From: Corallococcus exercitus
Lineage (GTDB): Bacteria > Myxococcota > Myxococcia > Myxococcales > Myxococcaceae
Assembly: GCF_042231735.1 (NCBI RefSeq)
Contig: NZ_CP102577.1
Coordinates: 3,103,281 to 3,167,280 of the forward strand
Direction: 5' to 3'
Length of the DNA stretch: 64,000 nucleotides
Part shown: positions 1 through 64,000 of the stretch, piece by piece
Layout of the letters: each line of letters starts with the position of its first letter
Numbering within the stretch: position 1 is the first letter of the stretch
The notes under the pieces: model-generated
Told to the model about the DNA's origin: nothing
Seen by the model: only the letters and a program-made list of their open reading frames with translations
Database searches by the model: none
Program-made: the position numbers and the translations under genes

Positions 1-432
1 GCGCTGGCGGAGGCGCAGGCCATTGGCATCGCGGAGACGGACCCGACCCTCGACGTGGACGGCTGGGACACGACGGGCAAGCTGATCATCCTGGCCAACG
101 CGGTGATGCGCGTGCCCACCACGCTGAAGGACGTGTCGGTGACGGGCATGCGCGGCGTGACGCGCGCGGAGCTGGAGGCGGCGAAGGCCCAGGGCGGCCA
201 GGTGCTGCTGCTGGCGCGCGGGGAGCCCGTGGGCGGCGAGCGCTGGGAGTGGAGCGTGCGCCCCACCGCCATGGACGCGTCCCATCCCCTGGCCCGGCTG
301 GGCGCGACGGAGCTGGGCGCGGTGTTCCGCAGCGACCTGCACGGCGTCCACACCCTCATCACCGGTGAGCAGGGTTCCCGTGGGACGGGGGCCGCGATGT
401 TGAGGGATGTGCTGGAGATCTTCCCGGACTGA
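1..432 (+). CDS. hom: Homoserine dehydrogenase, C-terminal part (ACT domain); 5' end lies outside the window
   Basis: The frame is open from nt 1. The translation ...ALAEAQAIGIAETDPTLDVDGWDTTGKLIILANAVM... matches the homoserine dehydrogenase C-terminal region. Codon third positions are GC-rich. Confidence 0.75.
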   Translation, partial: ALAEAQAIGIAETDPTLDVDGWDTTGKLIILANAVMRVPTTLKDVSVTGMRGVTRAELEAAKAQGGQVLLLARGEPVGGERWEWSVRPTAMDASHPLARLGATELGAVFRSDLHGVHTLITGEQGSRGTGAAMLRDVLEIFPD

Positions 433-434
433 CT

Positions 435-1370
435 TCAGCTCAGTGACTTCATGAGCCGCTCCAGCAGCGGCTCCACGAGGTCCTGCCCGCGCAGCTGGGA
501 ACGCCAGCGGTGCGGAATCCCGTTCAGACCGAAGAGGAGGCCCGCGATGCCGCCCGCCACGCAGGCCGTGGTGTCCGTGTCGTGGCCCAGCCGGATGGCG
601 GACTTGACGACCTCTTCGTAGCTCTTCCCGTTCGCCACGCAGGCGCGAGCGGAGCGCAGGCAATCCACGACGTAGCCTCCGCCCGTGCCAGGGGCCGGGT
701 CATCCGGGCGGATGTGGGCTTCCAGTTCCTCCCGCTGCGGGAAGCCTTCCACGTACAGGTCGCGGAAGGTGGCCACGGCGTCGGCCCACGGGTCCGCCGC
801 GCCCTCCAGGATGCGGCGGGCCCAGAGGCAATACAGCGCGCAGCACACCTGGGCGCGCACGTGGCCGTGTGTCACGCGCGACTGCGCCATGGCGTCGGAG
901 ACGAGCGCCGCGTCCTTGCCCTGGTGCCACAGGGCCAATGGCAACACACGCATCAGTGAGCCATTGCCGTTGTCCATCGTGCCGTTGGGGCCCGCGAGCA
1001 TCGCGGGCGTGCCATCGCGCAGCCGGCGCAGGGCCGTGCTGGTCTGGATGCCCACGTCGAACACGTCGCCGTCCACGGCGAGGTAACCCCAGTCCTGCCA
1101 GTTCACCAGCCGCCGGCCCAGGTCCTCGCAGTCGAGCCGCTTCTGATGTGTCAGCGAATCCATCAGGCACAGCGCATGGGCGCCGTCGTCCGACCACGTG
1201 CCCGGGGGAACGCGATCATGCGCGCGGTCGTAACCCGGAGGTGGGTCGTATTCGATGGCCTCCGGGGCTGGGATTGCCTCAGGCCGGTGGAACTCGTAGG
1301 GCACCCCGAGCGCGTCTCCGACGAGCAACCCATACAGTCCTCCCGCGATGCGCTCCTCGCGACTCACCAT
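435..1370 (-). CDS. ADP-ribosylglycohydrolase family protein (DraG-like)
   Basis: The N-terminal GLLVGDALGVPYEF motif and D-rich metal-binding region are typical of PF03747. The start was set at the MVSREERIAGG ATG (1370), which has a GGGAGG RBS. The ORF-track start at 1457 is probably an upstream extension. Confidence 0.8.
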   Translation of the reverse strand: MVSREERIAGGLYGLLVGDALGVPYEFHRPEAIPAPEAIEYDPPPGYDRAHDRVPPGTWSDDGAHALCLMDSLTHQKRLDCEDLGRRLVNWQDWGYLAVDGDVFDVGIQTSTALRRLRDGTPAMLAGPNGTMDNGNGSLMRVLPLALWHQGKDAALVSDAMAQSRVTHGHVRAQVCCALYCLWARRILEGAADPWADAVATFRDLYVEGFPQREELEAHIRPDDPAPGTGGGYVVDCLRSARACVANGKSYEEVVKSAIRLGHDTDTTACVAGGIAGLLFGLNGIPHRWRSQLRGQDLVEPLLERLMKSLS

Positions 1371-1527
1371 GTCCCAACCTCCCAGGTCCGTGCTCCTTCG
1401 AGATAGTGTGCCAAGGACACCATCCCTGTAAAGGCTGACGGCTCGCGCGGTGTTCACGGTTCATGCGAAGCTCTTGCGCCCTTCCTTCCAGGAACGGGAC
1501 ACCCCATCCTCACGAGAGGCGCTCCGG

Positions 1528-4500
1528 ATGCGTCGACTCACCCTGCTGACTGCCCTCTGCCTGTCTGTCCTTTCCGCCTGCTCTCCCGTGGAGCCTGAGG
1601 CACCGGATGAACCCGAGACGCCTGCGGATGCCTCGCAGACCCAGGCCCTGGAGTTGACCCAGGTCTTCAACACCCACGTGACGTGGACTGGCGCGACCAA
1701 GTGCAGCACCTGCCAGCGGCCTTCCTATGCCTGCTCGGACAACACGGGGAACTGGAACGGTGGGGTCCAGAGCTTCAGGGATCCCCTCCCTCCCGGCTGG
1801 GTGGCGATGGAAGTGCACGTGGGCATTGGCGCCCGCGGCTATGACGGTGGCATCTCCACGGTCCGGTTGAACAACCTGGTGCTGGGGTCCTTCGGGCTCC
1901 CCGACCTGAGCTGGTTCGGGTGTGGCGCCTGCACGCCGCAGCAGGTCCGCTACGCCACGACCGAGCAGACGGGGCTGCCCGGCTACCAATACGGCGCCAT
2001 CAATACCCTCACGCTGCGCACGGAAGAGACCAACTGCTTCGCCTTCGCCGACATCAGCATCAAGGCGGGGCGGCCCGTGCTCACGGTCAAGCCCACCGAG
2101 GTGTCGTTCGGCTCGGTGGCGGTGGGCGCGTCCGCCACGCAGAAGGTGACCTTGACGAACGAGGGCATCGCCCCGCTCGTCATCACCGCCATGAATGTCC
2201 CAAGTCCCTTCGGGCTGAACTCCATCACCCTGCCCTTCACGCTCAAGGCCCGCTCCAGCCTGGACGTGACCGTGACGTTCGCGCCGAAGGACGAGCGGGC
2301 CGCCTCTGGGAACCTGACCATCGTGAGCAGTGATCCCGACAAGCCGTCGCGGTTGATCAAGCTCGAGGGGACCGGCGGTGCCGCGAAACTCCAGCTCAGC
2401 CCGACCTCGCTCGACTTCGGTGCCGTGCGGGCTGGCACGAGCAAGAGCCTCCCCCTCCAGCTGAAGAACGTGGGGACCGTGCCGCTCACGCTCTCCGCCG
2501 TCCTGACCCAGGCCCCCTTCTCCGTCAGCGGCTTTGCCTCGGGGGACGTCGTGCTGCAGCCCTCGGGCGTCCTCCCGCTCACGGTGACCTTCACGGCGAC
2601 GGCCGGGGAAGCCAACCAGCCGCTGTACATCCAGTCCCAGGGGACCACCACCACGCCGATCGCGGAGGTCGCGCTGCACGGCACGGGCACCCAGCCCGCC
2701 ATCTCCGTGGCCGCGACCGCGATGGACTTCGGCGTGCACACCGCGGGCATCGAGCCGGTTCGCCAGACGCTGACGGTGGGCAACACGGGCCAGGATGATC
2801 TGATCCTCACCGCCTTCGACGTGGAGGCGCCCTTCACCGTGGAGGCCGGCCTGCCGCTGACCATCAAGCCCTGGGAACAGAAGGACCTGCCGGTGGCCTT
2901 CGCTCCCGGAGCGGGCCGCGCCACGAAGGACCTCACCCTGCGCAGCAACGACCCGAACCGTCCCGCGTTCAAGGTGTCCCTCTCCGGCACCGGCGTGAAG
3001 GTCCCCGCGCTCCAGGTCACCGGGCCGGATGGCGGCACGGCGCTGGATTTCGGCTCGCGGGAGGTCAGCTCCGTGAGCGCACCCCAGACCCTGACGCTCA
3101 AGAACGAGGGCGCGGGGACGCTCGTGGTGGAGTCCATCCAGGCACCCACCGGCTTCGCCGTGACGCCCGCGGGCCGGCTCAGCCTGACGCCCGGCGCCGC
3201 GACCCAGCTCCAGGTGACCTTCGAGCCCTCGCATACCGCCCAGTTCACGGAGGAGCTGACGGTGAGCGCGGATGGTCCTGGTGGCTCCACCCAGGTCGTG
3301 CCGCTCAGTGGGCAGGGCGTCGAGGGAAAGCTGACCGCCAATCCCTCCGCGCTGTCCTTCTCCCGGACGGAAGTGGGCAAGAGCAGCAAGGCGGTGCAGG
3401 TCACGCTCGTCAACACGGGGACGGAGGCGATCACCCTCAGCACCATCGCGGTGGCGGGACCGTTCTCGGCGGTGCTTCCGAAGCTGCCCAAGGAGCTCAC
3501 GCCGCGCGACGCCTTCACGATGGAGGTCACCTTCAGTCCGCTCGAGGACGGCCCCGCGTCCGGCGCGCTCCGGGTGTTCTCCAACGCGCCGTCGTCCCCC
3601 ACGGTGGTGAAGCTGGAGGGTGAGGGGCTCCAGGCCATCGCCCGGATGGCGAGCGACGTGATGGAGTTCGGCGGCCAGCGGGTGGGCGGCGTGAGCGCGC
3701 CACGGGAGCTCACGCTGTTCAACACGGGAAGCGAGTCGCTGGATGTGACGGCGGTGAACGTGAGCGGTCCGTTCCTGATCTCCGGACTCAACGTGGGCAC
3801 CAGCGTGCCGCCGCTCGGGAGCCGCACGTTCCAGGTCAGCTACAAGCCCACCGAGACCACGGCGGAGAACGGCGTGCTGGAGGTCCAGAGCAACGCGCCG
3901 CGCACCGCCCAGGTGACGCTGCGGGGAACGGGGACCATGGCTTCAATCGAGGCCTCCGTGACGACGCTGGCCTTCGGTTCCCAGTTCCTGGGCGCGGCCG
4001 AGCAGCGCGTCGTGGAGCTGCGCAACACCGGCACGAGCCCCATCACGCTCACGGGGTTGGATCCGGTGGACGGGTTCTCCGTGTCGGGATTGCCGCTGCC
4101 CCATCAGCTGGAGGCCGGCACCAGTCACGCGTTCTCCGTGGTGTTCGCGCCGCCGCGGCCGGGCGAGTACGCCGGGTCGCTCGCCGTGCGGCACGACGCG
4201 TCCGCCACCCCGCTGATGGTCGCGGTGCAGGGGACCGGCGTGGCGCAGGCGCTGACGGTGACGCCCGGAGCCATCGCCTTCGGCAACCAGCGGGTGAACG
4301 CCACCAGCCAGTCCCTGCCCCTGGAGCTCGTCAACACGGGCAACGTGCCCGTCACCGTGCAGGTGACCTCCTCCGACGCCGCCTTCCAGGTGGACACGCG
4401 CGCGGTGGCCGAGGCCATTCCGGCGGGAGGCCGGGCCTCGGTGTCGGTGACGTTCCACCCGACGCGCACGGGCACGGTGCGCGGAGAGGTCCGCGTGGTG

Positions 4501-4668
4501 CCGAGCGGAGGCGGACTCGCCCCGACCATCGTTCCCGTGGAGGGGATTGGCGAGGCCGTCACGGTGGAGGGCAGCGGCTGCTCCGTGGGTGGGGCTGGTG
4601 GTGCCGGGGTGCTGGCGATGTGGCTCCTCGCCATGGGGATGATCCGGCGCGGGCGGCGGCACCGCTGA
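1528..4668 (+). CDS. Cell-surface lipoprotein with ~9 tandem choice-of-anchor-D/ASH-like ~100-aa domains and a C-terminal MYXO-CTERM sorting tail
   Basis: It has a lipoprotein signal (MRRLTLLTALCLSVLSAC). It carries repeated modules with FGxVxVGxSxxxxVTLTNxGxxPL motifs. The C-terminus GSGCSVGGAGGAGVLAMWLLAMGMIRRGRRHR fits MYXO-CTERM (Cys + Gly-rich + hydrophobic + Arg cluster). Confidence 0.8.
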   Translation: MRRLTLLTALCLSVLSACSPVEPEAPDEPETPADASQTQALELTQVFNTHVTWTGATKCSTCQRPSYACSDNTGNWNGGVQSFRDPLPPGWVAMEVHVGIGARGYDGGISTVRLNNLVLGSFGLPDLSWFGCGACTPQQVRYATTEQTGLPGYQYGAINTLTLRTEETNCFAFADISIKAGRPVLTVKPTEVSFGSVAVGASATQKVTLTNEGIAPLVITAMNVPSPFGLNSITLPFTLKARSSLDVTVTFAPKDERAASGNLTIVSSDPDKPSRLIKLEGTGGAAKLQLSPTSLDFGAVRAGTSKSLPLQLKNVGTVPLTLSAVLTQAPFSVSGFASGDVVLQPSGVLPLTVTFTATAGEANQPLYIQSQGTTTTPIAEVALHGTGTQPAISVAATAMDFGVHTAGIEPVRQTLTVGNTGQDDLILTAFDVEAPFTVEAGLPLTIKPWEQKDLPVAFAPGAGRATKDLTLRSNDPNRPAFKVSLSGTGVKVPALQVTGPDGGTALDFGSREVSSVSAPQTLTLKNEGAGTLVVESIQAPTGFAVTPAGRLSLTPGAATQLQVTFEPSHTAQFTEELTVSADGPGGSTQVVPLSGQGVEGKLTANPSALSFSRTEVGKSSKAVQVTLVNTGTEAITLSTIAVAGPFSAVLPKLPKELTPRDAFTMEVTFSPLEDGPASGALRVFSNAPSSPTVVKLEGEGLQAIARMASDVMEFGGQRVGGVSAPRELTLFNTGSESLDVTAVNVSGPFLISGLNVGTSVPPLGSRTFQVSYKPTETTAENGVLEVQSNAPRTAQVTLRGTGTMASIEASVTTLAFGSQFLGAAEQRVVELRNTGTSPITLTGLDPVDGFSVSGLPLPHQLEAGTSHAFSVVFAPPRPGEYAGSLAVRHDASATPLMVAVQGTGVAQALTVTPGAIAFGNQRVNATSQSLPLELVNTGNVPVTVQVTSSDAAFQVDTRAVAEAIPAGGRASVSVTFHPTRTGTVRGEVRVVPSGGGLAPTIVPVEGIGEAVTVEGSGCSVGGAGGAGVLAMWLLAMGMIRRGRRHR

Positions 4669-4711
4669 GCCTGCGCACCTCCGCGGTGGCCGCCTCTCCC
4701 CGAGGCGGTCC

Positions 4712-4995
4712 AAACCTGTCCGACAGTCGGACAGGTTTCCGCGGCGGGAGCCCGTCAGGGCCGGGGGCCGCCGGGGGTGTCGAAACCGGTCCGATTGTCG
4801 GACAGGTTTCCGCGGCGGGAGCCCGTCAGGGCCGGGGGGCCGCCGGGGTTGCCACAACCTGTCCGACAGTCGGACAGGTTTCAGTGGCGGAAGTCCATCA
4901 GGGCCCGGAGCCCGCCGGGGTTGCCACAACCTGTCCGACAGTCGGACCGGTTCGTGCGACGGGCGGCCGGCGGCGAGCCCCGGCAGGGTTCTCAT
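4712..4995. repeat. Tandem array of 4 copies of a ~70-74 bp unit, each starting with the 19-bp perfect palindrome CTGTCCGACAGTCGGACAG (copy 2 degenerate: GGTCCGATTGTCGGACAG); intergenic between convergent genes
   Basis: The palindrome copies start at ~4716, 4786, 4860 and 4931. Units 1-3 are conserved along their whole length (GGTTTCCGCGGCGGGAGCCCGTCAGGGCCGGGGGCCGCCGGGG...). Unit 4 diverges after the palindrome. All six frames translate it as repeats (PVRQSDRF/PVRLSDRL), so it is non-coding. Confidence 0.85.
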
Positions 4996-5031
4996 GTTCC
5001 AGCCATCCGAGGAGGGCTGCTGCCCGAACGC

Positions 5032-6612
5032 TCAGGGAGGAGGCGGCGCGGGAATGGGACGAGCCGGAGCGGGCTCGCCCAGGATCAACAGCAGCTCCGC
5101 GCGGCGGTTCTCGCCCCGGCCCGCCTGTGTGCCATTGGAGCTCGCGGGCCGGCGTGCACCGAGGCCCCGGGCTTCCAGGCGGTGGGCCGGGACGCCCTTC
5201 CGCAAGAGGTAGTCGCGCACGGCTTCCGCGCGGGCCAGGGACAGGCGCTGGTTGGAGGCGGAAGAGCCCTCCGCGTCCGTGTGCCCTTCGATGACGACGC
5301 GCTCGACTTCCGGATGCTCCAGGAGCACCCGCGCCACCTGATCCAGCACGCGCGAGCGGCCCGGCAGCGTCGTCGCGCCGACCTCGAAGAAGACCTGGCC
5401 ATGGAGGACCAGGCGCTCGCGGGTCAGGGTGACGAGCGGGTCGCCGGACTCAGGGCAACCGCCGTACTCCCGCGTCCCCTTCTCATGGACGCAGGCATCC
5501 AGCGCGTCCACGACGCCGTCTCCGTCCGTGTCGGTCTCGATGCCTGACGAGTTCCCGGACGGCTCTGGCGTGGGCTCGGGAGGCGTGGGTTCAGGAGGCG
5601 TGGGCTCGGGCTCGAGCTGGGGTTCGGCGGGAGCACGTGGCAGCCCTTGGACGATCTCATAGACGATGTCCTCCGGGGGCGGAGGCGGTGCCTTGTCGAA
5701 GAGCAGGGCCAGTCCCGCAAGCACCCGGAAGCGAGGGGAACCCGGCTCCGAGCCAACCCCCGCCCCGCCCATGGCGAAGAATTCCCAGGGCCGAGCGGGT
5801 GCGTAGCGAAGGCCGCCGAGCAGCTCGCCGCTGGTGCGCTGCTGCCGCCAGGAGTACGCACCGTTCGCGGACACCTCCGCGCGGAAGGCGTAACCCACGG
5901 TGAGCCCCACACCGGCCCGCAGCTCGTTGCCCACGCCGTTGAGGCTGTCCACGCCGGAGTCCGTCGACACGGCGCGACGCAGGAGCACGCCCACTTCCAG
6001 CGCCGGAGCCACGGGCCCCCAGCGCTTGCCCATCATGATCCGTCCCTGCCCGCGGACACCCTGGTCACGAGCCAGCGCTCCCGAGCCGCCCACGGGCAAC
6101 CGCACGTCCAGGTCGAGCGCCAGGTGAAAGGCCTCGGGAGCGGAGGTCCCCAGCAATCCCAGCCGGGCCGCGAGTCGCGGTGCCCCCAACCCGCTGCGTG
6201 ACGGAGGGGAGATGGACAGCACGGTGCTCACATCCGCACCGCTCTGGTGGATGACGCCAGGAAGCTGGGCCTGAAGCTCCAGCCAGGGCAGCACACCGAC
6301 GGCCAGCGACACCAGTCCGGTGGTCCGGGACAGGACGAGCGGGTACTCGTCCGACCCGTTCAGGATGGTCAGGGGAGCCCGCTGGTAGTGCGCCATCAGC
6401 GAGACGCGCACCGCCCCGGGCGCCAGCAGCTCGCCGCTTCCGAGCGCCAACGGCCCCAGCCCCGGATTCGGATCCAGGCGCTCCAGGGAGAACGTCGGCA
6501 GGGGCGTGGCGTCCTGGGCGCGCGCGGGGGATACGAGCAGCATCAGTCCCAGCGCGGCCCCGCCACGGACGCATCGGTGCAAGGCCGGACCCATGCGCGC
6601 ATCATCCGTCAT
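5032..6612 (-). CDS. OmpA-family outer-membrane protein (N-terminal beta-barrel-like domain, Pro/Glu-rich linker, TSP3-like DxDxDG Ca-binding motif, C-terminal OmpA peptidoglycan-binding domain)
   Basis: The C-terminus ...HGQVFFEVGATTLPGRSRVLDQVARVL...VIEGHTDAEGSSASNQRLSLARAEAVRDYLL...NRRAEL is canonical OmpA_C. It has a DTDGDGVVDALDAC motif, an EPTPPEPTPPEPTP linker and a signal-peptide-like N-terminus (ALGLMLLVSPARAQD). The start is uncertain (6594/6612/6651). Confidence 0.85.
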   Translation of the reverse strand: MTDDARMGPALHRCVRGGAALGLMLLVSPARAQDATPLPTFSLERLDPNPGLGPLALGSGELLAPGAVRVSLMAHYQRAPLTILNGSDEYPLVLSRTTGLVSLAVGVLPWLELQAQLPGVIHQSGADVSTVLSISPPSRSGLGAPRLAARLGLLGTSAPEAFHLALDLDVRLPVGGSGALARDQGVRGQGRIMMGKRWGPVAPALEVGVLLRRAVSTDSGVDSLNGVGNELRAGVGLTVGYAFRAEVSANGAYSWRQQRTSGELLGGLRYAPARPWEFFAMGGAGVGSEPGSPRFRVLAGLALLFDKAPPPPPEDIVYEIVQGLPRAPAEPQLEPEPTPPEPTPPEPTPEPSGNSSGIETDTDGDGVVDALDACVHEKGTREYGGCPESGDPLVTLTRERLVLHGQVFFEVGATTLPGRSRVLDQVARVLLEHPEVERVVIEGHTDAEGSSASNQRLSLARAEAVRDYLLRKGVPAHRLEARGLGARRPASSNGTQAGRGENRRAELLLILGEPAPARPIPAPPPP

Positions 6613-6741
6613 GTTCCGCCCGGGGCGAAGGGGAATGGCGGCGCGCGGCATTCGTGCATCGTCACCGGAATGGATGCGACTCCGATTCCATTCCAGAATC
6701 CCAGACTAGACTGCGCCGGCAGCGCCCCCCACGGAAACACG

Positions 6742-6803
6742 CTCAGACAAGGGTAGCCACAAGGCATCCTGACACAAGGCAAGAAGGCCAAAAGGACAAG
6801 AAG
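6742..6803 (+). promoter_or_regulatory. Cluster of short direct repeats (G/C)ACAAGG x3 plus AAGAAGG/AAAAGGA variants in the divergent intergenic region at the left edge of the AT-rich island
   Basis: agaCAAGGgtagccaCAAGGcatcctgacaCAAGGcaAGAAGGccaAAAGGacAAGAAGc lies ~80-130 bp upstream of the island ORF at 6879. These are possible transcription-factor sites or a promoter. There is no functional evidence. Confidence 0.25.
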
Positions 6804-6878
6804 CAGAGTAGTCCGGCACGCATCCCTGATAACCTGCTGCCCATGCAAAACCTACAGGCACATTGGGACAAAAAATGA

Positions 6879-8021
6879 ATGAACAAGCACCTTAAGCTCG
6901 ACGTGCAAGTCGCTGAAGATGACCCAATTCGAAAATCATTGCTCAACCAACGGGTACAGCACTTAGAATCTGATGGTCTGAGTGTTCCCGAAGATGAGCT
7001 TCTTACATATTCCTTGTTCTACGAGTGGGACAACTCTCCAGGATGGCGGAGCTACGCCGATCTGAACAGGAAGCTTCCAGAGCGACGCACCCGGTTTGGG
7101 GACTTCCTAACAACAGACGCAGAAGAATCCTACCGACTTCGGCGCAAACCAGTATCGGACATCATTGAGTCGCTGGGCATTGGAGCAGCTCTCTCTGTCT
7201 CAGCTAGATTACTAGGGGTAACCGAGGCAGATTTCCTGAAAGTCCCAGACACCTCACTGGGAAGAACATTGGACTTCGAAAGAAGCTATGTCGCATCCGA
7301 TGGCGATCACTCCTACCGAGTAGAAGCCAAAGGAACGCACGATGGAAAGAGCGTCTCTTCAGCTCTCGACTCAATTAAAGCCAAGAAAATCTTTGACCGC
7401 AATTCAAAACAAGACGATGCTACCCTTGTTGGTGTTGTTTTCGATTTATCACTAGAGCGAAAACGCACATCCAAGGTAATTATCACTGACCCACCGGCAG
7501 AACCGATCCCCGAAAATCCAATTCTTATAAAACTATGGGCCCGACTTGGCTTTTACTCAGCGGCGCTGCGAACGATTTCCCGTGGCTCAATCACTGCAGG
7601 ATTTGCACAGCGACTCCCCGTCACAAGAGCACTTGGGGATCAGTGGCGGAAGGTTGATGGAATACCTCTCGTCAACCCAAGCGGCTATCCACTTGCTGTC
7701 TCATGGAACAAAAGCGGCATAGTTACACTTGCTTCACGGGAGCGGATTTTTGGACGATTCTTTGGCCCTGCATCAAAATCAACACGCAGGCAAACATCCT
7801 CTGAAGATGTGTCCATCTTCATCGGCTTGACTGAAAACACAATAGAACTGCTCACCAAACAGCGCCTCGAAGAAATAATATACCACAAAGAACGAGAAAG
7901 AGTTGCGGAAGCGAGCTACCCAGCCTATTCGCCATTTGAGGCTCGACCGCCATTTCGCTTTCAACATCTGCGCGTTTTTTCTTCGGGTGTTGTTGTGGGA
8001 TACCTTATCGGCAACGTTTGA
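6879..8021 (+). CDS. Hypothetical protein (380 aa) encoded on AT-rich island; no confidently recognisable domain
   Basis: The 1143-nt ORF sits in a region visibly poorer in GC than the flanks (roughly 45-50% by eye against ~70%). Codon use is atypical for the host (many A/T-ending codons). Weak motifs only: LDFERSYVASDGDHSYRVEAKG (D-x17-ExK, PD-(D/E)xK-like) and IIESLGIGAAL ... ITDPPAEP (loosely SAM-MTase motif I/IV-like but lacking the aromatic residue). The start has no obvious RBS. Confidence 0.55.
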   Translation: MNKHLKLDVQVAEDDPIRKSLLNQRVQHLESDGLSVPEDELLTYSLFYEWDNSPGWRSYADLNRKLPERRTRFGDFLTTDAEESYRLRRKPVSDIIESLGIGAALSVSARLLGVTEADFLKVPDTSLGRTLDFERSYVASDGDHSYRVEAKGTHDGKSVSSALDSIKAKKIFDRNSKQDDATLVGVVFDLSLERKRTSKVIITDPPAEPIPENPILIKLWARLGFYSAALRTISRGSITAGFAQRLPVTRALGDQWRKVDGIPLVNPSGYPLAVSWNKSGIVTLASRERIFGRFFGPASKSTRRQTSSEDVSIFIGLTENTIELLTKQRLEEIIYHKERERVAEASYPAYSPFEARPPFRFQHLRVFSSGVVVGYLIGNV

Positions 8022-8037
8022 GGCAATTGGGCCACCT

Positions 8038-8163
8038 CTCTATAGTCGCAGATTGACGCGGATTCCACGGGAGTGGCATCGGCAGCGCATGGCAACCGCT
8101 CGCTGATTGCGTTGGTAGAGGGGCACACTGAGGTCAAGTCCAACCCCGCTCCGATCTATAGTT
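8038..8163 (+). promoter_or_regulatory. Two copies of the palindromic hexamer CTATAG in similar context (cTCTATAGTcgcag / aTCTATAGTtcacg), 117 bp apart, in the 222-bp gap between the two island genes
   Basis: CTATAG is A/T-rich and self-complementary, so it is unexpected in this GC-rich genome. The pair lies upstream of the GTG start of the second island gene. It is a possible operator. Confidence 0.25.
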
Positions 8164-8242
8164 CACGAACGCGAACGCGCAGGCTGCGCGCGAGTAGAGT
8201 GCACAGGTCCAGTGCCGCAGTTCACGGGGGGAGGAGTCTAAA

Positions 8243-8770
8243 GTGCCTGAATTCTACGTTGAGGGGCCGTTCATTGTGCCGTGCATTGCAAAGGGGCATG
8301 GGAAAGTCGTCGACACGAAACGCTTGAAGGAGTTCTGGGAAGACCTCGGCGAGGGCAGGTCGTCCAGTTACGGCTGTTACGTTTTCGGGATGCAAGTCGG
8401 ACGAGGCCTCGTGCCAATCTATGTCGGCAAGGCCACCAAGAGTTTCAAGCAAGAGTGCTTCACGCTCGACAAGTTGTTCAAGACCAACGCATCGCTGCTT
8501 CACTGGAAGCGAGGCACCCCTGTTCTCTTTCTTGTGCCTTTGGAACGCAAGAGAGGCCGGGTTAACGCAGCCTTGATCGCTACTGCCGAGGAATTCCTCA
8601 TTCAGAACGCCGTCGTCCGTAATCCTAACCTTGCGAATGTTCGTGGCACCGAGCAGGAATCATGGGGAATTGCCGGTGTTCTTCGTGGTGGAAAAGGAAA
8701 GCCATCCGCAAGCGCGCGGGACTTCAAACGGATGATGGGGCTGAGACAGCGTTCCTCCCAGCCAGGATGA
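8243..8770 (+). CDS. Small GIY-YIG-like nuclease-domain protein (175 aa), second gene of AT-rich island
   Basis: It has a GTG start with a GGAGGAG RBS at 8228-8234. SYGCYVFGMQVGRGLVPIYVGKATKSF parallels the UvrC/I-TevI GIY-(x10-13)-YIG motif (cf. UvrC [21 protein letters not shown]). Downstream, ATAEEFLIQNAVVRNPNLAN fits the conserved Glu ... Asn of the fold. The canonical Arg after YIG is not obvious. Confidence 0.5.
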   Translation: MPEFYVEGPFIVPCIAKGHGKVVDTKRLKEFWEDLGEGRSSSYGCYVFGMQVGRGLVPIYVGKATKSFKQECFTLDKLFKTNASLLHWKRGTPVLFLVPLERKRGRVNAALIATAEEFLIQNAVVRNPNLANVRGTEQESWGIAGVLRGGKGKPSASARDFKRMMGLRQRSSQPG

Positions 8771-9096
8771 CTCCAGGATTGCAAAGTGACGACGTCGGTG
8801 GGGCTAGTGGGGTCCTCGATGCTGTTTCTCGCCTGCTGATCTGATGCGACGCGGGACACACCGCCGGAGCCGCAGGCCACGAAGGCAGACAGCCCCGTGC
8901 ACATCCTGGCGCCGCATAACAACTGTGACGAAACGTGGATGCTGGTTGTTGCCGCGTCTACAGCGACCGCGTGCCCTGCAACAATGGCATTGAGATGTAT
9001 GCCATCTGGACGCCGGGCGGCTGGTGCAGCCCGCGCGACGTCGCCAAAAGCAGCGAGGGCCCTGAGCTGGTCTGCCCGCAGTGACGCATCACGGAC

Positions 9097-9124
9097 CTCC
9101 CTGCCCTCAGCACGGGCAGGGAGG
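9097..9124 (-). terminator. GC-rich hairpin (11-bp stem CCTCCCTGCCC/GGGCAGGGAGG, 6-nt loop) 14 nt downstream of the folD stop
   Basis: The inverted repeat was read directly. No U-tract follows on the minus strand, so intrinsic-terminator function is uncertain. Confidence 0.35.
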
Positions 9125-9137
9125 CCCAACAATCACA

Positions 9138-9989
9138 TCACATCACGCCGCGCTGTGCCGCCTCCAGCGTGTTCTTCATCAGCATCGCAATGGTCATCGG
9201 CCCCACGCCGCCAGGGACCGGCGTGATGAATGACGCGCGCTCCGCCGCCGCGGCGAACTCCACGTCTCCCACCAGCTTGCCATCCGCCTTGCGGTTCATG
9301 CCCACGTCAATCACCACCGCGCCGGGCTTGATCCACGCGCCCTTCACCAGCTCCGGCACGCCCACCGCCACCACCAGGATGTCCGCCTGGGCCACCTCCG
9401 CCGGCAGGTCGCTCTTGCGGTGGCACACCGTCACCGTCGCGTCCTTCTGCAGCAGCATCAGCGCCTGGGGCTTGCCCACGATGTTGCTTCGCCCCACCAC
9501 CACCGCGCGCTTGCCCGCCGGATTGCACCCGACCTCTTCCAAGAGCCGCATCACGCCGTAGGGCGTGCACGCCCGCGTCGCCGGCCGGCCCAGCAGCAGG
9601 TTTCCCGCGTTCATCGGGTGGAAGCCGTCCGCGTCCTTCTCCGGCTTCACCGCGGAGATGATGGCGTCCGCGTCCAGGTGCTTGGGCAACGGCAGCTGCA
9701 CCAGGATGCCGTGCACCGCCGGGTCCTCGTTCAGCCGGTGCACCAGCGCCAGGAGCTCCTCCTGGGTGATGTTCTCATCCGGGTGGTGCTCCCAGGAGTT
9801 GAAGCCCACCTCCTCGGCGGCCTTCTTCTTCCCCGTCACGTAAATCTTGGAAGCCGGGTCCTCACCCACGCGCACCACGGCGAGTCCCGGGGTGATGCCG
9901 CGCTCCGCCTTCAGGCGCGCCACCTCCTCCTTGATCTCCGCCCGCACGCGCGCCGCCACTGCCTTGCCGTCGATCAACTGAGCCGTCAT
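9138..9989 (-). CDS. folD: Bifunctional 5,10-methylene-THF dehydrogenase / methenyl-THF cyclohydrolase
   Basis: [27 protein letters not shown]...[21 protein letters not shown]...[23 protein letters not shown] is canonical FolD over 284 aa. The ORF-track N-terminal extension to 10418 lacks homology. Confidence 0.92.
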
Positions 9990-10040
9990 GAGACCCACCT
10001 TATGCAAGACTGGCCCTGCACAAGGGAGCGAAGCGAAGGC

Positions 10041-10877
10041 ATGGGCGCGGGAAAAGTTCTCGGGGCGATGTTGGGTCTCATGGCCGGCCTCCTCATCGGC
10101 GGGCCCTGGGCCATCGTGCTCGGTCTCATCGTGGGCACGGGCCTGGGCCACTACTTCGACGAACAGCACGCCGCGCCCCCGGACTTCCCTGAAATCTTCA
10201 GCGACTTCCCCGCCTCCTTCGAACCCCCGCCCCCGTCCTCCGCCCTCACCCAGTCCCCGGGCGAGTTCCCCATCGTCGAGGACCCGGACGAGGACCCGCT
10301 CGACCGCGACATCACCGCCCTCTTCGTGGACGTGGCCCGCGCCGACGGCGACATGCGCCGCGAGGAGGTCCGCGAGGTCCGCCGCTACTTCGAGCAGGTC
10401 CTCCACGCCGACTCCCACACCGTCCAGGCCGTGCGCCGCTACCTCAAGGACTTCCTCGCCCGCCCCGCCACCCTGGACGCCCCCGCCGCGCTCGCCTCCT
10501 GCCTGGACTCCCTGCCTTCAGGCGAGCGGCTCCGCCTGCTGGACGCGCTCTATGAGATGGCGCTCGCGGACGGCCCCCTCCAGCGCTCCGAACGCGAGGC
10601 CCTGAAGCGCATGGCCGAGGGCCTGGACGTCCCGGACGCCAAGGCCCAGGCCCTCGCCGAACAGCACCTGGGCGACGCCTCCGCCCACTACGAGACGTTG
10701 GGCCTCCCGCCGGACGCCACCGACGCGGAGGTGAAGAGCGCCTACCGGAAGCTCGCCGCCCAGCACCACCCGGACAAGGCCAGCCACCTGGGCCCTCGGG
10801 CCGCCGAGCGGGCCGCCCGTCAGTTCCAGGCCGTCCGCGACGCCTACGAGGAAATCCGCCGGCTGCGCGGCCTGTAG
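10041..10877 (+). CDS. djlA: DjlA-like co-chaperone: N-terminal TM helix, TerB-like domain, C-terminal J-domain
   Basis: The N-terminal hydrophobic segment is [25 protein letters not shown]. It has a TerB-like region ([25 protein letters not shown]...[26 protein letters not shown]). The C-terminal J-domain is [30 protein letters not shown]. Confidence 0.8.
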
Positions 10878-10901
10878 CCCGGGTTAGAAGACAGGAATCC
10901 C

Positions 10902-11606
10902 ATGAGCCAGCGTCCCCCGAAGAAGAAGGAAGCGGAGTTCCAGAACAACCCGTTCAAGTCCGCCATCAAGACGCTCCAGGACCAGCAGAAGCAGGAGAAG
11001 GAGGCCGCCGCCGCCGCGGAGGTCGCCAAGAAGAAGGCCGCCGTGCAGAAGCCGGCCAAGGCCCCCAAGGCCCGCCCGGAAGACGACGACGTGGGCCTCT
11101 TCTTCTCCGCCATGGACGGCGTGCAGCAGATCACCAATCGCGGGGAAGCCCCCAAGACGAACCCGCGCCTGCCGGAACTCATCGACGACAACGCGGAGGC
11201 GCTCGCGCAGCTCTCCGACCTGGTCGCGGTGGACGGGCCCCTGTCCTTCACCGGCTCGAACGAGTCCTTCGAGGGCGCCTCCCCCGGCACCGACCCCAAC
11301 CTGCTGCGTTCGCTGCGCCGGGGCGACTTCTCCGTGCAGGACCGGCTGGACCTTCACGGCAAGACGCAGAAGGAGGCCCAGGCCGCCGTGGAGCGCTTCC
11401 TGTCCGACAGCCGCCGGGCCAGGCGCCGCTGCGTGCTCATCGTCCACGGACGCGGTTTGAATTCCAAGGACCAGATTCCGGTGCTCAAGGACGCGGTGCG
11501 CGACCTCTTGTCGCAGAAGCGGCTGGAGCGGATGGTGCTGGCGTTCTCCACCGCACGCCCGCAGGACGGTGGAGCCGGCGCGGTCTACGTCCTGCTGCGC
11601 CGATAG
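10902..11606 (+). CDS. Smr-domain protein with Lys/Ala-rich N-terminal region
   Basis: The C-terminal LDLHGKTQKEAQAAVERFL...CVLIVHGRGLNS...AVRDLL is an Smr (MutS2-C-like) domain. Confidence 0.8.
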   Translation: MSQRPPKKKEAEFQNNPFKSAIKTLQDQQKQEKEAAAAAEVAKKKAAVQKPAKAPKARPEDDDVGLFFSAMDGVQQITNRGEAPKTNPRLPELIDDNAEALAQLSDLVAVDGPLSFTGSNESFEGASPGTDPNLLRSLRRGDFSVQDRLDLHGKTQKEAQAAVERFLSDSRRARRRCVLIVHGRGLNSKDQIPVLKDAVRDLLSQKRLERMVLAFSTARPQDGGAGAVYVLLRR

Positions 11607-11642
11607 CTTTACGCGTGGCCGTGGCTGTGCATACATGCCGCC

Positions 11643-12635
11643 ATGGTTCGCGACCTCATTGACCTCCACATCCACGTGGGTGGCGCGGTGGCCCCGCACA
11701 TCCTGTGGTCCATTGCCCACCAGCAGGGCTTCAAGCTCCCCGTCAAGAACTACTTCGACTTCGTCGAGCTCATCACCTCCCGTCCGGGCAAGGTGGGCAG
11801 CCTCGACGACTACCTGAAGATCCTCCACACCTGGACGGAGAAGATCCAATCCTCTCCCAGCGCCATCGAGCGCTCCGTCTACGAGGTGATTGGCAAGGAG
11901 TACCGGGGCAGCCGCGTCACGCAGATTGAACTGCGCTTCAACCCCATGAAGCGCAACCTCTCCAGCGAGCTGGACCTGGACCACATCATCCACGCGGCGC
12001 TGCGGGGCATGGACCGCGCGACGCTGGAGTACGGCGTGAAGGTGGGCCTCATCTTCTGCCTGGCCCGCGAGTTCGACCACAAGCTCAACAGCATCATCGT
12101 GGAGAAGGCCATTAAGTACCGCTCGCGCGGCGTGTACGGCATCGACCTGGCCGGCACGGAGCGCGACGCGATGGAGCACAAGGCCTCGCTGTCGGAGTAC
12201 GAGGACCTCTACGCCCGCGCGCGCAAGGCTGGCCTCAAGTGCACCGTGCACACCGGGGAGACGGCCGGCACGGGCGCCAACGGCCTGATGGCGGCGGTGG
12301 AGAAGCTCAAGCCCCACCGCATCGGTCACGGCATCCGCGCCGCGTATGACGAATCCGCGATGAAGATCCTGCGCGAGAACAACATCACGCTGGAGCTGTG
12401 CCCGACCTCCAACATCCACACCAAGGCGGTGGCGGACCTGCAGGAGCTCAAGCACATCATGCAGACGTTCTGGGACCGCAAGGTGAAGTTCACCATCAAC
12501 ACGGACGGCCCCTACCTGCTGGAGACGGACATGCGGCGGGAGATTGAAATCGTCGAGTCCAACGGCCTGCTCAGCACGGAGCAGGTGGACCAGGCGCTCG
12601 CGTGGGCGCGCGAGGCGTCCTTCATCCCGGCCTGA
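11643..12635 (+). CDS. add: Adenosine/adenine deaminase family metal-dependent hydrolase
   Basis: It has the HIHVGGA N-terminal His motif, ...HTGE..., CPTSN and a trailing D (INTDGP), characteristic of the adenosine deaminase fold. Confidence 0.85.
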   Translation: MVRDLIDLHIHVGGAVAPHILWSIAHQQGFKLPVKNYFDFVELITSRPGKVGSLDDYLKILHTWTEKIQSSPSAIERSVYEVIGKEYRGSRVTQIELRFNPMKRNLSSELDLDHIIHAALRGMDRATLEYGVKVGLIFCLAREFDHKLNSIIVEKAIKYRSRGVYGIDLAGTERDAMEHKASLSEYEDLYARARKAGLKCTVHTGETAGTGANGLMAAVEKLKPHRIGHGIRAAYDESAMKILRENNITLELCPTSNIHTKAVADLQELKHIMQTFWDRKVKFTINTDGPYLLETDMRREIEIVESNGLLSTEQVDQALAWAREASFIPA

Positions 12636-12640
12636 CACGC

Positions 12641-13738
12641 ATGTACGGCCTGACTCGCGCACTGCTCTTCACCCTGCCCCCGGAGCCCGCGCACCGGCTG
12701 GGCATGTCCGGGCTCGCGGCCCTGGGGAAGTGGCCCGCCCGCTGCCGCGCCATGCGCGAGCACACGCTGCGCCGCGCCCCCATGGACCTGTCCGTGGAGC
12801 TGGCGGGGCTGAAGTTCGCCCACCCGGTGGCGCTCGCCGCCGGGCTGGACAAGGACGCGGAGGCCGTGGACGGGCTGTTCGCCTGCGGATTCTCCGCGGT
12901 GGAGATTGGCACCGTCACGCCGAAGCCCCAGCCGGGCAACCCGAAGCCGCGCCTGTTCCGGCTGCCGGAGCACCGCGCGGTCATCAACCGCATGGGCTTC
13001 AACAACCACGGCGCGGCCACCGCGGCGGAGCGCCTCAAGGGCCGCGCGTGGAAGCCCGGCCCGCTGGGCGTGAACATCGGCAAGAACAAGGACACGCCGC
13101 TGGAGCGCGCGGTGGATGACTACGTGGCGTGCGTGGACGCGCTCGCGGCTCTCGGCGATTACGTCGTCGTCAACGCGTCCTCGCCCAACACGCCGGGCCT
13201 GCGGAAGCTCCAGGAGCCGGAGCAGCTCTCCGCGCTGCTGCTCGCGGTGCGCGAGCGGATGGAGGCCGTGGCCCCGGGCACGCCGCTGTTCCTGAAGATT
13301 GCCCCGGACCTCACGCCCGAGGCCGTGGATGAGGTGGTCGACGTGGCGATGGAGCGCGGGCTGTCCGGGCTCATCGCCACCAACACCACCCTCACCCGCC
13401 CCTTCGAGCACGTGCACGCGAAGGAGGCCGGCGGCCTGTCCGGCGCCCCCGTGCGGGAGCTGGCCAACGCCGTCATCCGCCGTGCCTGGCAGCGCAGCCG
13501 GGGCACCCTGCCCCTCATCGGCGTGGGCGGAGTGTTCACCGCCCAGGACGTCTACGAGAAGCTGCGCGCGGGCGCCACCGTGGTGCAGGTCTACACGGGC
13601 TTCATCTACGAGGGCCCGGGCATGGTGGACCGCATCCTCCCGGAGCTGGGCGCGCTGCTGGCCCGGGACGGCTTCGCGTCCGTGCGCGACGTGATTGGCG
13701 TGGATGCGCATACGGGCACGCCCGCCGTTCCCGTGTAG
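12641..13738 (+). CDS. pyrD: Dihydroorotate dehydrogenase (quinone), class 2
   Basis: MYGLTRALLFTLPPEPAHRL...GLKFAHPVALAAGLDKDAEAV...VEIGTVTPKPQPGNPKPRLFRL...NRMGFNN...GVNIGKNK...VVNASSPNTPGLR...GVGGV match PyrD class 2. The start overlaps the upstream stop. Confidence 0.92.
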   Translation: MYGLTRALLFTLPPEPAHRLGMSGLAALGKWPARCRAMREHTLRRAPMDLSVELAGLKFAHPVALAAGLDKDAEAVDGLFACGFSAVEIGTVTPKPQPGNPKPRLFRLPEHRAVINRMGFNNHGAATAAERLKGRAWKPGPLGVNIGKNKDTPLERAVDDYVACVDALAALGDYVVVNASSPNTPGLRKLQEPEQLSALLLAVRERMEAVAPGTPLFLKIAPDLTPEAVDEVVDVAMERGLSGLIATNTTLTRPFEHVHAKEAGGLSGAPVRELANAVIRRAWQRSRGTLPLIGVGGVFTAQDVYEKLRAGATVVQVYTGFIYEGPGMVDRILPELGALLARDGFASVRDVIGVDAHTGTPAVPV

Positions 13739-13844
13739 CGCCCCGCTTCCGTCATCTTTCGAGCAACGACCCTGTCCCGCAGGGCAGCTTCTCGCGTGTC
13801 CACCCCGCAGCACCTTCCTCGCATCTGGGGGCAGGGAGGCGGAC

Positions 13845-15458
13845 ATGCGGACGAGGTCGTGGTGGTGGGCGGTGGCGGCTGCGGGGAGCTTGATGGGGTG
13901 TGGTGCCGGACCGGAGGCCTGGGACTCCGGGAAGCCGCCGGAGGTCGCGGAGGTCCAGGCGCGGATGGAAGCCGCGTGGGGCACTCGGGAGGTGAAGCAG
14001 GTGCTCCCCGATGGCCGGACTCCGGGGACGCAGCTGGACAAGGAGCCCCGTCCCGACCTGCTGACGGACGTGGCGGGCACGCTCTACTTCGTGGTGCAGG
14101 AGGAGGACCAGCGCATCGCGCTGTGGAAGAGCGACGGGACGCCCACGGGCACCGTCGTGGTCAAGGCGTTCAAGCCGACGAACGCGCTCCTGGGGGGCCT
14201 GCGGATCACCGGCATGACGCCGCTGGGGTCGCGGCTGTTCTTCCACCTGTACGAGCCGGAGCTGGGCTGGGAGCTCTGGGTGAGCGATGGCACCCCCGAG
14301 GGCACCCGGCCCGTCGCGGACCTGGCGGCCGGGCCCGCGGACTCGAATCTGTTCAACTTCACGGTGCTCAACGGCGCGCTCTCCTTCTTCCGGCACGCGC
14401 CCTACGGCCAGGGTTTCACGCAGCTGTGGCGCTCGGATGGCACCGCGGCCGGCACGGTCATGCTGAAGGACTTTGGCCGCTTCACCGGCGCCTTCGGCGA
14501 GGTGCTCCCCTCCTCCGGCCTCCGCGTGTTCTTCACCGAGGACTTCGAGGAGACCGTGCGGTTGTGGCGCACGGACGGCACGGCGGCCGGGACGGTCCAG
14601 CTGAAGGACTTCGGCATCCCGGGGCTGTACACGGGCACGGTCATGTGGACCCGGCAGGTGGGGGACTCGATGCTGTTCGTCCTCCGTGACGCGGTGGGCG
14701 GCACGCGCCTGTGGCGGACCGACGGCACCGTCGCGGGCACCCGGATGTTGAAGCGGCTGGATGCGTCCGTGGACGTGACCATGGGCGTTCCCCAGGTCGT
14801 GGACGGCACGGTGGTGTTCACCCTCACCGACGCCGGCCCCAGCCTGGAGGTCTGGAAGACGGACGGCACGGAGGCGGGCACGCAGCGGCTGGACGCGTTC
14901 GGCCGGGATGGCCGGCTGCTCGGCGTCGTGGGGTCCTACGCCACGGTGCTCACGCTCACCGACGACAACCGCTACCTGAAGCTGTGGCGGCTGCCATTGG
15001 CCGGGGGGCCCAAGGAGGGCGTCACCGTCCTCTCCAATCCCTACGCGGATGATCCGAAGGCCGTGCCGGGCCTGCGCAACGCGGTGACGGTGGGCAACCG
15101 CATCTACTTCGCCCAGACGCTGGGCGCCCGCGTCCAGACGCCTCGGGACGTGGAGCTGTGGGTGACGGATGGCACGGCGGGCGGCACGCGGCGGCTGTCC
15201 TCCGGCCTCACCCAGCCGGATGTATTCCATTCGCCCCTCATCGCGCTGGACTCCGGCGGCCTGCTGTTCTCCGCGAAGGGCAATGTCTGGGTCACGGACG
15301 GGACGGTCCAGGGCACCCGCGCGGTGGACTCCCTGACCGCGAACAAGACGCCGGCGGAGGCGGCTGCCTTCACGCGCGTGGGCGAGCAGATCTTCTTCCG
15401 CGCCCTGCCCGGCGCGCCCGGCTTCTCGCTGTGGGCCATTCCCACCACGAGCCCTTGA
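13845..15458 (+). CDS. ELWxxDGT-repeat beta-propeller lipoprotein
   Basis: It has a lipoprotein signal (MRTRSWWWAVAAAGSLMGC) with a GGGAGG RBS. There are eight repeats of (A/E/Q/R)LW(K/R/V)(S/T)DGTxxGT, the myxobacterial ELWxxDGT repeat family. Confidence 0.8.
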   Translation: MRTRSWWWAVAAAGSLMGCGAGPEAWDSGKPPEVAEVQARMEAAWGTREVKQVLPDGRTPGTQLDKEPRPDLLTDVAGTLYFVVQEEDQRIALWKSDGTPTGTVVVKAFKPTNALLGGLRITGMTPLGSRLFFHLYEPELGWELWVSDGTPEGTRPVADLAAGPADSNLFNFTVLNGALSFFRHAPYGQGFTQLWRSDGTAAGTVMLKDFGRFTGAFGEVLPSSGLRVFFTEDFEETVRLWRTDGTAAGTVQLKDFGIPGLYTGTVMWTRQVGDSMLFVLRDAVGGTRLWRTDGTVAGTRMLKRLDASVDVTMGVPQVVDGTVVFTLTDAGPSLEVWKTDGTEAGTQRLDAFGRDGRLLGVVGSYATVLTLTDDNRYLKLWRLPLAGGPKEGVTVLSNPYADDPKAVPGLRNAVTVGNRIYFAQTLGARVQTPRDVELWVTDGTAGGTRRLSSGLTQPDVFHSPLIALDSGGLLFSAKGNVWVTDGTVQGTRAVDSLTANKTPAEAAAFTRVGEQIFFRALPGAPGFSLWAIPTTSP

Positions 15459-15577
15459 GCCGGTAGCACCGCGCGCCTTGCCCGCCGGGGCCTGGACCGA
15501 GTCTTCCTGGTGACACAGGAAACCCGGGACAGGCCCCGAGCGATGATGAAGGAACGTCTCCGCCTTCGAGGTGCGCC

Positions 15578-16012
15578 GTGAAGATCTCCCGTCCGCCGTC
15601 GTCCCCGCCCACGTCGCCGACCACCCAGAAGCGGCCTTCGGTGCCGGAGCCGGTTCCCCCGAAGCCGCCCTCGGAGGCATCCCCTTCCGACATCTTCGAC
15701 AAGCCCGTCATCAAGATGGGGCCAGGCGGCCAACGTCGCGATGCGTCGGGCAGCAGCATCAAGGTCGGCTCGGGAAGCTCCCGAGGCAGCCACGGCCTCG
15801 AGGAACGGGACAAGCTCAAGGAGCAAAAGGCCCCCGGAAGCTTCCATCCGCGGAAGGTTCCCAACCTGCCCGGGCCCGTACCGCCGAGGCACTCCGAAGG
15901 CTGCGGCGGCGAGGACACAAACGCCTCCGGCAGCAGCGTCCGCGCGGGCGGCCGGGGCAGCTCCAGCGGGACGCAGGGCGACCACCCCGGCACGCCCCCT
16001 CGGACGCACTGA
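15578..16012 (+). CDS. Small low-complexity Pro/Ser/Gly-rich protein (copy 1 of tandem paralog pair)
   Basis: It starts at a GTG (VKISRPPSSPPTSPTT...). The third-codon-position GC is strongly coding-like. A 12-codon uORF (ATGATGAAGGAACGTCTCCGCCTTCGAGGTGCGCCGTGA) ends overlapping the GTG start. It is paralogous to the next ORF, 5' leader included. There is no signal peptide. Confidence 0.45.
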   Translation: MKISRPPSSPPTSPTTQKRPSVPEPVPPKPPSEASPSDIFDKPVIKMGPGGQRRDASGSSIKVGSGSSRGSHGLEERDKLKEQKAPGSFHPRKVPNLPGPVPPRHSEGCGGEDTNASGSSVRAGGRGSSSGTQGDHPGTPPRTH

Positions 16013-16158
16013 CCTTCCGCGAAACCGGGCGCTTGCCTGACTTTGGACGCTAACGCGCCGCATCCCAGACGCCACTTCGGCTTTCCGGGACTCCCCGGAA
16101 ACTTGGAGTGGGCTGGGGCCGATGATGGTTTCAGGAACTCGCCGTCCGAGGTGCTTCG

Positions 16159-16700
16159 TGAAGCTCCACCGCCCGCTGTCGAGCCCCCCGCAGCCCGAGC
16201 AGCCCACCCGGTCTCCGAGGATCCACTGCGCCTCCGGACAGAGCATCCTCGGCGGAGGCCGGGGCAGCAGCACCAAGGCCCAGGGCTACAGGGATCCGCC
16301 GGACCTCCAGGGCCGGCCGGGCGACTCGCTCGATGACCGCTTCCAGCGCGGCCCGGCCGGGCGCGGCGGTGAAGCACGGCCCTGTGCCTCCGGCTCCAGC
16401 GTGAGGGGCGGGGGCGGCGGACACTCCGGCAACGTCTCGTGCAGCTTCGTGCCCCCGGGCGGTGCGGCGTCTGGCGAGAGCAAGACGAAGCCGTCCCCCT
16501 TCGAGAAGCTGGCCGAGAAGCTCCGCGACCTGTTCAAGCAGCTTTTCGGTGACGGACCGGTGGCCCACTCGCCGGGCCGCGTGGCGACGGGCGACAGCAG
16601 CAGGACGACGGGCTCCGGGCACTCCGGCAGCTCCCAGGGCCGCATCGGGGTGGACGAGGAGCCCCAGGACGGCGCCGCCACGGCCCGGTCCCTGCGCTGA
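16159..16700 (+). CDS. Small low-complexity Pro/Ser/Gly-rich protein (copy 2), with extra C-terminal region
   Basis: Its VKLHRPLSSPPQPEQPTRSP... parallels copy 1 (PPSSPP, GSSxK, ASGSSVRxGGxG). In this copy the upstream ATGATG (16122) is in frame, so the product may start at 16122. The C-terminal ...PFEKLAEKLRDLFKQLFGDG... is the only non-low-complexity segment. Confidence 0.45.
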
Positions 16701-16753
16701 CCGGCGGACCGCTTCTGCGTTCCGGGCGTGAGTGACGGTAGGCTTGCCCCGGA

Positions 16754-17953
16754 ATGAACGACGTCCAGCGATTCGGGCCGTACCGCGTCCTGCGGGACAT
16801 TGGCGAAGGCGGGATGGGGCGCGTCTCGCTCGCGGAGCGCGAGGGCTGGGAAGAGCCGGTCGTCCTCAAGCGCATCCACTCCGAGCACGCCGCCGACGCC
16901 CGCTTCCGCCGCCGCCTGCTGCGGGAGGCGGAGGTCGCCGCCGGGCTGCACCACCTCAACGTCGTGCGGGTGCTGGAGACGGGCGTCATCGACGACCAGG
17001 TGTACCTGTCCATGGAGTACGTCGCCGGCTCCAGCCTTGCGCACGTCCACGCGGCGAGCCGGCCGGAGCTGCTGCCCCTGGGCCCCATCCTGGATGCCAT
17101 CGCGCAGGCGTGTGACGGGCTCGCGTACGTGCACCGCTTCGTCAACCCGGAGTCGGGCAAGTGGATGGAGCTCATCCACCGCGACGTGTCGCTGGACAAC
17201 CTGCTCCTGTCCTTCACCGGCACGGTGAAGATCGCGGACTTCGGCATCGTGAAGACCTCCGAGGGCACGCAGACCACGTCCGGAGTGGTGATGGGGAAGC
17301 TGGCGTACATGTCCCCGGAGCAGATCCGCGACGAGGTCCTGGACGCGCGGGCGGACCTGTACTCGCTGGGTGTCTGTCTTTACGAGCTGCTGGCCGGGAG
17401 GCGGCCGTTTCCCATCCGGCGGGGCCGCGCGGTGATGGAGTCGGTGCTGTATGACGCCCCACCGCCCCTCATGCCGCTGCGTCCGGAGGTTCCGGCGTCG
17501 CTGGTGTCGCTGGTGGAGGCGCTGCTTTCCAAGGACCGACGCGGGAGGCCCACGGAGGCCGCTTCCGTGGCGAAGGAGCTGCGCGCGGAACTGGCCAAGC
17601 TGGGGGAGTCACCGCTCTTTCCGTCCCGGCTGATGGAGCCACCCACCGGCGTCCCCGCCAAGCCACGCAGGCTGCGCCCGGCCCTGCCCGACCAGCCCGC
17701 CCCCGCGCCCACGGAGGTGATGAAGCCGGAGGCGCTGCCCACCCTGCCCCTGGAGCCCGCGCCGCCGCTCCGCTCGGAGGCGCCGACCCAGGCCCTGGGG
17801 CCCCGGCGCCCCGTGTCCCGGCCGCCGGAGTCCGCGCTACCGCTGAAGCGGTTCCGGCCCTCCGAAGAGCCGCTGCCGTCCGCGCAGGGCCCGTGGAGCC
17901 AATGGGTGGTGAAGCTGATCCGCGACCTTGTCAGCAACCGCCGCAGACGCTGA
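16754..17953 (+). CDS. Ser/Thr protein kinase with Pro-rich C-terminal tail
   Basis: YRVLRDIGEGGMGRVSLA...VVLKRI... HRDVSLDNLLL ... KIADFGIVK ... AYMSPEQ are Hanks kinase subdomains I-VIII. Confidence 0.92.
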   Translation: MNDVQRFGPYRVLRDIGEGGMGRVSLAEREGWEEPVVLKRIHSEHAADARFRRRLLREAEVAAGLHHLNVVRVLETGVIDDQVYLSMEYVAGSSLAHVHAASRPELLPLGPILDAIAQACDGLAYVHRFVNPESGKWMELIHRDVSLDNLLLSFTGTVKIADFGIVKTSEGTQTTSGVVMGKLAYMSPEQIRDEVLDARADLYSLGVCLYELLAGRRPFPIRRGRAVMESVLYDAPPPLMPLRPEVPASLVSLVEALLSKDRRGRPTEAASVAKELRAELAKLGESPLFPSRLMEPPTGVPAKPRRLRPALPDQPAPAPTEVMKPEALPTLPLEPAPPLRSEAPTQALGPRRPVSRPPESALPLKRFRPSEEPLPSAQGPWSQWVVKLIRDLVSNRRRR

Positions 17954-18371
17954 AGACGCTCTGGTATTGATATTCCGTGTGCGTGTAGTTGCCGGCCGCG
18001 TCGAAGCACACGCGGTAGCTGGACTGCTGGTTGAACTTCCCCGGGTTGTAGTACTGGACCGCCACCTCGCCCTCGGGGCACAGCGGAGGCCTGTACTCAG
18101 GCCCACCCGCGACCGACGGGGCATCGCCCGCGTTCCGCAGCGGCTCACAACGCCAGTAGCTTCCACAGGTGGACCTGGGGGCACACGTCGTCACGCCCGT
18201 GTTGGTCCACGTGGACCAGTTCGCACACGAGCCCAGCGCCGCCTCCGACGTGGTCAGCGCAGCCTCCTCGGCCGCGGCCTCCTCGGGCGTCATGGCCCCA
18301 CCGCACGCCGTCAATGCCAGACCCGTGCACATCGCGGCCACCGCGCGCAGCAAAGACATCCCAGGCTTCAT
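17931..18371 (-). CDS. Small Cys-rich secreted lipoprotein (146 aa, >=10 Cys), unknown function
   Basis: It has an AAGGAG RBS and a signal peptide plus lipobox (MKPGMSLLRAVAAMCTGLALTAC). The mature part is rich in Cys/Trp/Tyr (…CANWSTWTNTGVTTCAPRSTCGSYWRCEP…VCGGC). Its 3' end overlaps the kinase stop by 23 nt (convergent). Confidence 0.55.
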   Translation of the reverse strand: MKPGMSLLRAVAAMCTGLALTACGGAMTPEEAAAEEAALTTSEAALGSCANWSTWTNTGVTTCAPRSTCGSYWRCEPLRNAGDAPSVAGGPEYRPPLCPEGEVAVQYYNPGKFNQQSSYRVCFDAAGNYTHTEYQYQSVFSVCGGC

Positions 18372-18515
18372 GGACGACTCCTTGGTCCGAGGGGGCACCG
18401 GAATGGCGCCCGGCCTTCCGACAAGGCCGCATGTTAGGCAATCCGGATTTCCCAGACCACTCCACGCCCTCCATGATTTTCCATCAATAACGGTCAAATC
18501 CAATGATTGTGAGAC

Positions 18516-21428
18516 TCAACGACTTGCAATCCATTGCTTCACCGCCGCCAGCTCGCGCCGCGTCATGGAGCCGCCCTGCGTGAAGCCAGCCTCGGCCTGC
18601 TTCGCCAGCGTCAGCGCCCGGGCGTGCTCCGCCGGTTGACTCCAGAGCGCCTGCGCGAGCGCGAAGTGCGTCATCGCCGCGTCCACCGGGTTCCAGCCCA
18701 GCGGCGCCAGCACCCGCTCGGACGTCTCCAGGAGCTCGCGTGCGCTGTCGCCCTGCCCCAGCTGGAAGTACGCGAGTCCCAGCGCCGTGCGGCTGTGGAT
18801 GGTCCGCGCATGCTCCGCGCCCAGCGCGCGTGACTTGGACTCCAGCGCCGCGCGCAGCAGCGGCACCGCGTCCTTCGGCCGGCCCTGCGCGACCATCAGC
18901 CGCCCCACGTCCTCCTCCAGCGTGTCCACCGCGAACTCCTCCGGCGGCAGCACCTTGCGCTGGAGCGCCAGGCCCTCCTGGAAGTGCGCGAGCGCGTCCG
19001 CGTCCCGCTCCAGCCGCTCCTCCGCCCCCGCCAGGGCCTTCAGCGAGTCGATGGCCTCGCGGCTCTCCGCGCCGAAGCCCTGACGCATGCCCTCCAGGGC
19101 CTGCCGATGCAGCGCGAGCGCCCGGTCCGGCGCACCCAGCGACTCCTGCACCAGCGCGAGGTCATGCAGCAGCAGCAATGTCTGTGAATTGAGCGGCCCC
19201 AGGGTCTGCTGCCGCAGCGTGTACGCGCGCTGCAGCCACTCCAGCGCCTTGGGCAGGTTGCCCGCCTCCTGCTCCGCGAAGCCCAGGTTGGTGAGCGTGC
19301 CCGCGAGCAGCGGATGCGTGGGCCCCAGCCGCTCCTCGTAGATGGCGAGCGCCTTCTGATACAGCGCCGTGGCCTCCGCCTGCTTGCCCTGGCGCAGCAT
19401 CACCATGCCCAGGTTGTTGTAGACCTTCGCCGTGTCCACGTGCGTGGGCCCCAGGGTGCGCTCGCGCAGCGCCAGGGCCCGCGCGTAGTGCTCCGCCGCC
19501 GCGTCGAGCGCGTCCTCGTTCAGCGCGAGGATGCCCTCGTGGTTGGCGAGCCGGCCCTCCAGGTCCGGCGCGGAGCCCAGCCGTTCGATGAGCGCGTGCG
19601 CCTGGGCGCTCCACAGGTGGGCCTCGGGGAACCACTCGGGCTCCTCGCTCAGGCCGAGCACCAGCTCCGTCGCCACCTGGAGCGCGACCTCGTCATGCCG
19701 TCCCGCCGTCGCGGCGGCCATGGCCTCGTGCCAGGTGGACCGCGCCTCGCGGGACTGGCTCATGCGGTGGTGCGCCCAGCCCAGGACGTGGAGCGCCTCC
19801 GCCTCCACGGGCCGGTAGTGCGTCGCGTGCGCCGCCTCCACCGCCGCCTGGGCCACGGGCACAGCCTGCGCGTAGCGGCCCGTGTCGAGCAGCGCCTGCG
19901 CATGCGCCACGTCCTGGCGCACCGCCTCCACGCGGGTGCGCGCCGCCATGTCCTCCGGAGGCGGCACCGCCGCGGAGAGCGCCTCCACGTTCGCGCAGCC
20001 CGACACGCCACGCAGTGCGTCCACCGCCTCCGCGCTGCGCTGCACCAGCGCCACGTCCGCGTGCGCCAGCTCCGCGCCCAGCGCGTCCACCGCCCGCAGG
20101 CGCCGGTCCAGGCACGCCATGCGCAGCGCCAGGTGCGCCTCCGGCTGCTCCCCCGTCACGCGTGTGGCCTCGCAGGCCTGGCGGTGCATGCGGCTCCACT
20201 CCGCTGCGTATGCATCCAGCGCGCGCTCCACCCGGTCGAAGGCGCCGTCCGCGTCCTCCGCGCCGCTCTTCTCGAAGGCCTCCGCCACCGCCGCCTTCTG
20301 TGCGGGGCCCCACACGCGCTCGAACAACTTGGGCGCGCCGCTGCAGGGCGTGGGCCGCACCCACGCCACGCCCACGCCCAGGAAGAGCCCGGCCACCACC
20401 GCGAGCGACCGTCCCGCGAGCTTCTTGCGTCCGGCCTCCGGGTCGTTCTCCAGCGCCGCCAGCAGCGCCTCCATGGACGCGAAGCGCTGCTCCGGCGCCA
20501 CCGACAGGCCCTGCGCGAGCACGCGGTGCACCCAGCCCGGGACGGCCGGATGCGCGGGCGGCTCCAGCTCCAACCGGGGCACCCCGGAGCCCTGCGGCGC
20601 CCGCTGCGAATCCAGCAGCGTCACCGCCATTCGCCGCAGCGTCCCCTCCTCGAAGGGGCGCTGGCCGGTGAGCGCCTCGTAGACGGACACGCAATAGCTG
20701 AACTGATCCGCGCGCGCGTCCGGCCCCCGTCCCGCGTACTGCTCCGGCGCCATGTACGCGGGCGTCCCCACCAGCGCGCCCGTCGCCGTGAGCCGTGTAT
20801 CGAGCGGCCCCTCCAGGAGCGCCGTGGGCGGCACCGCGGGCCCGGCCTCCGTGCCCACGCCCGCGTCGGACGCGATGCCGAAGTCCGTCACCCAGACGCC
20901 GCCGTCCCGGCCCAGGAGCACGTTGTCCGGCTTGAAGTCGCGGTGGACGAGCCCCGCCGCGTGCGCCGCCGCGAGCCCCTGGCCCATCGCTCGGCACACC
21001 GCCAGCACCTGGCGCTGGGGATGCGGCCCCTCGCGCAGCCACTGCCGCAGCGTGCCGCCCTCCACCCGGGCCATGGCGATGAACACCCGGCCCTCGTGCG
21101 TGCCCACGTCGTGCACCGTGAGCACGTTCGGATGGGACAGCCGCGCCATCGCCTGGGCCTCGCGCACCAGCCGCAGTGCGCGGGCGTCCTCCTCCTCGTC
21201 AGGCAGACGCCGCTCGTGCAGCAGCTTGATGGCGACGGTGCGGCGCAGCTCCGGGTCGAACGCCTCGAAGACCTCGCCCATGCCGCCGCGTCCCAGCCGC
21301 GCCAACAGCACGTAGCGGCCCACGCGCGTCGCATGGAGCGGACGCTCCAGTCCGCTGGAGTCACCCGTCGGGTGCCCGGTGTTCGGCGACGGGGAGGCGG
21401 TGTCTTGAGAGGGCCGGGAGGTCTTCAT
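18516..21428 (-). CDS. Ser/Thr protein kinase with single TM segment and large C-terminal TPR-repeat (TPR_10/12-like) sensor region
   Basis: The N-terminal kinase domain has YVLLARLGRGGMGEVFEA...AIK... HRDFKPDNVLL ... VTDFGIA ... PAYMAPEQ. A TM helix (LAVVAGLFLGVGVAWV) follows, then >400 aa of TPR-like repeats (…LGPTHVDTAKVYNNLGMV…, …LGPTHPLLAGTLTNLGF…). Confidence 0.92.
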   Translation of the reverse strand: MKTSRPSQDTASPSPNTGHPTGDSSGLERPLHATRVGRYVLLARLGRGGMGEVFEAFDPELRRTVAIKLLHERRLPDEEEDARALRLVREAQAMARLSHPNVLTVHDVGTHEGRVFIAMARVEGGTLRQWLREGPHPQRQVLAVCRAMGQGLAAAHAAGLVHRDFKPDNVLLGRDGGVWVTDFGIASDAGVGTEAGPAVPPTALLEGPLDTRLTATGALVGTPAYMAPEQYAGRGPDARADQFSYCVSVYEALTGQRPFEEGTLRRMAVTLLDSQRAPQGSGVPRLELEPPAHPAVPGWVHRVLAQGLSVAPEQRFASMEALLAALENDPEAGRKKLAGRSLAVVAGLFLGVGVAWVRPTPCSGAPKLFERVWGPAQKAAVAEAFEKSGAEDADGAFDRVERALDAYAAEWSRMHRQACEATRVTGEQPEAHLALRMACLDRRLRAVDALGAELAHADVALVQRSAEAVDALRGVSGCANVEALSAAVPPPEDMAARTRVEAVRQDVAHAQALLDTGRYAQAVPVAQAAVEAAHATHYRPVEAEALHVLGWAHHRMSQSREARSTWHEAMAAATAGRHDEVALQVATELVLGLSEEPEWFPEAHLWSAQAHALIERLGSAPDLEGRLANHEGILALNEDALDAAAEHYARALALRERTLGPTHVDTAKVYNNLGMVMLRQGKQAEATALYQKALAIYEERLGPTHPLLAGTLTNLGFAEQEAGNLPKALEWLQRAYTLRQQTLGPLNSQTLLLLHDLALVQESLGAPDRALALHRQALEGMRQGFGAESREAIDSLKALAGAEERLERDADALAHFQEGLALQRKVLPPEEFAVDTLEEDVGRLMVAQGRPKDAVPLLRAALESKSRALGAEHARTIHSRTALGLAYFQLGQGDSARELLETSERVLAPLGWNPVDAAMTHFALAQALWSQPAEHARALTLAKQAEAGFTQGGSMTRRELAAVKQWIASR

Positions 21429-21523
21429 CCCCTCCAGCCTACCGCTTCCCGGTTATTCCACTCTAACCCAGTTTGACGGAGCCTGCTTGCTATTCAACCT
21501 GCCGTCCGTGTCACACTGGCCGG

Positions 21524-23869
21524 ATGAATCGCGTCCTACTTCTGGCCGCATTGCTGAGCCTTGTCGCGTGCAAGGGCAACATCGGGCCAAGCACCAACGA
21601 CGGAGGCCCCAACAACCCAGTGGATCCAGTCAATCCAGTGGATCCAGTCGATCCCGGTGGGCCCGTGGGCGCCGCGTGCGTGGTGCAGTCGGTGCTCACC
21701 AACCGCTGCGCCAGCTGTCACGGCGCGATGCCGACCCAGGGGGCGACGATGCCGCTGCGCACCCTGCACGACATGCGGGTGAGCTCGGCGATGGATGGGA
21801 AGCTCAGCAACGCCCAGCGCGCGCTCATCCGCATGCGCGACGACGCGTCTCCGATGCCGCCAGCCCCGCATGAGCGCGCGAGCGCGGCCGAGCGCACCGC
21901 GCTCGAGACCTGGATCAAGGAGGGGATGCCCCTCTGCAGTGGCACGAACGACCCGCCCGTGACCGTCGTGCCCGAGCCCAACCTGCTCGATCAGTCCGCG
22001 CTCTTCAGCTGCACCGAAGGCGTGCGCTCGGATGCGCCGACGCGCATCCGCCGCATGAACCGGCGCGAGTTCACCCGCAACGTCGGTGGCTCGGTCGAGC
22101 GCAGCTGGACCGGGTTCAGCTTCTACGACAACCCGCTCGATCCCAGCGCCATCGAGCAGTACAGCTCCTGGGCCACGGACGAGACGCTGGACGAGGCCAC
22201 GGTGGAGCTCTTCCTGCCGGTGGTCGGCGCGGCCGCCTCGCCGTGGACGATGAACTACCCGGACGGCAACCGGATGGAGCGCGTCTACACCGACCGCCGC
22301 TTCAGCTGCATGTTCAACGACGCGAACCCGAGCGACACCTGCAAGCGCTTCCACCTGGGCCAGATGCTCGAGTTCGGCGTCTTCTTCCGCCCACCCACCG
22401 AGGATGAGCTCACCCGCCTCATCGCCTTCGCCACCGCGGTCATCGCGCAGGAGCCCAGCTACTCCGCGCAGAACCGCGCGGACTCCATCACGCGGATCTC
22501 CAACGCCGCGTGGATGATGACCGGCGCCATGTTCCGCGGCGAGCTGGGCGGCGCGCCGGCCGACGGTCGCGTGGAGCTGACCAGCCTCGAGCTGGGCTCG
22601 CAGCTGGCCTACGCGCTGGCGGGGCGCGCGCCCTCGGCCACGCCGAGCTTCGTGTATCCGTACTACTCCGCGCCCCTCGAGGGCCATCTGGCGGACGTGG
22701 CCCTCGCCGCGAAGGACGGCTCGCTCACGCAGGATGCGACGACCACCGCCCTGATCCAGAAGCACCTGGGCGGCGTCGACACCCACCAGAACGGGACACC
22801 GCGCTTCGACCTGGTGCAGGACTACAACGAGGAGCAGCGCTCCAAGCGCGGGCAGTACTGGCTGGGTGACGGCGTCGCGGGCTTCTTCCGCGAGTGGCTC
22901 GGCTACGGGCACGTGTCCGCGGTGTTCAAGGAGTCCCCGGCGGCGACCTCGCGCTTCGAGCTCGAGGGGCTCGGCTACATCAGCTCGGTCTCGTACGACA
23001 ACCTGCTCACCAACTTCCATCCGCTGGAGCCGACCTTCATCCAGCAGTTCGACGATCTGATCGCGCGGGTGGTCGTCGAGGATCAGGACGTGCTGGCGAA
23101 CCTGCTCACCACGCGCACCTTCTACGTGCCCTCCATGCAGAACGCGGCGTACGACTCGCACAAGGGCCTGTCGCACCCCTACAACGTCAGCGAGATCCTC
23201 CCGGCGACCGTCGCGGGCCGCTGGAAGACGCTGCCTGCCACGGAGCGCGCGGGCGTGCTGACCCACCCGGTGTGGCTGGCCGCGCACGGCGGCAACTTCG
23301 AGGACGATCCGTCCATCGTCCACCGCGGCAAGTGGGTGCGAGAGAACCTCCTGTGCGGCTTCGTCCCGCCGCTCAGCAGCGTGCAGGTGGCGGCCCAGGT
23401 CGGCGCCCACGCCGCCGACAAGAACGCGCGCCGCCGCCTGCAGGAGGCGACCGCCGGAGCGCAGTGCCAGGGCTGTCACCGTCTGATGGAGCCGCTCGGC
23501 CTGCCCTTCGAGATCTACAACCACGCGGGCTTCCTGCGCGCGAGGGATCATTCGACCAGCGGAGGCTGGACCACGCCGGATGGAAGCTCGACGCTCACGT
23601 CGATGCCGGACCCCGCGCTGGACGGCCCGGTGCGCGACGCGGTGGAGTTGAGCGAGCGCCTGGCGACCTCGCGGCACGTGAAACGCTGCTTCGTGCGACA
23701 GGCCTTCCGCTACTTCATGGGGCGCCCGGAGAACCCGAGCGACGCCTGCACGCTGACGCAGATGGAGCAGGCCTATGATCAGAACAAGGGCTCGTTCTCC
23801 AAGATGCTGACCACGCTGATGACGAGCGACACCTGGAAGACGCGGCGTGTGCCGCAGGCTGGAGAGTGA
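21524..23869 (+). CDS. DUF1592/DUF1595/DUF1587/DUF1588/DUF1585-family lipoprotein with N-terminal cytochrome-c-like CxxCH motif (planctomycete PSCyt/PSD-type)
   Basis: It has a lipoprotein signal (MNRVLLLAALLSLVACKG). A CASCHG haem-binding-like motif sits near the N-terminus. The long alpha-helical body has conserved Trp/Arg-rich blocks typical of this paired family. Confidence 0.75.
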   Translation: MNRVLLLAALLSLVACKGNIGPSTNDGGPNNPVDPVNPVDPVDPGGPVGAACVVQSVLTNRCASCHGAMPTQGATMPLRTLHDMRVSSAMDGKLSNAQRALIRMRDDASPMPPAPHERASAAERTALETWIKEGMPLCSGTNDPPVTVVPEPNLLDQSALFSCTEGVRSDAPTRIRRMNRREFTRNVGGSVERSWTGFSFYDNPLDPSAIEQYSSWATDETLDEATVELFLPVVGAAASPWTMNYPDGNRMERVYTDRRFSCMFNDANPSDTCKRFHLGQMLEFGVFFRPPTEDELTRLIAFATAVIAQEPSYSAQNRADSITRISNAAWMMTGAMFRGELGGAPADGRVELTSLELGSQLAYALAGRAPSATPSFVYPYYSAPLEGHLADVALAAKDGSLTQDATTTALIQKHLGGVDTHQNGTPRFDLVQDYNEEQRSKRGQYWLGDGVAGFFREWLGYGHVSAVFKESPAATSRFELEGLGYISSVSYDNLLTNFHPLEPTFIQQFDDLIARVVVEDQDVLANLLTTRTFYVPSMQNAAYDSHKGLSHPYNVSEILPATVAGRWKTLPATERAGVLTHPVWLAAHGGNFEDDPSIVHRGKWVRENLLCGFVPPLSSVQVAAQVGAHAADKNARRRLQEATAGAQCQGCHRLMEPLGLPFEIYNHAGFLRARDHSTSGGWTTPDGSSTLTSMPDPALDGPVRDAVELSERLATSRHVKRCFVRQAFRYFMGRPENPSDACTLTQMEQAYDQNKGSFSKMLTTLMTSDTWKTRRVPQAGE

Positions 23870-23874
23870 CTGCC

Positions 23875-25272
23875 ATGTTCTCGCGACGAACCGTCCTGAA
23901 GGGCATGGCCGCTGGCCTCTTCGCGCCCTACTTCCACGACGTCTACGCCCAGTCGTCCAAGTTGCCGGCGCGCCTGGTGCTGGTCCTCGAGTGCAATGGC
24001 GTCTACCCCCGCGCGCTCCTGAGCACGGGCACCCGCGCGGCGCTGGGTGGCCGCGCCAACACCTCCGACCGCATCTTCTGGGACGCGTACAAGGACACGC
24101 CGCTGGTGCGTGAGGGCGACGATCTCGCCAGCGCCATCAGCCTCGGGCCGCTGGCGGCGTCTTCCGGCAACGTCGACCTGGTGAACCGCTCCGCCGTGCT
24201 GCTGGGGCTCTCGAACCTCATCGCGGGCGGCGGGCACTCCAGCGGGACGGGCGGGCTGAGCTGCGCGGTGAACGGCGCGGGCGCGACCTTCGACGCGGTG
24301 ATCGCCCCTCGCCTGCGCCGGGGTGCACCGTTCGACGTGCTGCGCCTGGGCACCAGCTCCGCGCGCGTGTCCATCGTGTACGAAACCTGCGCGCTCGGCC
24401 CCCGCAAGCCCGCGGGCATCATCGTCAACCCGTCGCTCGCGTTCGACAGCACCTTCGGCTCGCTGCTCGGCGGCTCGACGAATGGGCGCGATCGCAAGAT
24501 GCTCTTCGACTTCGCGCTGGCCGACTCGCGCAAGGCGCTGGCGGAGTTCAAAGGCAACTCCAACGAACGGCTGAAGCTGGAGCGCTACGTCTCCTCGCTC
24601 GAGTCACTGCGCACGCGGGAGGATCAGCTCACGGGCATGGCGGACCGCGTGCGGCCCTACCTGCCCCTGGCGCCGAAGGACAACCCGCTGCTCACCGGAG
24701 CGGGCTCACCGCCCGACTCGCTGAAGTGGTTCGAGGCGCAGTTCCAGATCGCCACGGCGTCCCTGCTGGGCGGGCTGACGAACACGGTCGTGCTGGCGAC
24801 GGGCACCTCGGGCTTCGACGTGTCCTACGGCCCGGACGTGAGCGACACCCCGCGACACAACCTGCAGCACGGCCTGGATGCGGGGCAGAACTGGGAGCGC
24901 GTCGCCGAGGTCACCCGCCGCCACGTGCAGCTGGTGGCGAACCTGGCGAGGACGCTGGCCGCCACGCCCGAGGTCGGCGCGAGCGGGTCGATGCTGGATC
25001 ACACGGCGATCGTCTTCATGTCCGACAACGGCGAGCAGCACCACTCCACCTCGCGTGAGTGGCCGAAGCTCGTGGTGGGCGGCAACGCGCTGGGCCTGAA
25101 GACGGACGGGCGCACGGTCGTCTACCCGAAGTACGACGCGGCCCGGAACCGGCAGGTCTCCAACCTCTTCAACACGCTCGGCCACGCGTTCGGAGACGCG
25201 GACTTCAACACCTTCGGGCAGGAGGGCAGCACGCGCATCGCGCCGGGACCGCTGAGCGAGCTGTATGGCTGA
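23875..25272 (+). CDS. DUF1552-family protein with Tat signal (partner of DUF1592 protein)
   Basis: It has a twin-arginine motif (SRRTVLKGMAAGLFAPYF...). It is translationally coupled: the upstream stop TGA at 23867-23869 sits inside its GGAGAG RBS. DUF1592 and DUF1552 co-occur as pairs. Confidence 0.75.
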   Translation: MFSRRTVLKGMAAGLFAPYFHDVYAQSSKLPARLVLVLECNGVYPRALLSTGTRAALGGRANTSDRIFWDAYKDTPLVREGDDLASAISLGPLAASSGNVDLVNRSAVLLGLSNLIAGGGHSSGTGGLSCAVNGAGATFDAVIAPRLRRGAPFDVLRLGTSSARVSIVYETCALGPRKPAGIIVNPSLAFDSTFGSLLGGSTNGRDRKMLFDFALADSRKALAEFKGNSNERLKLERYVSSLESLRTREDQLTGMADRVRPYLPLAPKDNPLLTGAGSPPDSLKWFEAQFQIATASLLGGLTNTVVLATGTSGFDVSYGPDVSDTPRHNLQHGLDAGQNWERVAEVTRRHVQLVANLARTLAATPEVGASGSMLDHTAIVFMSDNGEQHHSTSREWPKLVVGGNALGLKTDGRTVVYPKYDAARNRQVSNLFNTLGHAFGDADFNTFGQEGSTRIAPGPLSELYG

Positions 25273-25298
25273 GCCATGAGTACGGTATAGCGGCGCCC

Positions 25299-26261
25299 AT
25301 GCCCACCCTCCTCCTCAGCGCGAAGGACCTGCGCAGCCTGTACACCGTCGAGCTCGGTCTGGAAGCCGTCGAGCGTGCCTTCCTGGCCCATGGCCGCGGT
25401 GACGCGCTCATGCCCCCCAAGGTGTACCTGTCCCTGCCGAAGTACGACGGCGACTTCCGCGCCATGCCCGCGTTCCTCGACGGCGCGGCCGGCGTGAAGT
25501 GGGTCAACGCCCATCCCCACAACCCGCGCAAGCACGGCCTGCCCACGGTGCGCGCCGTCTACGTCCTCAGCGATCCGGACACCGCGTCCCCGCTGGCCAT
25601 CCTGGACGGCACGCTGCTGACCGCGTGGCGCACCGGCGCCGCGGGCGGCATCGCGTCCAAGTACCTGGCCCGGAAGCAGCCCCGCACGCTGGGCCTCGTC
25701 GGCTGCGGCGTGCAGGCGCGCGTCCTCATCGACGCGCACCGCGCCCTCTTCGGGGACCTGGAGCTGCTCATGGCGGACGTGTCCACCCAGGCCGCGGAAG
25801 CCCTCCAGAAGGAGAAGGGCGGCCGCGTGGTGAGCCTCCAGGAGGCCTCCGGCGCGGACATCGTCTGCTCCGCCACGCCTGCGCGCACCCCCGTGGTCCG
25901 CCGTGAGTGGGTCCAGGCCGGCGCCCACATCAACGCCATGGGCGCGGACGCCCCCGGCAAGCAGGAGCTGGATCCCCGCCTGCTCGTCGACGGGCGCGTC
26001 TTCATTGACGACGCGGAGCAGGCGCTCCACTCCGGCGAGGTCAACGTGCCGCTGCACGACGGGTTGCTCAAGACGGAGCAGCTCGCCGGCACGCTGGGAG
26101 AGGTCGTCGCCGGCCGCAAGCCCGGCCGCACCGGCACCGAGGTCACCATCTTCGACTCCACCGGCCTCGCCGTGCAGGACGTGGCCCTGGCCCGCGCGCT
26201 CTACGACGTCGCGCTCGCCAGGGGCGTGGGCCAGCGCTTCGACCTCGTCGAAGACGCCTGA
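25299..26261 (+). CDS. Ornithine cyclodeaminase / mu-crystallin family NAD-binding protein
   Basis: The OCD_Mu_crystall-type sequence has a Rossmann GLVGCGVQA motif and the conserved ...TLLTAWRTGAAGGIASKYLAR... block. Confidence 0.85.
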   Translation: MPTLLLSAKDLRSLYTVELGLEAVERAFLAHGRGDALMPPKVYLSLPKYDGDFRAMPAFLDGAAGVKWVNAHPHNPRKHGLPTVRAVYVLSDPDTASPLAILDGTLLTAWRTGAAGGIASKYLARKQPRTLGLVGCGVQARVLIDAHRALFGDLELLMADVSTQAAEALQKEKGGRVVSLQEASGADIVCSATPARTPVVRREWVQAGAHINAMGADAPGKQELDPRLLVDGRVFIDDAEQALHSGEVNVPLHDGLLKTEQLAGTLGEVVAGRKPGRTGTEVTIFDSTGLAVQDVALARALYDVALARGVGQRFDLVEDA

Positions 26262-26354
26262 CGCACCCCGTCGGCACCCGGAAATGCAAAACAATCCGGG
26301 TGCCCGCTTCCTGGGAGGAAAGCACCGCTTTCCACACATCCCAGGAGGCCCGTT

Positions 26355-28001
26355 TTGTCCCAGAACCTGTCCATCCGCCGTGGTGACACGCTGAGCGCGC
26401 TCGCGCGCCAGCACGGAACGACGGTCGACGCGCTCGCCAAGGCCAACAACATCAAGGATCCGAACAAGATCCTCGCCGGCCAGAAGCTCGTCGTGCCCGG
26501 GGGCGCGTCCCGTCCCCAGGGCACCACGGCCCAGCAGACGCAGCAGCCCACCCGCCAGGAGCAGACCTCGCGGACCGCGGACGTCTTCACGCCCGCCCAG
26601 ACGCCCACCACGAAGTCGGCCCAGACGTTCCAGGACCCCGTCCGCGCCGACAAGCGCTATCCGACCCGGGACGGCGTGCCCCTCTACAACCAGGGCGACT
26701 CCGACTGGGAGAGCCGCCGGCTGGGCGGCGCGGGCACGGTGGATGCCAAGAGCCGTAACAGCGTCCAGTCGCAGGGCTGCGCCATCTCCTCCACCGCCAT
26801 GGCGCTGAGCGCGCTCAGCGGCCGCACCATCACGCCCCGGGAGATGGACGCGTACCTGGACAAGAGCGGCGGCTACTCCGGCAACGCCGTGAACTTCGAG
26901 AAGACGGGCGGCGTGACGGGCAACGACCCGAAAATCACCGCGCACCGCGAGCGCGGAACGATGTCGCCGGAGCTCATCGACAAGAACCTCGCCGCCGGCA
27001 AGCCGGTGGTGCTGGGCGTGAACTACCGCACCAAGAACACCGCGACCCCGGACCACTGGATCACCGTCACCGGCAAGAACGCGGACGGCACCTACCGCGC
27101 GAATGATCCGAACGGCGGCAAGCCCATCACCCTGCGCCGCGAGGGCAACTCGCTGGTGGCGACCAGCGGCAACCCCTACCGCTCCTACGGCCAGGGCGTG
27201 ACCTTCACCGGCGGCAAGCCGGTGCGCGCCGCGCCCCAGTCCTCCACGTCGGGCGACACCTTCGCCAGCGGCGGCGTCACCGGCACGCCGAACCCCGTCA
27301 CCGCGAAGGCCGGCGGAGAGGTGAACCTGGACGCGAAGCAGACCCGGTCCACCACCTCCACTACGAAGACCCAGCAGACCGGCCCGACCAACGCCGTCAA
27401 CAACGACATCCTGAGCAAGGTGAAGACGACGGGCGCGTCGGCCGCGACGGCGAAGCAGGACAAGGCCCCGGCGGGCGTCGAAGGGTCGCGGAAGATGGCG
27501 GAGAACGACCGCGCGCGCCTGGAGAAGCACAAGGCCACCCTGCAGAAGGTGGCCAAGGAGACCGGCGTGCCGTCCGCGCTCCTCGCGGCCATCGCCAGCC
27601 GCGAGTCCCGGGGTGGCGGCGCGCTGAAGTCCGACGGCACCGCCAAATACGACCCCAATGGCTACGGGCTCATGCAGATCGACAAGAAGCAGAACCCGCA
27701 GCTGATCAAGGGCGGGCCGTACAGCGAGGAGCACATCCGCGAAGCCGCGAACCTGCTCAAGCGCAACCTGGACACGATGAAGAAGGTCCACCCGGACTGG
27801 TCCGAAGCGGATCAGCTCCGCGGTGCCGTCTCCGCCTACAACCGCGGCGTCGGTGAGAGGAACCGCCCGGGCGTCTACGGCAACTCACCCGACGAGATGG
27901 ACCGGGGCAACAAGGCCCGGGGCATCCACGCCTCCACCGGCGGCGACTACTCCGCCGACGTGTGGGCTCGCGCGCAGTACCTGGCCGAGAAGGGCTTCTA
28001 G
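26355..28001 (+). CDS. Multidomain peptidoglycan-hydrolase-like protein: N-terminal LysM, central Cys-peptidase (C39-like/papain-fold) region, C-terminal lytic-transglycosylase/lysozyme-like (SLT) domain; no signal peptide
   Basis: It has a TTG start 6 nt after AGGAGG. LysM is SIRRGDTLSALARQHGTTVDALAKANNIKDPNKILAGQKLVVP. The central block has a Cys (…NSVQSQGCAISSTAMALSAL…) and a His (…PDHWITVTG…). The C-terminal ...IASRESRGGGALKSDGTAKYDPNGYGLMQIDKK... is an SLT catalytic-Glu motif. An in-frame stop lies immediately upstream, so no leader peptide is possible. Confidence 0.7.
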   Translation: MSQNLSIRRGDTLSALARQHGTTVDALAKANNIKDPNKILAGQKLVVPGGASRPQGTTAQQTQQPTRQEQTSRTADVFTPAQTPTTKSAQTFQDPVRADKRYPTRDGVPLYNQGDSDWESRRLGGAGTVDAKSRNSVQSQGCAISSTAMALSALSGRTITPREMDAYLDKSGGYSGNAVNFEKTGGVTGNDPKITAHRERGTMSPELIDKNLAAGKPVVLGVNYRTKNTATPDHWITVTGKNADGTYRANDPNGGKPITLRREGNSLVATSGNPYRSYGQGVTFTGGKPVRAAPQSSTSGDTFASGGVTGTPNPVTAKAGGEVNLDAKQTRSTTSTTKTQQTGPTNAVNNDILSKVKTTGASAATAKQDKAPAGVEGSRKMAENDRARLEKHKATLQKVAKETGVPSALLAAIASRESRGGGALKSDGTAKYDPNGYGLMQIDKKQNPQLIKGGPYSEEHIREAANLLKRNLDTMKKVHPDWSEADQLRGAVSAYNRGVGERNRPGVYGNSPDEMDRGNKARGIHASTGGDYSADVWARAQYLAEKGF

Positions 28002-28075
28002 CCGTCCCCCACCCGGTGCGTCCTCCGCGCGGGGAGGACCCGTCAGGACGCCCGGGTGTGCAGCTGCAACCGTGA

Positions 28076-28125
28076 GACAAAAAAGAGAGCGCTCGCCGGC
28101 ACCTTGGAGTTTTACCGGCGAGCGC
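28076..28125 (-). terminator. Rho-independent terminator candidate (minus-strand orientation): 11-bp perfect stem GCGCTCGCCGG/CCGGCGAGCGC, 15-nt loop, followed on the minus strand by UCUCUUUUUUGUC
   Basis: Stem arms lie at 28089-28099 and 28115-28125. An A6 tract at 28079-28084 on the plus strand gives a U6 tail on the minus strand. It lies ~430 nt downstream of the stop of the minus-strand glycosyltransferase/O-antigen-ligase operon (ends 28557), in a 555-bp ORF-free gap. Confidence 0.5.
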
Positions 28126-28556
28126 CCCGGGCCGCGTGCCGACTGGCAGGGCCTCGTAAAGTCGCGGCGGATGTGAAGCGGCCCGAAGGCCTGGCCCCAC
28201 GCCACCTTCATGTTTCCTGCCGTCCGCCCCGCGTCCCGTGACCTCCGGGCCCCGCGCTCGACGTCCGTCTTCCTCAAAAACCCCTGCGCATCCGCGGTGA
28301 TTCCTGCACCGCCTGATCCGCCACCGCCAGGGTGAGCACGCTTGCCGTCTCCGGCAACATGCGAGGCGCCATTACCACACCCGGCCCACAAACATCCACG
28401 AAAATCGTACTATTCCCATCTATAACCTGCGCACACACAGGCCCTGCCGAGGGAAGTACCTCCCCCTTCCTACGAACGCACCCGCCCCCAATTGCTTGAG
28501 GACGGGCGTGAATTATCCGGATCGGTCTGACATTTCCCGGCCCTGGAGGGCGGGTT

Positions 28557-29690
28557 TCAGCCCGGGGGCAGCCCTGCCACCTGGCGGTACAGGGCGTCAT
28601 GCCGGCCCACCATCTTCTCCAGGGACAGCTCCCGGGCGACGAAGCCCCGAGCGGCCTTGCCCATCTTCCGGGCCTCCTGGGGGTTGGCCAGCAGCCGGCG
28701 GAAGGCCTGGGCCAGCTGGGCGGGCCGCTCCGGCTCCACCACCAGGCCGCGCTCGCCGTCCGTGATGAGGTCCGGATTGCCGCCCACCCGCGTCACCACC
28801 ATGGGCAGCCCGGCCGCCATGCCCTCCATCACCGCGTTGGACATGCCCTCCGCGGTGGAGCACAGGACGCCGAAGGTGGCCCGTCCGTAGAGGGCCGGGA
28901 CGTCGCTCCGGTGCCCGAGGAAGCGCACCCCGTCCGCCACCCCCAGCTCGTGCGCCAGCTTCTCCAGCTCCGGCCGGCGCGGCCCGTCTCCCACGAGCCA
29001 GGCGTTCAGCCTCGTCCCCTCATGACGCAGCATGGCAAGCGCGAGGAGCAGGTCCTCCTGCCGCTTCACGGGGTGGTTCATGTTGGCGACGTGGATGACG
29101 GTGGGCGCGCCGCCGGTGTCCGGGACGGCGGCCTTGAGCCCCTCCGCCGCGCGCGCGTCGAAGCGCTGGAGGTCCAGGCCGTTGTGGATGACGGAGATGC
29201 GCGAGGCGGGCAGCCCCTCCTCGTGGATGAGCAGCTGGCGGATGGCCTCCGCGTTGGCGACGACGTGGTCCGCCAGGCGCGTCATCCGCGCGTGCAGCAG
29301 GCGGCGGGCCTTGCCCTGCCAGTGGGACAGGTCCAGCCGGCCGACGATGACCTTCGCGCCCGCGAGCTTCGCGGCCGGCACCGCGAGGATGCTGGAGTAG
29401 AAGTCGTGCACGTGCACCAGCTGCACGCGGTTGGCCTTGAGCCAGCGGGACATCCGGTGGATCTGGAACAGCGTGTTGGGCTTGAGCAGCGACCCTTCGA
29501 GGGAGAACACCTCCGGCGCGTGGCCCAGCTTCCAGACCGAGCCCATCAGCGGCCCTTCCTCCTCCAGCACCGACACCTGCAACCGGTAGCTGGAGGGCAG
29601 GCCTCGCAGCAGCTCCAGCACCTGGACCTCGGTGCCGCCAATGTGGAACGACCGGGTGAACTGCACCAGGCGGAGGGGCTCCTGCCCCAT
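28557..29690 (-). CDS. Glycosyltransferase family 4 (GT-B, RfaG-like)
   Basis: The Glycos_transf_1 signature is ...GVLCSTAEGMSNAVMEGMAAGLPMVVTRVGGNPDLI...GLVVEP.... The start was chosen at the MGQEPLRL ATG (29690) with a GAGGA RBS. An alternative start is 29711. Confidence 0.85.
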   Translation of the reverse strand: MGQEPLRLVQFTRSFHIGGTEVQVLELLRGLPSSYRLQVSVLEEEGPLMGSVWKLGHAPEVFSLEGSLLKPNTLFQIHRMSRWLKANRVQLVHVHDFYSSILAVPAAKLAGAKVIVGRLDLSHWQGKARRLLHARMTRLADHVVANAEAIRQLLIHEEGLPASRISVIHNGLDLQRFDARAAEGLKAAVPDTGGAPTVIHVANMNHPVKRQEDLLLALAMLRHEGTRLNAWLVGDGPRRPELEKLAHELGVADGVRFLGHRSDVPALYGRATFGVLCSTAEGMSNAVMEGMAAGLPMVVTRVGGNPDLITDGERGLVVEPERPAQLAQAFRRLLANPQEARKMGKAARGFVARELSLEKMVGRHDALYRQVAGLPPG

Positions 29691-29700
29691 CCGCGCATCC

Positions 29701-30984
29701 TCACGCCGCATGCCCAGACCCCTCCCACGTGGCCACCGGTGCCTGGTCCAGCGCCGGCTGCCTCCCCACCGCCAGGGCGCGCTCCCGTGCCTGCGCGATG
29801 CGGTGCGCGCTCGCGGCCAGGCCGAAGAGCACGTAGCAGTGCGCGGACAGGATGTAGCCCGAGAACAAGTCACAGATGAGGTAGCCCGCCACCGCCGCGG
29901 ACAGCGCTCTGGCCAGCCACCCCATTTCCGAGTCCGCCGACGCGGCCACCGCCCCGCCCACGGCCCCGCCCGAGAACACCAGGAAGCACAGGAGGCCAAT
30001 CCACCCGAGCTCCCCGATGACGTCGAGGAAGATGTTGTGCGCCACGTAGGCGCGGCGCGCCTCCGGCGGCGCGTACTCGAACCAGGCGTAGCGGAAGCCG
30101 CCCGCGCCCACGCCCAGAAGCGGCTTGTCCAGGCTCATGCGGCTGGCCACCTGCCACGCGTAGACGCGGCCCATGGCGGACGCGTCCTCGTGGAACGACG
30201 TCACCGTCTCGTTGCGCTGCCAGAAGCTCTTGGGCGCGAACACCGCCAGGCCCGCGACGAACACGGTGCCCAGCACGATGGCCTGCATGCGGCGCTTCTC
30301 ACGGATGGCCCACATGGCCATGGCCACCGACAGGCCGATGAAGCCGCCGCGCGAGTGCGACAGCACGATGGCCACCACCGCCAGCACCGCGGACACCGCG
30401 CACAGCACGCGGAACACCCACGGGGTGCTCTTGCGCGCGAGGAACGCCACCGCGAGCGGCACCACCAGCACCATGTTCATGGCCATGTGGTTGGGGTCCG
30501 CGTACACGCCGACCCAGCGCGAGCGGAAGCCCTCCACCATGTTCTCGCCGACGATGTACCAGTTGATGACGCCAATAGACGTCACGATGGCGGCCAGCAC
30601 CATGGCGCCGCACATCACCGCCAGCCGCTTGGGCGTGGTGATGACGTTGACGAGCGTCAGGTAGATGGCCGTGAGCTTCAAGAGCTCCACGCCCTGGAAG
30701 CGCGTCACCTCCGGGTTCACGCTCCACGCCACCGAGCAGAACGCCAGCGACGAGAACGCCAGCAGCGCGATGCCCCGCGCCCCGTCGAAGAAGATGGGCT
30801 CCGCCTTGCCAATGCGGCGCATCACCATCAAGCCCGCGCCCAGCCCTGACGTCAGCAGCGCGAGCCGCAGCGGCTCCAGCGCGGGGATCCACTCACCCGG
30901 CACCGCGTACATCACCGCCGCGAACGCCGCGAGCATGTAGAAAGCCAGTACGTCGCGACGCTGCCCATCCGCGCCCGGTCCCAT
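29701..30984 (-). CDS. O-antigen ligase / Wzy-like polymerase family integral membrane protein
   Basis: It has >=10 predicted TM helices. The Wzy_C-type loop has a conserved His/Arg (…SHSRGGFIGL… and …YVAHNIFLDVIGELGWIGL…). Its 3' end overlaps the GT4 start (operon). Confidence 0.8.
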   Translation of the reverse strand: MGPGADGQRRDVLAFYMLAAFAAVMYAVPGEWIPALEPLRLALLTSGLGAGLMVMRRIGKAEPIFFDGARGIALLAFSSLAFCSVAWSVNPEVTRFQGVELLKLTAIYLTLVNVITTPKRLAVMCGAMVLAAIVTSIGVINWYIVGENMVEGFRSRWVGVYADPNHMAMNMVLVVPLAVAFLARKSTPWVFRVLCAVSAVLAVVAIVLSHSRGGFIGLSVAMAMWAIREKRRMQAIVLGTVFVAGLAVFAPKSFWQRNETVTSFHEDASAMGRVYAWQVASRMSLDKPLLGVGAGGFRYAWFEYAPPEARRAYVAHNIFLDVIGELGWIGLLCFLVFSGGAVGGAVAASADSEMGWLARALSAAVAGYLICDLFSGYILSAHCYVLFGLAASAHRIAQARERALAVGRQPALDQAPVATWEGSGHAA

Positions 30985-31212
30985 GTACCCCACCCCTTCG
31001 CTGTCGGTCGCTCGTCCCGTCACACGCGTGCCCCTGGCCCTCGTGGATTCCTGGCCGTCGGGTTCTTGCCAGGTGGCAAGAAGCAACGGCGAACAGCTAG
31101 CGGGCGAGGGGCAAAGCAGCGCGCGTGCCAGGGGATGGCAGCGAAAGAGGCCTGTGTCTTCGGGCGGTTGCGAGGCCGCCCTGGACCGCCGGGCCGGGCA
31201 AGGCTGAAAAAG

Positions 31213-32874
31213 CTACGGGACCGGCGCGCTCTCCATCGGTAGGACCGCGGAGGCGATCACATCCAAGCGCCCCTCGCGCAGCCACGCCGGGCCCAGCTCC
31301 GACAGCAGCCGCGCCAGCGTGCTGTTCACCACCCGACGCAGCTCCTCGCGAGCCGCTTCCGGCACCGCGGGGGACAGCGCCGCCACCGCGCGCTCCGCCG
31401 CGCTCGCCCTGAGGCGCGGGGACTCCGGGGGGCCCTCGAAGAGGCGCTGCCCCAGCTCCGCCGTGCGCCCCAGCGGCACGGGCCGCACGTCCACGCGCTC
31501 CTCCAGCACGGCCATGGACACGCCCGCCGCCCACAGCCGCTCCACGCCCAGCACGTCCAGCGACACGCCGAAGCGCGCCAGCACGGTGCGCGCCGCGTCC
31601 TCGTTGCCGCCCAGCAGCGCGCCCAGCGCCGCCACCTGGCCTTCCGCGCGCGCGAGCAGCACCTCCGAGCCGGCCACCTCCCGGAGCGAGCGGAACGGCA
31701 CGGCCTCCGCGCCAGGGACGCGCAGGGCCCTGCGGGGACGCTTGCGGCGGAGGGCCTCCAGCGCGGCGGCCTCCTCCGGGAGCACCAGCGGCACGTCGTC
31801 CAGCTTCACGAAGGGCGCCTTGAAGAGGCGGTCCGCGCGGTACTTGAGCTGGAGCGTCAGCGTGAAGCCCACCTGGAAGACGCGGCGCAGGGGCGTGTCG
31901 CGCAGCACCTCCGGCGCCTTCGCGGGGTCCGCGCCCGTCAGGTGCTCCAGGCCCAGCGACAGGTAGTCGCGCACCCACTCGCCCACGCGGCGCACGGCGT
32001 CCAGGTCGCCCGGGTCGCCCAGCTCCGCGACGAGCACCGCGTTGGCCACCTCCCGCAGCTCGTCCTCCGCGTTCATCCGCTCCACGTCGGACAGGTCGCG
32101 GAAGGCCGCCTCCAGGTAGTCCACGTGGCCGCCCGCGGCGGTGAGCGCGGGCGTCCCGGCCCCCTTGGGGCGCGGCGGCACGTCCACGCGGCTGAAGAGC
32201 GTCAGGGCGTCCTCCAGCGAGGGGAAGCCCAGGTCGGACAGGCGCGCGCGGCGGAACTGGAACGCGGTCTCCTCCAGCTCGGAGGGAATCTCCCAGCGCA
32301 CGGCCTCGAAGAGGCGCACGGCTTCGAAGGGGTTCTCCGCGATGAGGTCGTTGAGGAGCGCGCGCATGGCGGACATCTCCACGCCCTCCACCTTGATCTC
32401 CACCAGGTAGCGCCCTTCCGGGGTCTCCAGCGTCATGCCCTGCGGGTTGACGTCCGGGTTCTCCTCCAGGTCGTGGACGACGGTGAACTCCTTGAGGAGC
32501 GTCTCCACCACCTCCAGGTCCACCGCGTGCACCTTGCGCAGGAAGTCCTCCTGCTCGTCCCCGCGCGCGGCGCGCAGCCAGGTGAGCACCGCGTGCGGCT
32601 CCAGCTTGTCCTTCGCCCAGCCGCCCAGGTCCACGAAGGTGCGGAACTGCGCGGGGGAGGCCAGCTGCACGAGCTCCGTCGTGTCCGCCAGCCCCACCTC
32701 CTGGATGGTGACGTAGAGGTCCTCCGCCGGCAGTGAGCGCACCAGCGCGGCCGTGTCCTCCGCGTCGAAGAGCGCCGCCACCCGCTGGCGTGGGGACAGG
32801 CGCATCAACCGCTGACGCTCCTCGCGGGGCGCGAGGGGCGAACCACCACCATTCGTCTTGCCGTTCTGGGACAC
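31213..32874 (-). CDS. Conserved hypothetical protein (553 aa), acidic, no recognised domain
   Basis: It is a long ORF with strong GC3 bias. It shows no transmembrane or signal features and I do not recognise any motifs. Confidence 0.55.
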   Translation of the reverse strand: MSQNGKTNGGGSPLAPREERQRLMRLSPRQRVAALFDAEDTAALVRSLPAEDLYVTIQEVGLADTTELVQLASPAQFRTFVDLGGWAKDKLEPHAVLTWLRAARGDEQEDFLRKVHAVDLEVVETLLKEFTVVHDLEENPDVNPQGMTLETPEGRYLVEIKVEGVEMSAMRALLNDLIAENPFEAVRLFEAVRWEIPSELEETAFQFRRARLSDLGFPSLEDALTLFSRVDVPPRPKGAGTPALTAAGGHVDYLEAAFRDLSDVERMNAEDELREVANAVLVAELGDPGDLDAVRRVGEWVRDYLSLGLEHLTGADPAKAPEVLRDTPLRRVFQVGFTLTLQLKYRADRLFKAPFVKLDDVPLVLPEEAAALEALRRKRPRRALRVPGAEAVPFRSLREVAGSEVLLARAEGQVAALGALLGGNEDAARTVLARFGVSLDVLGVERLWAAGVSMAVLEERVDVRPVPLGRTAELGQRLFEGPPESPRLRASAAERAVAALSPAVPEAAREELRRVVNSTLARLLSELGPAWLREGRLDVIASAVLPMESAPVP

Positions 32875-32913
32875 GCCGGGGGTGCTACCACAGCGCGCCC
32901 GGCCCCGGCAGCC

Positions 32914-33534
32914 TCAGACGCGGGTGGCCTTGCCGAAGGTGTCCAGCAGCGTGCCCCACACCTCCTCCACGCCCAGCTTCTCCGTGGAGGAGAACGGGAT
33001 GACCGCCTCGCGGGGCAGCTCCAGCTGCTCCGCCAGCTTGTGCAGCCGGGGCTTGCGCTGCGCCTTCGTCAGCCGGTCCACCTTGGTGGCCACGACGAGG
33101 ATGCGGCGGTTGTGCTCCTGGAGGTAGTCCAGCGTCTGCATGTCCTCCGGCGTCGGGCCCACTTCCGCGTCGATGATGCTCACCACCACCTCCAGCCGGT
33201 GCCGGTTCTTGAGGTAGGTGGTGATCATCTCCTGCCACTGGGCCTTGTCCGCCTTGCTCGCCTTGGCGAAGCCGTAGCCGGGCAGGTCCGCCAGGCGCAC
33301 CGTGTGGCGCACGCCGTCGCGGTCCAGGTCCACGTCGAAGAAGTTGAGCGTGCGGGTGCGCCCCGGCGTGTTGGACACGCGCACCAGCTTCCGCCGGTTC
33401 GTCAGGGCGTTGATCATGGACGACTTGCCGACGTTGGAGCGGCCGACGAAGGCCACCTCCGCGGCGTGGTCCGTGGGCAGGCCCTTGAGCTCCACGGCGG
33501 TGGTGACGAAGCGGGCGTCGATAATCTTGATCAA
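32914..33534 (-). CDS. engB: Ribosome-biogenesis GTPase YihA/EngB
   Basis: The G1 motif is GRSNVGKSS, G3 is DLPGYG and G4 is TKVD. Its size (206 aa) is typical of EngB. Confidence 0.9.
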   Translation of the reverse strand: MIKIIDARFVTTAVELKGLPTDHAAEVAFVGRSNVGKSSMINALTNRRKLVRVSNTPGRTRTLNFFDVDLDRDGVRHTVRLADLPGYGFAKASKADKAQWQEMITTYLKNRHRLEVVVSIIDAEVGPTPEDMQTLDYLQEHNRRILVVATKVDRLTKAQRKPRLHKLAEQLELPREAVIPFSSTEKLGVEEVWGTLLDTFGKATRV

Positions 33535-33545
33535 GCGGGGGTCAC

Positions 33546-34061
33546 TTACTTCTTCGCCGTGGCGGGAGCCGGCGTCGTGGGGGCAGGGGTCGCGTCCGCG
33601 CGGGTCTGCTTGCGGGCACGTTCGGCGGACCAGTGGTCGATGGCCTTCAGCGCTTCCTTGAAGTCGAACGGACGCAGGGACGGCGACGAGGCGTCATGGC
33701 AGGTGCGGCACTGCTTCTCCGACGGGTCCACCAGGCCCACCAGCCGCGCCAGCTCCGGGTCCTTCATCACGTAGGACGGAGAGTAGTACTGCCCGCCGCC
33801 GTGGCACGTCTCGCAGGTGACGGCCGACAGCTGCTGCTCCGCCTGGTCCGGCGCGTGGCAGGACAGGCAGCGCGCGTCCTTCTTCTGCCCTTCCGCCAGC
33901 GTCTCCGTGGCGCGGGCGTGCTTGGACTTCATCCACGCGTCGTACGCCTCCGGGTGGCAGCCCTTGCAGCTGTCGGGACCCGTGAAGTCCGCGGCGCCAG
34001 CGAGGCCACCACACACGGCGAGCAGGAGGGCGGAAAAGACCCGGAAGGCACGAGAAGACAT
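33546..34061 (-). CDS. Small periplasmic tetrahaem c-type cytochrome
   Basis: It has a signal peptide (MSSRAFRVFSALLLAVCGGLAGA) and four CxxCH motifs (CKGCH, CLSCH, CETCH, CRTCH) in ~170 aa. The long ORF-track extension upstream is not supported. Confidence 0.8.
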   Translation of the reverse strand: MSSRAFRVFSALLLAVCGGLAGAADFTGPDSCKGCHPEAYDAWMKSKHARATETLAEGQKKDARCLSCHAPDQAEQQLSAVTCETCHGGGQYYSPSYVMKDPELARLVGLVDPSEKQCRTCHDASSPSLRPFDFKEALKAIDHWSAERARKQTRADATPAPTTPAPATAKK

Positions 34062-34196
34062 GCCTTGAGCACGTAGCAGAGGCCCCTGGAGGGGGCAAGG
34101 CGTCTCGTTCGTGATTGAATACCGGGTGGACAGGTGCGTGGCTTGAGGTAACGGACCTTGAGACGTGCCTGCCTGATCCGCTAGGGAGGAGTCGAG

Positions 34197-34679
34197 ATGC
34201 GGACCCCCGTGATTGCCGTCCTGTTCGCCGTTGCCGTCGCTGTCGTCTCCCTGCCTGCTTCCGCCAAGCCGTGGCAGGGCATCGAGCCCGGGTCCTCCAA
34301 GAAGGAGGACGTGGTGAAGAAGTTCGGGGAGCCGTCCCGGACCATGAGCCAGGACGGCAAGGAGATATTGGCCTACTTCGCCAAGGAGGCCATCAAGGGC
34401 ACCACCCAGGCCCAGTTCAAGGTGGACCCGGCCACCCAGCTGGTGGAGCGCATCGACGTGTTCCCCGCGCCCGTCATCGAGAAGGACACCATCGAGAACA
34501 GCTACGGCCCCGCGTGCCCGGCCGGCGCCATGCCCGCCACGCCCTGCTACCTGCGCAAGCTCACGGACGACTTCCGCACCTACTTCCTCTACGTGAAGCT
34601 GGGCGTGGCCATCTTCTTCAACGAGGACGGCAAGACGGTGCAGTCCTTCGTCTTCACCACGCCCAAGGCCGCGAAGTAG
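34197..34679 (+). CDS. Secreted hypothetical protein (160 aa)
   Basis: It has a signal peptide (MRTPVIAVLFAVAVAVVSLPASA). I recognise no domain. Confidence 0.55.
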   Translation: MRTPVIAVLFAVAVAVVSLPASAKPWQGIEPGSSKKEDVVKKFGEPSRTMSQDGKEILAYFAKEAIKGTTQAQFKVDPATQLVERIDVFPAPVIEKDTIENSYGPACPAGAMPATPCYLRKLTDDFRTYFLYVKLGVAIFFNEDGKTVQSFVFTTPKAAK

Positions 34680-34682
34680 CCC

Positions 34683-35279
34683 GTGCACGTCTTCGGCCTG
34701 ACGGGCGGCATCGCCTCCGGCAAGAGCACGGTGAGCCGGATGCTGCGGGAGCTGGGCGCGCGCGTGCTGGACGCGGACGTGCTCGCCCGGGAGGTGGTGG
34801 AGCCCGGCACGCCCGGCCTCCAGCGCATCTCGGAGCGCTTCCCCGGCGTGGTGGGCCCCGACGGCCGCCTGGACCGGGTGAAGCTGGGCGCGCACATCTT
34901 CGCGGACCCCGCGGAGAGGGCCGCCCTCAACGCCATCGTGCACCCGGAGGTGCGCGCCCTCTTCCTCCAGAAGCTCCAGGCGCTGGAGGCCGAAGGCGTC
35001 ACCCACGCCGTCTACGACGTGCCGCTGCTGATTGAAACCGGGCTGCACGCGGCGATGGCGGGCGTGGCCGTGGTGTGGGTGCCGCGCGAGGTGCAGAAGG
35101 CGCGGCTGATGGCGCGCGACGGGCTGGACGCGGCCCAGGCGGAAGCCCGCCTCCAGGCGCAGATGGCGCTGGATGACAAGCGCGCGCACGCGACGTGGGT
35201 CATCGACAACAGCGGCGCTCCAGAGGCCACCCGCCCGCAGGTGGAGGCGGTGTGGCGGGCGATGCTCGCGCACGGCTGA
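34683..35279 (+). CDS. coaE: Dephospho-CoA kinase
   Basis: It has a GTG start. The P-loop is GLTGGIASGKST and the overall layout is CoaE-like (…VLDADVLAREVV…IVHPEV…YDVPLL…). Confidence 0.85.
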   Translation: MHVFGLTGGIASGKSTVSRMLRELGARVLDADVLAREVVEPGTPGLQRISERFPGVVGPDGRLDRVKLGAHIFADPAERAALNAIVHPEVRALFLQKLQALEAEGVTHAVYDVPLLIETGLHAAMAGVAVVWVPREVQKARLMARDGLDAAQAEARLQAQMALDDKRAHATWVIDNSGAPEATRPQVEAVWRAMLAHG

Positions 35280-35302
35280 CGGGCGGTTATGCTGCGCCGC
35301 GC

Positions 35303-36472
35303 ATGAGCGAGACGTCGAAGACGCGGCACGACAGGCCTGGCACCTACTTCATCACCGGCTACCCGGGGTTCATCGGCAAGCGGCTGGTGGAGCACATCGC
35401 GCGGGAGGACCCGAAAGGGCACATCTACGCGCTCGTGCAGCCCAAGGCCTTCAAGGAGGCGCAGGCGCTCGCGGCGAAGGTGCAGGGCGCGCGCGTGGAG
35501 CTGCTCACCGGTGACGCGGTGGACATGCACCTGGGCCTGTCCGGCGAGGAGTACCAGCGCCTGTGCGAACAGGTGACGGACATCTTCCACCTGGCCGCGG
35601 TGTCACAGCTGGGCGTGCCCAAGGAGACCGCGTGGCGGGTGAACGTGGACGGCACGCGCAACCTGCTGGAGCTGGCGCGCGACTGCGAGAACCTCTCCCG
35701 CTTCAACTACTTCTCCACCTGCTACGTGTCCGGCGACCGCGTGGGCGTCATCGCCGAGGACGAGCTGGACCGGGGCCAGTCCTTCCGCAACGCGTACGAG
35801 GAGACGAAGTTCCAGGCGGAGCGGCTGGTGCAGCGCGCGGCGGCCACCCTCCCCGTCACCATCTTCCGGCCCTCCAGCGTGGTGGGCGACTCGCGCACGG
35901 GAGAAATCGACCGCTTCGAGGGCCCCTACTACCTGGGCATCCTGCTCGTCACCTCCCCGCTGGTGGTGCCGCTGCCCCTGCCGGGCAACGGCGTCGCGCC
36001 GCTCAACGTCGTGCCGGTGGACTTCGTGGTGGAGGCCGTGTGGCGGCTGTCGCGTGACGCACGCGCCCAGGGGCGCACCTTCCACCTGGTGGACCCCAAC
36101 CCCATGAGCGCGCGGCGCGTGTACGAGCTCATCGCGGAGAAGGCCCACAAGCGGCTGCCGCGCTTCAACCTGTCCGCGCGCGCCGCGGACGTGATGCTGC
36201 GGCTGCCCGTGCTGGAGAAGCTGGCGCGGCCCCAGCGCGCCGCCATCAGCTACGTGAACCACCTGGCCATCTACAACTGTCACAACACGCTGGAGCTGCT
36301 CGACGGCACCGGCGTGCGCTGCCCGCCGCTGTCGTCGTATCTGGATCAGCTCGTCGCCTACGTGCGTGAGCAATACAAGCAGCGCAAGGAAGGCGCGGAG
36401 GTGGAGGATCCGCTCGACCACGGACCGCTGCCTTCACAAGACGAAGTATCAGCGCCCCGCTCGCGCCGCTGA
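35303..36472 (+). CDS. NAD(P)-binding SDR-superfamily protein, epimerase/dehydratase or thioester/acyl-CoA-reductase-like (NAD_binding_4-type)
   Basis: The N-terminal Rossmann motif is FITGYPGFIGKRLVEHI. It has a YxxxK-type catalytic region (YEETKFQAE). The extended C-terminal domain fits reductase-like members. Confidence 0.75.
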   Translation: MSETSKTRHDRPGTYFITGYPGFIGKRLVEHIAREDPKGHIYALVQPKAFKEAQALAAKVQGARVELLTGDAVDMHLGLSGEEYQRLCEQVTDIFHLAAVSQLGVPKETAWRVNVDGTRNLLELARDCENLSRFNYFSTCYVSGDRVGVIAEDELDRGQSFRNAYEETKFQAERLVQRAAATLPVTIFRPSSVVGDSRTGEIDRFEGPYYLGILLVTSPLVVPLPLPGNGVAPLNVVPVDFVVEAVWRLSRDARAQGRTFHLVDPNPMSARRVYELIAEKAHKRLPRFNLSARAADVMLRLPVLEKLARPQRAAISYVNHLAIYNCHNTLELLDGTGVRCPPLSSYLDQLVAYVREQYKQRKEGAEVEDPLDHGPLPSQDEVSAPRSRR

Positions 36473-37016
36473 GCAGGGTTTGAACCCGGGCGCAAGGTGC
36501 GGCGCGGCGCCCGTCGCGCGCTCGCGCCCGCCCGGCTGCTACGGCTTATTCCAGACTGACAATTGTTACTGGGTTGCTAACGCAAAGTTGCAGGGGCCCC
36601 CTCTTTTCAACGAAACAGTGTCCTGGTTAGCATGCGCTCCCACTGAACCTGGCGCGGTGAACACAACCGTGGCCGGAAGAGTGGGTTGGAGCGCAGCGCT
36701 TGCCGGTGACCGTTGACAGTCGATTCGAGTGGGCCCTCCCGGGTTCGGGTGTGGCGCCACGGCTGTCCGGCCTGTCGAAGCGCTTCTCACCCACGCTGTT
36801 CGTGTTTCACGTCCAGCCATTCCACGCGGGTCCCCGCCTTCGCGTCGTCCATGCGACCTCTGGCGTTGGGAAGCGTTCCCTATCGGGCTGTCGTCCATCC
36901 ACGGCCCACCATCCGTAAGGCGAGGCCCGCCGCCCCCGGCGGTCCTCTCCTCGTGCAGTCGTCGTCTCTCGCAGTCCCCTCGTCCGGAAGTTCATCACCC
37001 CCAAGAAGGAAGGCGC

Positions 37017-40000
37017 ATGCGTCTCAGGGAAAAGCTGTTGACCAGCCTGCTGCTGGTGCCCGTCGCGGGTACCAGTGCGTGGGCCAAGGAGCGGTCGAAC
37101 TTCGACGCGTTCCTGGAGCAGCGGGAGTCCCGCCCGCTGTCCGTGGATTCCGCCGCGGCGGCGTCGCGCGGTCTGCGCATCGAGCAGACCGAGCAGCGGC
37201 TCGGCGTGCCCACGTTCGCGTGGGCGGCCCAGGACGGTGCGCAGTCCAAGTCGGTCATCCGCTCCGGCATGACGGCGGAAGCCGCGGCGCGCGCGCACCT
37301 GAAGACCGTGGCGGACAGCTACCGGCTGACCAGCACGGACGTGGCGGGCGCCACGCTGCGCTCGGTGCATGACACGGGCAAGGGCGCGGTCGTCGCCACG
37401 TTCCACCAGACGGTGAACGGCATCCCGGTCTTCCGCAACGAGGTCAAGGTCATCATGGGCCGCGACCAGCGCCTGGTGGCCGTGAGCGGCTACCTGGCCC
37501 CGTCCGAGCTCACGCAGGTCGCCCGCGCCAAGTCCCGCACCGGCGCCTTCCGCCTGGGTGCCGCGGACGCGGTCTCGTCCGCGTTCAAGGACCTGACGGG
37601 CTCCAGCGCGCCGGCGGCGTCGTTCGTCAACGCCGGCACGAAGGGGGACCACACCTTCTTCTCGCTGAGCCCCTCCGCGAAGGCCGCGCTGCCGCAGGAC
37701 CTGGTCTCCCCCGCTCGCGCCCGCCAGGTGTTCTTCACGATGGCGGACGGGCTGGAGCCCGCCTGGTACGTGGAGGTCAACGCCGGCCCCAAGGCCGCGC
37801 GCTCCAGCGACTACTACGGCTACGTCATCTCCGCGTCCACCGGCCAGGTGCTCTTCCGCAACAACCTGACCGCGGACGTGGCCGCCGAGCCCTTCACGTA
37901 CAAGGTCTACGCGGACGCGGCGGCGCCGTACGTGCCCGAGGACGGTCCCCAGGGCAACGACATGACGCCCCACCCCACGGGCCTCCCGGACGATTCGCAG
38001 GGTCCGCTGGGCCGCGCGGCGAAGGACATCAAGATCACGAACGTGCCGTTCGCCCTCAATGACCCGTGGCTGCCCAACAACGCCACGGTGACCACGGGCA
38101 ACAACGTGGACGCGTACGCGGACCTGGAGCTGCCGGACGGCTACCAGCCTGGCTCCAAGGACATCCGGCCGACGGTCACCTCGGAGCGGACCTTCGGGTA
38201 CGTCTACGACACCTCCCTGGCCCCGGACGCGAACGCCACGCAGGCCAAGGCGGCGGTGGTCAACCTCTTCTACGTCAACAACTTCCTGCACGACTGGTTC
38301 TACGACGCCGGCTTCGACGAGGCCTCGGGCAACGCCCAGTCCGTCAACTACGGCCGTGGCGGCGTGGAGGGAGACCCCATCCACGCGCAGGGCCTGGACA
38401 GCAGCGGCCGCAACAACGCGAACATGAGCACGCCGTCCGACGGTGCTTCGCCGCGCATGCAGATGTTCATCTTCGATGGTACGCCGGAGCTCTCCGTGAA
38501 GTCCCCGGAGGCCATCAAGGGCATCTACGAGGCGGCCTCGGCCAGCTACGGCTCCAAGTACTACGACGTCACGGGGGACATCCAGAATCCCCCGGACACG
38601 AACGCGCTCGGCTGCGACCCGTTCCCCGCGAACTACTTCAAGGGGAAGGTTGCCCTCATCGATCGCGGCTCGTGCAACTTCGTCGTGAAGTCGTACAACG
38701 CCCAGAAGGCGGGCGCGCTCGCCACCATCATTGGCAACAACACTGCTGGCAGCCCCATCCCCCTGGGCGGCAACGGCGTGGACGACGCGTTCATGGAGAC
38801 GCCGTCGCTGATGATCACCCAGCCCGCGGCGGCGGCCTGGCGGGCGCAGCTGGCGAACGGCGCGGTCACCGTGACGCTGCGCAAGTTCGCCAAGGACGAC
38901 CACGACGGCACGCTGGACAACGCGGTCATCGCGCACGAGTGGGGCCACTACATCTCCAACCGCCTCATCGGCAACGCGGCCGGCCTGTCGAACAACCAGG
39001 GCCGCTCCATGGGCGAGGGCTGGGGTGACTTCACCGCCCAGCTGATGCAGGTGCGCGACGAGGATCGCAACAAGGCCGGCAACAACCAGTTCCAGGGCGT
39101 CTACGGTGACGCGGGCTGGGCCAGCAGCAGCAGCAGCAAGCAGGGCTACTACTACGGCCTGCGCCGGCTGCCCTACACGACGGACCTGACCAAGAACGCG
39201 CTGTCGCTGCGGCACATCTCCAACGGCATCGAGCTGCCCGAAAACGCGAACGTGAGCGAATCCGACCTGCTGGGCGCACGCAACAGCGAGGTCCACAACG
39301 CCGGTGAGATCTGGGCCTCCATGCTGTGGGAGTGCTACGTGAGCCTCCTCAACGCCTACCCGTTCCAGGAGGCCCAGGACCGGATGAAGCGCTACCTCGT
39401 CGCCTCGTACAAGGCGACGCCGAACGCGCCCACCTTCCTGGAGGCGCGCGACGCCCTCCTCGCGGTGGCCCAGGCCGGCGATCCGGCCGACTACAGCCGC
39501 TTCGTGGCGGCCTTCGCCAAGCGCGGTGCGGGCTTCGGCGCCAAGGTGCCGGACCGCAACTCGTGGGACCACTTCGGCGTGGTGGAGAGCGCGGTCACGG
39601 GCAACACGATCGAGGTCACCGACGTGCGGCTGGATGACAGCCGGTCCGGCTGCGACAAGGACGGCGTGCTCGACGTGGGCGAGGAGGGCCTGCTGCACCT
39701 GACCGTGCGCAACGTGGGCGGCGGCGCGCTGGGGTCCTTCACGGGCACCCTCAGCTCCACCAGCACCACCGCGACGGTGGCCTTCTCGGGTGGCCAGACG
39801 GCGACCGTGACCGTGCCGGCGCTGGCGCGCGGCGCGGAGGCGAAGCTCACCGTGCCGGTGTCCCTGACGGCCGTGTCCGGAGCGGGTGCCACCGCCGGGC
39901 TGAAGATCGTCTTCGACGAGGCCAGCCTCCCCGAGGCGGCGAAGACGGTGGTGTTCAATCCGCGCGTCAACTACGACGACGTGCCGACGTCCGGCACGAC

Positions 40001-41879
40001 GGAGTACTTCAAGTCCGGCCTGAGCGCGTGGACGGTGTCGGAGAACTTCAACGCGGGCGGTGACTGGAAGGTCATCCAGGAGGATACCGACAGCATCGCG
40101 CACGCTGACGACGCCAACGCCCCGGGTGAGATGACGCTCACGAGCCCCTGGCTGACGCTGAGCGCCACGGAGGGCTTCTCCTTCACCTACTACTTCCGCC
40201 ACTCCTTCGAGACGGACTACACGGCGGCCGCGACTCCGTTCGACGGCGCCACCGTGGAGTACAGCACCAACGGCGTGTCGTGGGCGAACCTGAACACGCT
40301 CACCGCGAAGGTGCCGACCGTCGCGCCGAAGTACCACACGGTCGCCATCTCCACGGGCGGCGGCAACCCCATCGAGGGGCAGCGCGCCTACGCCCGCGCG
40401 TCGGCCGGGTTCCCCGGCTTCAACGTGGAGAAGTTCGACTTCAAGGACTTCTTCCAGAAGCAGGGCATCATGCGCGTCCAGCTGCGCATCCGCGTGGGTT
40501 CTGACGCGGGCCAGGGCGCGTACGGCATCGACATCGCGGAGCCCAAGTTCACGGGCGTGACCCCGGTGTTCTCGTCGCAGGTGGATCAGCCGGCGACCGC
40601 GGGCGAGTGCAACCAGCGTCCGGTGGCGCACGCCGGCGTCCCGCAGGTGGTGCCCGAGTTCACGACCGTGAACGGCCAGGTGCAGCGCACCACGGTGACC
40701 CTCGACGGCACGGGCAGCTTCGACCCGGACGCCGCTTCGGGTGACGCGCTCACGTACCAGTGGACGCAGGTGGGCGGCCAGGCTCCGGTGACGCTGACCG
40801 GCGCCACCACCGCCACGCCGACCTTCGTGACGGACGTCGCCTTCACCCAGTACCTCACCTTCCAGCTGGTGGTGACGGACGCGCAGGGCAAGACGAGCCT
40901 CCCGAAGACGGTCGACATCGGCGTGAACAACATGAACCGCGCGCCGGTCGTCGTCGCCACCGCGACGGAGTCGGTGAACGAGGGCGGGACGGCGGAGCTG
41001 GACGCCTCCGGCTCCACGGATCCGGACGGCCAGGCGCTCACCTACTCCTGGGCGCAGACCGCCGGTGACGTCACGGCGACGCTGACCAACGCCACCGCGG
41101 CCAAGGCCACGTTCACGGCCCCGGAGGTGACGGAGGACACGCAGCTGACCTTCACGGTCACGGTGTCCGACGGCACGGCCTCCACCAAGAAGTCCGTGGC
41201 GGTGACGGTGAAGAACGTCAACCGTCCGCCGGTGGTGGACGCGGGCGCGGATCAGGAAGTGGCGGCCCGTGCGGAGGTGACGCTGTCCGGCACCGCCACG
41301 GACGCCGAGGGTGACGCCATCACCTACGCCTGGACCCAGGTGAGCGGCACGCCGGTGACGCTGTCCGGGGCCGACACGGCCACCGCGAAGTTCACCGCCC
41401 CCAACGTGGTCGCGGACGAGGAGCTGTCGTTCCGCCTCACCGTGACGGCCGGTGGCGAGTCCGCCTCCGACCTGGTCAACGTGAAGGTCAGCGTGGACAA
41501 CCGCGCCCCCACGGTGTCCGGCACCACCAGCACCGCGACCGAGGGCGACAAGGTGAGCATCACCACCAACGCCAAGGATCCGGACGGTGACGCGCTCACC
41601 TACGCGTGGACCCAGACGGGCGGCCCGTCCGTGAGCCTCACGGGCGCCAGCACGGCCAGGCTGGAGTTCACCGCGCCGGACGTGAAGTCCGACACGGACC
41701 TCACCTTCAGCCTCACGGTCACGGACACCCACGGCGCGTCCGCGGGCCCTGCGACCTACACGGTGAAGGTGAAGAACAAGGGCGGCGGCTGCTCGTCCAC
41801 GGGCGGCTCCGCGGGCGGCATGGCGCCGCTGATGGCGCTGTTCGCGGCGATGGCGCTCGCGCGCCGTCGCAAGGCGTAA
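37017..41879 (+). CDS. Secreted M36 (fungalysin-family) zinc metalloprotease with propeptide, PA domain, six PKD-like repeats and C-terminal MYXO-CTERM tail
   Basis: The AAGGAAGG RBS precedes signal peptide MRLREKLLTSLLLVPVAGTSAWA. The PA domain has …GKVALIDRGSCNFVVKSYNAQKAGALATIIGNN…. The active site VIAHEWGHYISNRLIGN … GEGWGDF matches the fungalysin HExxH…EGW signature. There are six ~95-aa repeats with …LDGTGSxDPDGDALTYxWTQ… motifs. The C-terminus GGGCSSTGGSAGGMAPLMALFAAMALARRRKA is MYXO-CTERM-like. Confidence 0.85.
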   Translation: MRLREKLLTSLLLVPVAGTSAWAKERSNFDAFLEQRESRPLSVDSAAAASRGLRIEQTEQRLGVPTFAWAAQDGAQSKSVIRSGMTAEAAARAHLKTVADSYRLTSTDVAGATLRSVHDTGKGAVVATFHQTVNGIPVFRNEVKVIMGRDQRLVAVSGYLAPSELTQVARAKSRTGAFRLGAADAVSSAFKDLTGSSAPAASFVNAGTKGDHTFFSLSPSAKAALPQDLVSPARARQVFFTMADGLEPAWYVEVNAGPKAARSSDYYGYVISASTGQVLFRNNLTADVAAEPFTYKVYADAAAPYVPEDGPQGNDMTPHPTGLPDDSQGPLGRAAKDIKITNVPFALNDPWLPNNATVTTGNNVDAYADLELPDGYQPGSKDIRPTVTSERTFGYVYDTSLAPDANATQAKAAVVNLFYVNNFLHDWFYDAGFDEASGNAQSVNYGRGGVEGDPIHAQGLDSSGRNNANMSTPSDGASPRMQMFIFDGTPELSVKSPEAIKGIYEAASASYGSKYYDVTGDIQNPPDTNALGCDPFPANYFKGKVALIDRGSCNFVVKSYNAQKAGALATIIGNNTAGSPIPLGGNGVDDAFMETPSLMITQPAAAAWRAQLANGAVTVTLRKFAKDDHDGTLDNAVIAHEWGHYISNRLIGNAAGLSNNQGRSMGEGWGDFTAQLMQVRDEDRNKAGNNQFQGVYGDAGWASSSSSKQGYYYGLRRLPYTTDLTKNALSLRHISNGIELPENANVSESDLLGARNSEVHNAGEIWASMLWECYVSLLNAYPFQEAQDRMKRYLVASYKATPNAPTFLEARDALLAVAQAGDPADYSRFVAAFAKRGAGFGAKVPDRNSWDHFGVVESAVTGNTIEVTDVRLDDSRSGCDKDGVLDVGEEGLLHLTVRNVGGGALGSFTGTLSSTSTTATVAFSGGQTATVTVPALARGAEAKLTVPVSLTAVSGAGATAGLKIVFDEASLPEAAKTVVFNPRVNYDDVPTSGTTEYFKSGLSAWTVSENFNAGGDWKVIQEDTDSIAHADDANAPGEMTLTSPWLTLSATEGFSFTYYFRHSFETDYTAAATPFDGATVEYSTNGVSWANLNTLTAKVPTVAPKYHTVAISTGGGNPIEGQRAYARASAGFPGFNVEKFDFKDFFQKQGIMRVQLRIRVGSDAGQGAYGIDIAEPKFTGVTPVFSSQVDQPATAGECNQRPVAHAGVPQVVPEFTTVNGQVQRTTVTLDGTGSFDPDAASGDALTYQWTQVGGQAPVTLTGATTATPTFVTDVAFTQYLTFQLVVTDAQGKTSLPKTVDIGVNNMNRAPVVVATATESVNEGGTAELDASGSTDPDGQALTYSWAQTAGDVTATLTNATAAKATFTAPEVTEDTQLTFTVTVSDGTASTKKSVAVTVKNVNRPPVVDAGADQEVAARAEVTLSGTATDAEGDAITYAWTQVSGTPVTLSGADTATAKFTAPNVVADEELSFRLTVTAGGESASDLVNVKVSVDNRAPTVSGTTSTATEGDKVSITTNAKDPDGDALTYAWTQTGGPSVSLTGASTARLEFTAPDVKSDTDLTFSLTVTDTHGASAGPATYTVKVKNKGGGCSSTGGSAGGMAPLMALFAAMALARRRKA

Positions 41880-41978
41880 GCCGGCGCTTCGTCCTGAAGC
41901 CCTGAAGTGACGGGGGCGGTCCTCACGGCAAGTGGGGGCCGCCCCTTCTTCGTTTCCTGCGGTAGGCTCGCGCGCCTC

Positions 41979-42374
41979 ATGGCACGCACGTTCCAGGTGG
42001 GAGACACCTTCACCCACGTCCGCCAATGCGACCGGCTGCGGCCGGTGTATTACGCGGGCGCTTCCGGGGACTACAACCCCATCCACATCGACCCGGAGGT
42101 GGGACGACAGGCCGGCTTCAACGGCGTCATCCTCCAGGGGCTCTGCACGCTGGGCTGGGCCGTGGAGGCCGTGGCCGTCTTCGTGGGAGACCCGGGCCTG
42201 GTGCGCCGCGTGAAGGTGCGCTTCTCCCGGCCGGTGCTCCCTGAAGACACCGTCACCTTCCAGGGCCGCGTCACCGCCGTCGCGGACGGCCGGCTGACGA
42301 CGGAAGTCACCGCCACCAACCAGCGCGGCGAGCCCGTCCTCCGGGGCGCCGTCGTCGAAACCTCGCTCGGATAG
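41979..42374 (+). CDS. MaoC-like (R)-specific enoyl-CoA hydratase / hot-dog-fold dehydratase subunit
   Basis: YAGASGDYNPIHIDPEVGRQAGFNGVILQGLCTLG is the MaoC_dehydratas signature. Confidence 0.8.
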   Translation: MARTFQVGDTFTHVRQCDRLRPVYYAGASGDYNPIHIDPEVGRQAGFNGVILQGLCTLGWAVEAVAVFVGDPGLVRRVKVRFSRPVLPEDTVTFQGRVTAVADGRLTTEVTATNQRGEPVLRGAVVETSLG

Positions 42375-42376
42375 CC

Positions 42377-42859
42377 ATGGCCCTGGACCCCAAGTTCGTC
42401 GGCCGTGCCTACGGCCCCTTCACCTACGAGATTGGCCGGGAGAAGCTGCGCGAGTTCTCCCTCATCCTCGGCGGCTCCGTGCCCTCCGCGGGCACCTTCG
42501 GCGAGCCCCCGGAGCACGTGAGCCCCCTGCTCTATTCACAGGAGGCGGCGCAGGCCGGGCCCTACGGCGACGTCATCGCCTTCCCCAGCTTCGCGGTGGT
42601 GTTCGCCATCCGCCCCTTCAGCGCCGCCATCGCGGACCCGGAGCTGGGCGTGGACCGCGTGCGGCTGGTGCACGGGGAGCAGGAGCTGGAGTTCCTGGGC
42701 GTGATGCGCCCCGGGGACGTGCTCACCACCACGGGCCAGATTACGGAGCTGTACCGCAAGGCCGGGATGGACTTCCTCGTCGTCACCACGGAGACGCGCA
42801 ACGCGAAGGGCGAGCCGGTGGTGCGCGGCGTCTGGACGGCCGTCATCCGCCCCGCGTGA
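42377..42859 (+). CDS. MaoC-N-terminal-like hot-dog-fold protein (probable partner subunit of adjacent dehydratase)
   Basis: It has the size and composition of a non-catalytic hot-dog subunit. It is 2 nt downstream of the MaoC gene, which suggests a heterodimeric dehydratase. Confidence 0.65.
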   Translation: MALDPKFVGRAYGPFTYEIGREKLREFSLILGGSVPSAGTFGEPPEHVSPLLYSQEAAQAGPYGDVIAFPSFAVVFAIRPFSAAIADPELGVDRVRLVHGEQELEFLGVMRPGDVLTTTGQITELYRKAGMDFLVVTTETRNAKGEPVVRGVWTAVIRPA

Positions 42860-42877
42860 CACGAAGCAGCGCGGCGC

Positions 42878-43654
42878 CTACTCGCCGGGGGCGATGATGC
42901 CCTCGTCGAGCAGCTGCGCGAGGATGCGCGCGGTGTCCAGGCGCGACATGCCCGACAGCGCGAAGAGGTCGTCGAAGCTCACCGCGCCGTCAATCTGGGC
43001 GAGCACGAAGCCCGCGCGGTGGTCCAGGTTGAGCCAGATGATGTCGTCCGGCTGCAACCGCACGCGCGGCATGCGGTTCAGGTCCCCCAGCCGGGCCTCC
43101 AGCATGGACACCAGGATGCGCTCGCTGCGGTCCCGCAGCGCCTCCACGCGCGGGTTCTCCGGCGCCAGCGACTGCGCCCGGCGCAAGAGCTCCACCGCGC
43201 CGGAGTGATCATCCAGCGCCAGCAGGTCCTCCGCGCCCCGCAGCAGGCTCTCCACCTCCGAGCCCTCCGGCAGCCCGCCCGCCGGGGTGAAGGTGTCCGG
43301 CAGCCCGTACTCCTGCGTGCGGTGCGCCTCCGCGATGAGGTCCAGCGCGTCGCCGCGCATCCCCGTGCCCTCGGGCAGGTTCACGGACTCGCGCAAGGGG
43401 GCCTCCACGGGGCCCGGCGTGGAGGGACCGGCCCAGGCGCCCCAGTCCACCTCCTGGTCGGGGTTCGCCAGGTTCCACGCGGTGTCGCCGCCCTGCTCCC
43501 CCGGGCCGTCCCGCCCCAGCAGCCGGCGCGCGCGCGCGTTGCCGGGGTCCAGCTCCAGGGCCCTCGCGAACAGCTTCTCCGCGCCGGCCATGTCGCCACT
43601 CAGTCGCAACAGCAACCCGGCTTCGACCAGCGCCTTGGCCCGGAGCGCGTTCAT
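42878..43654 (-). CDS. TPR-containing hypothetical protein; C-terminal ~50 aa homologous to the N-terminus of the J-domain protein at 45524-46843
   Basis: The N-terminal TPR-like helices are AKALVEAGLLLRLSGDMAGAEKLFARALELDPGNARA. The C-terminal LAQIDGAVSFDDLFALSGMSRLDTARILAQLLDEGII resembles LALVGRVERIDAVLSRSSLGEARTIAVLLSLRAKGAIV in the J-protein. Its start is 4 nt downstream of the Hsp70 stop. Confidence 0.6.
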   Translation of the reverse strand: MNALRAKALVEAGLLLRLSGDMAGAEKLFARALELDPGNARARRLLGRDGPGEQGGDTAWNLANPDQEVDWGAWAGPSTPGPVEAPLRESVNLPEGTGMRGDALDLIAEAHRTQEYGLPDTFTPAGGLPEGSEVESLLRGAEDLLALDDHSGAVELLRRAQSLAPENPRVEALRDRSERILVSMLEARLGDLNRMPRVRLQPDDIIWLNLDHRAGFVLAQIDGAVSFDDLFALSGMSRLDTARILAQLLDEGIIAPGE

Positions 43655-43657
43655 GGG

Positions 43658-45505
43658 CTACCTCCCCGGCGTTCCGCGCGGTCCCGCCGAGCGCAACAGC
43701 GGCAGGCTCTGGGCCAGGGCCTCGCAGGCCCGCGTGAGCGCGCCCACGTCCTCCGCGCCGCGCGCCTGGCGCGCATGGTCCAGGGCCGCTTCCGCGCGGG
43801 CGACGACGTCCGGTGACAGGCCTCCGGCCCCGGGCATGAGCCGCACGCGGGAGAGCGCGTCCACCAGGTCCCGGGCCAGGGTGTCCAGCTCCACGCGCTT
43901 GGACTTCAGTTCCTCCGTGTTGCGCGCCGCCACCAGCCAGTCGCGCTGCTCCTCCATGATGCGGCGCAGCTCTTCCTCGGTGAGGCCGCTGGAGGCGGTG
44001 ACGGTGATGGACTGGCGCAGGCCCGTGTCGCGGTCGCGCGCGGACACCGACACGATGCCCTCCGCGTTGATGTCGAACGTCACCTCGATTTCCACCTGTC
44101 CGCGCGGCGCCTCGCGCAGGCCGGTGAGGAGGAACTCGCCCAGGAGCTCGTTGTGGTGGGCCAGCTCGTGCTCGCCCTGGAGCACCATGATCTTCACCGT
44201 GCGCTGGAAGTCCTTGGAGGTGGCGAACACCTCCGTGGCGGACGTGGGCACGGTGGTGTTGCGCGGAATCAGCCTGCGCACGTAGCCGCCCGCGATGGCC
44301 ACGCCCATGCTCTGCGGCGTGACGTCCAAAAGGAGCAGCTCGCTCTCCTGCCCCACCAGCGCGTGCGCCTGGATGGCGGCGCCCAGGGCGACGACCTCCT
44401 CGGCGTGCACGCCCTTGCAGGGCTCGCGGCGGAAGTACTGGCGCACCTGTTCGATGATGCGGGGCATGCGCGACATGCCCCCCACGAGGATGACCTCCTT
44501 CAGCTCCGAGGGGCGCACCTTCGCCTCGCCCAGGACCTCCGAGGTGATGCCCACCAGGCGCTCGCCCAGGTCCGCGGTGAGCTCCTCCAGCTTCTCGCGG
44601 GTGAGCGTGGACTGCAGGTGCAGCGCGGCGCCTCCGCCCGGCGGCGTGCAGATGAAGGGCAGGTGCACCTGCGTCTCCTTCACCGACGACAGCTCCACCT
44701 TCGCCTTCTCCGCGGCGTCCTTCAGCCGCTGCAGCGCCATGCGGTCCTTGCGCAGGTCGATGCCGTGCTCCTTGGCGAAGCTGAACACCATCCACTCGAT
44801 GATGCGGTGGTCCCAGTCCTCGCCGCCGAGGAAGGTGTCCCCGCCGGTGGCCACCACGTCGAAGATGCCGTTGTTGATCTCCAGCACCGACACGTCGAAG
44901 GTGCCGCCGCCCAGGTCCAGCACGGCGATCTTCCCGTTCACCGTGCGCCCGAAGCCGTAGGCCAGCGCCGCCGCGGTGGGCTCGTTGATGATGCGAAGCA
45001 CCTCCAGCCCCGCGATGCGGCCCGCGTCCTTGGTGGCCTGGCGCTGCCCGTCGTTGAAGTAGGCCGGCACGGTGATGACGGCCTGGGTGACGGGCCGGCC
45101 GAAGTGCGCCTCCGCGTCCGCCTTCAGCTCCGCCAGGATCATGGCGCTGACCTCCGGCACGGCGAGGTCGCGGCCCGCCAGCCGGATGCGCACGTCGTCG
45201 TGCTGGCCGCACACCACCTGGTACGTGAGCGCGCGCATCGCGTCCTGGACCGGGTGCGAGGAGAACTTGCGGCCGATGAGGCGCTTCGCCGCGGACACCG
45301 TCTCCTGCGGGTTGGTGATGGCCTGCCGCTTGGCGATGCCGCCCACCAGCCGCTTGCCGTTCTTCGACACCGCCACCACGGACGGGGTGAGGGGCTGGCC
45401 GGTGCGGTTCTTGATGATGATGGGCTGACCGTCCTGCACCGTGGCGACGAGGCTGTTCGTCGTCCCCAGGTCGATGCCGATCAGCGGTTCGGGCTCAGCA
45501 GCCAT
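43658..45505 (-). CDS. Hsp70-family chaperone (DnaK paralog)
   Basis: [10 protein letters not shown]...; DLGGGTFD...; [11 protein letters not shown]... are the canonical Hsp70 ATPase motifs. The substrate-binding domain is present but the C-terminal lid is divergent or short (615 aa). Confidence 0.9.
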
Positions 45506-45523
45506 GGGGACGCGTGCACCTCA

Positions 45524-46843
45524 TCACGTGAACGTCCAGCGCAGCTTCTTGAGGCCAGCGCGAGCGTCTGCGTTGTCCGGATCCAGGCGCACGACCTCCT
45601 CGAAGTGGTGCTTGGCCTGCTTCTTCTGCCCCGCAACCAGGAGCAGCTGGGCCAGCAGGAGCTGGTAGTCCGCCCTGCCCGGCTTCAGCTCCACCGCGCG
45701 CTGCGCGAGCTTCAGCACCTCCTGCGGGTCCTGCGCCAGCTCCCGCCCCACGCGCGCCGCCTGGAAGGCCGCCTCCGGGTTGTCCGCGTTGAGCGACACG
45801 GCCAGCCGGTAGGCCGCCTGCGCGCCGGCGAAGTCGCCGCGCATCTCCAGCTCCTGGCCGCGCGTCACCTCCGTCTGCGCGCGGTGCAGGTCGTGCTTGC
45901 GGCGAGCCTCCACCAGCAGCTGCGCGACCTCGCGGTTCTTCGGGTCCAGGCCCAGCACGTGGTTGAAGTCCTGGTAGGCCCGCTCGAAGTCCCCGCGCGC
46001 GGTGGCCGCCTTGCCCCGGGCAATGAGCTCCGTGAGCTTGTGGCTGCGCGCCATGTACGGGTGGCGCGCGAGGCGGGCCTGGCGCTCGGCGCGGCGGGCC
46101 TCGGACTCCGGATCATCCGCGGGCGCGGCGGCGGGAGGCGGCACCGCGGCGAAGGCCCCCGACGGCGGACGCGCGCCCGTGGAGGAAGGCTGCGTCACCG
46201 CGGCGAAGGTGCCGGACGGCGCGCGCGGGGCCGGAGCGGCTGGCGGCGGGGTGACGGGAGCGCGCGCGGCCGGGGGCGCGGCGGCGGGAGCGCGCGGCGG
46301 CTCCTGGCGGCTGAGGGCGTTGTGGGCGTCGGTGAGGCGCTTGAAGATGCGCTCCAGCCGGGCGCGGAAGCTGCCCAGGTTCTTGCCGAAGTAGCGGTCC
46401 GGGTGGAAGCGGCGGGAGGCGTTGTAATAGGCCTGCTTCACCTCCTGGGGGCTGGCGCCCCGGGCCACGCCCAGCACCGTGTGGTGGTCCATCCCGTCCA
46501 GCGAGCGCTCCATCTCGATGATGTCGCGCTTCTGTTCAGGGTCGAGGTCCACCTCCTCCGCCATGGCGGCGTCCACCACCGGGGCGGCGGGAGGCGCGCG
46601 CTGCACCACCCGGGCGGGCACGATGGCCCCCTTGGCGCGCAGCGACAGCAGCACGGCGATGGTGCGCGCCTCGCCCAGCGAGGAGCGGGACAGGACGGCG
46701 TCGATGCGCTCGACGCGGCCCACCAGCGCCAGCACCGAGCCCTCCTCCGGGCTGAGCTGGAGTCGGGCCGGGTCCAGGTGGGGCACCGTCGCGATGTGGT
46801 CGGTCCTGCCCCCCAGGCCGACGATGGGGTTGGGCGCGCTCAA
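45524..46843 (-). CDS. J-domain protein with C-terminal TPR repeats and Ala/Pro-rich linker (specialised Hsp40 for adjacent Hsp70)
   Basis: It has a J-domain with the HPD motif (DHHTVLGVARGASPQEVKQAYYNASRRFHPDRYFGKN). A PAAAPPAARAPVTPPPAAPAP linker follows. The C-terminal TPR-like helices are ...ARGDFERAYQDFNHVLGLDPKNREVAQLL.... Confidence 0.8.
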   Translation of the reverse strand: MSAPNPIVGLGGRTDHIATVPHLDPARLQLSPEEGSVLALVGRVERIDAVLSRSSLGEARTIAVLLSLRAKGAIVPARVVQRAPPAAPVVDAAMAEEVDLDPEQKRDIIEMERSLDGMDHHTVLGVARGASPQEVKQAYYNASRRFHPDRYFGKNLGSFRARLERIFKRLTDAHNALSRQEPPRAPAAAPPAARAPVTPPPAAPAPRAPSGTFAAVTQPSSTGARPPSGAFAAVPPPAAAPADDPESEARRAERQARLARHPYMARSHKLTELIARGKAATARGDFERAYQDFNHVLGLDPKNREVAQLLVEARRKHDLHRAQTEVTRGQELEMRGDFAGAQAAYRLAVSLNADNPEAAFQAARVGRELAQDPQEVLKLAQRAVELKPGRADYQLLLAQLLLVAGQKKQAKHHFEEVVRLDPDNADARAGLKKLRWTFT

Positions 46844-46936
46844 GGTGTCACGTTCCGCGGGCTGGCGAATCCCCGAGTGTAGGTGTCCGGGAAGAGGGGC
46901 GTCAAACTTCCCGGGTCCGAGGGGCCCCTCCCCCTT

Positions 46937-48205
46937 TTACAGCGTGGAGAGGACACGCTGGAGGATGCCCAGCGCTTCGTCCAGTTCCTTCTGGGAGATG
47001 ATGAGGGGCGGGGCGAAGCGCAGCGTGGTGTCCCCGGCGGCGTTCACCAGCAGGCCGGCCTCGCGCAGCTTCGCGATGACGGGGGCGACCTCCCGGTCCA
47101 GCTCGACGCCCAGGAGCAGCCCCTGACCGCGCACGGCCTGGATGCGGCCTTCGGGCAGCGAGGCCTGGAGCGCGCGCGCTCCGGCGAGGAAGTGCTCCCC
47201 CTTCGCCTGCACGTCCGCCAGGAAGCCGGGCTGGCGCAAGAGCCGCATCACCACATTGCCCGCGGCGGCGGACACCAGGTTGCCGCCGAAGGTGGAGCCG
47301 TGGGTGCCCGGGGAGAGGCTCACCGCCAGCTCCTCGCGGCACAGCATGGCGCCGATGGGCAGCCCGTTGCCCAGCGCCTTGGCCAGGCTGATGGCGTCCG
47401 GCCGGATGCCGTGGTGCATGAAGCCGAAGGGCTGGCCGGTGCGGCCCATGCCCGTCTGGACCTCGTCCACGAGCAGCAGCAGGCCCCGCTCGTCACAGAG
47501 GGCGCGCAGGCCCTGGAAGAAGCCCGGGGGCGCCAGGCGCACGCCGCCCTCGCCCTGGATGGGCTCCACCAGGATGGCGGCGGTGTTGGGGCCGACGGCG
47601 CGGCGGACCGCGTCCACGTCACCGTAGGGCAGGTGCCGGAAGCCCTGGGGCAGCGGCTCGAAGCCGGCGTGGTACTTCGGCTGGCCGGTGGCGGTGACGG
47701 TGGCCAGCGTGCGGCCGTGGAAGCCCTTCTCGAAGGAGAGGATCTCGAAGCGCTCCGGCGTGCCGCGGTCCTTCATCACCTTGCGCGTCAGCTTGATGAG
47801 GGCCTCGTTGGCCTCCGCGCCGGAGTTGCAGAAGAACGCGCGCGGCAGCCCGGCCCAGGCGGTGAGCTGCTCGGCCAGGTCTATCTGCGGCTGCGAGTAG
47901 AAGGCGTTGGAGACGTGCCACAGCGTGTCCAGCTGCGCCTTGGCCGCCGCGACCACCTCCGGGTGGCAGTGGCCCAGGGCGCAGACGGCGATGCCGCCGA
48001 TGCAGTCCAGGTAGCCGTTGCCATCCGCGTCCCACACCCGGGTGCCCTGCCCTCGCACCAGCGCGATGGGTTGCTGCTTGTAGTTCTGCAGCAGGTGCTG
48101 CTTCGCCTTCTGGATGAGGGGCGCGTTGCCAGGGGCGGAGGCGGGGGACGGCGGCGGTTGCGACAAGGTGGTGTACCTCTCTCTTCGGATGACGAGGTGG
48201 GCCAA
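46937..48205 (-). CDS. argD: Class-III PLP-dependent aminotransferase, acetylornithine-aminotransferase-like
   Basis: …NSGAEANEALIKLTRK…, DEVQTGMGRTG and the PLP lysine context …AISLAKALGNGLPIGA… match class-III aminotransferases. The start is uncertain (TTG at 48205 or TTG ~48163 after AGAGAGG). Confidence 0.8.
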   Translation of the reverse strand: MAHLVIRRERYTTLSQPPPSPASAPGNAPLIQKAKQHLLQNYKQQPIALVRGQGTRVWDADGNGYLDCIGGIAVCALGHCHPEVVAAAKAQLDTLWHVSNAFYSQPQIDLAEQLTAWAGLPRAFFCNSGAEANEALIKLTRKVMKDRGTPERFEILSFEKGFHGRTLATVTATGQPKYHAGFEPLPQGFRHLPYGDVDAVRRAVGPNTAAILVEPIQGEGGVRLAPPGFFQGLRALCDERGLLLLVDEVQTGMGRTGQPFGFMHHGIRPDAISLAKALGNGLPIGAMLCREELAVSLSPGTHGSTFGGNLVSAAAGNVVMRLLRQPGFLADVQAKGEHFLAGARALQASLPEGRIQAVRGQGLLLGVELDREVAPVIAKLREAGLLVNAAGDTTLRFAPPLIISQKELDEALGILQRVLSTL

Positions 48206-48224
48206 CGCGGCGGACCCTAGCGCG

Positions 48225-49622
48225 CTAGAGGATGTAGCGCGACAAGTCCTCGTCCTGGACGATGGCGCCCAGCCGCTCGCGCACGTAGGCGGCGTCCACC
48301 TGGAAGTCGCGAGGGCCCAGCTCGCTGGCCGTGAAGGACACCTCGTCCAGCAGGCGCTCCAGCACGGTGTGCAGCCGCCGGGCGCCGATGTTCTGCGTGC
48401 GCTCGTTGGCCTGCTGGGCGATGCGGGCGATCTCCGCCACCGCGTCGTCGGTGAAGGACAGGCGCACGCCCTCCGTGGCGAGCAGCGCGGTGTACTGGCG
48501 CATGAGCGAGTTCTTGGGCTCGCGCAGGATGCGCACCAGGTCCTCGCCGGACAGCGCCTCCAGCTCCACCCGGATGGGGAAGCGGCCCTGGAGCTCCGGG
48601 ATGAGGTCCGACGGCTTGGAGACGTGGAACGCGCCCGCGGCGATGAAGAGCATGTGGTCCGTCTTCACCTGGCCGTACTTCGTGTTGACGGCCGAGCCCT
48701 CCACGATGGGCAGGATGTCGCGCTGGACGCCTTCGCGCGAGACGTCCGGGCCCCCGCCGCCCTTGCCGCCCTCGCGGCTGGCGATCTTGTCAATCTCGTC
48801 GATGAAGACGATGCCGCTGGACTCGGCGCGCGCCACGGCCTCGCGCTGGACGCGGTCCGGGTCCACCAGCTTCTGCGCCTCCTCCGCGCGCAGCACCTGG
48901 AGCGCCTCCGGCACGCGCAGCTTGCGCTTCCGGGTGTTCTTCATGCCCGGCATGTTCTTGAAGAGGTCCTGGAGGTTGACGCCGATCTCCTCCATGCCCT
49001 GGCCGCTGAAGTTGCGCATGAAGGTGGGCGAGCTCTCGCTGGTCTCCACCTCCACGGTCTGATCATCCAGCGTGCCGGCGCGCAGCTGGGCGCGCAGCTT
49101 CTCCCGCTCGCTGTCGCCCAGCGGCGAGGGCGCGGGGGTGGGCGGGGGCGAGAAGCCGAACGGCGGCGACGTCGTCGTGCGCGCCTGCCCGCCGTTCTTG
49201 ATGAGGTCCATCAAGCGGTCCTCGGCCAGCTCCTCCGCGCGCGGCTTGACCTTCTCCGTCTCCTCCTCGCGCACCAGCGCGATGGCCGCCTCCACCAGGT
49301 CGCGGATCATCGACTCGACGTCGCGGCCCACGTAGCCCACTTCCGTGAACTTGCTGGCCTCCACCTTCACGAACGGGGCCTGGGACAGCTTCGCCAGGCG
49401 GCGGGCGATCTCCGTCTTCCCCACGCCGGTGGGGCCAATCATGATGATGTTCTTCGGGTAGATCTCATCCCGCAGGTCGTCCGGCACCTGCTGGCGGCGC
49501 CACCGGTTGCGCAGCGCGATGGCGACGGCGCGCTTGGCGTCGTTCTGCCCGACGATGTAGCGGTCCAGCTCGCTGACGACCTCGCGAGGCGTGAAGGCGG
49601 ACAACTTGCGCGATTCGGCCAA
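48225..49622 (-). CDS. hslU: ATP-dependent protease ATPase subunit HslU
   Basis: [32 protein letters not shown]...[18 protein letters not shown]... and the I-domain are canonical HslU. Confidence 0.95.
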
Positions 49623-49634
49623 GGGGCGGTCCTC

Positions 49635-50162
49635 TCAGAGCTCTTCGTAGGTGACGTTGGAGTTCGTGTAGACGCAGATGTCCGCGGCGATGGCCATGGC
49701 CTGCGTGCAGATGTCCCGCGCGGACAGCTGCGAGTGCGCCTGGAGGGCGCGCGCGGCGGCCAGCGCGTAGTGGCCGCCGGAGCCCACGGCGGCGATGCCG
49801 TGGTCCGGTTCGATGATGTCGCCCGCGCCGGAGAGGATGAAGGTCTTCTCCTTGTCCGCGACGATGAGCAGCGCCTCCAGGCGGCGGAGGAAGCGGTCGG
49901 TGCGCCAGTCCTTCCCCAGCTCCACGCAGGCACGGGCCAGGTTCTTCTGGTGCTCCTTGAACTTGGCCTCGAAGCGCTCGAAGAGCGTGAACGCGTCCGC
50001 GGTGCTGCCCGCGAAGCCGGCGATGACCTGACCGTCGCCGATGCGGCGCACCTTGCGCGCCGTGTTCTTCATGATGGTCTTGTCGAGACTGACCTGACCG
50101 TCGCCCGCGATGACGACCTTCCCTTCGCGGCGGACGCAGAGGATGGTGGTGCCGTGGAACAT
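49635..50162 (-). CDS. hslV: ATP-dependent protease peptidase subunit HslV
   Basis: [25 protein letters not shown]... is the N-terminal Thr protease signature (TT after Met processing). Confidence 0.95.
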
Positions 50163-50242
50163 GACCGGGGGTTTAACAAGCCGGACCGCTCCGGACTTGG
50201 AAAAACCGCCCGGCTGTCCGCTCCCTCACCCTGGGGACGCGC

Positions 50243-50632
50243 TCAGGTCGCGGTCGCCTTCATCCAGCGGCCCACCAGCTTCACCAGGGCGGCCTTCTTC
50301 GCCTTCACGGTCTTCGCGTCTGGCAGCGTCACGACGCCCCGGTCCGGCGCCAGCCACTCCACCAGCCCCGAGTCGTCCTCGAAGGCGAAGCCCTTCGTGT
50401 CCTTCACCTTCGCGCCCCGGTGGAGGATGACCTGGAAGATGCCCTTGGGGGCCAGGCGGAACGTGACGCGGTCATCGCCCGAGTGGACGAAGCTGGGCGC
50501 CTTCCACTTGATGCGCTCGGTGATGCTGGCGTCGGAGGCCAGGATGGCCGTGCGCACGGCGGCAATCTCCGCCTTCAGCGGGTGCTCGAGCTCGGCCATG
50601 AACTGTTCGACTTCGTCAGCGCGGTTCGTCAT
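50243..50632 (-). CDS. DUF1801 (YdhG-like) domain protein
   Basis: The ~130-aa protein resembles the YdhG/DUF1801 family (…ITERIKWKAPSFVHSGDDRVTFRL…). The start is ambiguous (50644 or 50632). Confidence 0.5.
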   Translation of the reverse strand: MTNRADEVEQFMAELEHPLKAEIAAVRTAILASDASITERIKWKAPSFVHSGDDRVTFRLAPKGIFQVILHRGAKVKDTKGFAFEDDSGLVEWLAPDRGVVTLPDAKTVKAKKAALVKLVGRWMKATAT

Positions 50633-50640
50633 GCCCTGCC

Positions 50641-51543
50641 TCACGCGCGCGGGTGCGCGGCGTCGTAGACCTCTTGCAGCTGTTCGAAGGTCACGTGGGT
50701 GTACTTCTGCGTGGTGGACAGGCTCGCGTGGCCCAGCAGCTCCTGGATGCTGCGGATGTCCGCGCCGCCGCCCAGGAGGTGCGTGGCGAACGAGTGGCGC
50801 ATCGCGTGCGGGCTCACCTTGCGCGCCAGGGCCAGCTTGAGCACGTACGCGTCCAGGTGCCGCGCGATGCTCCGGGGCGTGAGGCGCCCGCCGCGGAAGT
50901 TGAGGAACAGCGCCTGCGGATCCTGCCCGTCATGCACCTTCGCCAGCAGCTCGCCGCGCCGCTTCAGGTACGCCTCCAGGGACTGGATGGCCTTCGCGTT
51001 GAGCGGCACCAGCCGCTCCTTGCTGCCCTTGCCCATCACCCGGACGATGCGGCTGCCGCGCTCCACGCCCAGGAGGTCCAGGCCGCACAGCTCGCTGATG
51101 CGCAGGCCGCCGCCATACAGCATCTCCAGGATGGCCTTGTCGCGAAGCCCCAGCACGGTGTCCACGTCCGGCATGTCGAGGATGGCGAAGACCTCCTCCA
51201 CTGGCAGCACCTTGGGCAGCGACTTCGGAAGCTTCGGGCTCTTCACCAGCTTGGCGGGGCTGGCGGACAGGAGCTTCTGCCGCACGAGGTACTTGTAGAA
51301 CGACTTGATGCTGGCCAGCCGCCGCGCGCGGCTGGAGGGCGCGTGGTCCACGCTGAGCGTGCCCAGGTAGCCGCGGATGGCCGCGTGCGAGCCCGCCAGC
51401 AGCGACAGCTTCATCCGCTCCACGAGGTAGCGCTCGTAGTCCACCAGGTCGATGAGGTAGTTGCGCACCGTGTGAGGGGATGCGCCCTTCTCGCCTTCGA
51501 GGTGGTCCTTGAACTGCGCCAGCAGCGGGGACAGGGTCGACAT
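50641..51543 (-). CDS. xerC: Tyrosine recombinase XerC
   Basis: The N-terminal SAM-like domain is …SPHTVRNYLIDL…. The catalytic R…HxxR…Y is …HAMRHSFATHLL…GHASLSTTQKYTHV. It is in the conserved xerC-(x)-hslVU arrangement. Confidence 0.9.
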   Translation of the reverse strand: MSTLSPLLAQFKDHLEGEKGASPHTVRNYLIDLVDYERYLVERMKLSLLAGSHAAIRGYLGTLSVDHAPSSRARRLASIKSFYKYLVRQKLLSASPAKLVKSPKLPKSLPKVLPVEEVFAILDMPDVDTVLGLRDKAILEMLYGGGLRISELCGLDLLGVERGSRIVRVMGKGSKERLVPLNAKAIQSLEAYLKRRGELLAKVHDGQDPQALFLNFRGGRLTPRSIARHLDAYVLKLALARKVSPHAMRHSFATHLLGGGADIRSIQELLGHASLSTTQKYTHVTFEQLQEVYDAAHPRA

Positions 51544-51605
51544 GGTCGGGGAAGCCTAGGGGCCTCCCCGAGCCTCGCAAGATTCGCGTCGCTCCGCGAG
51601 CCCGC

Positions 51606-53882
51606 CTACTTCGCGGGCGCCGGAGCGGGCGTGACGGGCACCACGGGAACGGCCCCCGCCGGCAGCTCGGTGGGCACCAGCTTGGGCAGGAGCACGCGGC
51701 AGGCGTCCTCGGACAGCCAGTGGTACGTGCACAGCCACTCCGTGACGGGCACGCGCACCTGCCAGCCCAGCACGAAGAGGATGAGCAGCGTGAGGCCCAG
51801 GCGGGCCCCCAGCGACATGCGCTCGGCCTCGTCGTCGTCCTGCGTGTGGCGCAGCGCCCCGCGCACCAGGTCCACGTGGTCCACGCGCGCGCCCTTGGGC
51901 AGCTTCGGCTTGCGGGTGATGAGCGTCGCCACGCCCCGGGTGAGCATCAGCCGGTCGTTGAGCGCCCAGCCGGAGCCCTCCAGCAGCAGCGCCAGGTTGC
52001 GCCGGCGCAGCTTCAGCCACCCGAGCAACCCCGCGGGCGCCATCACCACGATGGCCAGGATGGTGGCCGCGGTGATGACGTCCACCAGCGTGAGCGACTT
52101 CACCTGCGTGAGGATGAACGCCAGCGACGACCCCAGCGCCGCGAACGCGATGCCGCCCGCCGCGAGCACGCCCGCGATGCCGCCACCCGCCGGAGCCGCC
52201 GAGGGCGCCGCACCCGCGGGAGCCGGGGCCGGAGCTGAAGAGGGCGGAGGCGCGGTCACCGTCTGCTTGTAGCCGGACTCCAGCGAGGCATCGAAGTCCT
52301 TCTCACCGGAAGCGGCCAGCCCCTCCACCTTGCTGGTGATGAACGCGCCGATGCGCATGAACGGCATGGTCATCGACTCCCAGAGCGACACGGGCTGGCG
52401 GACGACCTGCGTGACGATGGCGTCGCTCTCCTTGCCGTCCACGTCGTAGAACACGCCGCGCTTGCCCACGACGAGCTCCGTGCTGCGCCCGGCGGTGACG
52501 GGCACCGCCACCTCGTAGGCATCCGCCGCGTCCCGGGGCATCACCTTCACGTAGAGGATGCAGGTGGTCCCCTGCCCCGTCAGCGCCGAGTGCGCCGCGC
52601 GGTCCGTCACCAGCACGGACAGCGTGTACTTGCGCCCCGCCAGGATGAGCGTGCCCTTCTCCATCAGCGCCCGCCGCTTGGGCAGGTACAGGCTGGGCAT
52701 GCTGATGAAGTTGTTGGAGAACACCAGCAGCCAGCGCTGGTACAGCACCAGCCGCTCCAGCTCCGCGATGACGTCCAGCGTGGGCTTGAGCGACAGGTCC
52801 TCGCGGCTCACCGCTTCAATCGCGTCCAGGTCCTCGTCGGACACCGCGCCCAGCGTGTCCGCCACCGCGTGCAGCGCGCTCGCGTCGCGCTTCGCCTGCC
52901 AGCCGAGGATGGCCTCCGCCTTCGCGGACAGCTCGCGCCAGGCCGTGTCCGTCAGCTTCACGCCGTCGCCCAGGAGCGGCGTCGCCACCTCCTGGTGGAA
53001 GGCCTCCAGCTTCTCGTAGCCGGCGCCGCGGTACAGCCGCGCCCACACCAGCACGCCAGAAGGATCCGGCGGCGCGATGGGCAGCTCGTTCGCGGCCTTG
53101 CCCATGGCGCCCAGGTCGCCCAGCGCGCCCTCCACGCGGTCCGCGCGCAGGCGCAGGCTGGCGGCGGCCTCCGGCTGCGCGGCCACCAGCCGGCACTGCA
53201 CGAAGTAGCCCTCCAGGAGCGGCGCCACGTCGTGGACGCGCTTCGCCTGCTCCAGGCTCGCCGTGCCCCAGGTGAACACGGCGTCCCGGCCGCCCAGGTG
53301 CGTGAGCAGCGCCGCGCGCTCCTCGCGGAAGCGCTTCACCAGGCCCACGTCCACGCCCGCCAGGCCCGCGCGGTTCGTCAGCGGCGGGAAGGCCGCGATG
53401 ATGGACTGGGCCAGGGGCCGCAGCCGCTCCGGCAGCGACACCGGCGCGATGATGCCGTCGCCGTTCTTGCCCGCGTCGCGCAGCGCCTTGTCGCTGGTGC
53501 GCAGCTGCTCCAGCGACAGGCGCGTGGTGTCCGGCGCGTTGAGCGTGCGCAGCACCAGCTCCGCCGCGCCCTTGAGGTTGGATGCCGTGTCGGAGAGCGC
53601 CGCCAGCTCCAGCACGTCGCTGCCCGCGTCCGCGCCCTTGCGGTCCTTCAGCCGCGCCGCCGTCCAGTCCACCGCGGCGCGCAGCTCCTCCACCCGGATG
53701 CGGCGGTTGCCGTCCGCGTCCATCAGCGCGAGGAAGCGCGGATCACACGCGATGCCCTCCATGGGGCACGCGAGCGCCATCCACTGCGTGGCGGGAATCC
53801 TCACCGCTTCGGTGAGGGTGTTGAAGTCGGGGATGTCGACCTGGAGCGAGCCGCCATAGCGGCGATAGACGAGCTGTGCCAT
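51606..53882 (-). CDS. Large hypothetical protein with N-terminal EF-hand-like Ca-binding loop and C-terminal multi-TM region
   Basis: DADGNRRIRVEEL fits the 12-residue EF-hand loop (D-x-D-x-N-x-x-I-x-x-x-E). The C-terminal third has >=4 hydrophobic helices (…IAGVLAAGGIAFAALGSSLAFIL…, …LGLTLLILFVLGW…). I recognise no other domain. Confidence 0.55.
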   Translation of the reverse strand: MAQLVYRRYGGSLQVDIPDFNTLTEAVRIPATQWMALACPMEGIACDPRFLALMDADGNRRIRVEELRAAVDWTAARLKDRKGADAGSDVLELAALSDTASNLKGAAELVLRTLNAPDTTRLSLEQLRTSDKALRDAGKNGDGIIAPVSLPERLRPLAQSIIAAFPPLTNRAGLAGVDVGLVKRFREERAALLTHLGGRDAVFTWGTASLEQAKRVHDVAPLLEGYFVQCRLVAAQPEAAASLRLRADRVEGALGDLGAMGKAANELPIAPPDPSGVLVWARLYRGAGYEKLEAFHQEVATPLLGDGVKLTDTAWRELSAKAEAILGWQAKRDASALHAVADTLGAVSDEDLDAIEAVSREDLSLKPTLDVIAELERLVLYQRWLLVFSNNFISMPSLYLPKRRALMEKGTLILAGRKYTLSVLVTDRAAHSALTGQGTTCILYVKVMPRDAADAYEVAVPVTAGRSTELVVGKRGVFYDVDGKESDAIVTQVVRQPVSLWESMTMPFMRIGAFITSKVEGLAASGEKDFDASLESGYKQTVTAPPPSSAPAPAPAGAAPSAAPAGGGIAGVLAAGGIAFAALGSSLAFILTQVKSLTLVDVITAATILAIVVMAPAGLLGWLKLRRRNLALLLEGSGWALNDRLMLTRGVATLITRKPKLPKGARVDHVDLVRGALRHTQDDDEAERMSLGARLGLTLLILFVLGWQVRVPVTEWLCTYHWLSEDACRVLLPKLVPTELPAGAVPVVPVTPAPAPAK

Positions 53883-53985
53883 TCAGCGCGCGAAGACAGC
53901 ACACCCCGTCCGGGTGTGCACGCCTCAACGTCCGGCCACTCCCGGGAAGGAAGGCCTCGCGGCCCTCCCTTCCCTGGGTCAGCCC

Positions 53986-55598
53986 CTACTGCGCGGCGGC
54001 GACGGCGCTGTACACGCCGGGGTTCTGCCCCTGGCCGATGATGTAGACGGCCCGCGCGTCGTCCTTGCCCGCGAAGTACACGGGCACCTGCACGCCCTGG
54101 TCGAGCGTCTTGCGCGCCCCCGACTTCACGTCGTACACGGCCACGTCGTAGGTGTCCGAGTCCATGCGCGCGTACGTCGCGAGCACGCGAGCGCCGTCCT
54201 CGGAGATCTTGTAGCTGAAGATGCCCTGCAGCCACGTCTTCGCCTCGGCCTGCTTCTCGCCCAGGGCCACGGCCTTGAAGTCACACGCGCGGCCGTTGCG
54301 GATGCAGTTGGTGCGGAACACCACCGCGCTGTTGTTCGGCGCGAAGCCGTAGCCGAACACGCCCGGCTGCACCTTCTCCGCCTTCTCCTGGCCCAGCGCG
54401 TACAGCATCAGGTCCACGGAGAACACCGGCTTCACGAAGCGCGACAGGAACGCCACGTAGCGGCTGTCCGAGCCCCACACGAAGTTGGGCACCCGGTCCC
54501 CCACGCGCTTGGGCGCGCCGTCCGGCAGCGACGCCACCGCGAGGAAGCCCGCGCGCGACGGCTGGTCGTACTTCTCCAGGAAGGCCACCGCCTTGGAGTC
54601 CGGCGCGAACGCCATCTCCTCCACGGCCTCGCCCACCTTGCGCCCCGGGCCTCCGGACGCCGGGCCCACGTGCAGGTCCCCCAGCTGCTCCGGCTTGCCG
54701 TTCTCCGTGCGCGCCAGCCACTGGCCATCCGGCGAGAAGCCGAAGTTCTTCGTGCCCGTCGCCAGCTTCGTGCCCTTCAGCGCGGGCACGTCCGCGAGGT
54801 ACAGGTCATACATCCCGCGCACGGCCTCGCTGCGCACCTGGTAGGCCACGTGCTTGCCGTCGGAGGACACCTGGTAGTCGCCCACCTGATCCGCCAGCTT
54901 GCGCGGCGGCTCGTTGGAGCCCACCGTCACCGCCGCCAGTCCGCCCGCCGCCGACAGCCGGCGCTTGAAGAGCAGCGTCTTGCCGTCCGGCGTGAACTGC
55001 GCGGTGCTCACCTCGCCCGCCACGTCCTGGAACGGCCCCTGCGGCAGCTTGCCCAGCTTCAGCGTGCCCGCGTCCACGAAGGCCACGTGCAGGCCATCCG
55101 GGGACGGCAAGAGGTAGCTCACCGCCGTGCCCAGCTTCACCGGCTCCGCGGCCATGTCCGCGAGCGACAGCACGTTCAGCTCGCCGGACTGCGAGGCCGG
55201 GTTGTAGCCCGTCACGTACAGGAGGTGCTTCGAGTCCTGGGAGAACAGCAGGCTGCCCGGCACGTTCGTCACGCCGTCGCCCAGCGCGCGCACGTTGCCG
55301 CCCGTCACCGGCACGACGTACAGCGAGCCCACCAGCATCTGCGGCGGAATGCCGTCCAGCCGGGGCTTCTGCCCGTTGAGCAGGAACGAGGCGTACTGCC
55401 CGTCCGGCGACAGGCGCAGGTCCGCCGCGCGCCCCGGCACGAGCAACTGCCCCTGCCCGCCCACCACCGAGGTGCCCTTCGCCGCGCTGCGGACCGTGTC
55501 GCCCTGCGCGGCGCTGCGCTGGGAGGGCGGCGCGTTGTTGTCCTCGCCCTTCTTGCACCCCGACAACGCCAGCAGGGCCAGCAGGCCCACCATCCCAG
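53986..55598 (-). CDS. TolB-like / WD40-like beta-propeller lipoprotein
   Basis: It has a lipoprotein signal ([18 protein letters not shown]). Repeated S/TPDGxxhAF motifs (LSPDGQYASFL, PSPDGLHVAFV, FTPDGKTLLF, VSSDGKHVAY, FSPDGQWLA, FAPDSKAVAFL) are typical of TolB/PD40 repeats. Confidence 0.7.
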
Positions 55599-55604
55599 GT
55601 CGCT

Positions 55605-56969
55605 TCATGCGCTCGTCTGTCCTTCCGTCTGGGCGACAACGCCCGCGAGTGGCAGCCAGGCCGCCAGGTCCTGCTTCGCCCGCGCCGAGTAGGCCGCGCG
55701 CTTGTCCGCCTTCTTCATCCGTCCCGACAGGGGCGGGAACAGGCCGTAGATGACGTTGGTGGGCTGGTGCGGATGATCCGGCGGGTGCGCTTCCCCGGTG
55801 AGGTGCCGGTACAGCGACCCCAGCGCCGTCGTCGCCGGGGGCGGCACGAACGGGGTGCCCGTCAGCCGCGCGTGCACCGCCAGCGCCACCATGTAGCCGC
55901 ACGCCGCGCTCTCCACGTAGCCCTCCACGCCCGTCACCTGTCCCGCGAAGAACACCCGCCGCTCCGTCTTCAACGACAGGTCCTCCGCCAGCAGGCGGGG
56001 CGAGTCGATGAACGTGTTGCGGTGGATCTGCCCCATCCGCAGGAACTCCGCATTCTGCAGGCCCGGGATGCACGTGCTGAAGATGCGCTTCTGTTCACCC
56101 CACGTCAGACGCGTCTGGAAGCCCACCATGTTCCAGGCCGTGCCCGCCCGGTCCTCCATGCGCAGCTGCACCACCGCGTACGGGTCCGTCCCCGTGCGCG
56201 GGTCCTTCAGCCCCACCGGCTTGAGCGGCCCGAAGGCCAGCGTGTCGTCTCCGCGCTCCGCCATCACCTCGATGGGCAGACACCCTTCGAAGTACTTCGG
56301 TTCCTCGAAGCTGTGCGGCACCACCTTCTGGCCGGCCTTCACCTCGTGGACGAAGCGGTAGTACTCGTCCTTCGTCATGGGCAGGTTGAGGTAGTCATCC
56401 CCGCCGCCCTTGCCGTAGCGGCTCTGGCGGAAGGCGATCTCCATGTCGATGGAGTCCCCGGACAGGATGGGCGCGATGGAGTCGTAGAAGTAGAGCTTCG
56501 TGCCCACGTGGCGCTCCAGGTCCGCCGTGAGCGCCTCCGAGGTCAGCGGCCCCGTCGCCACCACCACCACGCCATCCTCCGGCAGCTTCTCCACCTCACC
56601 GCCCAGGAGCTCCACGCCCGCGCCGGACACGAGCCGGGTGGTGATCTCGCGCGAGAAGCCCTCGCGCTCCACCGCCAGCGCGTCGCCCGCGGGCACGCGG
56701 TGCAGGTCCGCGCTGGAGAGCACCAGCGAGCCCAGCGCGCGCAGCTCCGCGTGCAAGAGGCCAATGGCGCTCTCCGGGTTGTCCGAGCGCAGCGAGTTGC
56801 TGCACACCAGCTCCGCGAGGGTGTCCGACTTGTGCGCGGGGGAGCGCTTCTGCGGCTTCATCTCCCGCAGCACCACCGGCACGCCGCGCCGCGCCAGCTG
56901 GAACGCGCACTCCGTCCCCGCCAGGCCGCCGCCAATCACCGTCACCCGCTGCTGCTTCACGTCCGACAT
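55605..56969 (-). CDS. trmFO: Methylenetetrahydrofolate--tRNA-(uracil54-C5)-methyltransferase TrmFO (FAD-dependent)
   Basis: The FAD-binding N-terminus is [21 protein letters not shown]. The body (…[11 protein letters not shown]…, …[20 protein letters not shown]…) is characteristic of TrmFO/Gid. Confidence 0.9.
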
Positions 56970-57200
56970 GCATGCCTCCGGGCCCCCTCGTACCGGGTGC
57001 CCAAAGGGCCCTGTTAGCAGAGAGGCCACGCCCTTTCACGTCCGCCCGCCTGCCCTGCGTCCCACCATGCGTGCGGAATGGGAGGCGAGGTTTCCCCACC
57101 CCGGATCCAACCCTAGGTTTCTCGCGGTCTTCGCTCGGGACGAGGAAGCGTCCGGGCGAGCGCCCTTCAACCGCGAATCCGGGATGGGAGTGACGCAGCC

Positions 57201-57593
57201 ATGAGCCGAACCCAAGACTTGCTGAAGATCCGAGGCCTGCTGCAGGAGCGCCGCAGGACGACCGAGACCGCCCAGGCGGGCGCCCGCCGCGAGCTGGCCG
57301 CGCTGAAGGATCAGGAGCGGGACCCCGAGTACGAGGAACAGGCGCAGGCGGAGCTGGCGGACTACACGTTGTCCACGCTGATTGAAGCGCAGCGCCGGGA
57401 GATCATGCTCATCGACGCCGCCCTGAGCCGCATGGACAACGACGTGTTCGGCGAGTGCGTGGACTGCGGCAACGAAATCTCCCTGGACCGGCTGGAGGCC
57501 ATGCCCTTCGCCATCCGCTGCGAGGAGGACGCCGCCCTGCACGAGCAGGAGACGCGCGAGGCCGCGCGCCACACGGGCAGCCTGTCCCTCTAG
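57201..57593 (+). CDS. DksA/TraR-family C4 zinc-finger protein
   Basis: It has a coiled-coil N-terminus and C-terminal CVDCGNEISLDRLEAMPFAIRCEEC-like CxxC…C motifs (one Cys pair visible: CVDCG … IRCEEDA; the fourth position appears substituted). Confidence 0.7.
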   Translation: MSRTQDLLKIRGLLQERRRTTETAQAGARRELAALKDQERDPEYEEQAQAELADYTLSTLIEAQRREIMLIDAALSRMDNDVFGECVDCGNEISLDRLEAMPFAIRCEEDAALHEQETREAARHTGSLSL

Positions 57594-57657
57594 AGCGAAG
57601 CCGTCAAAGCCCTCCCCCGTGCGTCCATCCCGCGCGGGGGAGTCGTGTGTCCGGCGG

Positions 57658-58233
57658 CTACTCGCTGTCGCGCTGGAGCACGATGAAGCGGTAGTTCTGC
57701 AGCTCGTTCTCGCCCGCCGTGTAGAGCACCGTGAGCAGCAGGTCGTACGGGACCATCTTGTCCGCGATGACCGACAGCTCGTGGGTGAAGGGCGCCGCCG
57801 GGTTGCGCTCTTCGATGTACTTGAGCTTCTGCACTTCCTTCTTCAGCTGCGCGTCCAGCCCCGCCACCAGGCGCCCCTGCAGCTGGGACTCCGGGATGCG
57901 GCCGTCCTTCAGCCGCACCACCTCTTTGTCCCCCACCAGGATGTTCTTGGGGGTGATGGTGATGGCCACCGTGTCCTTGGGCGTGGCGCGCGTGGAGGAC
58001 ACCGGCGGCCGGACGTCTTCCGACGCGGTGATGGCCGCCGAGGACGACGCGAAGGACTTCAGGAGGAACACCAGGATGATGGTCATCATGTCCATCATCG
58101 CGGTGATGTTGAGCTCCTTCACCTCGCTGGCGGCCTCGCGCTCCTTGCGCTTCTTGCGCGTGAGGGCCCGGCGGTAGCGCATGCGCGCGAGCTGCTCGGC
58201 TTCTTCGGCGGACAGGGGCGCGGTTTCGGCCAT
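57658..58233 (-). CDS. ExbD/TolR-family biopolymer transport protein (second TolR-like gene of cluster)
   Basis: The N-terminal basic region plus single TM is ELNITAMMDMMTIILVFLL, followed by a periplasmic domain. This is the ExbD/TolR layout. Confidence 0.8.
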   Translation of the reverse strand: MAETAPLSAEEAEQLARMRYRRALTRKKRKEREAASEVKELNITAMMDMMTIILVFLLKSFASSSAAITASEDVRPPVSSTRATPKDTVAITITPKNILVGDKEVVRLKDGRIPESQLQGRLVAGLDAQLKKEVQKLKYIEERNPAAPFTHELSVIADKMVPYDLLLTVLYTAGENELQNYRFIVLQRDSE

Positions 58234-58235
58234 GG

Positions 58236-58763
58236 CTAGAGGACGCCCAGGGTGACGTCGGGGAAGAGCAGCTTGCGCTCGGCGACGGTGCCCGGCGTCT
58301 CACGCAGGGCGTCCATCGTCTGGATCAGCGCCTCGTAGGGGATGTCCGGATCCGCCGCGACAATGACCTTCGTCTCCCGCGGGAAGGCGGCCTTGAGCTT
58401 CACCATCCGCTCGGTGAGCGCCGCGTAGTCGTGCGTGCCGTCCGCGCGCACCGGCACCGTGGGCGCCCCACCCTCCGCGGGCGCGGCCTCCGGGCTGTCG
58501 CCCCGGACGAAGAGCCCCTTGTGGGAGATCAGCACGGACAGGTTCAGCTTGGGGGCGTCCGCGTCCCCCTGCCCCGCGCCCGCCGTGGCGCCGTAGCTGG
58601 GCGCGTTCACGTTGAGCGCGCCAAAGGCGGTGAGGCCGGTGATGGACAGCAGCATGAAGATGATGAGGTTCATGAGGATGTCGAGGTACGGGACGATGTT
58701 CAGCTCGCCCCCCTCTTCCTCTTCCCTCGGCTTCAGCTTGCGGCGCGAGTAGTGGAACGCCAT
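58236..58763 (-). CDS. ExbD/TolR-family biopolymer transport protein (first TolR-like gene of cluster)
   Basis: ELNIVPYLDILMNLIIFMLL contains the conserved TM Asp (D in LDIL). It has a periplasmic alpha/beta domain. Confidence 0.8.
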   Translation of the reverse strand: MAFHYSRRKLKPREEEEGGELNIVPYLDILMNLIIFMLLSITGLTAFGALNVNAPSYGATAGAGQGDADAPKLNLSVLISHKGLFVRGDSPEAAPAEGGAPTVPVRADGTHDYAALTERMVKLKAAFPRETKVIVAADPDIPYEALIQTMDALRETPGTVAERKLLFPDVTLGVL

Positions 58764-58791
58764 GGCGGGTCCGGTGCCCTTGCGGCGGCGC

Positions 58792-59547
58792 TTACGACGC
58801 GGCGCGGACGTCGGAGTCCGCGGGGACGACTTCCAGCGAGCCCCGGCGCGACAGCAGGTTCTCCAGCTTCAGCGCGTTGAGCTCCACCAGCTCCACCATG
58901 TTCTTGGCGTAGTTGCTGAAGAACAGGTGCGCCACGATGCAGAGCACCGCGATGGAGAGGCCGAAGCCCGTGTTGTACATGGCCTCCGAGATGCCGTTGG
59001 AGAGCAGCGCCTGCTTCTGCTCCGCCGGCACGTTGCCCAGCGCGCGGAAGGTGCCGATGAGGCCCACGATGGTGCCCACCAGGCCCACCAGCGTCGCGAT
59101 GTTCGCGAGCGACCACAGCCACTGCACGCGGCGCGAGACGTGCGGCGTGTACTCCGCCAGCGCCTCCTCCACCGCCTTGGCCACCTCCAGCTCACCGCGG
59201 TTCGCGTTGATGAGCCCCGCGCGGATGACGCGGGCCAGGGGCGAGCGCGGCGCCATGCCGCAGAACTTCACCGCGCGGTCCAGGTTGCCGCCGCGGACCA
59301 TCTTGTGGACCTGCTCGATGAACGCCGTCGCGTTCAGGCGGTAGCGGAAGAGCAGCGTCACCGCGCGCTCGCCGATGACGGCCACGGACGCGGCCAGCCA
59401 GAACAGGTTCACGAACATGAACGGGCCGCCGGCCTTGAACGCGCCGACGATGAAGTCCCCCAGGCCTCCAGAAGAAGCATGGCCCGCCGCGGCGGGGGCG
59501 GCCTCGGCCACCACCACGCGCAGCAACTCGTTCAGGGAGGGAATCAT
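58792..59547 (-). CDS. MotA/TolQ/ExbB-family proton-channel protein
   Basis: It has three TM helices (…GGPFMFVNLFWLAASVAVI…; …WLWSLANIATLVGLVGTIVGLI…; …GFGLSIAVLCIVAHLFF…), as in TolQ/ExbB. Two ExbD/TolR genes follow. Confidence 0.85.
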   Translation of the reverse strand: MIPSLNELLRVVVAEAAPAAAGHASSGGLGDFIVGAFKAGGPFMFVNLFWLAASVAVIGERAVTLLFRYRLNATAFIEQVHKMVRGGNLDRAVKFCGMAPRSPLARVIRAGLINANRGELEVAKAVEEALAEYTPHVSRRVQWLWSLANIATLVGLVGTIVGLIGTFRALGNVPAEQKQALLSNGISEAMYNTGFGLSIAVLCIVAHLFFSNYAKNMVELVELNALKLENLLSRRGSLEVVPADSDVRAAS

Positions 59548-59713
59548 CGCGGGACCGCGTCCTTTCGCTGCCCCCCGCGCGCACCCCTGCCGCCAAGCGG
59601 GCAGGAGGCTGCGATCACGGGCCGGGAGCAATCCGGACTTCTAGGGCTTCGCCCGCGAGGGTGTCAAGCCAGGGGGCCGAGCGTACCCCCCTGGAATGAC
59701 TGGGCTTTTGCGC

Positions 59714-62308
59714 TCAGGCTTCCACGGTGGGCGTGGGAGCAGGCGCGGCCTCCACGGAAGCCCCCGGAATGGCTGGCTCCACCACCTCGCGGCGGTAGTC
59801 GCACTCCTTGTTCGGGCAGGCGATGTAGGCGCCATCCCGCTTGGAGAACTTCTGGAGGAGGTAGGGCGACGCGCACTGCGGGCAGGCTTCCGCGAGCGGC
59901 CGGTCCCACGCGGCGAACTTGCATTCCGGGTACCGGTTGCAGCCGAAGAAGATCTTCCCGCGTCCGCTGCGGCGCTCGGTGAGGTAGCCCACCTTGCACT
60001 CCGGGCAGTTGACGCCGATGGAGATGGGCTTGGACGTCTTGCAGTCCGGGTAGCCCGAGCACGCCATGAAGCGCCCGAACCGGCCGCGCTTGATCACCAT
60101 GGGCTTGCCGCACTTCTCGCACTTCTCGTCCGTGGTCTCCTCCTCCACGATGACGATCTTGCCTTCGGCGTCCCGCTTGAAGTCCTTGGTGTTCTTGCAG
60201 TCGGGGTAGTTCGAGCACGCGAGGAAGTGACCCATCTTCCCGAACTTGATGACGAACGGGTTGCCGCACTTCTCGCAGGCGATGTCGGTCTTGATCTCCT
60301 CGCGCTTGACGTCGCGCATCTCCGCTTCGGCCTTCTCCAGGGTCTCCTTGAAGGGCCCGTAGAAGTCGTGCAGCACCGTCTTCCAGGACGCGCCGCCGTC
60401 GGAGATCTGGTCCAGCTTCTCCTCCATGCTGGCCGTGAAGGACACGTCCAGCTCATGGGGGAAGTGCTTCACCAGGAGCTCGTTGGTCATCTGGCCCAGG
60501 TCCGTGGGACGGAAGCGGCTCTCCAGCTTCTCCACGTACTTCTTGTCCTGGATGTTGGAGAGGATGGCCGCGTACGTGGACGGACGCCCGATGCCGCGCT
60601 CCTCCAGCTCCTTCACCAGCGTGGCCTCGCTGAAGCGCGGGGGCGGCTGGGTGAAGTGCTGCTCGTTGAGCAGCTTGTCCAGCGTCAGCACCTCGCCCTC
60701 GTTGAGCGGGGGCAGCTCGCCCACCACGTCCTCGGCGCCCTCTTCACCGGCGGCCTTGGCCTTGTCGCGCTCGGACTCCTCTTCCGGCGTGAGGCCGGCG
60801 CCGTAGACGCCCAGGTAGCCGGGGAACTTCAGGGTGCTGCCGGACGCGCGGAAGGTGGCGCGGCCCGCGGTGATGTCCGCGGCCGTCTGGTCATACACGG
60901 CGGGCTTCATCTGGCACGCGACGAAGCGGTTCCAGATGAGCTCGTAGAGCCGGAACATGTCCAGCTCGTCCATGGCGTCGAAGAAGGGACGCACGCGCTC
61001 GGGCGGGTACTCCAGGGACGTGGGCCGGATGGCCTCGTGCGCGTCCTGGGCGCTCTTGCGGCTCTTGTAGACCATGGGCTCCGGCGGCAGGTAGTCCGCG
61101 CCGTACTTCTGGCCAATGAACTCGCGCACCTGCGTCACGGCGTCGTCGGACAGACGCGTGGAGTCCGTGCGCATGTACGTGATGAGCGCCGTCTGGCCCT
61201 CCTCACCCAGCGGCACGCCTTCGTACAGCTTCTGCGCCAGCGTCATCGTCTTCTTTGCGGTGAAGTGCAGCCGGTTCGCCGCCTCCTGCTGGAGCTTGGA
61301 GGTGATGAAGGGCGCGGGCGCGTTGCGGCGCCGCTCCTTGCGGTCCACCTTCGTCACGGTGAAGGGGGAGTCCTTCAGCTCCGCGACGAGCGCGTCCGTG
61401 GTGGCGCGGTCCTTGAGCTCCACCTTCTTGCCGTCCACGCGGGACAGCTTCGCCTTGAAGGGCGGCGGCCCCTGCGGGCCCTGCACCAGCGCGTCCAGCG
61501 TCCAGTACTCCTCCGGCTGGAAGGCCTTGATCTCCGCCTCGCGCTCCACGATCAGGCGCACCGCGACGGACTGCACGCGGCCGGCGGACAGGCCGCGGCG
61601 GATCTTCTTCCAGAGCAACGGCGAGATTTGATAGCCGACGAGCCGGTCGAGGATGCGGCGGGTCTGCTGCGAGTCGTAGTTGTCCTGGTTGAGCTCACGC
61701 GGCTGCGCGATGGCGTCCTGCACGGCGCGCTTGGTGATCTCGTTGAAGGTCACCCGGAGCGAGTCCGGGTGGCCCAGCTCCTCCTTGATGTGCCAGGCGA
61801 TGGCCTCGCCCTCGCGGTCGGGGTCCGTCGCCAGGAAGACGCGGTCCACCGTCTTGGCCATCTTCTTCAGCTCGTTGAGGACCTTCTCCTTGCCCTTGAT
61901 GACCGTGTACTCGGGCTTGAAGTCGTCCTCCACGTCGACGCCAATCTTGCTCTTGGGCAGGTCCTTCACGTGCCCCACGGACGCCTTCACCGTGTAGCCG
62001 GAGCCCAGGTACTTCTTGATGGTCTTCGCCTTGGCGGGAGACTCCACCACCACCAGGTAGTGCGGGCCCTTGCCACGACGCTCGGGCACTTCTTCTTCCG
62101 CGTCCGCATCCGCGTCCACGGTGGGCAGTTCGTCGCCGTCCGCGCCACGGCGGCGGGCCGCCGTCTTCTTCTTGGCGGTGGTCTTCTTCGCCGCCGTCTT
62201 CTTCTTGGCGGCCTTCTTGGCCGCCGGCTTCTTCGAGGCCGCCTTCTTGGGCGTCTCCTCCGCCGTCGCGTCCGTCTGCGCCGCCTGTGTCTTCTTCCGC
62301 GTGGCCAT
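59714..62308 (-). CDS. topA: DNA topoisomerase I with N-terminal Lys/Ala-rich (histone-H1-like) tail and C-terminal C4 zinc ribbons
   Basis: The Toprim domain is HYLVVVESPAKAKTIKKYLG… and the catalytic Tyr region is present. The C-terminal CxxC pairs are …CEKCGNPFVIKFGKMGHFLACSNYPDC…, CEKCGKPMVIK…CSGYPDC and CPECKVGYL…GCNRYPEC. The N-terminal ~50 aa are KKAASKKPAAKKAAKKKTAAKKTTAKKKTAARRR. Confidence 0.95.
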   Translation of the reverse strand: MATRKKTQAAQTDATAEETPKKAASKKPAAKKAAKKKTAAKKTTAKKKTAARRRGADGDELPTVDADADAEEEVPERRGKGPHYLVVVESPAKAKTIKKYLGSGYTVKASVGHVKDLPKSKIGVDVEDDFKPEYTVIKGKEKVLNELKKMAKTVDRVFLATDPDREGEAIAWHIKEELGHPDSLRVTFNEITKRAVQDAIAQPRELNQDNYDSQQTRRILDRLVGYQISPLLWKKIRRGLSAGRVQSVAVRLIVEREAEIKAFQPEEYWTLDALVQGPQGPPPFKAKLSRVDGKKVELKDRATTDALVAELKDSPFTVTKVDRKERRRNAPAPFITSKLQQEAANRLHFTAKKTMTLAQKLYEGVPLGEEGQTALITYMRTDSTRLSDDAVTQVREFIGQKYGADYLPPEPMVYKSRKSAQDAHEAIRPTSLEYPPERVRPFFDAMDELDMFRLYELIWNRFVACQMKPAVYDQTAADITAGRATFRASGSTLKFPGYLGVYGAGLTPEEESERDKAKAAGEEGAEDVVGELPPLNEGEVLTLDKLLNEQHFTQPPPRFSEATLVKELEERGIGRPSTYAAILSNIQDKKYVEKLESRFRPTDLGQMTNELLVKHFPHELDVSFTASMEEKLDQISDGGASWKTVLHDFYGPFKETLEKAEAEMRDVKREEIKTDIACEKCGNPFVIKFGKMGHFLACSNYPDCKNTKDFKRDAEGKIVIVEEETTDEKCEKCGKPMVIKRGRFGRFMACSGYPDCKTSKPISIGVNCPECKVGYLTERRSGRGKIFFGCNRYPECKFAAWDRPLAEACPQCASPYLLQKFSKRDGAYIACPNKECDYRREVVEPAIPGASVEAAPAPTPTVEA

Positions 62309-62331
62309 GGCTCTCCTACCTCGAACTGCCT

Positions 62332-63462
62332 CTAAACCTTCTCGTACCGTTTACCCGGGTGCTGGACCACCAGCCCCGACAATTCCAACTCCACCAGGGC
62401 GCTCGTGAGCGCCGCGGGCGACAGCGGGCTTGCGGCGAGCACCTCGTCGAACGAACGGGGAACCCGGTCCAACAGCCCATAGGCCCCGCGCGCTTCCACC
62501 GACAGCGCCTCCCACCACCCGGCATCCCGCCCCGCTGGCACCGCACGGACCGGATGAACGCCCACCACCGCACAGATCGTTTCAGCGGACGTGCATGCGC
62601 GGGCCCGCCCGTCCGCCAGCAGGGCGTTGCAGCCCGCCGCGGCCGGCTGCCAGACGTCCCCGGGCAGCGCGAACACCGGCCGGCCCTGCACCCGCGCGGC
62701 CTCCGCCGTGTACAGGCTCCCGGAGCCCTCCCCGGCCCGCATCACCAGCACCGCGTCCGACGCGCCAGCGATGAGCCGGTTGCGCCGGGGGAAGGTCGTC
62801 GTGCTCGCCCGGACCCCGGGCGGCAGCTCGCTGAAGTACACCCCGCCCCGCTCGAGGAAGTGGGGCAGCAGCCGGGCCTGGGCGGGGTCCAACGCGTCCA
62901 GCGCGGAGCCCAGGAAGGCCCACGTCTCCCCGCCCACGTCCAGCGCGCCCCAGTGGCACGCCCGGTCCACGCCCTCCGCCGCGCCCGACACCACCCCCAC
63001 CCCGGCCTCCGCCACCCTCCGGGCGAAGGTGCGCGCGAACGGCAGGAAGCCCTGGTCCGGGTGGCGGCTGCCCACCATGGCCAGCCTGCGCCGGGGAGGC
63101 CCCGGGTCTCCCAGGTGGAACAGCAGCGGCGGCGCGTCCTCCACCCCCACCAGCCGGGCGGGATAGGCCGGCGAGCCCGCGAAGGCCACCTGGAGTCCCG
63201 CCCGGGCACAGGCCTCTTCCGTCCGGGACGCCAGGGTGTCCAGCGATGCGACGGCGGCCAGCCGCTGGCGGACGGTGGAAGGCACCGGCACGTCGGCCAC
63301 CCAGTCCCGCACGGGTGTGGACGCAAGTCGGGCCAGCGCTCCCCCGGCGAACGCACGCACGCCGGCCAGCGTCCGGGGCCCCAGGCCGGCAATGGCCCAG
63401 AGCGCCAGGGTGGCGCGCTGCTCGTCCCAGGGTGGGTTGATGTCCGTCGCTGTGTCCGCCAT
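62332..63462 (-). CDS. dprA: DNA-processing protein DprA (Smf family)
   Basis: It has a Rossmann-like DprA core (…LAMVGSRHPDQGFLPFARTFARRVAEAGVGVVSGAAEGVDRACHWGALDVGG…TWAFLGSALD…). The C-terminal winged-helix-like tail is …LTSALVELELSGLV…. It shows the conserved dprA-topA linkage. Confidence 0.85.
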   Translation of the reverse strand: MADTATDINPPWDEQRATLALWAIAGLGPRTLAGVRAFAGGALARLASTPVRDWVADVPVPSTVRQRLAAVASLDTLASRTEEACARAGLQVAFAGSPAYPARLVGVEDAPPLLFHLGDPGPPRRRLAMVGSRHPDQGFLPFARTFARRVAEAGVGVVSGAAEGVDRACHWGALDVGGETWAFLGSALDALDPAQARLLPHFLERGGVYFSELPPGVRASTTTFPRRNRLIAGASDAVLVMRAGEGSGSLYTAEAARVQGRPVFALPGDVWQPAAAGCNALLADGRARACTSAETICAVVGVHPVRAVPAGRDAGWWEALSVEARGAYGLLDRVPRSFDEVLAASPLSPAALTSALVELELSGLVVQHPGKRYEKV

Positions 63463-63604
63463 GCCGTCCCCGCCTGTTTCCCACCTATATAGAGGTGGTC
63501 CCGGGAGGGGCGTGACACATAACACCGGAACTTCGGGGGTCAAGCGACCCGCCCTTCCCGGGCGGGCCGGAATGCAGCATTCCTGCCGTTCGCCGCCTGC
63601 GTCC

Positions 63605-64000
63605 TCAGCGGCTGGCGGTGGGCGTTCCGTCCTTGCGCATGGTGGCGCGGTCGCCGGCGGAGACCTCCACCAGGGAGCGGGTCAGCAGGCAGTTGGAGGT
63701 GCGCTCACGCACTTCGGTGACCATGCACTGGGCCACGGCCTCCCAGGGGTAGGCCTTCTGGCCCTTGCCGGCGTCTCCCATCTTGTAGTCGCTGCGGCCG
63801 AGCACATCCAGGCTCGGGTCGCCGCGGCGCTCGATGGTGAAGGTGTTGCCCACCTGCACGCCGTCCGCGGTGCCGCGGTCCACGACGACGAAGTTGTGCT
63901 CGCCCAGCAGCGTCTGGCCCGGCGTCATCGGCGTGAGCACGTAGCCGGGGATCTCCTTGCTGTTGGGCTTGGGGGCGACGCGCTCCGACAGCTTCTCGCT
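63605..64000 (-). CDS. Hypothetical protein, 3' part only (ORF continues beyond window end)
   Basis: There is an open frame with no stop back to nt 64000 (…SEKLSERVAPKPNSKEIPGYVLTPMTPGQTLLGEHNFVVVDRGTADGVQVGNTFTIERRGDPSLDVLGRSDYKMGDAGKGQKAYPWEAVAQCMVTEVRERTSNCLLTRSLVEVSAGDRATMRKDGTPTASR*). It has good GC3 bias but I do not recognise a family. Confidence 0.4.
   Translation of the reverse strand, partial: SEKLSERVAPKPNSKEIPGYVLTPMTPGQTLLGEHNFVVVDRGTADGVQVGNTFTIERRGDPSLDVLGRSDYKMGDAGKGQKAYPWEAVAQCMVTEVRERTSNCLLTRSLVEVSAGDRATMRKDGTPTASR

Follow-up and report, generated by a model that had tools for sequence, protein, structure and literature searches.

Between the 3' ends of two convergent genes of Corallococcus exercitus lies a short array of palindromic repeats, and the question it raises is what such an array is: a signal that ends transcription, a cluster of protein-binding sites, the remains of a mobile element or an accident of local duplication. 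In the window (i.e., the whole stretch of 64,000 nt that was analysed), the array fills the gap between the stop of a plus-strand ORF (1450..4668) and the stop of a minus-strand ORF (5032..6651), and the ORF list agrees with the earlier note in placing it between these two stops (4668 and 5032). The upstream gene (GC3 0.91) encodes a 1072-aa surface protein with repeated Ig-like domains of the HYDIN/ASH and choice-of-anchor D type (Pfam PF22544/PF15780; NCBIfam NF012200, 340 bits). It had been described as a MYXO-CTERM surface protein, and that description broadly holds, but the MYXO-CTERM-like tail matches TIGR03901 at 18.1 bits, just under the curated cut-off of 20. The downstream gene encodes a 539-aa protein that was correctly assigned to the OmpA family (PF00691) and is distantly TraB-like (NCBIfam NF033763 at 132 bits, far under the cut-off of 700), with orthologues at 84-94% identity in Corallococcus spp. 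The low-GC island adjoining this gene had no match in Pfam or PADLOC.

Tandem Repeats Finder places the array at 4713-4952, with a period of 72 nt, 3.4 copies, 87% matches and a score of 357, by far the top-scoring repeat in the window. The 19-mer CTGTCCGACAGTCGGACAG matches at 4716, 4787, 4859 and 4931 with 0, 3, 0 and 1 mismatches, giving a core spacing of 71-72 bp, and has no further match in the 64-kb window, in which 0.02 would be expected by chance; a hairpin scan for stems of at least 11 bp found six in the window, four of which are the array cores. The reported four-copy array of ~72-bp units between convergent genes is therefore confirmed by both the tandem-repeat search and the core matches, but the perfect 19-bp palindrome ascribed to each unit is present in units 1 and 3 only. 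The units, which carry no strand assignment, are as follows. Unit 1 (4700..4770) holds a perfect core at 4716-4734 with the heptamers GTCCGAC (4718-4724) and GTCGGAC (4726-4732), and what had been described as a 9-1-9 inverted repeat is indeed palindromic but extends here to a perfect 13-1-13 palindrome, AAACCTGTCCGAC-A-GTCGGACAGGTTT, at 4712-4738. Unit 2 (4771..4842) has the variant core CGGTCCGATTGTCGGACAG at 4787-4805, which is also present in an array from another Corallococcus genome (L060), and its heptamers are an imperfect GTCCGAT (4789-4795) and GTCGGAC (4797-4803). Unit 3 (4843..4914) again has a perfect core (4859-4877), within a 12-1-12 palindrome at 4856-4880. Unit 4 (4915..4994) has a core with one mismatch at 4931-4949, ending in CCG, followed by a distal right arm (4953-4994) that is not unique to this locus and has a counterpart in the right arm of a C. 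carmarthensis solo element; by BLASTN, window positions 4924-4994 align to positions 5029-5099 of another fetched locus (L046) at 82%.

Units 1-3 are less alike than the near-identity over full length claimed for them: their pairwise identities are 88%, 81% and 79%, and unit 4 is 69-76% identical to the others. The spacers of units 1 and 2 are almost identical, and that of unit 3 has diverged (79-81% identity to units 1 and 2). The motif GGTTT, said to flank every palindrome on both strands, does so in units 1 and 2, but units 3 and 4 have ACAACC on the left side, and unit 4 has CGGTTC on the right. Judging from the family consensus, the sequence to the left of unit 1, GCCGCCTCTCCCCGAGGCGGTCC (4689..4711, no strand assigned), appears to substitute for the outer arm that the first element would have on its left; in the predicted folds of both strands this sequence makes a small hairpin by itself. 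A CRISPR array can be rejected, as the earlier note had done, because the spacers of units 1-3 are copies of each other (87% matches over the 72-nt period), and spacers in other arrays of the same family are also related to one another. Searches of Rfam gave no match at gathering score, the best reaching 24 bits against gathering scores of 37-100.

The core is dispersed. A scan with the query CTGTCCGACNGTCGGACAG, covering one genome per species, returned at least 84 matching stretches, nearly all in Corallococcus species, so that the sequence search proposed in the earlier note came out clearly in favour of its suggestion of a dispersed, REP- or MITE-like family. At least 80 genomic blocks from Corallococcus and its myxobacterial relatives contain the core; among the matches listed, 16 separate 8-kb blocks lie along the complete chromosome of C. 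coralloides KYC2213, 13 are C. interemptor contigs, and those outside Corallococcus come from an Archangiaceae-like MAG, an Archangium MAG, Hyalangium and a Myxococcaceae MAG. Three apparent relatives in Gemmatimonadaceae and Phycisphaerae (L017, L055 and L061) are (CTGTCCGA)n microsatellites and were rejected. Within 716 kb of fetched loci there are 111 perfect cores and 74 with 1-3 mismatches, and a reversed-sequence control yielded zero cores at up to 3 mismatches. The centre base of the core is A or T in equal numbers, indicating that the element occurs in both orientations. With genes called crudely from GC3, 57 of 71 classifiable clusters are intergenic, although the DNA is ~82% coding (P = 6e-30).

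The element as a whole is a palindrome of ~70-75 bp around a 25-bp core, AACCTGTCCGAC-W-GTCGGACAGGTT, with the flank consensus aAAC...GTTt. Its 25-bp centre is nearly invariant in Corallococcus and its outer arms are weakly conserved; the Archangiaceae subfamily has a sharply bounded, imperfectly palindromic unit of ~73 nt (GGACCCTCCGGGCKCGGTT..GAAAAAC-core-GTTTTTGAAAAGCGCGMCCGGGAGG) with well-defined ends, GGACCCTCCGGGCKCGG...CGCGMCCGGGAGG. Because the unit itself measures ~73 nt, the 72-bp period in the window corresponds to a complete element whose copies follow one another head to tail. Mosaics of three core types occur in the Archangiaceae MAG, where neighbouring sister elements share their arms and differ in the palindromic core (for example AACTTGTACAC...GTGTACAAGTT and AACTGGTCCGATGGTCGGACCAGTT), and no other palindromic core type was found repeated across the Corallococcus loci. 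Tandem arrays are common, with periods of ~72, 92, 125 and 138 bp and also of ~150 bp; the longest include 13 units of 92 bp (L028) and about 13 units of ~72 bp (L060, and L027 with L039), and two others have 8 to 10 units (L040 and L009). In old arrays the spacers drift and the cores stay conserved, and spacers also differ from array to array.

Orthologous loci show how the array in the window arose. Where the window has four elements between the two convergent genes, the orthologous gene pair of C. coralloides (L020) and that of C. interemptor (L069) each enclose one. Corallococcus sp. 4LFB (L086) retains both genes but lacks the end of each and all of the spacer between them; the check on copy-number variation suggested in the earlier note thus gives 4, 1, 1 and 0 copies by species. 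Three more distant loci carry the OmpA gene in a different gene context and lack the element, and there was no clean empty site among the loci recovered through OmpA orthologues. Since the orthologous loci of C. coralloides and C. interemptor have a single copy, the array in the window is a lineage-specific, local tandem amplification, from one to four units, of a resident dispersed element. Similar differences occur elsewhere: one orthologous site has 1 core in one genome and 8 in another (L038 and L040), and a 13-unit array in C. coralloides occupies the place held in C. interemptor by a regulator gene with two cores.

Across 190 copies of the core, the bases G3 T4 C5, G7 A8, G11 T12 C13 and G15 A16 C17 are near-invariant and positions 2, 6, 9, 10, 14, 18 and 19 vary, leaving the conserved string GTC.GA(C).GTC.GAC, i.e., two adjacent GTC-S-GAC heptamers at a pitch of 8 bp, each of them a GT-N3-AC dyad. 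Covariation that would preserve the hairpin was sought in these copies and not found: changes in the stem are single-sided (pair 6/14: 30, with 1 compensated; pair 2/18: 39, with 3 compensated). Because changes are almost never compensated, the core is conserved as a sequence and not as a hairpin, which weakens models that depend on the folded strand (REP-RAYT and terminator alike) and favours recognition by a sequence-specific dimeric protein. The core is accordingly best read, as far as its variation can tell, as two GTC-S-GAC boxes and not as a selected stem. Both boxes fit GT-N3-AC, the pattern of GntR/FadR operators.

A candidate for such a protein is encoded next to the element itself. 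In an all-against-all BLAST of the loci, ~0.8-1.3 kb beside the core proved to be repeated among unlinked loci, with homology beginning at the core, and this segment codes for a protein of the FadR/GntR family (GntR HTH domain, PF00392). The predicted structure consists of a winged helix-turn-helix, an all-helical (FCD) domain and a disordered tail, has no catalytic domain, and finds its best PDB fold matches exclusively among FadR-subfamily regulators (FadR, NanR, VanR, PmiR, McbR and DhdR). A tblastn search located the regulator gene in 12 of the 81 blocks that contain a core, where ~1 is expected (P about 1e-9 to 1e-11). Among the 13 gene loci sampled, 12 of them found through the perfect core and one (L091) through the protein, the core invariably lies 124-156 nt upstream of a GLVAYVE anchor and ~55-85 bp upstream of a conserved ATG with the leader ATGTCAGACCCC. 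An operator of the GntR/FadR subfamily is characterized by a GT-N(x)-AC dyad near the promoter of a GntR-family gene, and all 13 agree with this in the sequence and position of the core; a canonical promoter or terminator was found neither at the array nor upstream of a regulator gene, and there was no sigma-70-like promoter beside the core in the latter position. A second core often follows 1.07-1.15 kb downstream, within an annotated low-complexity tail, in which it is translated as NLSDSRTG. The family aligns to E. coli FadR with no gaps, and R45, T47 and R49, which are among the DNA-contact residues of that protein (PMC4259882), are invariant in the family; the heptamer GTCCGAC of the core also occurs in the FadR site of E. 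coli fadL, AGCTGGTCCGACCTATACT (PMC4259882).

The regulator family is narrow: a search of 1.84 billion proteins yielded 52 representatives at E <= 1e-30, beyond which the scores fall sharply to generic GntR levels; the best 120 database matches all come from Corallococcus, and a metagenome scan with the regulator gave one unrelated weak match. One C. exercitus chromosome has at least 10 paralogues and C. macrosporus at least 11, and identity among paralogues within a genome (91-100%) exceeds that of the best cross-species match (79-87%), which points to lineage-specific bursts or concerted evolution. In distant members, from Hyalangium and metagenomes, the 3' tail contains between two and five element-like repeats that are specific to the lineage (translated as NRSACQTGS, NLSACHTGS or NLSGCRTGS), so that the gene and arrays of the element travel together while the sequence of the core changes; the Hyalangium homologue (L094) has no type-A core upstream. 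Core and gene also occur apart: the Archangiaceae MAG has 17 loci with type-A cores and no family gene, and tblastn found no member of the family within the 64-kb window.

Because the palindrome fronts every sampled member of this FadR/GntR family, the core is probably a protein-binding site and not a terminator or part of a CRISPR. The reading that we favour, at a probability of roughly 0.58, is that the repeat is a dispersed REP/BIME-like element whose core is probably the operator of the multi-copy FadR/GntR regulators, with the array in the window as one local amplification of it; the predicted operator draws on position, motif type and co-occurrence. The suggestion in the earlier note of a reiterated binding site for a dimeric regulator would thus be the best-supported of its proposals, with the 9-1-9 repeat refined to two GTC-S-GAC boxes and the FadR/GntR family as candidate binder. 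Dimers of these regulators would bind the core and thereby autoregulate their own genes; the regulator gene and its flanking elements may duplicate as a unit; solo elements and arrays would be dispersed copies of the putative binding site; and arrays could grow and shrink by slippage or unequal recombination between units, serving perhaps as homology "landing pads" for the gene unit or as decoys. Against an operator stand the copy number and the arrays of up to 13 units, which far exceed a normal regulon, as well as the Hyalangium homologue that has no type-A core in front of it, the 17 Archangiaceae loci that have cores and no family gene, the failure to find a sigma-70-like promoter beside the core, the selection of 12 of the 13 gene loci through a perfect core, and the absence of the regulator family from the window. 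With up to eight putative binding boxes, the array in the window is most likely a neutral cluster or a decoy, and at most a protein- or hairpin-based roadblock between two transcription units: the 3' ends of convergent genes face each other here with no promoter between them, so that no regulatory role beyond that possible roadblock is expected.

A stronger version of the operator reading, which we consider possible but doubtful, holds that the element and the FadR/GntR genes form a self-propagating module, in which a repressor gene is bracketed by arrays of its own predicted operator. Such a module would multiply within each Corallococcus lineage and would need no dedicated transposase, spreading instead by recombination or gene conversion into existing arrays (such as that in the window), which would serve both as decoys and as landing pads. 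The module would be an analogue, based on a transcription factor, of the RAYT/REPIN partnership.

Could the ~72-bp unit instead be a non-autonomous derivative of an insertion sequence, i.e., a MITE whose arms are terminal inverted repeats for a DDE transposase, with arrays forming as minisatellites in or between copies? The element is dispersed and non-coding, the whole unit is an imperfect inverted repeat of ~73 nt whose ends are well defined in the Archangiaceae subfamily, and a MITE containing a minisatellite is known from Porphyromonas gingivalis (PMC4596501). However, the pattern of conservation in Corallococcus, with weakly conserved arms around a nearly invariant centre, is the opposite of that in a MITE; no transposase with matching termini was present in any fetched locus, and neither a target-site duplication nor an empty site was resolved, for solo elements included. 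A MITE origin is therefore unlikely.

Classical REP/BIME biology, in which the palindromes are hairpin substrates that a RAYT mobilizes as single-stranded DNA, the arrays are BIMEs and the FadR-like genes mere bystanders, would explain much of the architecture. A short, GC-rich palindrome in high copy number, extragenic and in regularly spaced clusters, matches the description of REPs and BIMEs (PMC2817692); the core, as a palindrome of 25-27 bp, falls within the 20-40 bp of such GC-rich repeats; a gene bracketed by two cores resembles the layout of a RAYT between REPs; and the Archangiaceae mosaics, with three core types on the same arms, are BIME-like. The details speak otherwise. One end of a REP palindrome is marked by a conserved tetranucleotide, GTAG or CGTC (PMC3733652), but GTAG, CTAC, CGTC or GACG occurs within 10 nt of the core ends in only 8 of 142 cores. 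Clustered REPs alternate in orientation (PMC2817692), but adjacent units here have the same orientation, as judged by the centre base, in 61 cases against 20 and are thus mostly head to tail, alternation being confined to a single locus (L058). A tblastn search with E. coli RayT, covering the 716 kb of sequence that surrounds 88 clusters, found nothing (best E = 0.43), the gene between the cores is a regulator with winged helix-turn-helix and FCD domains in place of a catalytic one, and the uncompensated variation of the core indicates that the hairpin is not the conserved feature. We therefore regard RAYT-driven mobility as quite improbable.

The earlier note also proposed a bidirectional terminator stack, and hairpins selected as intrinsic terminators, or as 3'-end stabilizers of the mRNAs of convergent genes, would account for GC-rich stems of 12-13 bp flanked by A-runs and T-runs (AAAC...GTTT), for intergenic RNA that folds far better than shuffled sequences on both strands (z = -7.3 and -7.1), for the 5-T runs of the Archangiaceae subfamily, and for a modest enrichment between convergent genes (19 of 57 elements against a baseline of 90 of 433 gaps; odds ratio 1.9, p = 0.04). 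However, a scan of 4300-5400 found no terminator-like site, and the T-runs that follow the stem are mostly of 2-3 nt (family mode 3; 3 nt at most in the window). Divergent, promoter-containing gaps hold elements at the baseline rate (9 of 57 against 79 of 433) and are not depleted, and elements between tandem genes lie as often near the downstream start (13) as near the upstream stop (15). Elements are also found upstream of regulator genes and, in two cases, inside NRPS-like coding sequence, and the uncompensated stem changes likewise speak against selection for pairing. The terminator proposal is thus very unlikely and finds no support as a description of the array. Finally, a neutral tandem duplication particular to this locus, which the almost identical spacers of units 1 and 2 might suggest as after a recent duplication, is refuted, for dozens of unlinked loci across many genomes have the core and the ~72-bp unit as well, and the unit is not, as the earlier note had allowed, unique to this locus.

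If the core is the operator of an expanded FadR-like family, a Corallococcus genome would contain dozens of dispersed binding sites at the least, and perhaps a hundred or more, for a set of near-identical, lineage-amplified regulators, which would be an unusual way to build or to perturb a regulatory network; the element would then also be a rare case of a bacterial repeat family partnered with a DNA-binding protein rather than with a transposase. Strains of Corallococcus could be typed with the variable arrays, which are ready-made VNTR markers and also likely sites of assembly breaks and rearrangements; one strain lacks the entire spacer together with the ends of both genes. Annotation of myxobacterial genomes should mask or label the element, because the palindromes in it are being translated into spurious protein tails such as the NLSDSRTG noted above.

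Among known systems, operators of the FadR/PdhR type share with the element the GT-N3-AC dyad and, for the fadL site of E. coli, the heptamer GTCCGAC (PMC4259882), and the position of the core just upstream of a FadR-subfamily gene, together with the conserved R45, T47 and R49, is as expected for autoregulation. The element differs from them in the fusion of two boxes, at a pitch of 8 bp, into one putative operator palindrome of 19-25 bp, and in its abundance: each genome has dozens of copies or more, tandem arrays reach 13 units, and many copies lie where no promoter is present. Bacterial MITEs, including the minisatellite MITE of P. gingivalis (PMC4596501), are likewise dispersed, non-coding, imperfect inverted repeats of ~70 bp that are sometimes in tandem. 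Unlike in MITEs, it is the centre of the unit that is conserved here and not the termini, and no parent insertion sequence was found in the fetched loci. The MIRU-VNTR loci of Mycobacterium consist of intergenic units of ~50-100 bp at many loci, with tandem copy numbers that vary among strains, and the Corallococcus element resembles them as a family of intergenic units with a variable number of tandem copies per locus; MIRUs, however, are not known to be palindromic or to be associated with a family of regulator genes.

Also comparable is the "unique repetitive DNA sequence" of Myxococcus xanthus that Fujitani, Komano and Inouye are said to have described in J. Bacteriol. in 1991, reportedly dispersed between genes and with a core of less than 100 bp. 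It would be like the present element in being a dispersed intergenic repeat of a myxobacterium, and it is the main caveat on novelty. Nothing in the literature searched was found to link myxobacteria to REP or MITE elements or to contain the core sequence; the earlier note likewise knew of no described myxobacterial repeat family with this core. With that caveat, the element appears to be an undescribed palindromic repeat of the REP/BIME-like kind. Like REPs and BIMEs (Nunvar et al. 2010, PMC2817692; Di Nocera et al. 2013, PMC3733652), it is a short GC-rich palindrome at many extragenic sites, often in regularly spaced clusters, its copy number varies between relatives, and copies of it bracket a protein-coding gene; REPs of Enterobacteria and Pseudomonas are, moreover, known to act as protein-binding sites. 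It differs in having no GTAG/CGTC head, no RAYT detected in the 716-kb sample, and clusters that run head to tail instead of alternating, and what is conserved is a sequence of two GTC-S-GAC boxes and not a stem. The partner also differs: the gene bracketed by REPs is a single-copy Y1 transposase, whereas the one bracketed here is a multi-copy FadR/GntR regulator, so that a family of transcription factors appears to take the place of the transposase.

In two MAGs, one Archangiaceae-like and the other of Archangium, the elements carry three distinct palindromic cores within common outer arms: type A, which is the core of the array under study; type B, AACTTGTACAC..GTGTACAAGTT; and type C, AACTGGTCCGATGGTCGGACCAGTT. 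The three types adjoin one another as mosaics, about 100 bp apart, at fetched loci L080 (5650-5870), L016 (1905-2035), L051 (6700-6835), L025 (1000-1120) and L037 (5470-5600; positions here and below are local to each locus unless referred to the window).

Palindromes also lie at the 3' ends of genes for FadR-like regulators, whose annotated products extend across the downstream palindrome and hence bear the motif NLSD[SC]RTG in their tails (16 of the 120 best database matches, among them proteins P0124, P0132, P0155 and P0172), with such read-through occurring at position 3465 of L002, 1426 of L068 and 1579 of L070. These tails comprise 100-170 residues, are predicted to be disordered and differ in length among paralogues, and part of the annotated protein sequence there may stem from translation of repeat DNA. 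The family also has a distant member in Hyalangium sp. (L094, DASPHO010000619.1), whose gene has no type A core upstream; at the gene's 3' end, a variant of the element, AACCTGACTGCYTGTCATACAGGTT, is present in two or more copies (2944-3015), with the outer AACCTG..CAGGTT retained and the inner part altered. Perfect cores are additionally found within large NRPS-like ORFs at L063 (3258-3276) and L066 (3852-3870), where GC3 is of the coding type (0.88-0.95) and in-frame translation across the cores gives PVRLSDRF and KPVRQSDRF; a few copies are therefore genuinely intragenic.

At the orthologous locus of Corallococcus sp. 4LFB (L086 3950-4075, GCA_046520365.1), the OmpA and Ig-repeat genes overlap tail to tail, and the intergenic spacer, the palindromic element and the ends of both genes are absent, reflecting either a deletion spanning the repeat-bearing spacer or a misassembly. 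The OmpA-family protein itself (window 5032-6651, minus strand) has as its top NCBIfam match the outer-membrane exchange protein TraB, at 132 bits, far under the cut-off of 700, and on this match may be a TraB paralogue. Immediately upstream of its gene is a low-GC island (window 6650-9100; 49-59% GC versus 70-73% in the flanks) containing a 380-aa ORF (window 6879-8021) that had no match in Pfam or PADLOC searches. Its failure to align with the orthologous locus of C. interemptor (L069) gives the island the look of a variable insert, possibly an acquired one. At its border is a hairpin with a 12-bp stem, CCTCCCTGCCCTCAGCACGGGCAGGGAGG (window 9096-9124), the sole long intergenic hairpin in the window besides those of the array and unrelated to the array core in sequence.

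One array departs from the others in its arrangement: at L058 of C. exercitus (581-834), the base at the centre switches from unit to unit (T A T A T) and the spacing likewise alternates (45 and 72 bp), a combination seen in this array only. Its arrangement is therefore BIME-like, whereas the other arrays run head to tail.

What the first reader, a model, noticed from the sequence alone, without database searches (positions are those of the whole stretch)
6660..9130. AT-rich two-gene island of unrecognised proteins inserted between the OmpA-family gene and folD: candidate restriction- or defence-like module
Across ~6.76-8.1 kb the base composition drops sharply against the ~70% GC background, and codon usage switches to A/T-ending codons. 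This is the hallmark of recent horizontal acquisition in a myxobacterial chromosome. The island carries exactly two same-strand genes (380 aa and 175 aa), and neither resembles housekeeping proteins. The small one carries a GIY-YIG-nuclease-like motif (see separate finding). The large one has only weak motif hints: a PD-(D/E)xK-like D…ExK, or a SAM-MTase-like ExxGxG … DPPA that lacks the aromatic residue. The pairing of a compact nuclease with an unknown partner on a foreign island is what one expects of a restriction-modification or phage-defence cassette. I can place neither protein in a named system.
Basis: partly seen in the sequence, partly recalled or inferred. Interest (0 to 1): 0.8.

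Follow-up and report, generated by a model that had tools for sequence, protein, structure and literature searches.

The report
Two unrelated nuclease genes in hotspot
A strain-specific, AT-rich 2.5-kb insert between two core genes of a Corallococcus chromosome carries two unannotated nuclease-fold genes that turn out to be independent single-gene cassettes (one from a family found inside restriction-modification operons elsewhere), not a two-gene restriction or defence system.

Summary
GC falls from ~70% to 45-58% over ~6.65-8.8 kb, the only such trough in the 64-kb window (z about -8 to -9). Two Corallococcus genomes have the OmpA-family gene and folD 55 and 264 bp apart. Other Corallococcus, including another C. 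exercitus strain, carry different low-GC cargo at this site, so it is a variable-cargo hotspot.

ORF1 (380 aa) has a confident model. It matches PD-(D/E)xK nucleases only weakly, but its family keeps E97, D132, E149 and K151. The family has about 289 cluster representatives and matches no Pfam, NCBIfam, PADLOC or PHROG model. Homologs lie inside or beside type I R-M operons, overlap an HNH gene, or sit next to defence candidate PDC-S19 or an integrase.

The two families never co-occur elsewhere (0 of 19 informative loci). ORF2 is shared with an unrelated contig as a ~570-bp single-gene unit. There is no methyltransferase, integrase or att repeat.

Verdict: two stacked solitary nuclease cassettes, probably defence-related or selfish. 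Their function is inferred, not shown.

The parts
5032..6651 (-). Left core flank: OmpA-family outer-membrane protein gene (539 aa, C-terminal OmpA-like domain).
   Evidence: ORF. It is 84-93% identical in five other Corallococcus genomes. Nucleotide homology to those genomes ends at 6641-6650, at its start codon.
6652..6878 (.). Left junction and leader of the insert (GC 0.55). It has no homology to the empty-site genomes and no repeat or att-like sequence.
6879..8021 (+). ORF1 (380 aa, WP_375760161.1). Predicted stand-alone PD-(D/E)xK-type nuclease with extra N-terminal (about 1-90) and C-terminal (about 214-380) domains. Putative catalytic residues are E97 (helix alpha1), D132, E149 and K151. 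A KK169-170 pair and a DPP204-206 motif are also conserved.
8018..8046 (+). Sigma-70-like promoter consensus match (TTGAGG-17-TATAGT) in the ORF1-ORF2 spacer. This is only weak evidence that ORF2 is transcribed on its own.
   Evidence: One site was found and 1.0 is expected by chance, so the match is not significant by itself.
8173..8242 (+). Conserved 5' leader of the ORF2 unit. It includes the Shine-Dalgarno sequence GGAGGAG (8230-8236), 6 nt before the GTG start.
   Evidence: Nucleotide homology to metagenome contig L001 starts at 8173. Sequence read.
8243..8770 (+). ORF2 (175 aa, WP_375760162.1). Small GIY-YIG-fold protein with motifs G44-C-Y46 and Y60-V-G-K-A64, invariant E116, N127 and N132, and an invariant E71 at the position of the canonical catalytic Arg. 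It carries an 8-aa C-terminal extension relative to its homologs.
8771..9113 (.). Right-hand segment of the insert (GC about 0.64) with no convincing gene. It is partly similar to sequence at the same site in C. carmarthensis and weakly to C. aberystwythensis. It is probably a remnant of earlier cargo.
9093..9127 (-). 14-bp-arm hairpin directly downstream of the folD stop codon (terminator-like). Homology to C. coralloides resumes at 9114, in the 3' arm of this hairpin.
   Evidence: Inverted repeat I7. Junction mapping.
9138..9989 (-). Right core flank: folD (283 aa).
   Evidence: Translation. It is 93-95% identical at the nucleotide level in other Corallococcus genomes.

Best explanation
The region is a strain-specific, horizontally acquired insert of about 2.46 kb. 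It sits in an intergenic hotspot between two core genes, an OmpA-family gene and folD. This hotspot holds different low-GC cargo in different Corallococcus genomes.

How it got there. The insert has no integrase, tRNA or flanking repeats. It was most likely installed and exchanged by homologous recombination through the conserved flanks (inferred).

What it carries. The cargo is two independent single-gene cassettes stacked head-to-tail, not one system.

1. ORF1 is a stand-alone PD-(D/E)xK-type nuclease. E97, D132, E149 and K151 would form the usual metal-dependent active site. The N- and C-terminal domains would supply target recognition or regulation (inferred).
2. ORF2 is a small GIY-YIG-fold protein. 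It has an atypical active site, with Glu where the canonical Arg sits.

Likely role. Neither gene comes with a methyltransferase. If they cut DNA, host DNA must be spared either by specificity for something foreign (modified bases or infection-specific structures, in the manner of type IV restriction) or by activation only on infection. ORF1's family lies inside or beside type I R-M operons and next to other defence candidates. This makes an anti-phage or anti-plasmid role the most likely one for ORF1. ORF2's role (defence or selfish nuclease) is less certain.

Shown: composition, the empty site, folds, conserved residues, lack of co-occurrence, purifying selection. Inferred: nuclease activity, target, defence function, route of insertion.
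For: HGT and hotspot:
- GC and GC3 trough.
- Empty sites of 55 bp and 264 bp in two Corallococcus genomes. Non-homologous low-GC inserts of 2.2-4.3 kb in three others, including C. exercitus AB043A.
- Their cargo includes an eCIS_core protein and a trypsin-like protease.
- No tRNA, flanking direct repeat or integrase.

ORF1:
- Confident model.
- Invariant D132/E149 and near-invariant E97/K151, on the expected helix and strands.
- Repeated weak fold hits to PD-(D/E)xK nucleases.
- Homolog contexts: hsdR-X-hsdM-hsdS with 18- and 9-nt gaps; X-hsdM-hsdS plus an HNH_2 gene; a 4-bp overlap with an HNH_2 gene that matches PADLOC HNH/REase models; next to PDC-S19; Ank plus SIR2_2 neighbours; after an integrase.
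- Embedding of defence genes in type I R-M operons is documented (PMC11411939; bioRxiv 10.1101/2024.01.29.577857).
- Absent from IMG/VR by pattern scan.

ORF2:
- Fold, motif alignment, dN/dS 0.06.

Independence:
- 0 of 9 distinct ORF2-family loci carry an ORF1-family gene, and 0 of 10 ORF1-family loci carry an ORF2-family gene.
- Window-to-L001 nucleotide homology is confined to 8173-8739.
- The two genes differ in GC.
- In every locus examined, both families are 6-21 GC points below their surroundings.
Against: - No experiment or curated model links either family to defence. PADLOC, Pfam, NCBIfam and PHROGs are all negative.
- ORF2 lacks the canonical catalytic Arg and matches no GIY-YIG sequence model, so it may not be a nuclease.
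- The context sample is small (about 14 ORF1-family loci and about 10 ORF2-family loci) and many contigs are short.
- In the window itself there is no neighbouring known defence gene.
- Other strains' cargo at this hotspot is not obviously defensive.
- Same-strand adjacency 221 bp apart does not exclude co-transcription here.
Confidence: 0.55

Rival explanations
1. ORF1 and ORF2 form one cooperating two-gene restriction or defence system, for example a sensor/nuclease plus a second nuclease effector, acquired as a unit.
For: The genes are adjacent on the same strand, 221 bp apart, on one foreign insert. Both have nuclease folds. One ORF1 subfamily is translationally coupled to a different nuclease, HNH_2, by a 4-bp overlap. 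ORF1-type proteins can therefore work alongside a second nuclease.
Against: The families do not co-occur in any of 19 informative loci. ORF2 alone, with 70 nt of leader, is shared with an unrelated contig. GC and GC3 differ between the two genes. ORF2 has its own Shine-Dalgarno sequence and a promoter-like site. Most members of each family are solitary.
Confidence: 0.08
2. One or both genes are selfish free-standing homing-endonuclease-like genes. They would spread by cutting empty target sites and being copied in during repair. They would be neither defence genes nor part of host physiology.
For: Both families always appear as single, compact, lower-GC genes dropped between unrelated conserved genes, with no integrase or repeats. 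The ORF2 unit's homology is limited to the gene plus a short leader. GIY-YIG and PD-(D/E)xK are both known homing-endonuclease folds (I-TevI hit). ORF2 relatives occur on a few IMG/VR contigs and beside IS elements.
Against: The same hotspot holds proteases and toxin-like cargo in other strains, so general recombination explains the insertion. ORF2 is too small to carry the DNA-binding domain typical of GIY-YIG homing enzymes, and it lacks the catalytic Arg. ORF1's family was not found in viral contigs. Insertion sites differ in every locus examined, whereas homing predicts a conserved target site.
Confidence: 0.17
3. The genes are ordinary cargo with a non-defence cellular role (for example DNA repair or recombination, or RNA processing), or they are catalytically dead nuclease-fold proteins. 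They simply happen to lie in a variable region.
Against: Strain-specific presence and the low GC argue against a core role. ORF1's catalytic tetrad is conserved across a family with about 30% mean identity. Type I R-M embedding and HNH coupling are typical of defence genes. Strong purifying selection on ORF2 shows it functions, but not what it does.
Confidence: 0.18
4. A classical type II restriction-modification cassette, with ORF1 acting as the methyltransferase or a fused R-M enzyme and ORF2 as the endonuclease.
For: ExxGxG (97-102) and DPPA (204-207) superficially resemble methyltransferase motifs I and IV. Some GIY-YIG enzymes are type II REases; Eco29kI and Hpy188I are among the hits.
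Confidence: 0.02

Closest known systems
[quoted passage not shown]
   Different: CMoRE is about 248 aa, has a C-terminal modified-base sensing domain, keeps the catalytic Arg and Glu, and has a GIYxY-YIG motif. ORF2 is 167-175 aa, has no reader domain, has Glu at the Arg position, and hits no PADLOC model.
UvrC N-terminal GIY-YIG domain (PDB 1ycz) and I-TevI catalytic domain (1ln0)
   Different: ORF2 has no UvrC C-terminal domains and no I-TevI DNA-binding domain. The catalytic Arg is replaced. The spacing between the two Tyr residues is 13 rather than 9-11. No Pfam GIY-YIG match was found for any of 45 family members.
PD-(D/E)xK (restriction-endonuclease-like) nucleases, e.g. LHK-Exo/lambda-exonuclease type (3syy), CinB (7esz), Hjc (1gef), Cas4 (4ic1)
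   Same: ORF1 has the same core topology and an E...D...ExK constellation on the corresponding helix and strands.
Defence genes embedded in type I R-M operons (PrrC, TgvAB, and the PDC candidates of Payne et al.)
   Same: ORF1 homologs occupy the same kind of position: hsdR-X-hsdM-hsdS in L106 and X-hsdM-hsdS in L098. Under the 'guilt-by-embedding' argument this predicts a defence function.
   Different: There is no sequence relationship to any PADLOC model, and PADLOC includes the PDC set. The window's own copy is not embedded in any defence system.
Core-gene-flanked chromosomal hotspots / defence islands
   Same: The same intergenic site between two conserved genes carries different low-GC cargo in different strains, and an empty site exists.
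   Different: The hotspot is very small (0-4.3 kb). No known defence system was detected in any allele. Cargo in other strains includes a toxin-like eCIS_core protein and proteases rather than recognised defence genes.

Membership tests
GIY-YIG nuclease superfamily (ORF2) | Alpha/beta fold with a three-stranded antiparallel sheet flanked by helices | tested here: met
GIY-YIG nuclease superfamily (ORF2) | 'GIY' and 'YIG' tyrosine motifs about 10-11 residues apart | tested here: met
   G44-C-Y46 and Y60-V-G62 are invariant in 45 sequences. hhalign aligns them to UvrC's GVY...YIG (probability 72%). The spacing is 13, slightly longer than usual.
GIY-YIG nuclease superfamily (ORF2) | Invariant catalytic Arg on the helix after YIG (I-TevI R27, UvrC R39) | tested here: not met
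   In the hhalign register the Arg column falls on ORF2 E71, which is invariant, next to Q70. Position 69 is K, R or G across the family.
GIY-YIG nuclease superfamily (ORF2) | Metal-binding Glu and a downstream conserved Asn (I-TevI E75/N90) | tested here: inconclusive
GIY-YIG nuclease superfamily (ORF2) | Match to a curated sequence model (Pfam GIY-YIG) | tested here: not met
   None of 45 family members hits a GIY-YIG model, even at E <= 10.
PD-(D/E)xK nuclease superfamily (ORF1) | Alpha-beta-beta-beta-alpha-beta core fold | tested here: inconclusive
PD-(D/E)xK nuclease superfamily (ORF1) | Catalytic D...(D/E)xK on strands beta2/beta3, with an acidic residue on helix alpha1 | tested here: met
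   D132 and E149 are invariant, and K151 and E97 are at least 90% conserved, in 42 sequences with about 30% mean identity. Their positions fit the model's strands and helix.
Restriction-modification system (types I-III) | A cognate DNA methyltransferase encoded with the nuclease | tested here: not met
   The insert holds only two substantial ORFs. Neither matches a methyltransferase by sequence or by fold.
   ExxGxG lies inside a long helix and DPP lacks the aromatic residue. No methyltransferase appears among the fold hits.
Known or candidate anti-phage systems in PADLOC-DB v2.0.0 | Significant match to a system's protein model | tested here: not met
   Neither ORF1 nor ORF2 has a hit. Of 42 ORF1 relatives and 45 ORF2 relatives, only single insignificant hits appear, with E about 0.01.
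Conserved two-gene system (ORF1 + ORF2) | Recurrent adjacency of the two families in unrelated genomes | tested here: not met
   Profile search of six-frame translations: 0 of 9 distinct ORF2-family loci (each with at least 2 kb upstream) carry an ORF1-family gene. 0 of 10 ORF1-family loci (each with at least 0.88 kb downstream) carry an ORF2-family gene; one of these was judged from its gene table only.
Integrase-mediated genomic island / prophage remnant | Integrase or transposase gene, tRNA or att direct repeats at the borders | tested here: not met
   No tRNA in the window. No flanking direct repeat beyond chance 8-mers. No integrase-like ORF.
Type IV (modification-dependent) restriction enzyme | A nuclease domain plus a modified-base reader domain, and cleavage only of modified DNA | not testable with these tools
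   ORF1 has accessory domains of unknown fold and ORF2 has none. Specificity needs biochemistry.
'Guilt-by-embedding' defence candidate (Payne et al.) | The gene family is found nested inside a multi-gene defence system | tested here: met
   This is met for ORF1 homologs, not for the window's copy. L106 has hsdR-X-hsdM-hsdS with 18- and 9-nt gaps. L098 has X-hsdM-hsdS. The criterion is as stated.

The most novel reading that the evidence does not exclude
ORF1 represents a new, uncatalogued family of single-gene anti-phage or anti-plasmid nucleases. It would have a PD-(D/E)xK core with two novel accessory domains, about 290 clusters at 50% identity, and would sometimes be embedded in type I R-M operons or coupled to HNH nucleases. 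It would spare self DNA without a methyltransferase, for example by recognising modified or otherwise foreign DNA. ORF2 represents a separate new branch of the GIY-YIG fold in which the catalytic Arg has been replaced by Glu, which implies altered chemistry or a non-nuclease role.
Probability: 0.35. Interest if true: 0.65.

Novelty: new variant of a known kind. Interest (0 to 1): 0.5.

Why it matters
If ORF1's family is a working defence nuclease, it would add a widespread family (about 290 clusters at 50% identity) to the prokaryotic immune repertoire. No curated resource currently names it. It would also be another example of defence genes nested in type I R-M operons.

ORF2's family is a natural experiment on the GIY-YIG active site: the fold and four of five signature elements are kept, but the essential Arg is replaced by an invariant Glu.

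For myxobacterial genomics, the OmpA-gene/folD intergenic site is a clean example of a tiny core-flanked hotspot. It has an empty allele and at least five different cargo alleles. This makes it useful for studying how cargo is exchanged without integrases.

The practical lesson for annotation is that two foreign genes lying side by side on one island do not have to form a system.

Tried and rejected
- Sequence-family searches. Pfam, NCBIfam, PADLOC and PHROG scans of both proteins gave nothing. Pfam and PADLOC scans of 42 ORF1 relatives and 45 ORF2 relatives also gave nothing.
- Word-indexed homolog search. ORF1 found only itself, and the same search with the family profile was also poor. The apparent orphan status was an artefact of that search; exhaustive phmmer found 289 relatives.
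- Profile-versus-PDB sequence searches gave nothing for either family.
- Foldseek/PDB for ORF1 gave no significant hit. AFDB50 was not available.
- tblastn against plasmids. Five ORF1-family queries found nothing. ORF2 found only 4 records.
- ORF2 against phage genomes found nothing.
- Locus scans. A narrower alignment found only 3 short metagenome loci and no viral contigs.
- Rfam scan of the island found nothing.
- Promoter/terminator scan gave counts at chance level.
- Search for att-like direct repeats at the borders found none.
- The methyltransferase reading of ORF1 was rejected on fold.
- The idea that the minus-strand ORF 8602-9132 is a gene is not supported. There are only patchy, frame-shifting similarities.
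- My early suspicion that ORF2 was unannotated in the source genome was wrong. It is WP_375760162.1.
Full report

Yes. In 200-bp windows the GC fraction is 0.70-0.76 on both sides. It falls to 0.445-0.555 across 6700-8000, stays at 0.54-0.59 to about 8800, and is back near 0.70 by 9200. Over the whole 64-kb window this is the only stretch below mean-3sd. The minima are 0.476 (500 bp) and 0.490 (1 kb), against 0.704 +/- 0.029 and +/- 0.023 elsewhere, giving z = -7.9 and -9.3.

Third-position GC is 0.454 for ORF1 and 0.642 for ORF2, against 0.843 for the OmpA-family gene and 0.930 for folD.

The region holds exactly two long ORFs, both on the + strand: 6879-8021 (380 aa) and 8243-8770 (175 aa). 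They lie between an OmpA-family gene (5032-6651, -) and folD (9138-9989, -). Both are deposited as 'hypothetical protein [Corallococcus exercitus]', WP_375760161.1 and WP_375760162.1, on a 10.14-Mb contig.

**2. Empty-site test.**

Orthologous loci were fetched with the OmpA-family protein as query and compared by BLASTN.

- In Corallococcus sp. RDP092CA the two core genes are separated by 55 bp.
- In C. coralloides KYC2213 they are separated by 264 bp.
- C. interemptor (2865 bp), C. exercitus AB043A (2156 bp) and C. aberystwythensis (4336 bp) each carry an insert here that is not homologous to the window's.
- All of these inserts are also below their host GC (0.58-0.64 against 0.69-0.70).
- Their cargo includes an eCIS_core (DUF4157) protein, a trypsin-like protease and unknown proteins. 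The 469- and 457-aa proteins of C. interemptor and C. exercitus AB043A are 84% identical to each other.

Homology to the empty-site genomes stops at 6641-6650, the OmpA-gene start codon. It resumes at 9114-9149, at the hairpin and stop codon of folD.

There is no tRNA in the window, no flanking direct repeat beyond chance 8-mers, no integrase, and no Rfam match.

This is therefore a small, core-flanked hotspot of exchangeable cargo. Exchange by homologous recombination through the flanks is my inference.

**3. ORF1.**

All four profile libraries were negative. The word-indexed search found only the protein itself. The exhaustive phmmer search then found 289 cluster representatives at E <= 1e-3 (158 at <= 1e-10). 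Most are 385-415 aa, and the best is 42% identical. ORF1 is therefore not an orphan.

In a 42-sequence alignment with about 30% mean identity, G100, D132, E149, K169, K170, G185, D204 and P205 are invariant. E97, K151 and G152 are at least 90% conserved.

An AlphaFold model built on that alignment is confident (pLDDT 86.2, pTM 0.86). It places the conserved residues as follows:

- E97 lies on a long helix (93-112).
- D132 lies just before strand 136-140, in a low-confidence loop.
- E149-x-K151 lies on strand 145-154.
- A helix (159-176) and further strands follow.

ExxGxG (97-102) sits inside the helix, DPP lacks the aromatic residue, and no Rossmann methyltransferase appears among the fold hits.

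None of 42 relatives matches any Pfam or PADLOC model significantly.

**4. Where ORF1's relatives live.**

| Locus | Context |
|---|---|
| L106 | hsdR(split)-X-hsdM-hsdS, with gaps of 18 and 9 nt. X has GC 0.34 and its neighbours 0.48-0.55. |
| L098 | X-hsdM-hsdS, then an IS element and an HNH_2 gene |
| L099/L100 | An HNH_2 gene overlaps X by 4 bp and matches PADLOC HNH/REase models; RepB/ParB genes lie downstream |
| L103 | X followed by a DUF3644 protein that is PADLOC candidate PDC-S19 (E 2e-149) |
| ENA contig | X followed by an ankyrin-repeat protein and a SIR2_2 protein |
| L096 | X after an excisionase-like gene and an integrase |
| L085, L105 | X solitary |

No relative was found in 72,556 plasmids with five different queries. 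None was found in IMG/VR by pattern scan.

Nesting of defence genes inside type I R-M operons is documented for TgvAB (PMC11411939). It was used as a predictor ('guilt-by-embedding') by Payne et al., whose candidates are already in PADLOC. ORF1's family is not among them. This supports a defence role for the family by context only.

**5. ORF2.**

There are 171 homologs at E <= 1e-3, typically about 167 aa. None has a Pfam domain or an informative name. Invariant residues include G44, Y46, F48, Y60, V61, G62, A64, E71, E116, L119, I120, N127 and N132.

The I-TevI sequence matched exactly apart from the deposited point mutants. For UvrC, the B. caldotenax and T. maritima sequences were copied from the printed PDB alignments. 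I aligned these references and compared them with the ORF2 family by hhalign. The result was probability 72%, aligning GCY46...PIY60VGKA with UvrC GVY...PIYIGKA.

In that register the invariant catalytic Arg of the references falls on ORF2's invariant E71. Position 69 is K, R or G. No member matches Pfam GIY-YIG even at E <= 10, and none matches PADLOC.

ORF2 is therefore a GIY-YIG-fold protein with an atypical active site. Nuclease activity is plausible but not assured.

The gene is clearly functional. Against its 92%-identical relative P0002, dN/dS is 0.06 (pS 0.42, pN 0.036).

**6. Are the two genes a system?**

No evidence supports it, and several lines argue against it.

- Profile searches of six-frame translations of all fetched loci find an ORF1-family gene in none of 9 distinct ORF2-family loci (each with at least 2 kb upstream). 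They find an ORF2-family gene in none of 10 ORF1-family loci (each with at least 0.88 kb downstream; one was judged from its gene table only).
- Nucleotide homology between the window and the contig carrying P0002 is confined to 8173-8739. That is ORF2 plus 70 nt of leader, in an otherwise unrelated neighbourhood.
- The two genes differ in GC (0.49 against 0.56).
- ORF2 has its own Shine-Dalgarno sequence (GGAGGAG, 8230-8236). A promoter-like match at 8018-8046 is at chance level.
- ORF2 relatives are solitary: next to an IS200-type transposase gene, in an IS-rich stretch of a Ralstonia megaplasmid, and on seven IMG/VR contigs.
- In every locus examined, each family's gene is 6-21 GC points below its surroundings. 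Both families therefore behave as mobile single-gene cassettes.

**7. Most likely mechanism, and what is inferred.**

Shown:

- a foreign insert in a hotspot
- two nuclease-superfamily folds
- conserved catalytic-type residues in ORF1
- a modified catalytic set in ORF2
- independence of the two genes
- purifying selection on ORF2

Inferred:

- ORF1 is a metal-dependent DNA endonuclease whose accessory domains restrict it to foreign DNA, in the manner of type IV restriction or by activation on infection. This follows because no methyltransferase protects the host.
- ORF2 is either a second solitary nuclease of the same general kind or a selfish homing-type gene.

Confidence by claim:

| Claim | Confidence |
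|---|---|
| HGT/hotspot | about 0.9 |
| The two genes are independent | about 0.8 |
| ORF1 is a PD-(D/E)xK nuclease | about 0.7 |
| ORF1 has a defence role | about 0.45 |
| ORF2 has a defence role | about 0.3 |

**8. Comparison with known systems.**

ORF2 works most like single-gene GIY-YIG restriction enzymes such as CMoRE/PD-T4-3. It fails the membership tests for that family (no reader domain, no PADLOC hit). It also fails one defining feature of canonical GIY-YIG nucleases, the catalytic Arg.

ORF1 fits the PD-(D/E)xK superfamily by motif and, weakly, by fold. It belongs to no curated family.

The insert is not an R-M system, because it has no methyltransferase. It is not an integrase-type island. 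It is not any PADLOC system.

**9. Novelty and score.**

The island itself is ordinary for a myxobacterial chromosome. The interest lies in two uncatalogued nuclease-fold families. One has type I R-M embedding that nominates it as a defence candidate. The other has an Arg-to-Glu active-site change. The tidy hotspot with an empty allele adds some interest.

I rate the finding 'new variant of a known kind', with interest 0.5.

Noticed in passing
L106 189-6643 (metagenome contig SRR32661671_21365): An ORF1-family gene (GC 0.34) is nested between hsdR and hsdM of a type I R-M operon (GC 0.48-0.55), with 18- and 9-nt gaps. The hsdR is called as two ORFs (264 + 509 aa), so it may be frameshifted.
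   Followed up: partly
L099 3-1717 and L100 2-1995: An HNH_2 endonuclease gene, which has an N-terminal domain of unknown function, overlaps the start of an ORF1-family gene by 4 bp. This suggests a coupled HNH + PD-(D/E)xK pair in this subfamily. RepB/ParB genes lie downstream, so the contig may be a plasmid.
   Followed up: partly
L010 3279-3566 (C. aberystwythensis insert at the same hotspot): A 288-bp internal fragment of folD (95% identical to window 9659-9944) is duplicated inside this strain's 4.3-kb insert. It may be a scar of recombination through the folD flank.
   Followed up: no
L005 1396-4260, L007 1378-3533, L010 1681-6016, L006 1-2045: These are alternative cargo at the same hotspot. 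They include an eCIS_core/DUF4157 protein (L005) and a secreted trypsin-like protease (L010). L010 also has a 277-aa protein with a CxxC...EHIWPR motif that looks HNH-like by eye. L006 has a 272-aa protein with a Ser-protease-like H/D/S pattern by eye. A 457-469-aa unknown protein is shared at 84% identity by L005 and L007.
   Followed up: partly
window 8740-8770: Homology to the ORF2 unit of L001 ends 31 nt before the window's stop codon, and the window's ORF2 carries an 8-aa C-terminal extension (LRQRSSQPG) that homologs lack. The recombination junction therefore seems to lie within the last codons of the gene.
   Followed up: partly
window 8771-9113: This segment (GC about 0.64) has 79% nucleotide similarity to sequence at the same site in C. 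carmarthensis (8897-9082). It also has patchy, frame-shifting tblastx similarity to two places in the C. aberystwythensis insert. No intact ORF is supported, so it is probably a decayed remnant of earlier cargo.
   Followed up: partly
window 4713-4952: A 72-bp tandem repeat of 3.4 copies (87% matches) lies between the 1072-aa surface-protein gene and the 3' end of the OmpA-family gene. Each unit contains a palindrome (AACCTGTCCGAC..TCGGACAGGTT). It may be a REP/MITE-like element.
   Followed up: no
all loci with ORF1- or ORF2-family genes (L001-L004, L085-L108): Genes of both families are consistently 6-21 GC points below their local surroundings, in hosts ranging from about 44% to about 69% GC.
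   Followed up: partly
L104 2-295: The gene that ends exactly where an ORF1-family gene starts has a C-terminal tail (…AYGWSDLDLGHGF…RLLKLNHERYAEEV…). From memory this resembles the C-termini of type IIG/BREX-type DNA methyltransferases. No Pfam hit was obtained for the 97-aa fragment.
   Followed up: no

Follow-up and report, generated by a model that had tools for sequence, protein, structure and literature searches.

A widespread family of small stand-alone proteins with a divergent GIY-YIG-like core and a conserved glutamate at the site of the catalytic arginine

A low-GC islet in the genome of Corallococcus exercitus carries a small gene whose product had been proposed, from the DNA letters only, to be a stand-alone GIY-YIG-fold nuclease that might be divergent or inactivated. 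The locus raises the question of whether this protein belongs to the GIY-YIG superfamily and whether a member without the arginine that follows the YIG motif could be a working nuclease. The window analysed here is a stretch of 64,000 nucleotides of contig NZ_CP102577.1, and the islet consists of two plus-strand ORFs between an OmpA-like gene (5032-6651, minus strand) and folD (about 9138-10000, minus strand). The GC content is 0.557 for the gene at 8243..8770, 0.49 for the ORF upstream of it and 0.70 for the window. On re-reading, the ORF of 175 aa and its motif stretches proved identical to those first transcribed (residues 42-70, SYGCYVFGMQVGRGLVPIYVGKATKSFKQ; residues 115-132, AEEFLIQNAVVRNPNLAN). 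An exact-sequence look-up identified the product as WP_375760162.1 of Corallococcus exercitus, named 'hypothetical protein' at NCBI. The features of the gene and its product are listed in Table 1.

Table 1. Features of the islet and of the family gene, in window coordinates (residue numbers refer to the 175-aa protein; fractions are counts among 260 family members)
Feature	Position	Strand	Evidence
Upstream islet ORF, 380 aa, GC 0.49	6879-8021	+	ORF list
Conserved 5' leader travelling with the gene, includes the Shine-Dalgarno	8173..8242	+	blastn/MAFFT against the L007 locus
Shine-Dalgarno GGAGGAG	8230-8236	+	6 nt 5' of the GTG; kept in the closest relative's locus (L007)
Family gene, complete ORF, 175 aa plus stop, GTG start	8243..8770	+	ORF list
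N-terminal extension, residues 1-40	8243..8362	+	AF2: strands 7-11, 14-17, 20-23; helices 25-35, 37-40; pLDDT 90-98
GIY-YIG-like catalytic core, residues 44-132	8372..8638	+	AF2 secondary structure and motifs
'GIY' half-motif G44-C45-Y46	8372..8380	+	G44 259/260, Y46 258/260; hhalign hairpin
'YIG' half-motif Y60-V61-G62-K63-A64	8420..8434	+	Y60 258/260, G62 260/260; hhalign
Q70-E71 at the canonical catalytic Arg site (I-TevI R27, UvrC R39)	8450..8455	+	Conservation and hhalign
Putative metal-binding Glu E116 (I-TevI E75, UvrC E76)	8588..8590	+	E116 259/260; permissive hhalign
N127-P-x-L-x-N132 loop, motif-E Asn (UvrC N88, I-TevI N90)	8621..8638	+	N127 254/260, N132 256/260
C-terminal basic Gly-rich segment W141-x-I-x-G145-V-L-R148-G-G-K-G152-K-P-S, then helix 156-165	8663..8725	+	Conservation
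Window-specific tail, residues 168-175, RQRSSQPG	8744..8767	+	Family alignment columns are gaps in >60-95% of members

The closest relative of the gene lies in an unrelated context on a metagenomic contig (L007) and shares 92% amino-acid and 85.5% nucleotide identity with it. Comparison of the two copies gave a dN/dS of 0.058, and therefore 8243..8770 is a functional gene under strong purifying selection. The DNA similarity detected by blastn and MAFFT starts at about 8173, and more weakly at about 8116, which places its onset about 70-130 bp 5' of the start codon; it ends at the stop codon of the relative, and the flanks are unrelated. A 1-nt indel relative to L007 (within 8742-8770) moved the stop codon, and this accounts for the eight non-conserved residues by which the C. 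exercitus protein exceeds its 167-aa relatives. Neither convincing flanking direct repeats at the islet borders nor a tRNA within 16 kb were found, and promoter and terminator predictions for the islet gave nothing informative. Just past the folD stop, at the right edge of the islet, we observed a GC-rich inverted repeat of 14 nt (9093-9127; 93% complementary, 7-nt loop), which is probably the folD terminator and would mark the end of the native sequence.

The protein is a member of a large family, without annotation until now, whose members stand alone and are about 167 aa long. A word-indexed search returned 171 homologues of about this length, aligned from residue 1, and an exhaustive HMM search, run over 1.84 billion representatives, gave 1,731 clusters (50% identity) at E<=1e-3 and 431 at E<=1e-30. 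Nearly all of the 150 clusters listed are single-domain proteins of 165-175 aa. Among species-representative genomes the family is patchily distributed over at least 12 phyla, with hosts in Myxococcota, Nitrospirota, Alpha-, Beta- and Gammaproteobacteria, Planctomycetota, Acidobacteriota, Chloroflexota, Verrucomicrobiota, Gemmatimonadota and Armatimonadota, as well as in a Saccharimonadales genome, Fibrobacter and one Methanosarcinales MAG. Every relative with a name is called 'hypothetical protein'. When the window protein and 46 relatives were searched singly, Pfam gave no match at E<=10, including PF01541, PF10544 and PF13455 (MUG113), so that the PF01541 or PF10544 match proposed as a check in the original prediction did not appear. 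At the same threshold NCBIfam, PHROGs and PADLOC returned noise only, and the family profile searched against all PDB sequences gave nothing but a spurious match (E 0.79).

Structure prediction gave a fold like that of the GIY-YIG superfamily. Two AlphaFold2 runs, with 46 and 121 sequences, agreed with each other (pLDDT 87.0 and 84.9; pTM 0.83 and 0.82). In these models the core follows the order beta1 (44-52), beta2 (55-64), alpha (68-71/75-85), beta3 (92-100), alpha (109-126) and then the Asn loop, that is, a three-stranded antiparallel sheet with flanking helices in the beta-beta-alpha-beta-alpha arrangement by which the superfamily is recognised. The extension in front of the core has conserved residues of its own (F4, G8-P9, P13 and F31-W32 in the 260-member conservation table). 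The best four Foldseek matches in the PDB were all UvrC N-terminal domains (prob 0.63-0.85; TMt 0.57-0.59), and many top matches of the BFVD structure search were named GIY-YIG, homing or intron endonucleases. Comparison of the family with a verified UvrC/I-TevI alignment in hhalign gave a probability of 70-71% and an E-value of 3.6e-5 (for one comparison) over 25-28 columns; this confident similarity is that of the GxY...YVGKA hairpin only, and the reference was shallow, the I-TevI homology search having given only 9 close relatives. The hairpin likeness to the UvrC N-terminus and the fold, both part of the original prediction, thus held, and we regard a GIY-YIG fold as well supported and very probable for the family.

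GIY-YIG proteins are nucleases that use one metal, and the residues Tyr, Tyr, Arg, Glu and Asn define the class. Mutants deposited in the PDB mark these catalytic residues in the reference enzymes: Y19F, Y29F and N88A for UvrC, and, for I-TevI, the inactivating R27A (crystallised as 1ln0) and E75A (1mk0). In our family, nine positions reach a conservation of at least 97% among 260 members (G44, Y46, F48, Y60, G62, E71, E116, N127 and N132). Since G44, Y46, Y60, G62, E116, N127 and N132 each reach this level, the motifs cannot be put down to chance. In the hhalign alignment Y46 corresponds to I-TevI Y6 and UvrC Y19 and lies on beta1, as the GIY tyrosine does in the superfamily, while Y60 corresponds to I-TevI Y17 and UvrC Y29, and K63, which is K or R in 92% of the members, to UvrC K32 (UvrC numbering from the PDB sequences). 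The Tyr-x-Gly of the YIG half-motif, which in the superfamily stands on beta2 about 10-12 residues past GIY, is likewise present; the Tyr-to-Tyr spacing is 14 in the family versus 11 in I-TevI and 10 in UvrC, and the hairpin is therefore slightly longer.

The Glu and Asn of the catalytic core, which had also been pointed out from the sequence, were both recovered among the 260 members. E116 lies on helix 109-126, where L119 and I120 are found in at least 94% of the members, and the stretch E-x-F-L-I-Q parallels E-N-F-W-I-K of I-TevI and E-A-N-L-I-K of UvrC; E116 thus appears to be the counterpart of the metal-binding Glu, in a stretch where the alignment confidence is low. Directly past this helix come N127 and N132; N132 falls on the UvrC N88 column in permissive hhalign, and it (or N127) would be the counterpart of the motif-E Asn. 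This Asn motif is variable in the superfamily and may be missing or substituted (PMC1564403).

The arginine was described in the original prediction as not clearly present after YIG, and this holds for the whole family. In the superfamily it lies on helix alpha1, about 8 residues past the YIG Gly. An ungapped count in our family leads to Q70 (G62+8), and hhalign, with a 1-residue gap, puts E71 on the Arg column. Position 71 is Glu in 258 of the 260 members, with one Asp and one Arg as the exceptions, and position 70 is Gln in 65%. No invariant Arg was found anywhere in the 260-member alignment, in which the best basic candidates besides K63 are K77 (90%), R148 (80%) and R51 (78%; Gln in the window protein). 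E71 would accordingly be the family's Arg-to-Glu variant, its position in space being predicted from the alignment. We found no description of an invariant Glu at the GIY-YIG Arg site in the literature searched. Additionally, the C-terminal basic segment is conserved (W141 93%, G145 95%, R148 80%, G152 93% of the 260 members), with an AF2 pLDDT below 50 for residues 135-146 in both models and of about 80 for helix 156-165. This segment may be a DNA-contacting or oligomerisation element, and R148 within it is a candidate for a 'migrated' arginine.

Comparison with the known GIY-YIG systems showed that the family has the fold, the GIY and YIG tyrosines, the Glu and the Asn of the superfamily, that it lacks the Arg and that it escapes every existing sequence model searched. 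It is outside the UvrC/Cho, homing-endonuclease, Type II restriction enzyme, CMoRE and Slx1/UPF0213 families. The nearest structural analogue is T4 endonuclease II (DenA; PDB 2wsh), which has 12% identity to the family protein, keeps the canonical Arg and is encoded by a phage, whereas our family is essentially cellular. The UvrC N-domain (PDB 1ycz, 1yd0-1yd6) has R39 where the family has Q70/E71, and UvrC, about 600 aa long, has several domains and acts together with UvrB, whereas the family proteins stand alone at 167-175 aa without UvrB-binding, RNase H-like (EndoV) or HhH domains. Unlike I-TevI (PDB 1ln0, 1mk0) and the Seg proteins, they have neither a linker nor a C-terminal DNA-binding domain, the Arg27 position is replaced, and the family is almost absent from phage genomes, residence in phage or organelle genomes or introns being usual for homing endonucleases. 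Type II restriction enzymes such as Eco29kI, Hpy188I and Cfr42I have an adjacent methyltransferase, and none is conserved within 5 kb on each side of 86 family loci. The HpyAORF481P branch of the R.Hpy188I family (Kaminska et al. 2008, PMC2630997) consists of such methyltransferase-paired Type II enzymes; our family differs from it in having no conserved methyltransferase, no invariant alternative Arg and an invariant Glu at the vacated site. CMoRE/PD-T4-3 (PDB 9u75; PMC12923530) is a single-gene defence nuclease in which the catalytic Arg and Glu are conserved and a C-terminal domain senses 5hmC, whereas the family has no C-terminal modified-cytosine sensor domain and no PADLOC match. Slx1-like and UPF0213 (YhbQ-type) proteins resemble the family as stand-alone minimal GIY-YIG proteins without auxiliary domains (PMC1564403). 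They are recognised by PF01541, retain the Arg and as a rule have no Asn motif (PMC1564403), whereas our family does not match PF01541, lacks the Arg, keeps the Asn and has N- and C-terminal extensions.

Analysis of the genomic context indicates that the family gene is accessory and moves horizontally as cargo of a single gene. All-against-all clustering of the ORFs within 5 kb on each side of 86 loci revealed no conserved neighbour; the only widely shared clusters were the family gene itself and its antisense-frame artefacts. At two unrelated loci (the window and L007) the gene has a GC content of about 0.55 in hosts of about 0.69, and the DNA in common is the gene and its leader. The family was absent from all 50,697 phage genomes searched, and was found at 4 loci among 2.9 million viral contigs and in 4 plasmid records, all of them megaplasmids of 0.9-2.1 Mb, so that it is essentially non-viral and non-plasmid. 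Four Myxococcaceae genomes (L055 6229-12546; L040, L051 and L080) carry the gene antisense in a contractile-tail cluster, at a gene GC of 0.52 versus 0.68-0.70 in the flanks. The neighbours there are a PhageMin_Tail tape-measure gene, a T4_baseplate-like gene and a weak sheath-like gene, and the family gene sits between the baseplate-like and sheath-like genes. This is a moron-like placement in a locus that is a prophage, tailocin or eCIS. A likewise moron-like placement was found in a 31-kb IMG/VR contig (L102 3602-10673), one of the four viral contigs with the family, in which the gene lies antisense between tape-measure and tail-completion genes, with head protease and portal genes beyond.

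Defence or mobile-element hallmarks were found in about 10 of 13 independent neighbourhoods, a count without a background control for defence density. The neighbourhoods include a Type I R-M system, Mrr_cat and SIR2 on a PriCT/AlpA element; ISL3, TIR and BrxL; a reverse transcriptase and an nSTAND3 protein; PIN-TPR-GreABC and permuted GreAB-C genes; Mrr_N, SNF2, HATPase and IS66, and two HNH genes on another contig; an IS200-type transposase; an integrative element with integrase and SSB that has the family gene at its far end; cassette-like arrays with DpnII/MboI, PemK, DUF4160/DUF2442, integrase and IS3; and, on a Ralstonia megaplasmid, a GajB-like UvrD helicase, DarT, an ADP-ribosylglycohydrolase, IS elements and a group II intron. 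We found no report in the literature of a GIY-YIG-like family in defence islands.

Some of these loci showed arrangements of their own. A 2.6-kb block with 99.2% identity occurs in two unrelated contexts (L004 3528-6152 and L005 1186-3805). In it the family gene lies between an HNH-like gene (a weak PtuB-like PADLOC match), for which the gene callers chose opposite strands in L004 and L005, and a 288-aa ORF. This ORF has no family match and is unrelated to the 380-aa ORF of the window, and the block may be a lineage-specific three-gene mobile module. On the Ralstonia solanacearum megaplasmid AP024098.1 (L105 2827-8842) an operon-like set lies directly upstream of the family gene and comprises an ADP-ribosylglycohydrolase-glyoxalase fusion, DarT, a UvrD/GajB-like helicase and a DUF4236 protein; it forms a conflict module in which DarT is accompanied by a hydrolase that is not a macrodomain protein. 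At L094 (1138-11951), L095 and L096, short-gapped runs of small same-strand genes without Pfam match lie by tyrosine recombinases and toxin-antitoxin pairs and resemble chromosomal integron cassette arrays, a likeness that makes an integron-cassette origin conceivable.

The best explanation of these data is, in our judgement, that the family has a divergent GIY-YIG core, is an active metal-dependent nuclease and travels as accessory single-gene cargo; we consider this reading probable. That the whole GIY-YIG resemblance is a coincidence, and the fold an unrelated small alpha/beta domain, is very unlikely. A more serious alternative, although an improbable one, is that the family is a catalytically dead GIY-YIG derivative which only binds DNA or another ligand, as a regulator, scaffold or decoy, the Arg-to-Glu change having abolished hydrolysis. 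The opposite charge of E71 at the Arg site, the missing PF01541 signal and the restriction of the confident hhalign similarity to the beta-hairpin all speak for it. After a loss of catalysis, however, Y46, Y60, E116 and N127/N132 would not be expected to stay at or above 97% across at least 12 phyla, and the invariance of E71 itself points to a novel catalytic function. The superfamily also has documented active members whose Arg has moved or whose Tyr is substituted: in R.Hpy188I, which is active, Lys stands where the YIG Tyr would be, and in one branch of its family the "otherwise invariant" Arg was proposed to come from a non-homologous loop (PMC2630997). Since the four canonical catalytic positions and the new Glu are invariant across phyla, we favour a working rather than a decayed catalytic centre. 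Of the two options left by the original prediction, divergence therefore stands, with Arg replaced by Glu family-wide, and inactivation is the less favoured one. That the family protein is an active nuclease, which we infer from its conserved catalytic positions, seems somewhat more probable than not.

Two further explanations concern how the gene lives rather than what its active site does. One is that the family gene is a selfish, free-standing endonuclease gene of the homing type, which, like the T4 seg genes, would spread by cleaving empty sites. In its favour are the solitary state of the gene, its own leader, the confinement of the conserved DNA to the gene, the low GC relative to the hosts, the patchy distribution and the antisense insertions among phage tail genes that were seen in a viral contig and in the Myxococcaceae tail-like clusters. 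The virtual absence of viral copies, the lack of a NUMOD, IENR or HTH module to recognise a long site, flanking homology that is not co-transferred and the residence of most copies in chromosomal defence or mobile-element islands argue against it, and we hold it to be quite unlikely. The other explanation is that the family gene and the 380-aa gene act here as a two-gene module, of a toxin-immunity or restriction-like kind, as both are low in GC, adjacent and on the same strand, with a gap of 221 bp. The 380-aa ORF is, however, a true orphan, its sole match among 5.8 billion proteins being itself in Corallococcus exercitus, and it had no match in Pfam, PADLOC, PHROG, NCBIfam or the PDB. It is missing beside the 92%-identical relative in L007 and beside all other family members in the 86 loci clustered, and the two genes differ in GC (0.49 vs 0.56), which leaves such a module very improbable. 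As a separate observation, the 380-aa ORF has a D132...E147-A-K149 pattern that is, by eye, reminiscent of PD-(D/E)xK nucleases.

If the family protein is the active nuclease that we favour, it would be a divalent-metal-dependent DNA endonuclease or nickase, with E116 as the metal ligand and Y46 as the residue that activates the water. Candidates to stand in for the absent Arg are the lysines K63 and K77, R148 as an arginine that has moved, and a second metal bound by E71. Because the protein has no separate DNA-binding domain, it would probably resemble T4 EndoII in working as an oligomer and in showing little sequence specificity. Its most likely biological role would be that of a nuclease in conflicts between the cell and foreign DNA; such a role fits the neighbourhoods, and on this basis we propose it tentatively. 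A bolder version, which we consider doubtful, is that the family is a new single-gene anti-foreign-DNA defence nuclease in which the change of Arg to an invariant Glu gives a two-carboxylate, possibly two-metal, centre and the disordered but conserved R-G-G-K-G-K-P tail senses DNA or gates the enzyme. If true, such a centre would be one not yet described in the one-metal GIY-YIG superfamily.

In a family of more than 1,700 clusters, the "invariant" arginine of the GIY-YIG fold has been swapped for an equally invariant glutamate with four other residues kept, which extends the known chemistry of the fold. The family also fills an annotation gap left by the Pfam, NCBIfam, PHROGs and PADLOC models, none of which detects its members. 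At about 167 aa the protein is a compact nuclease scaffold for engineering, and, if it should be inactive, it would illustrate clearly how a nuclease fold can be exapted for binding. Its solitary state, together with its repeated siting near R-M, SIR2, TIR, BREX, DarT and retro-element genes, makes it a cheap candidate for a new defence or conflict system of a single gene.
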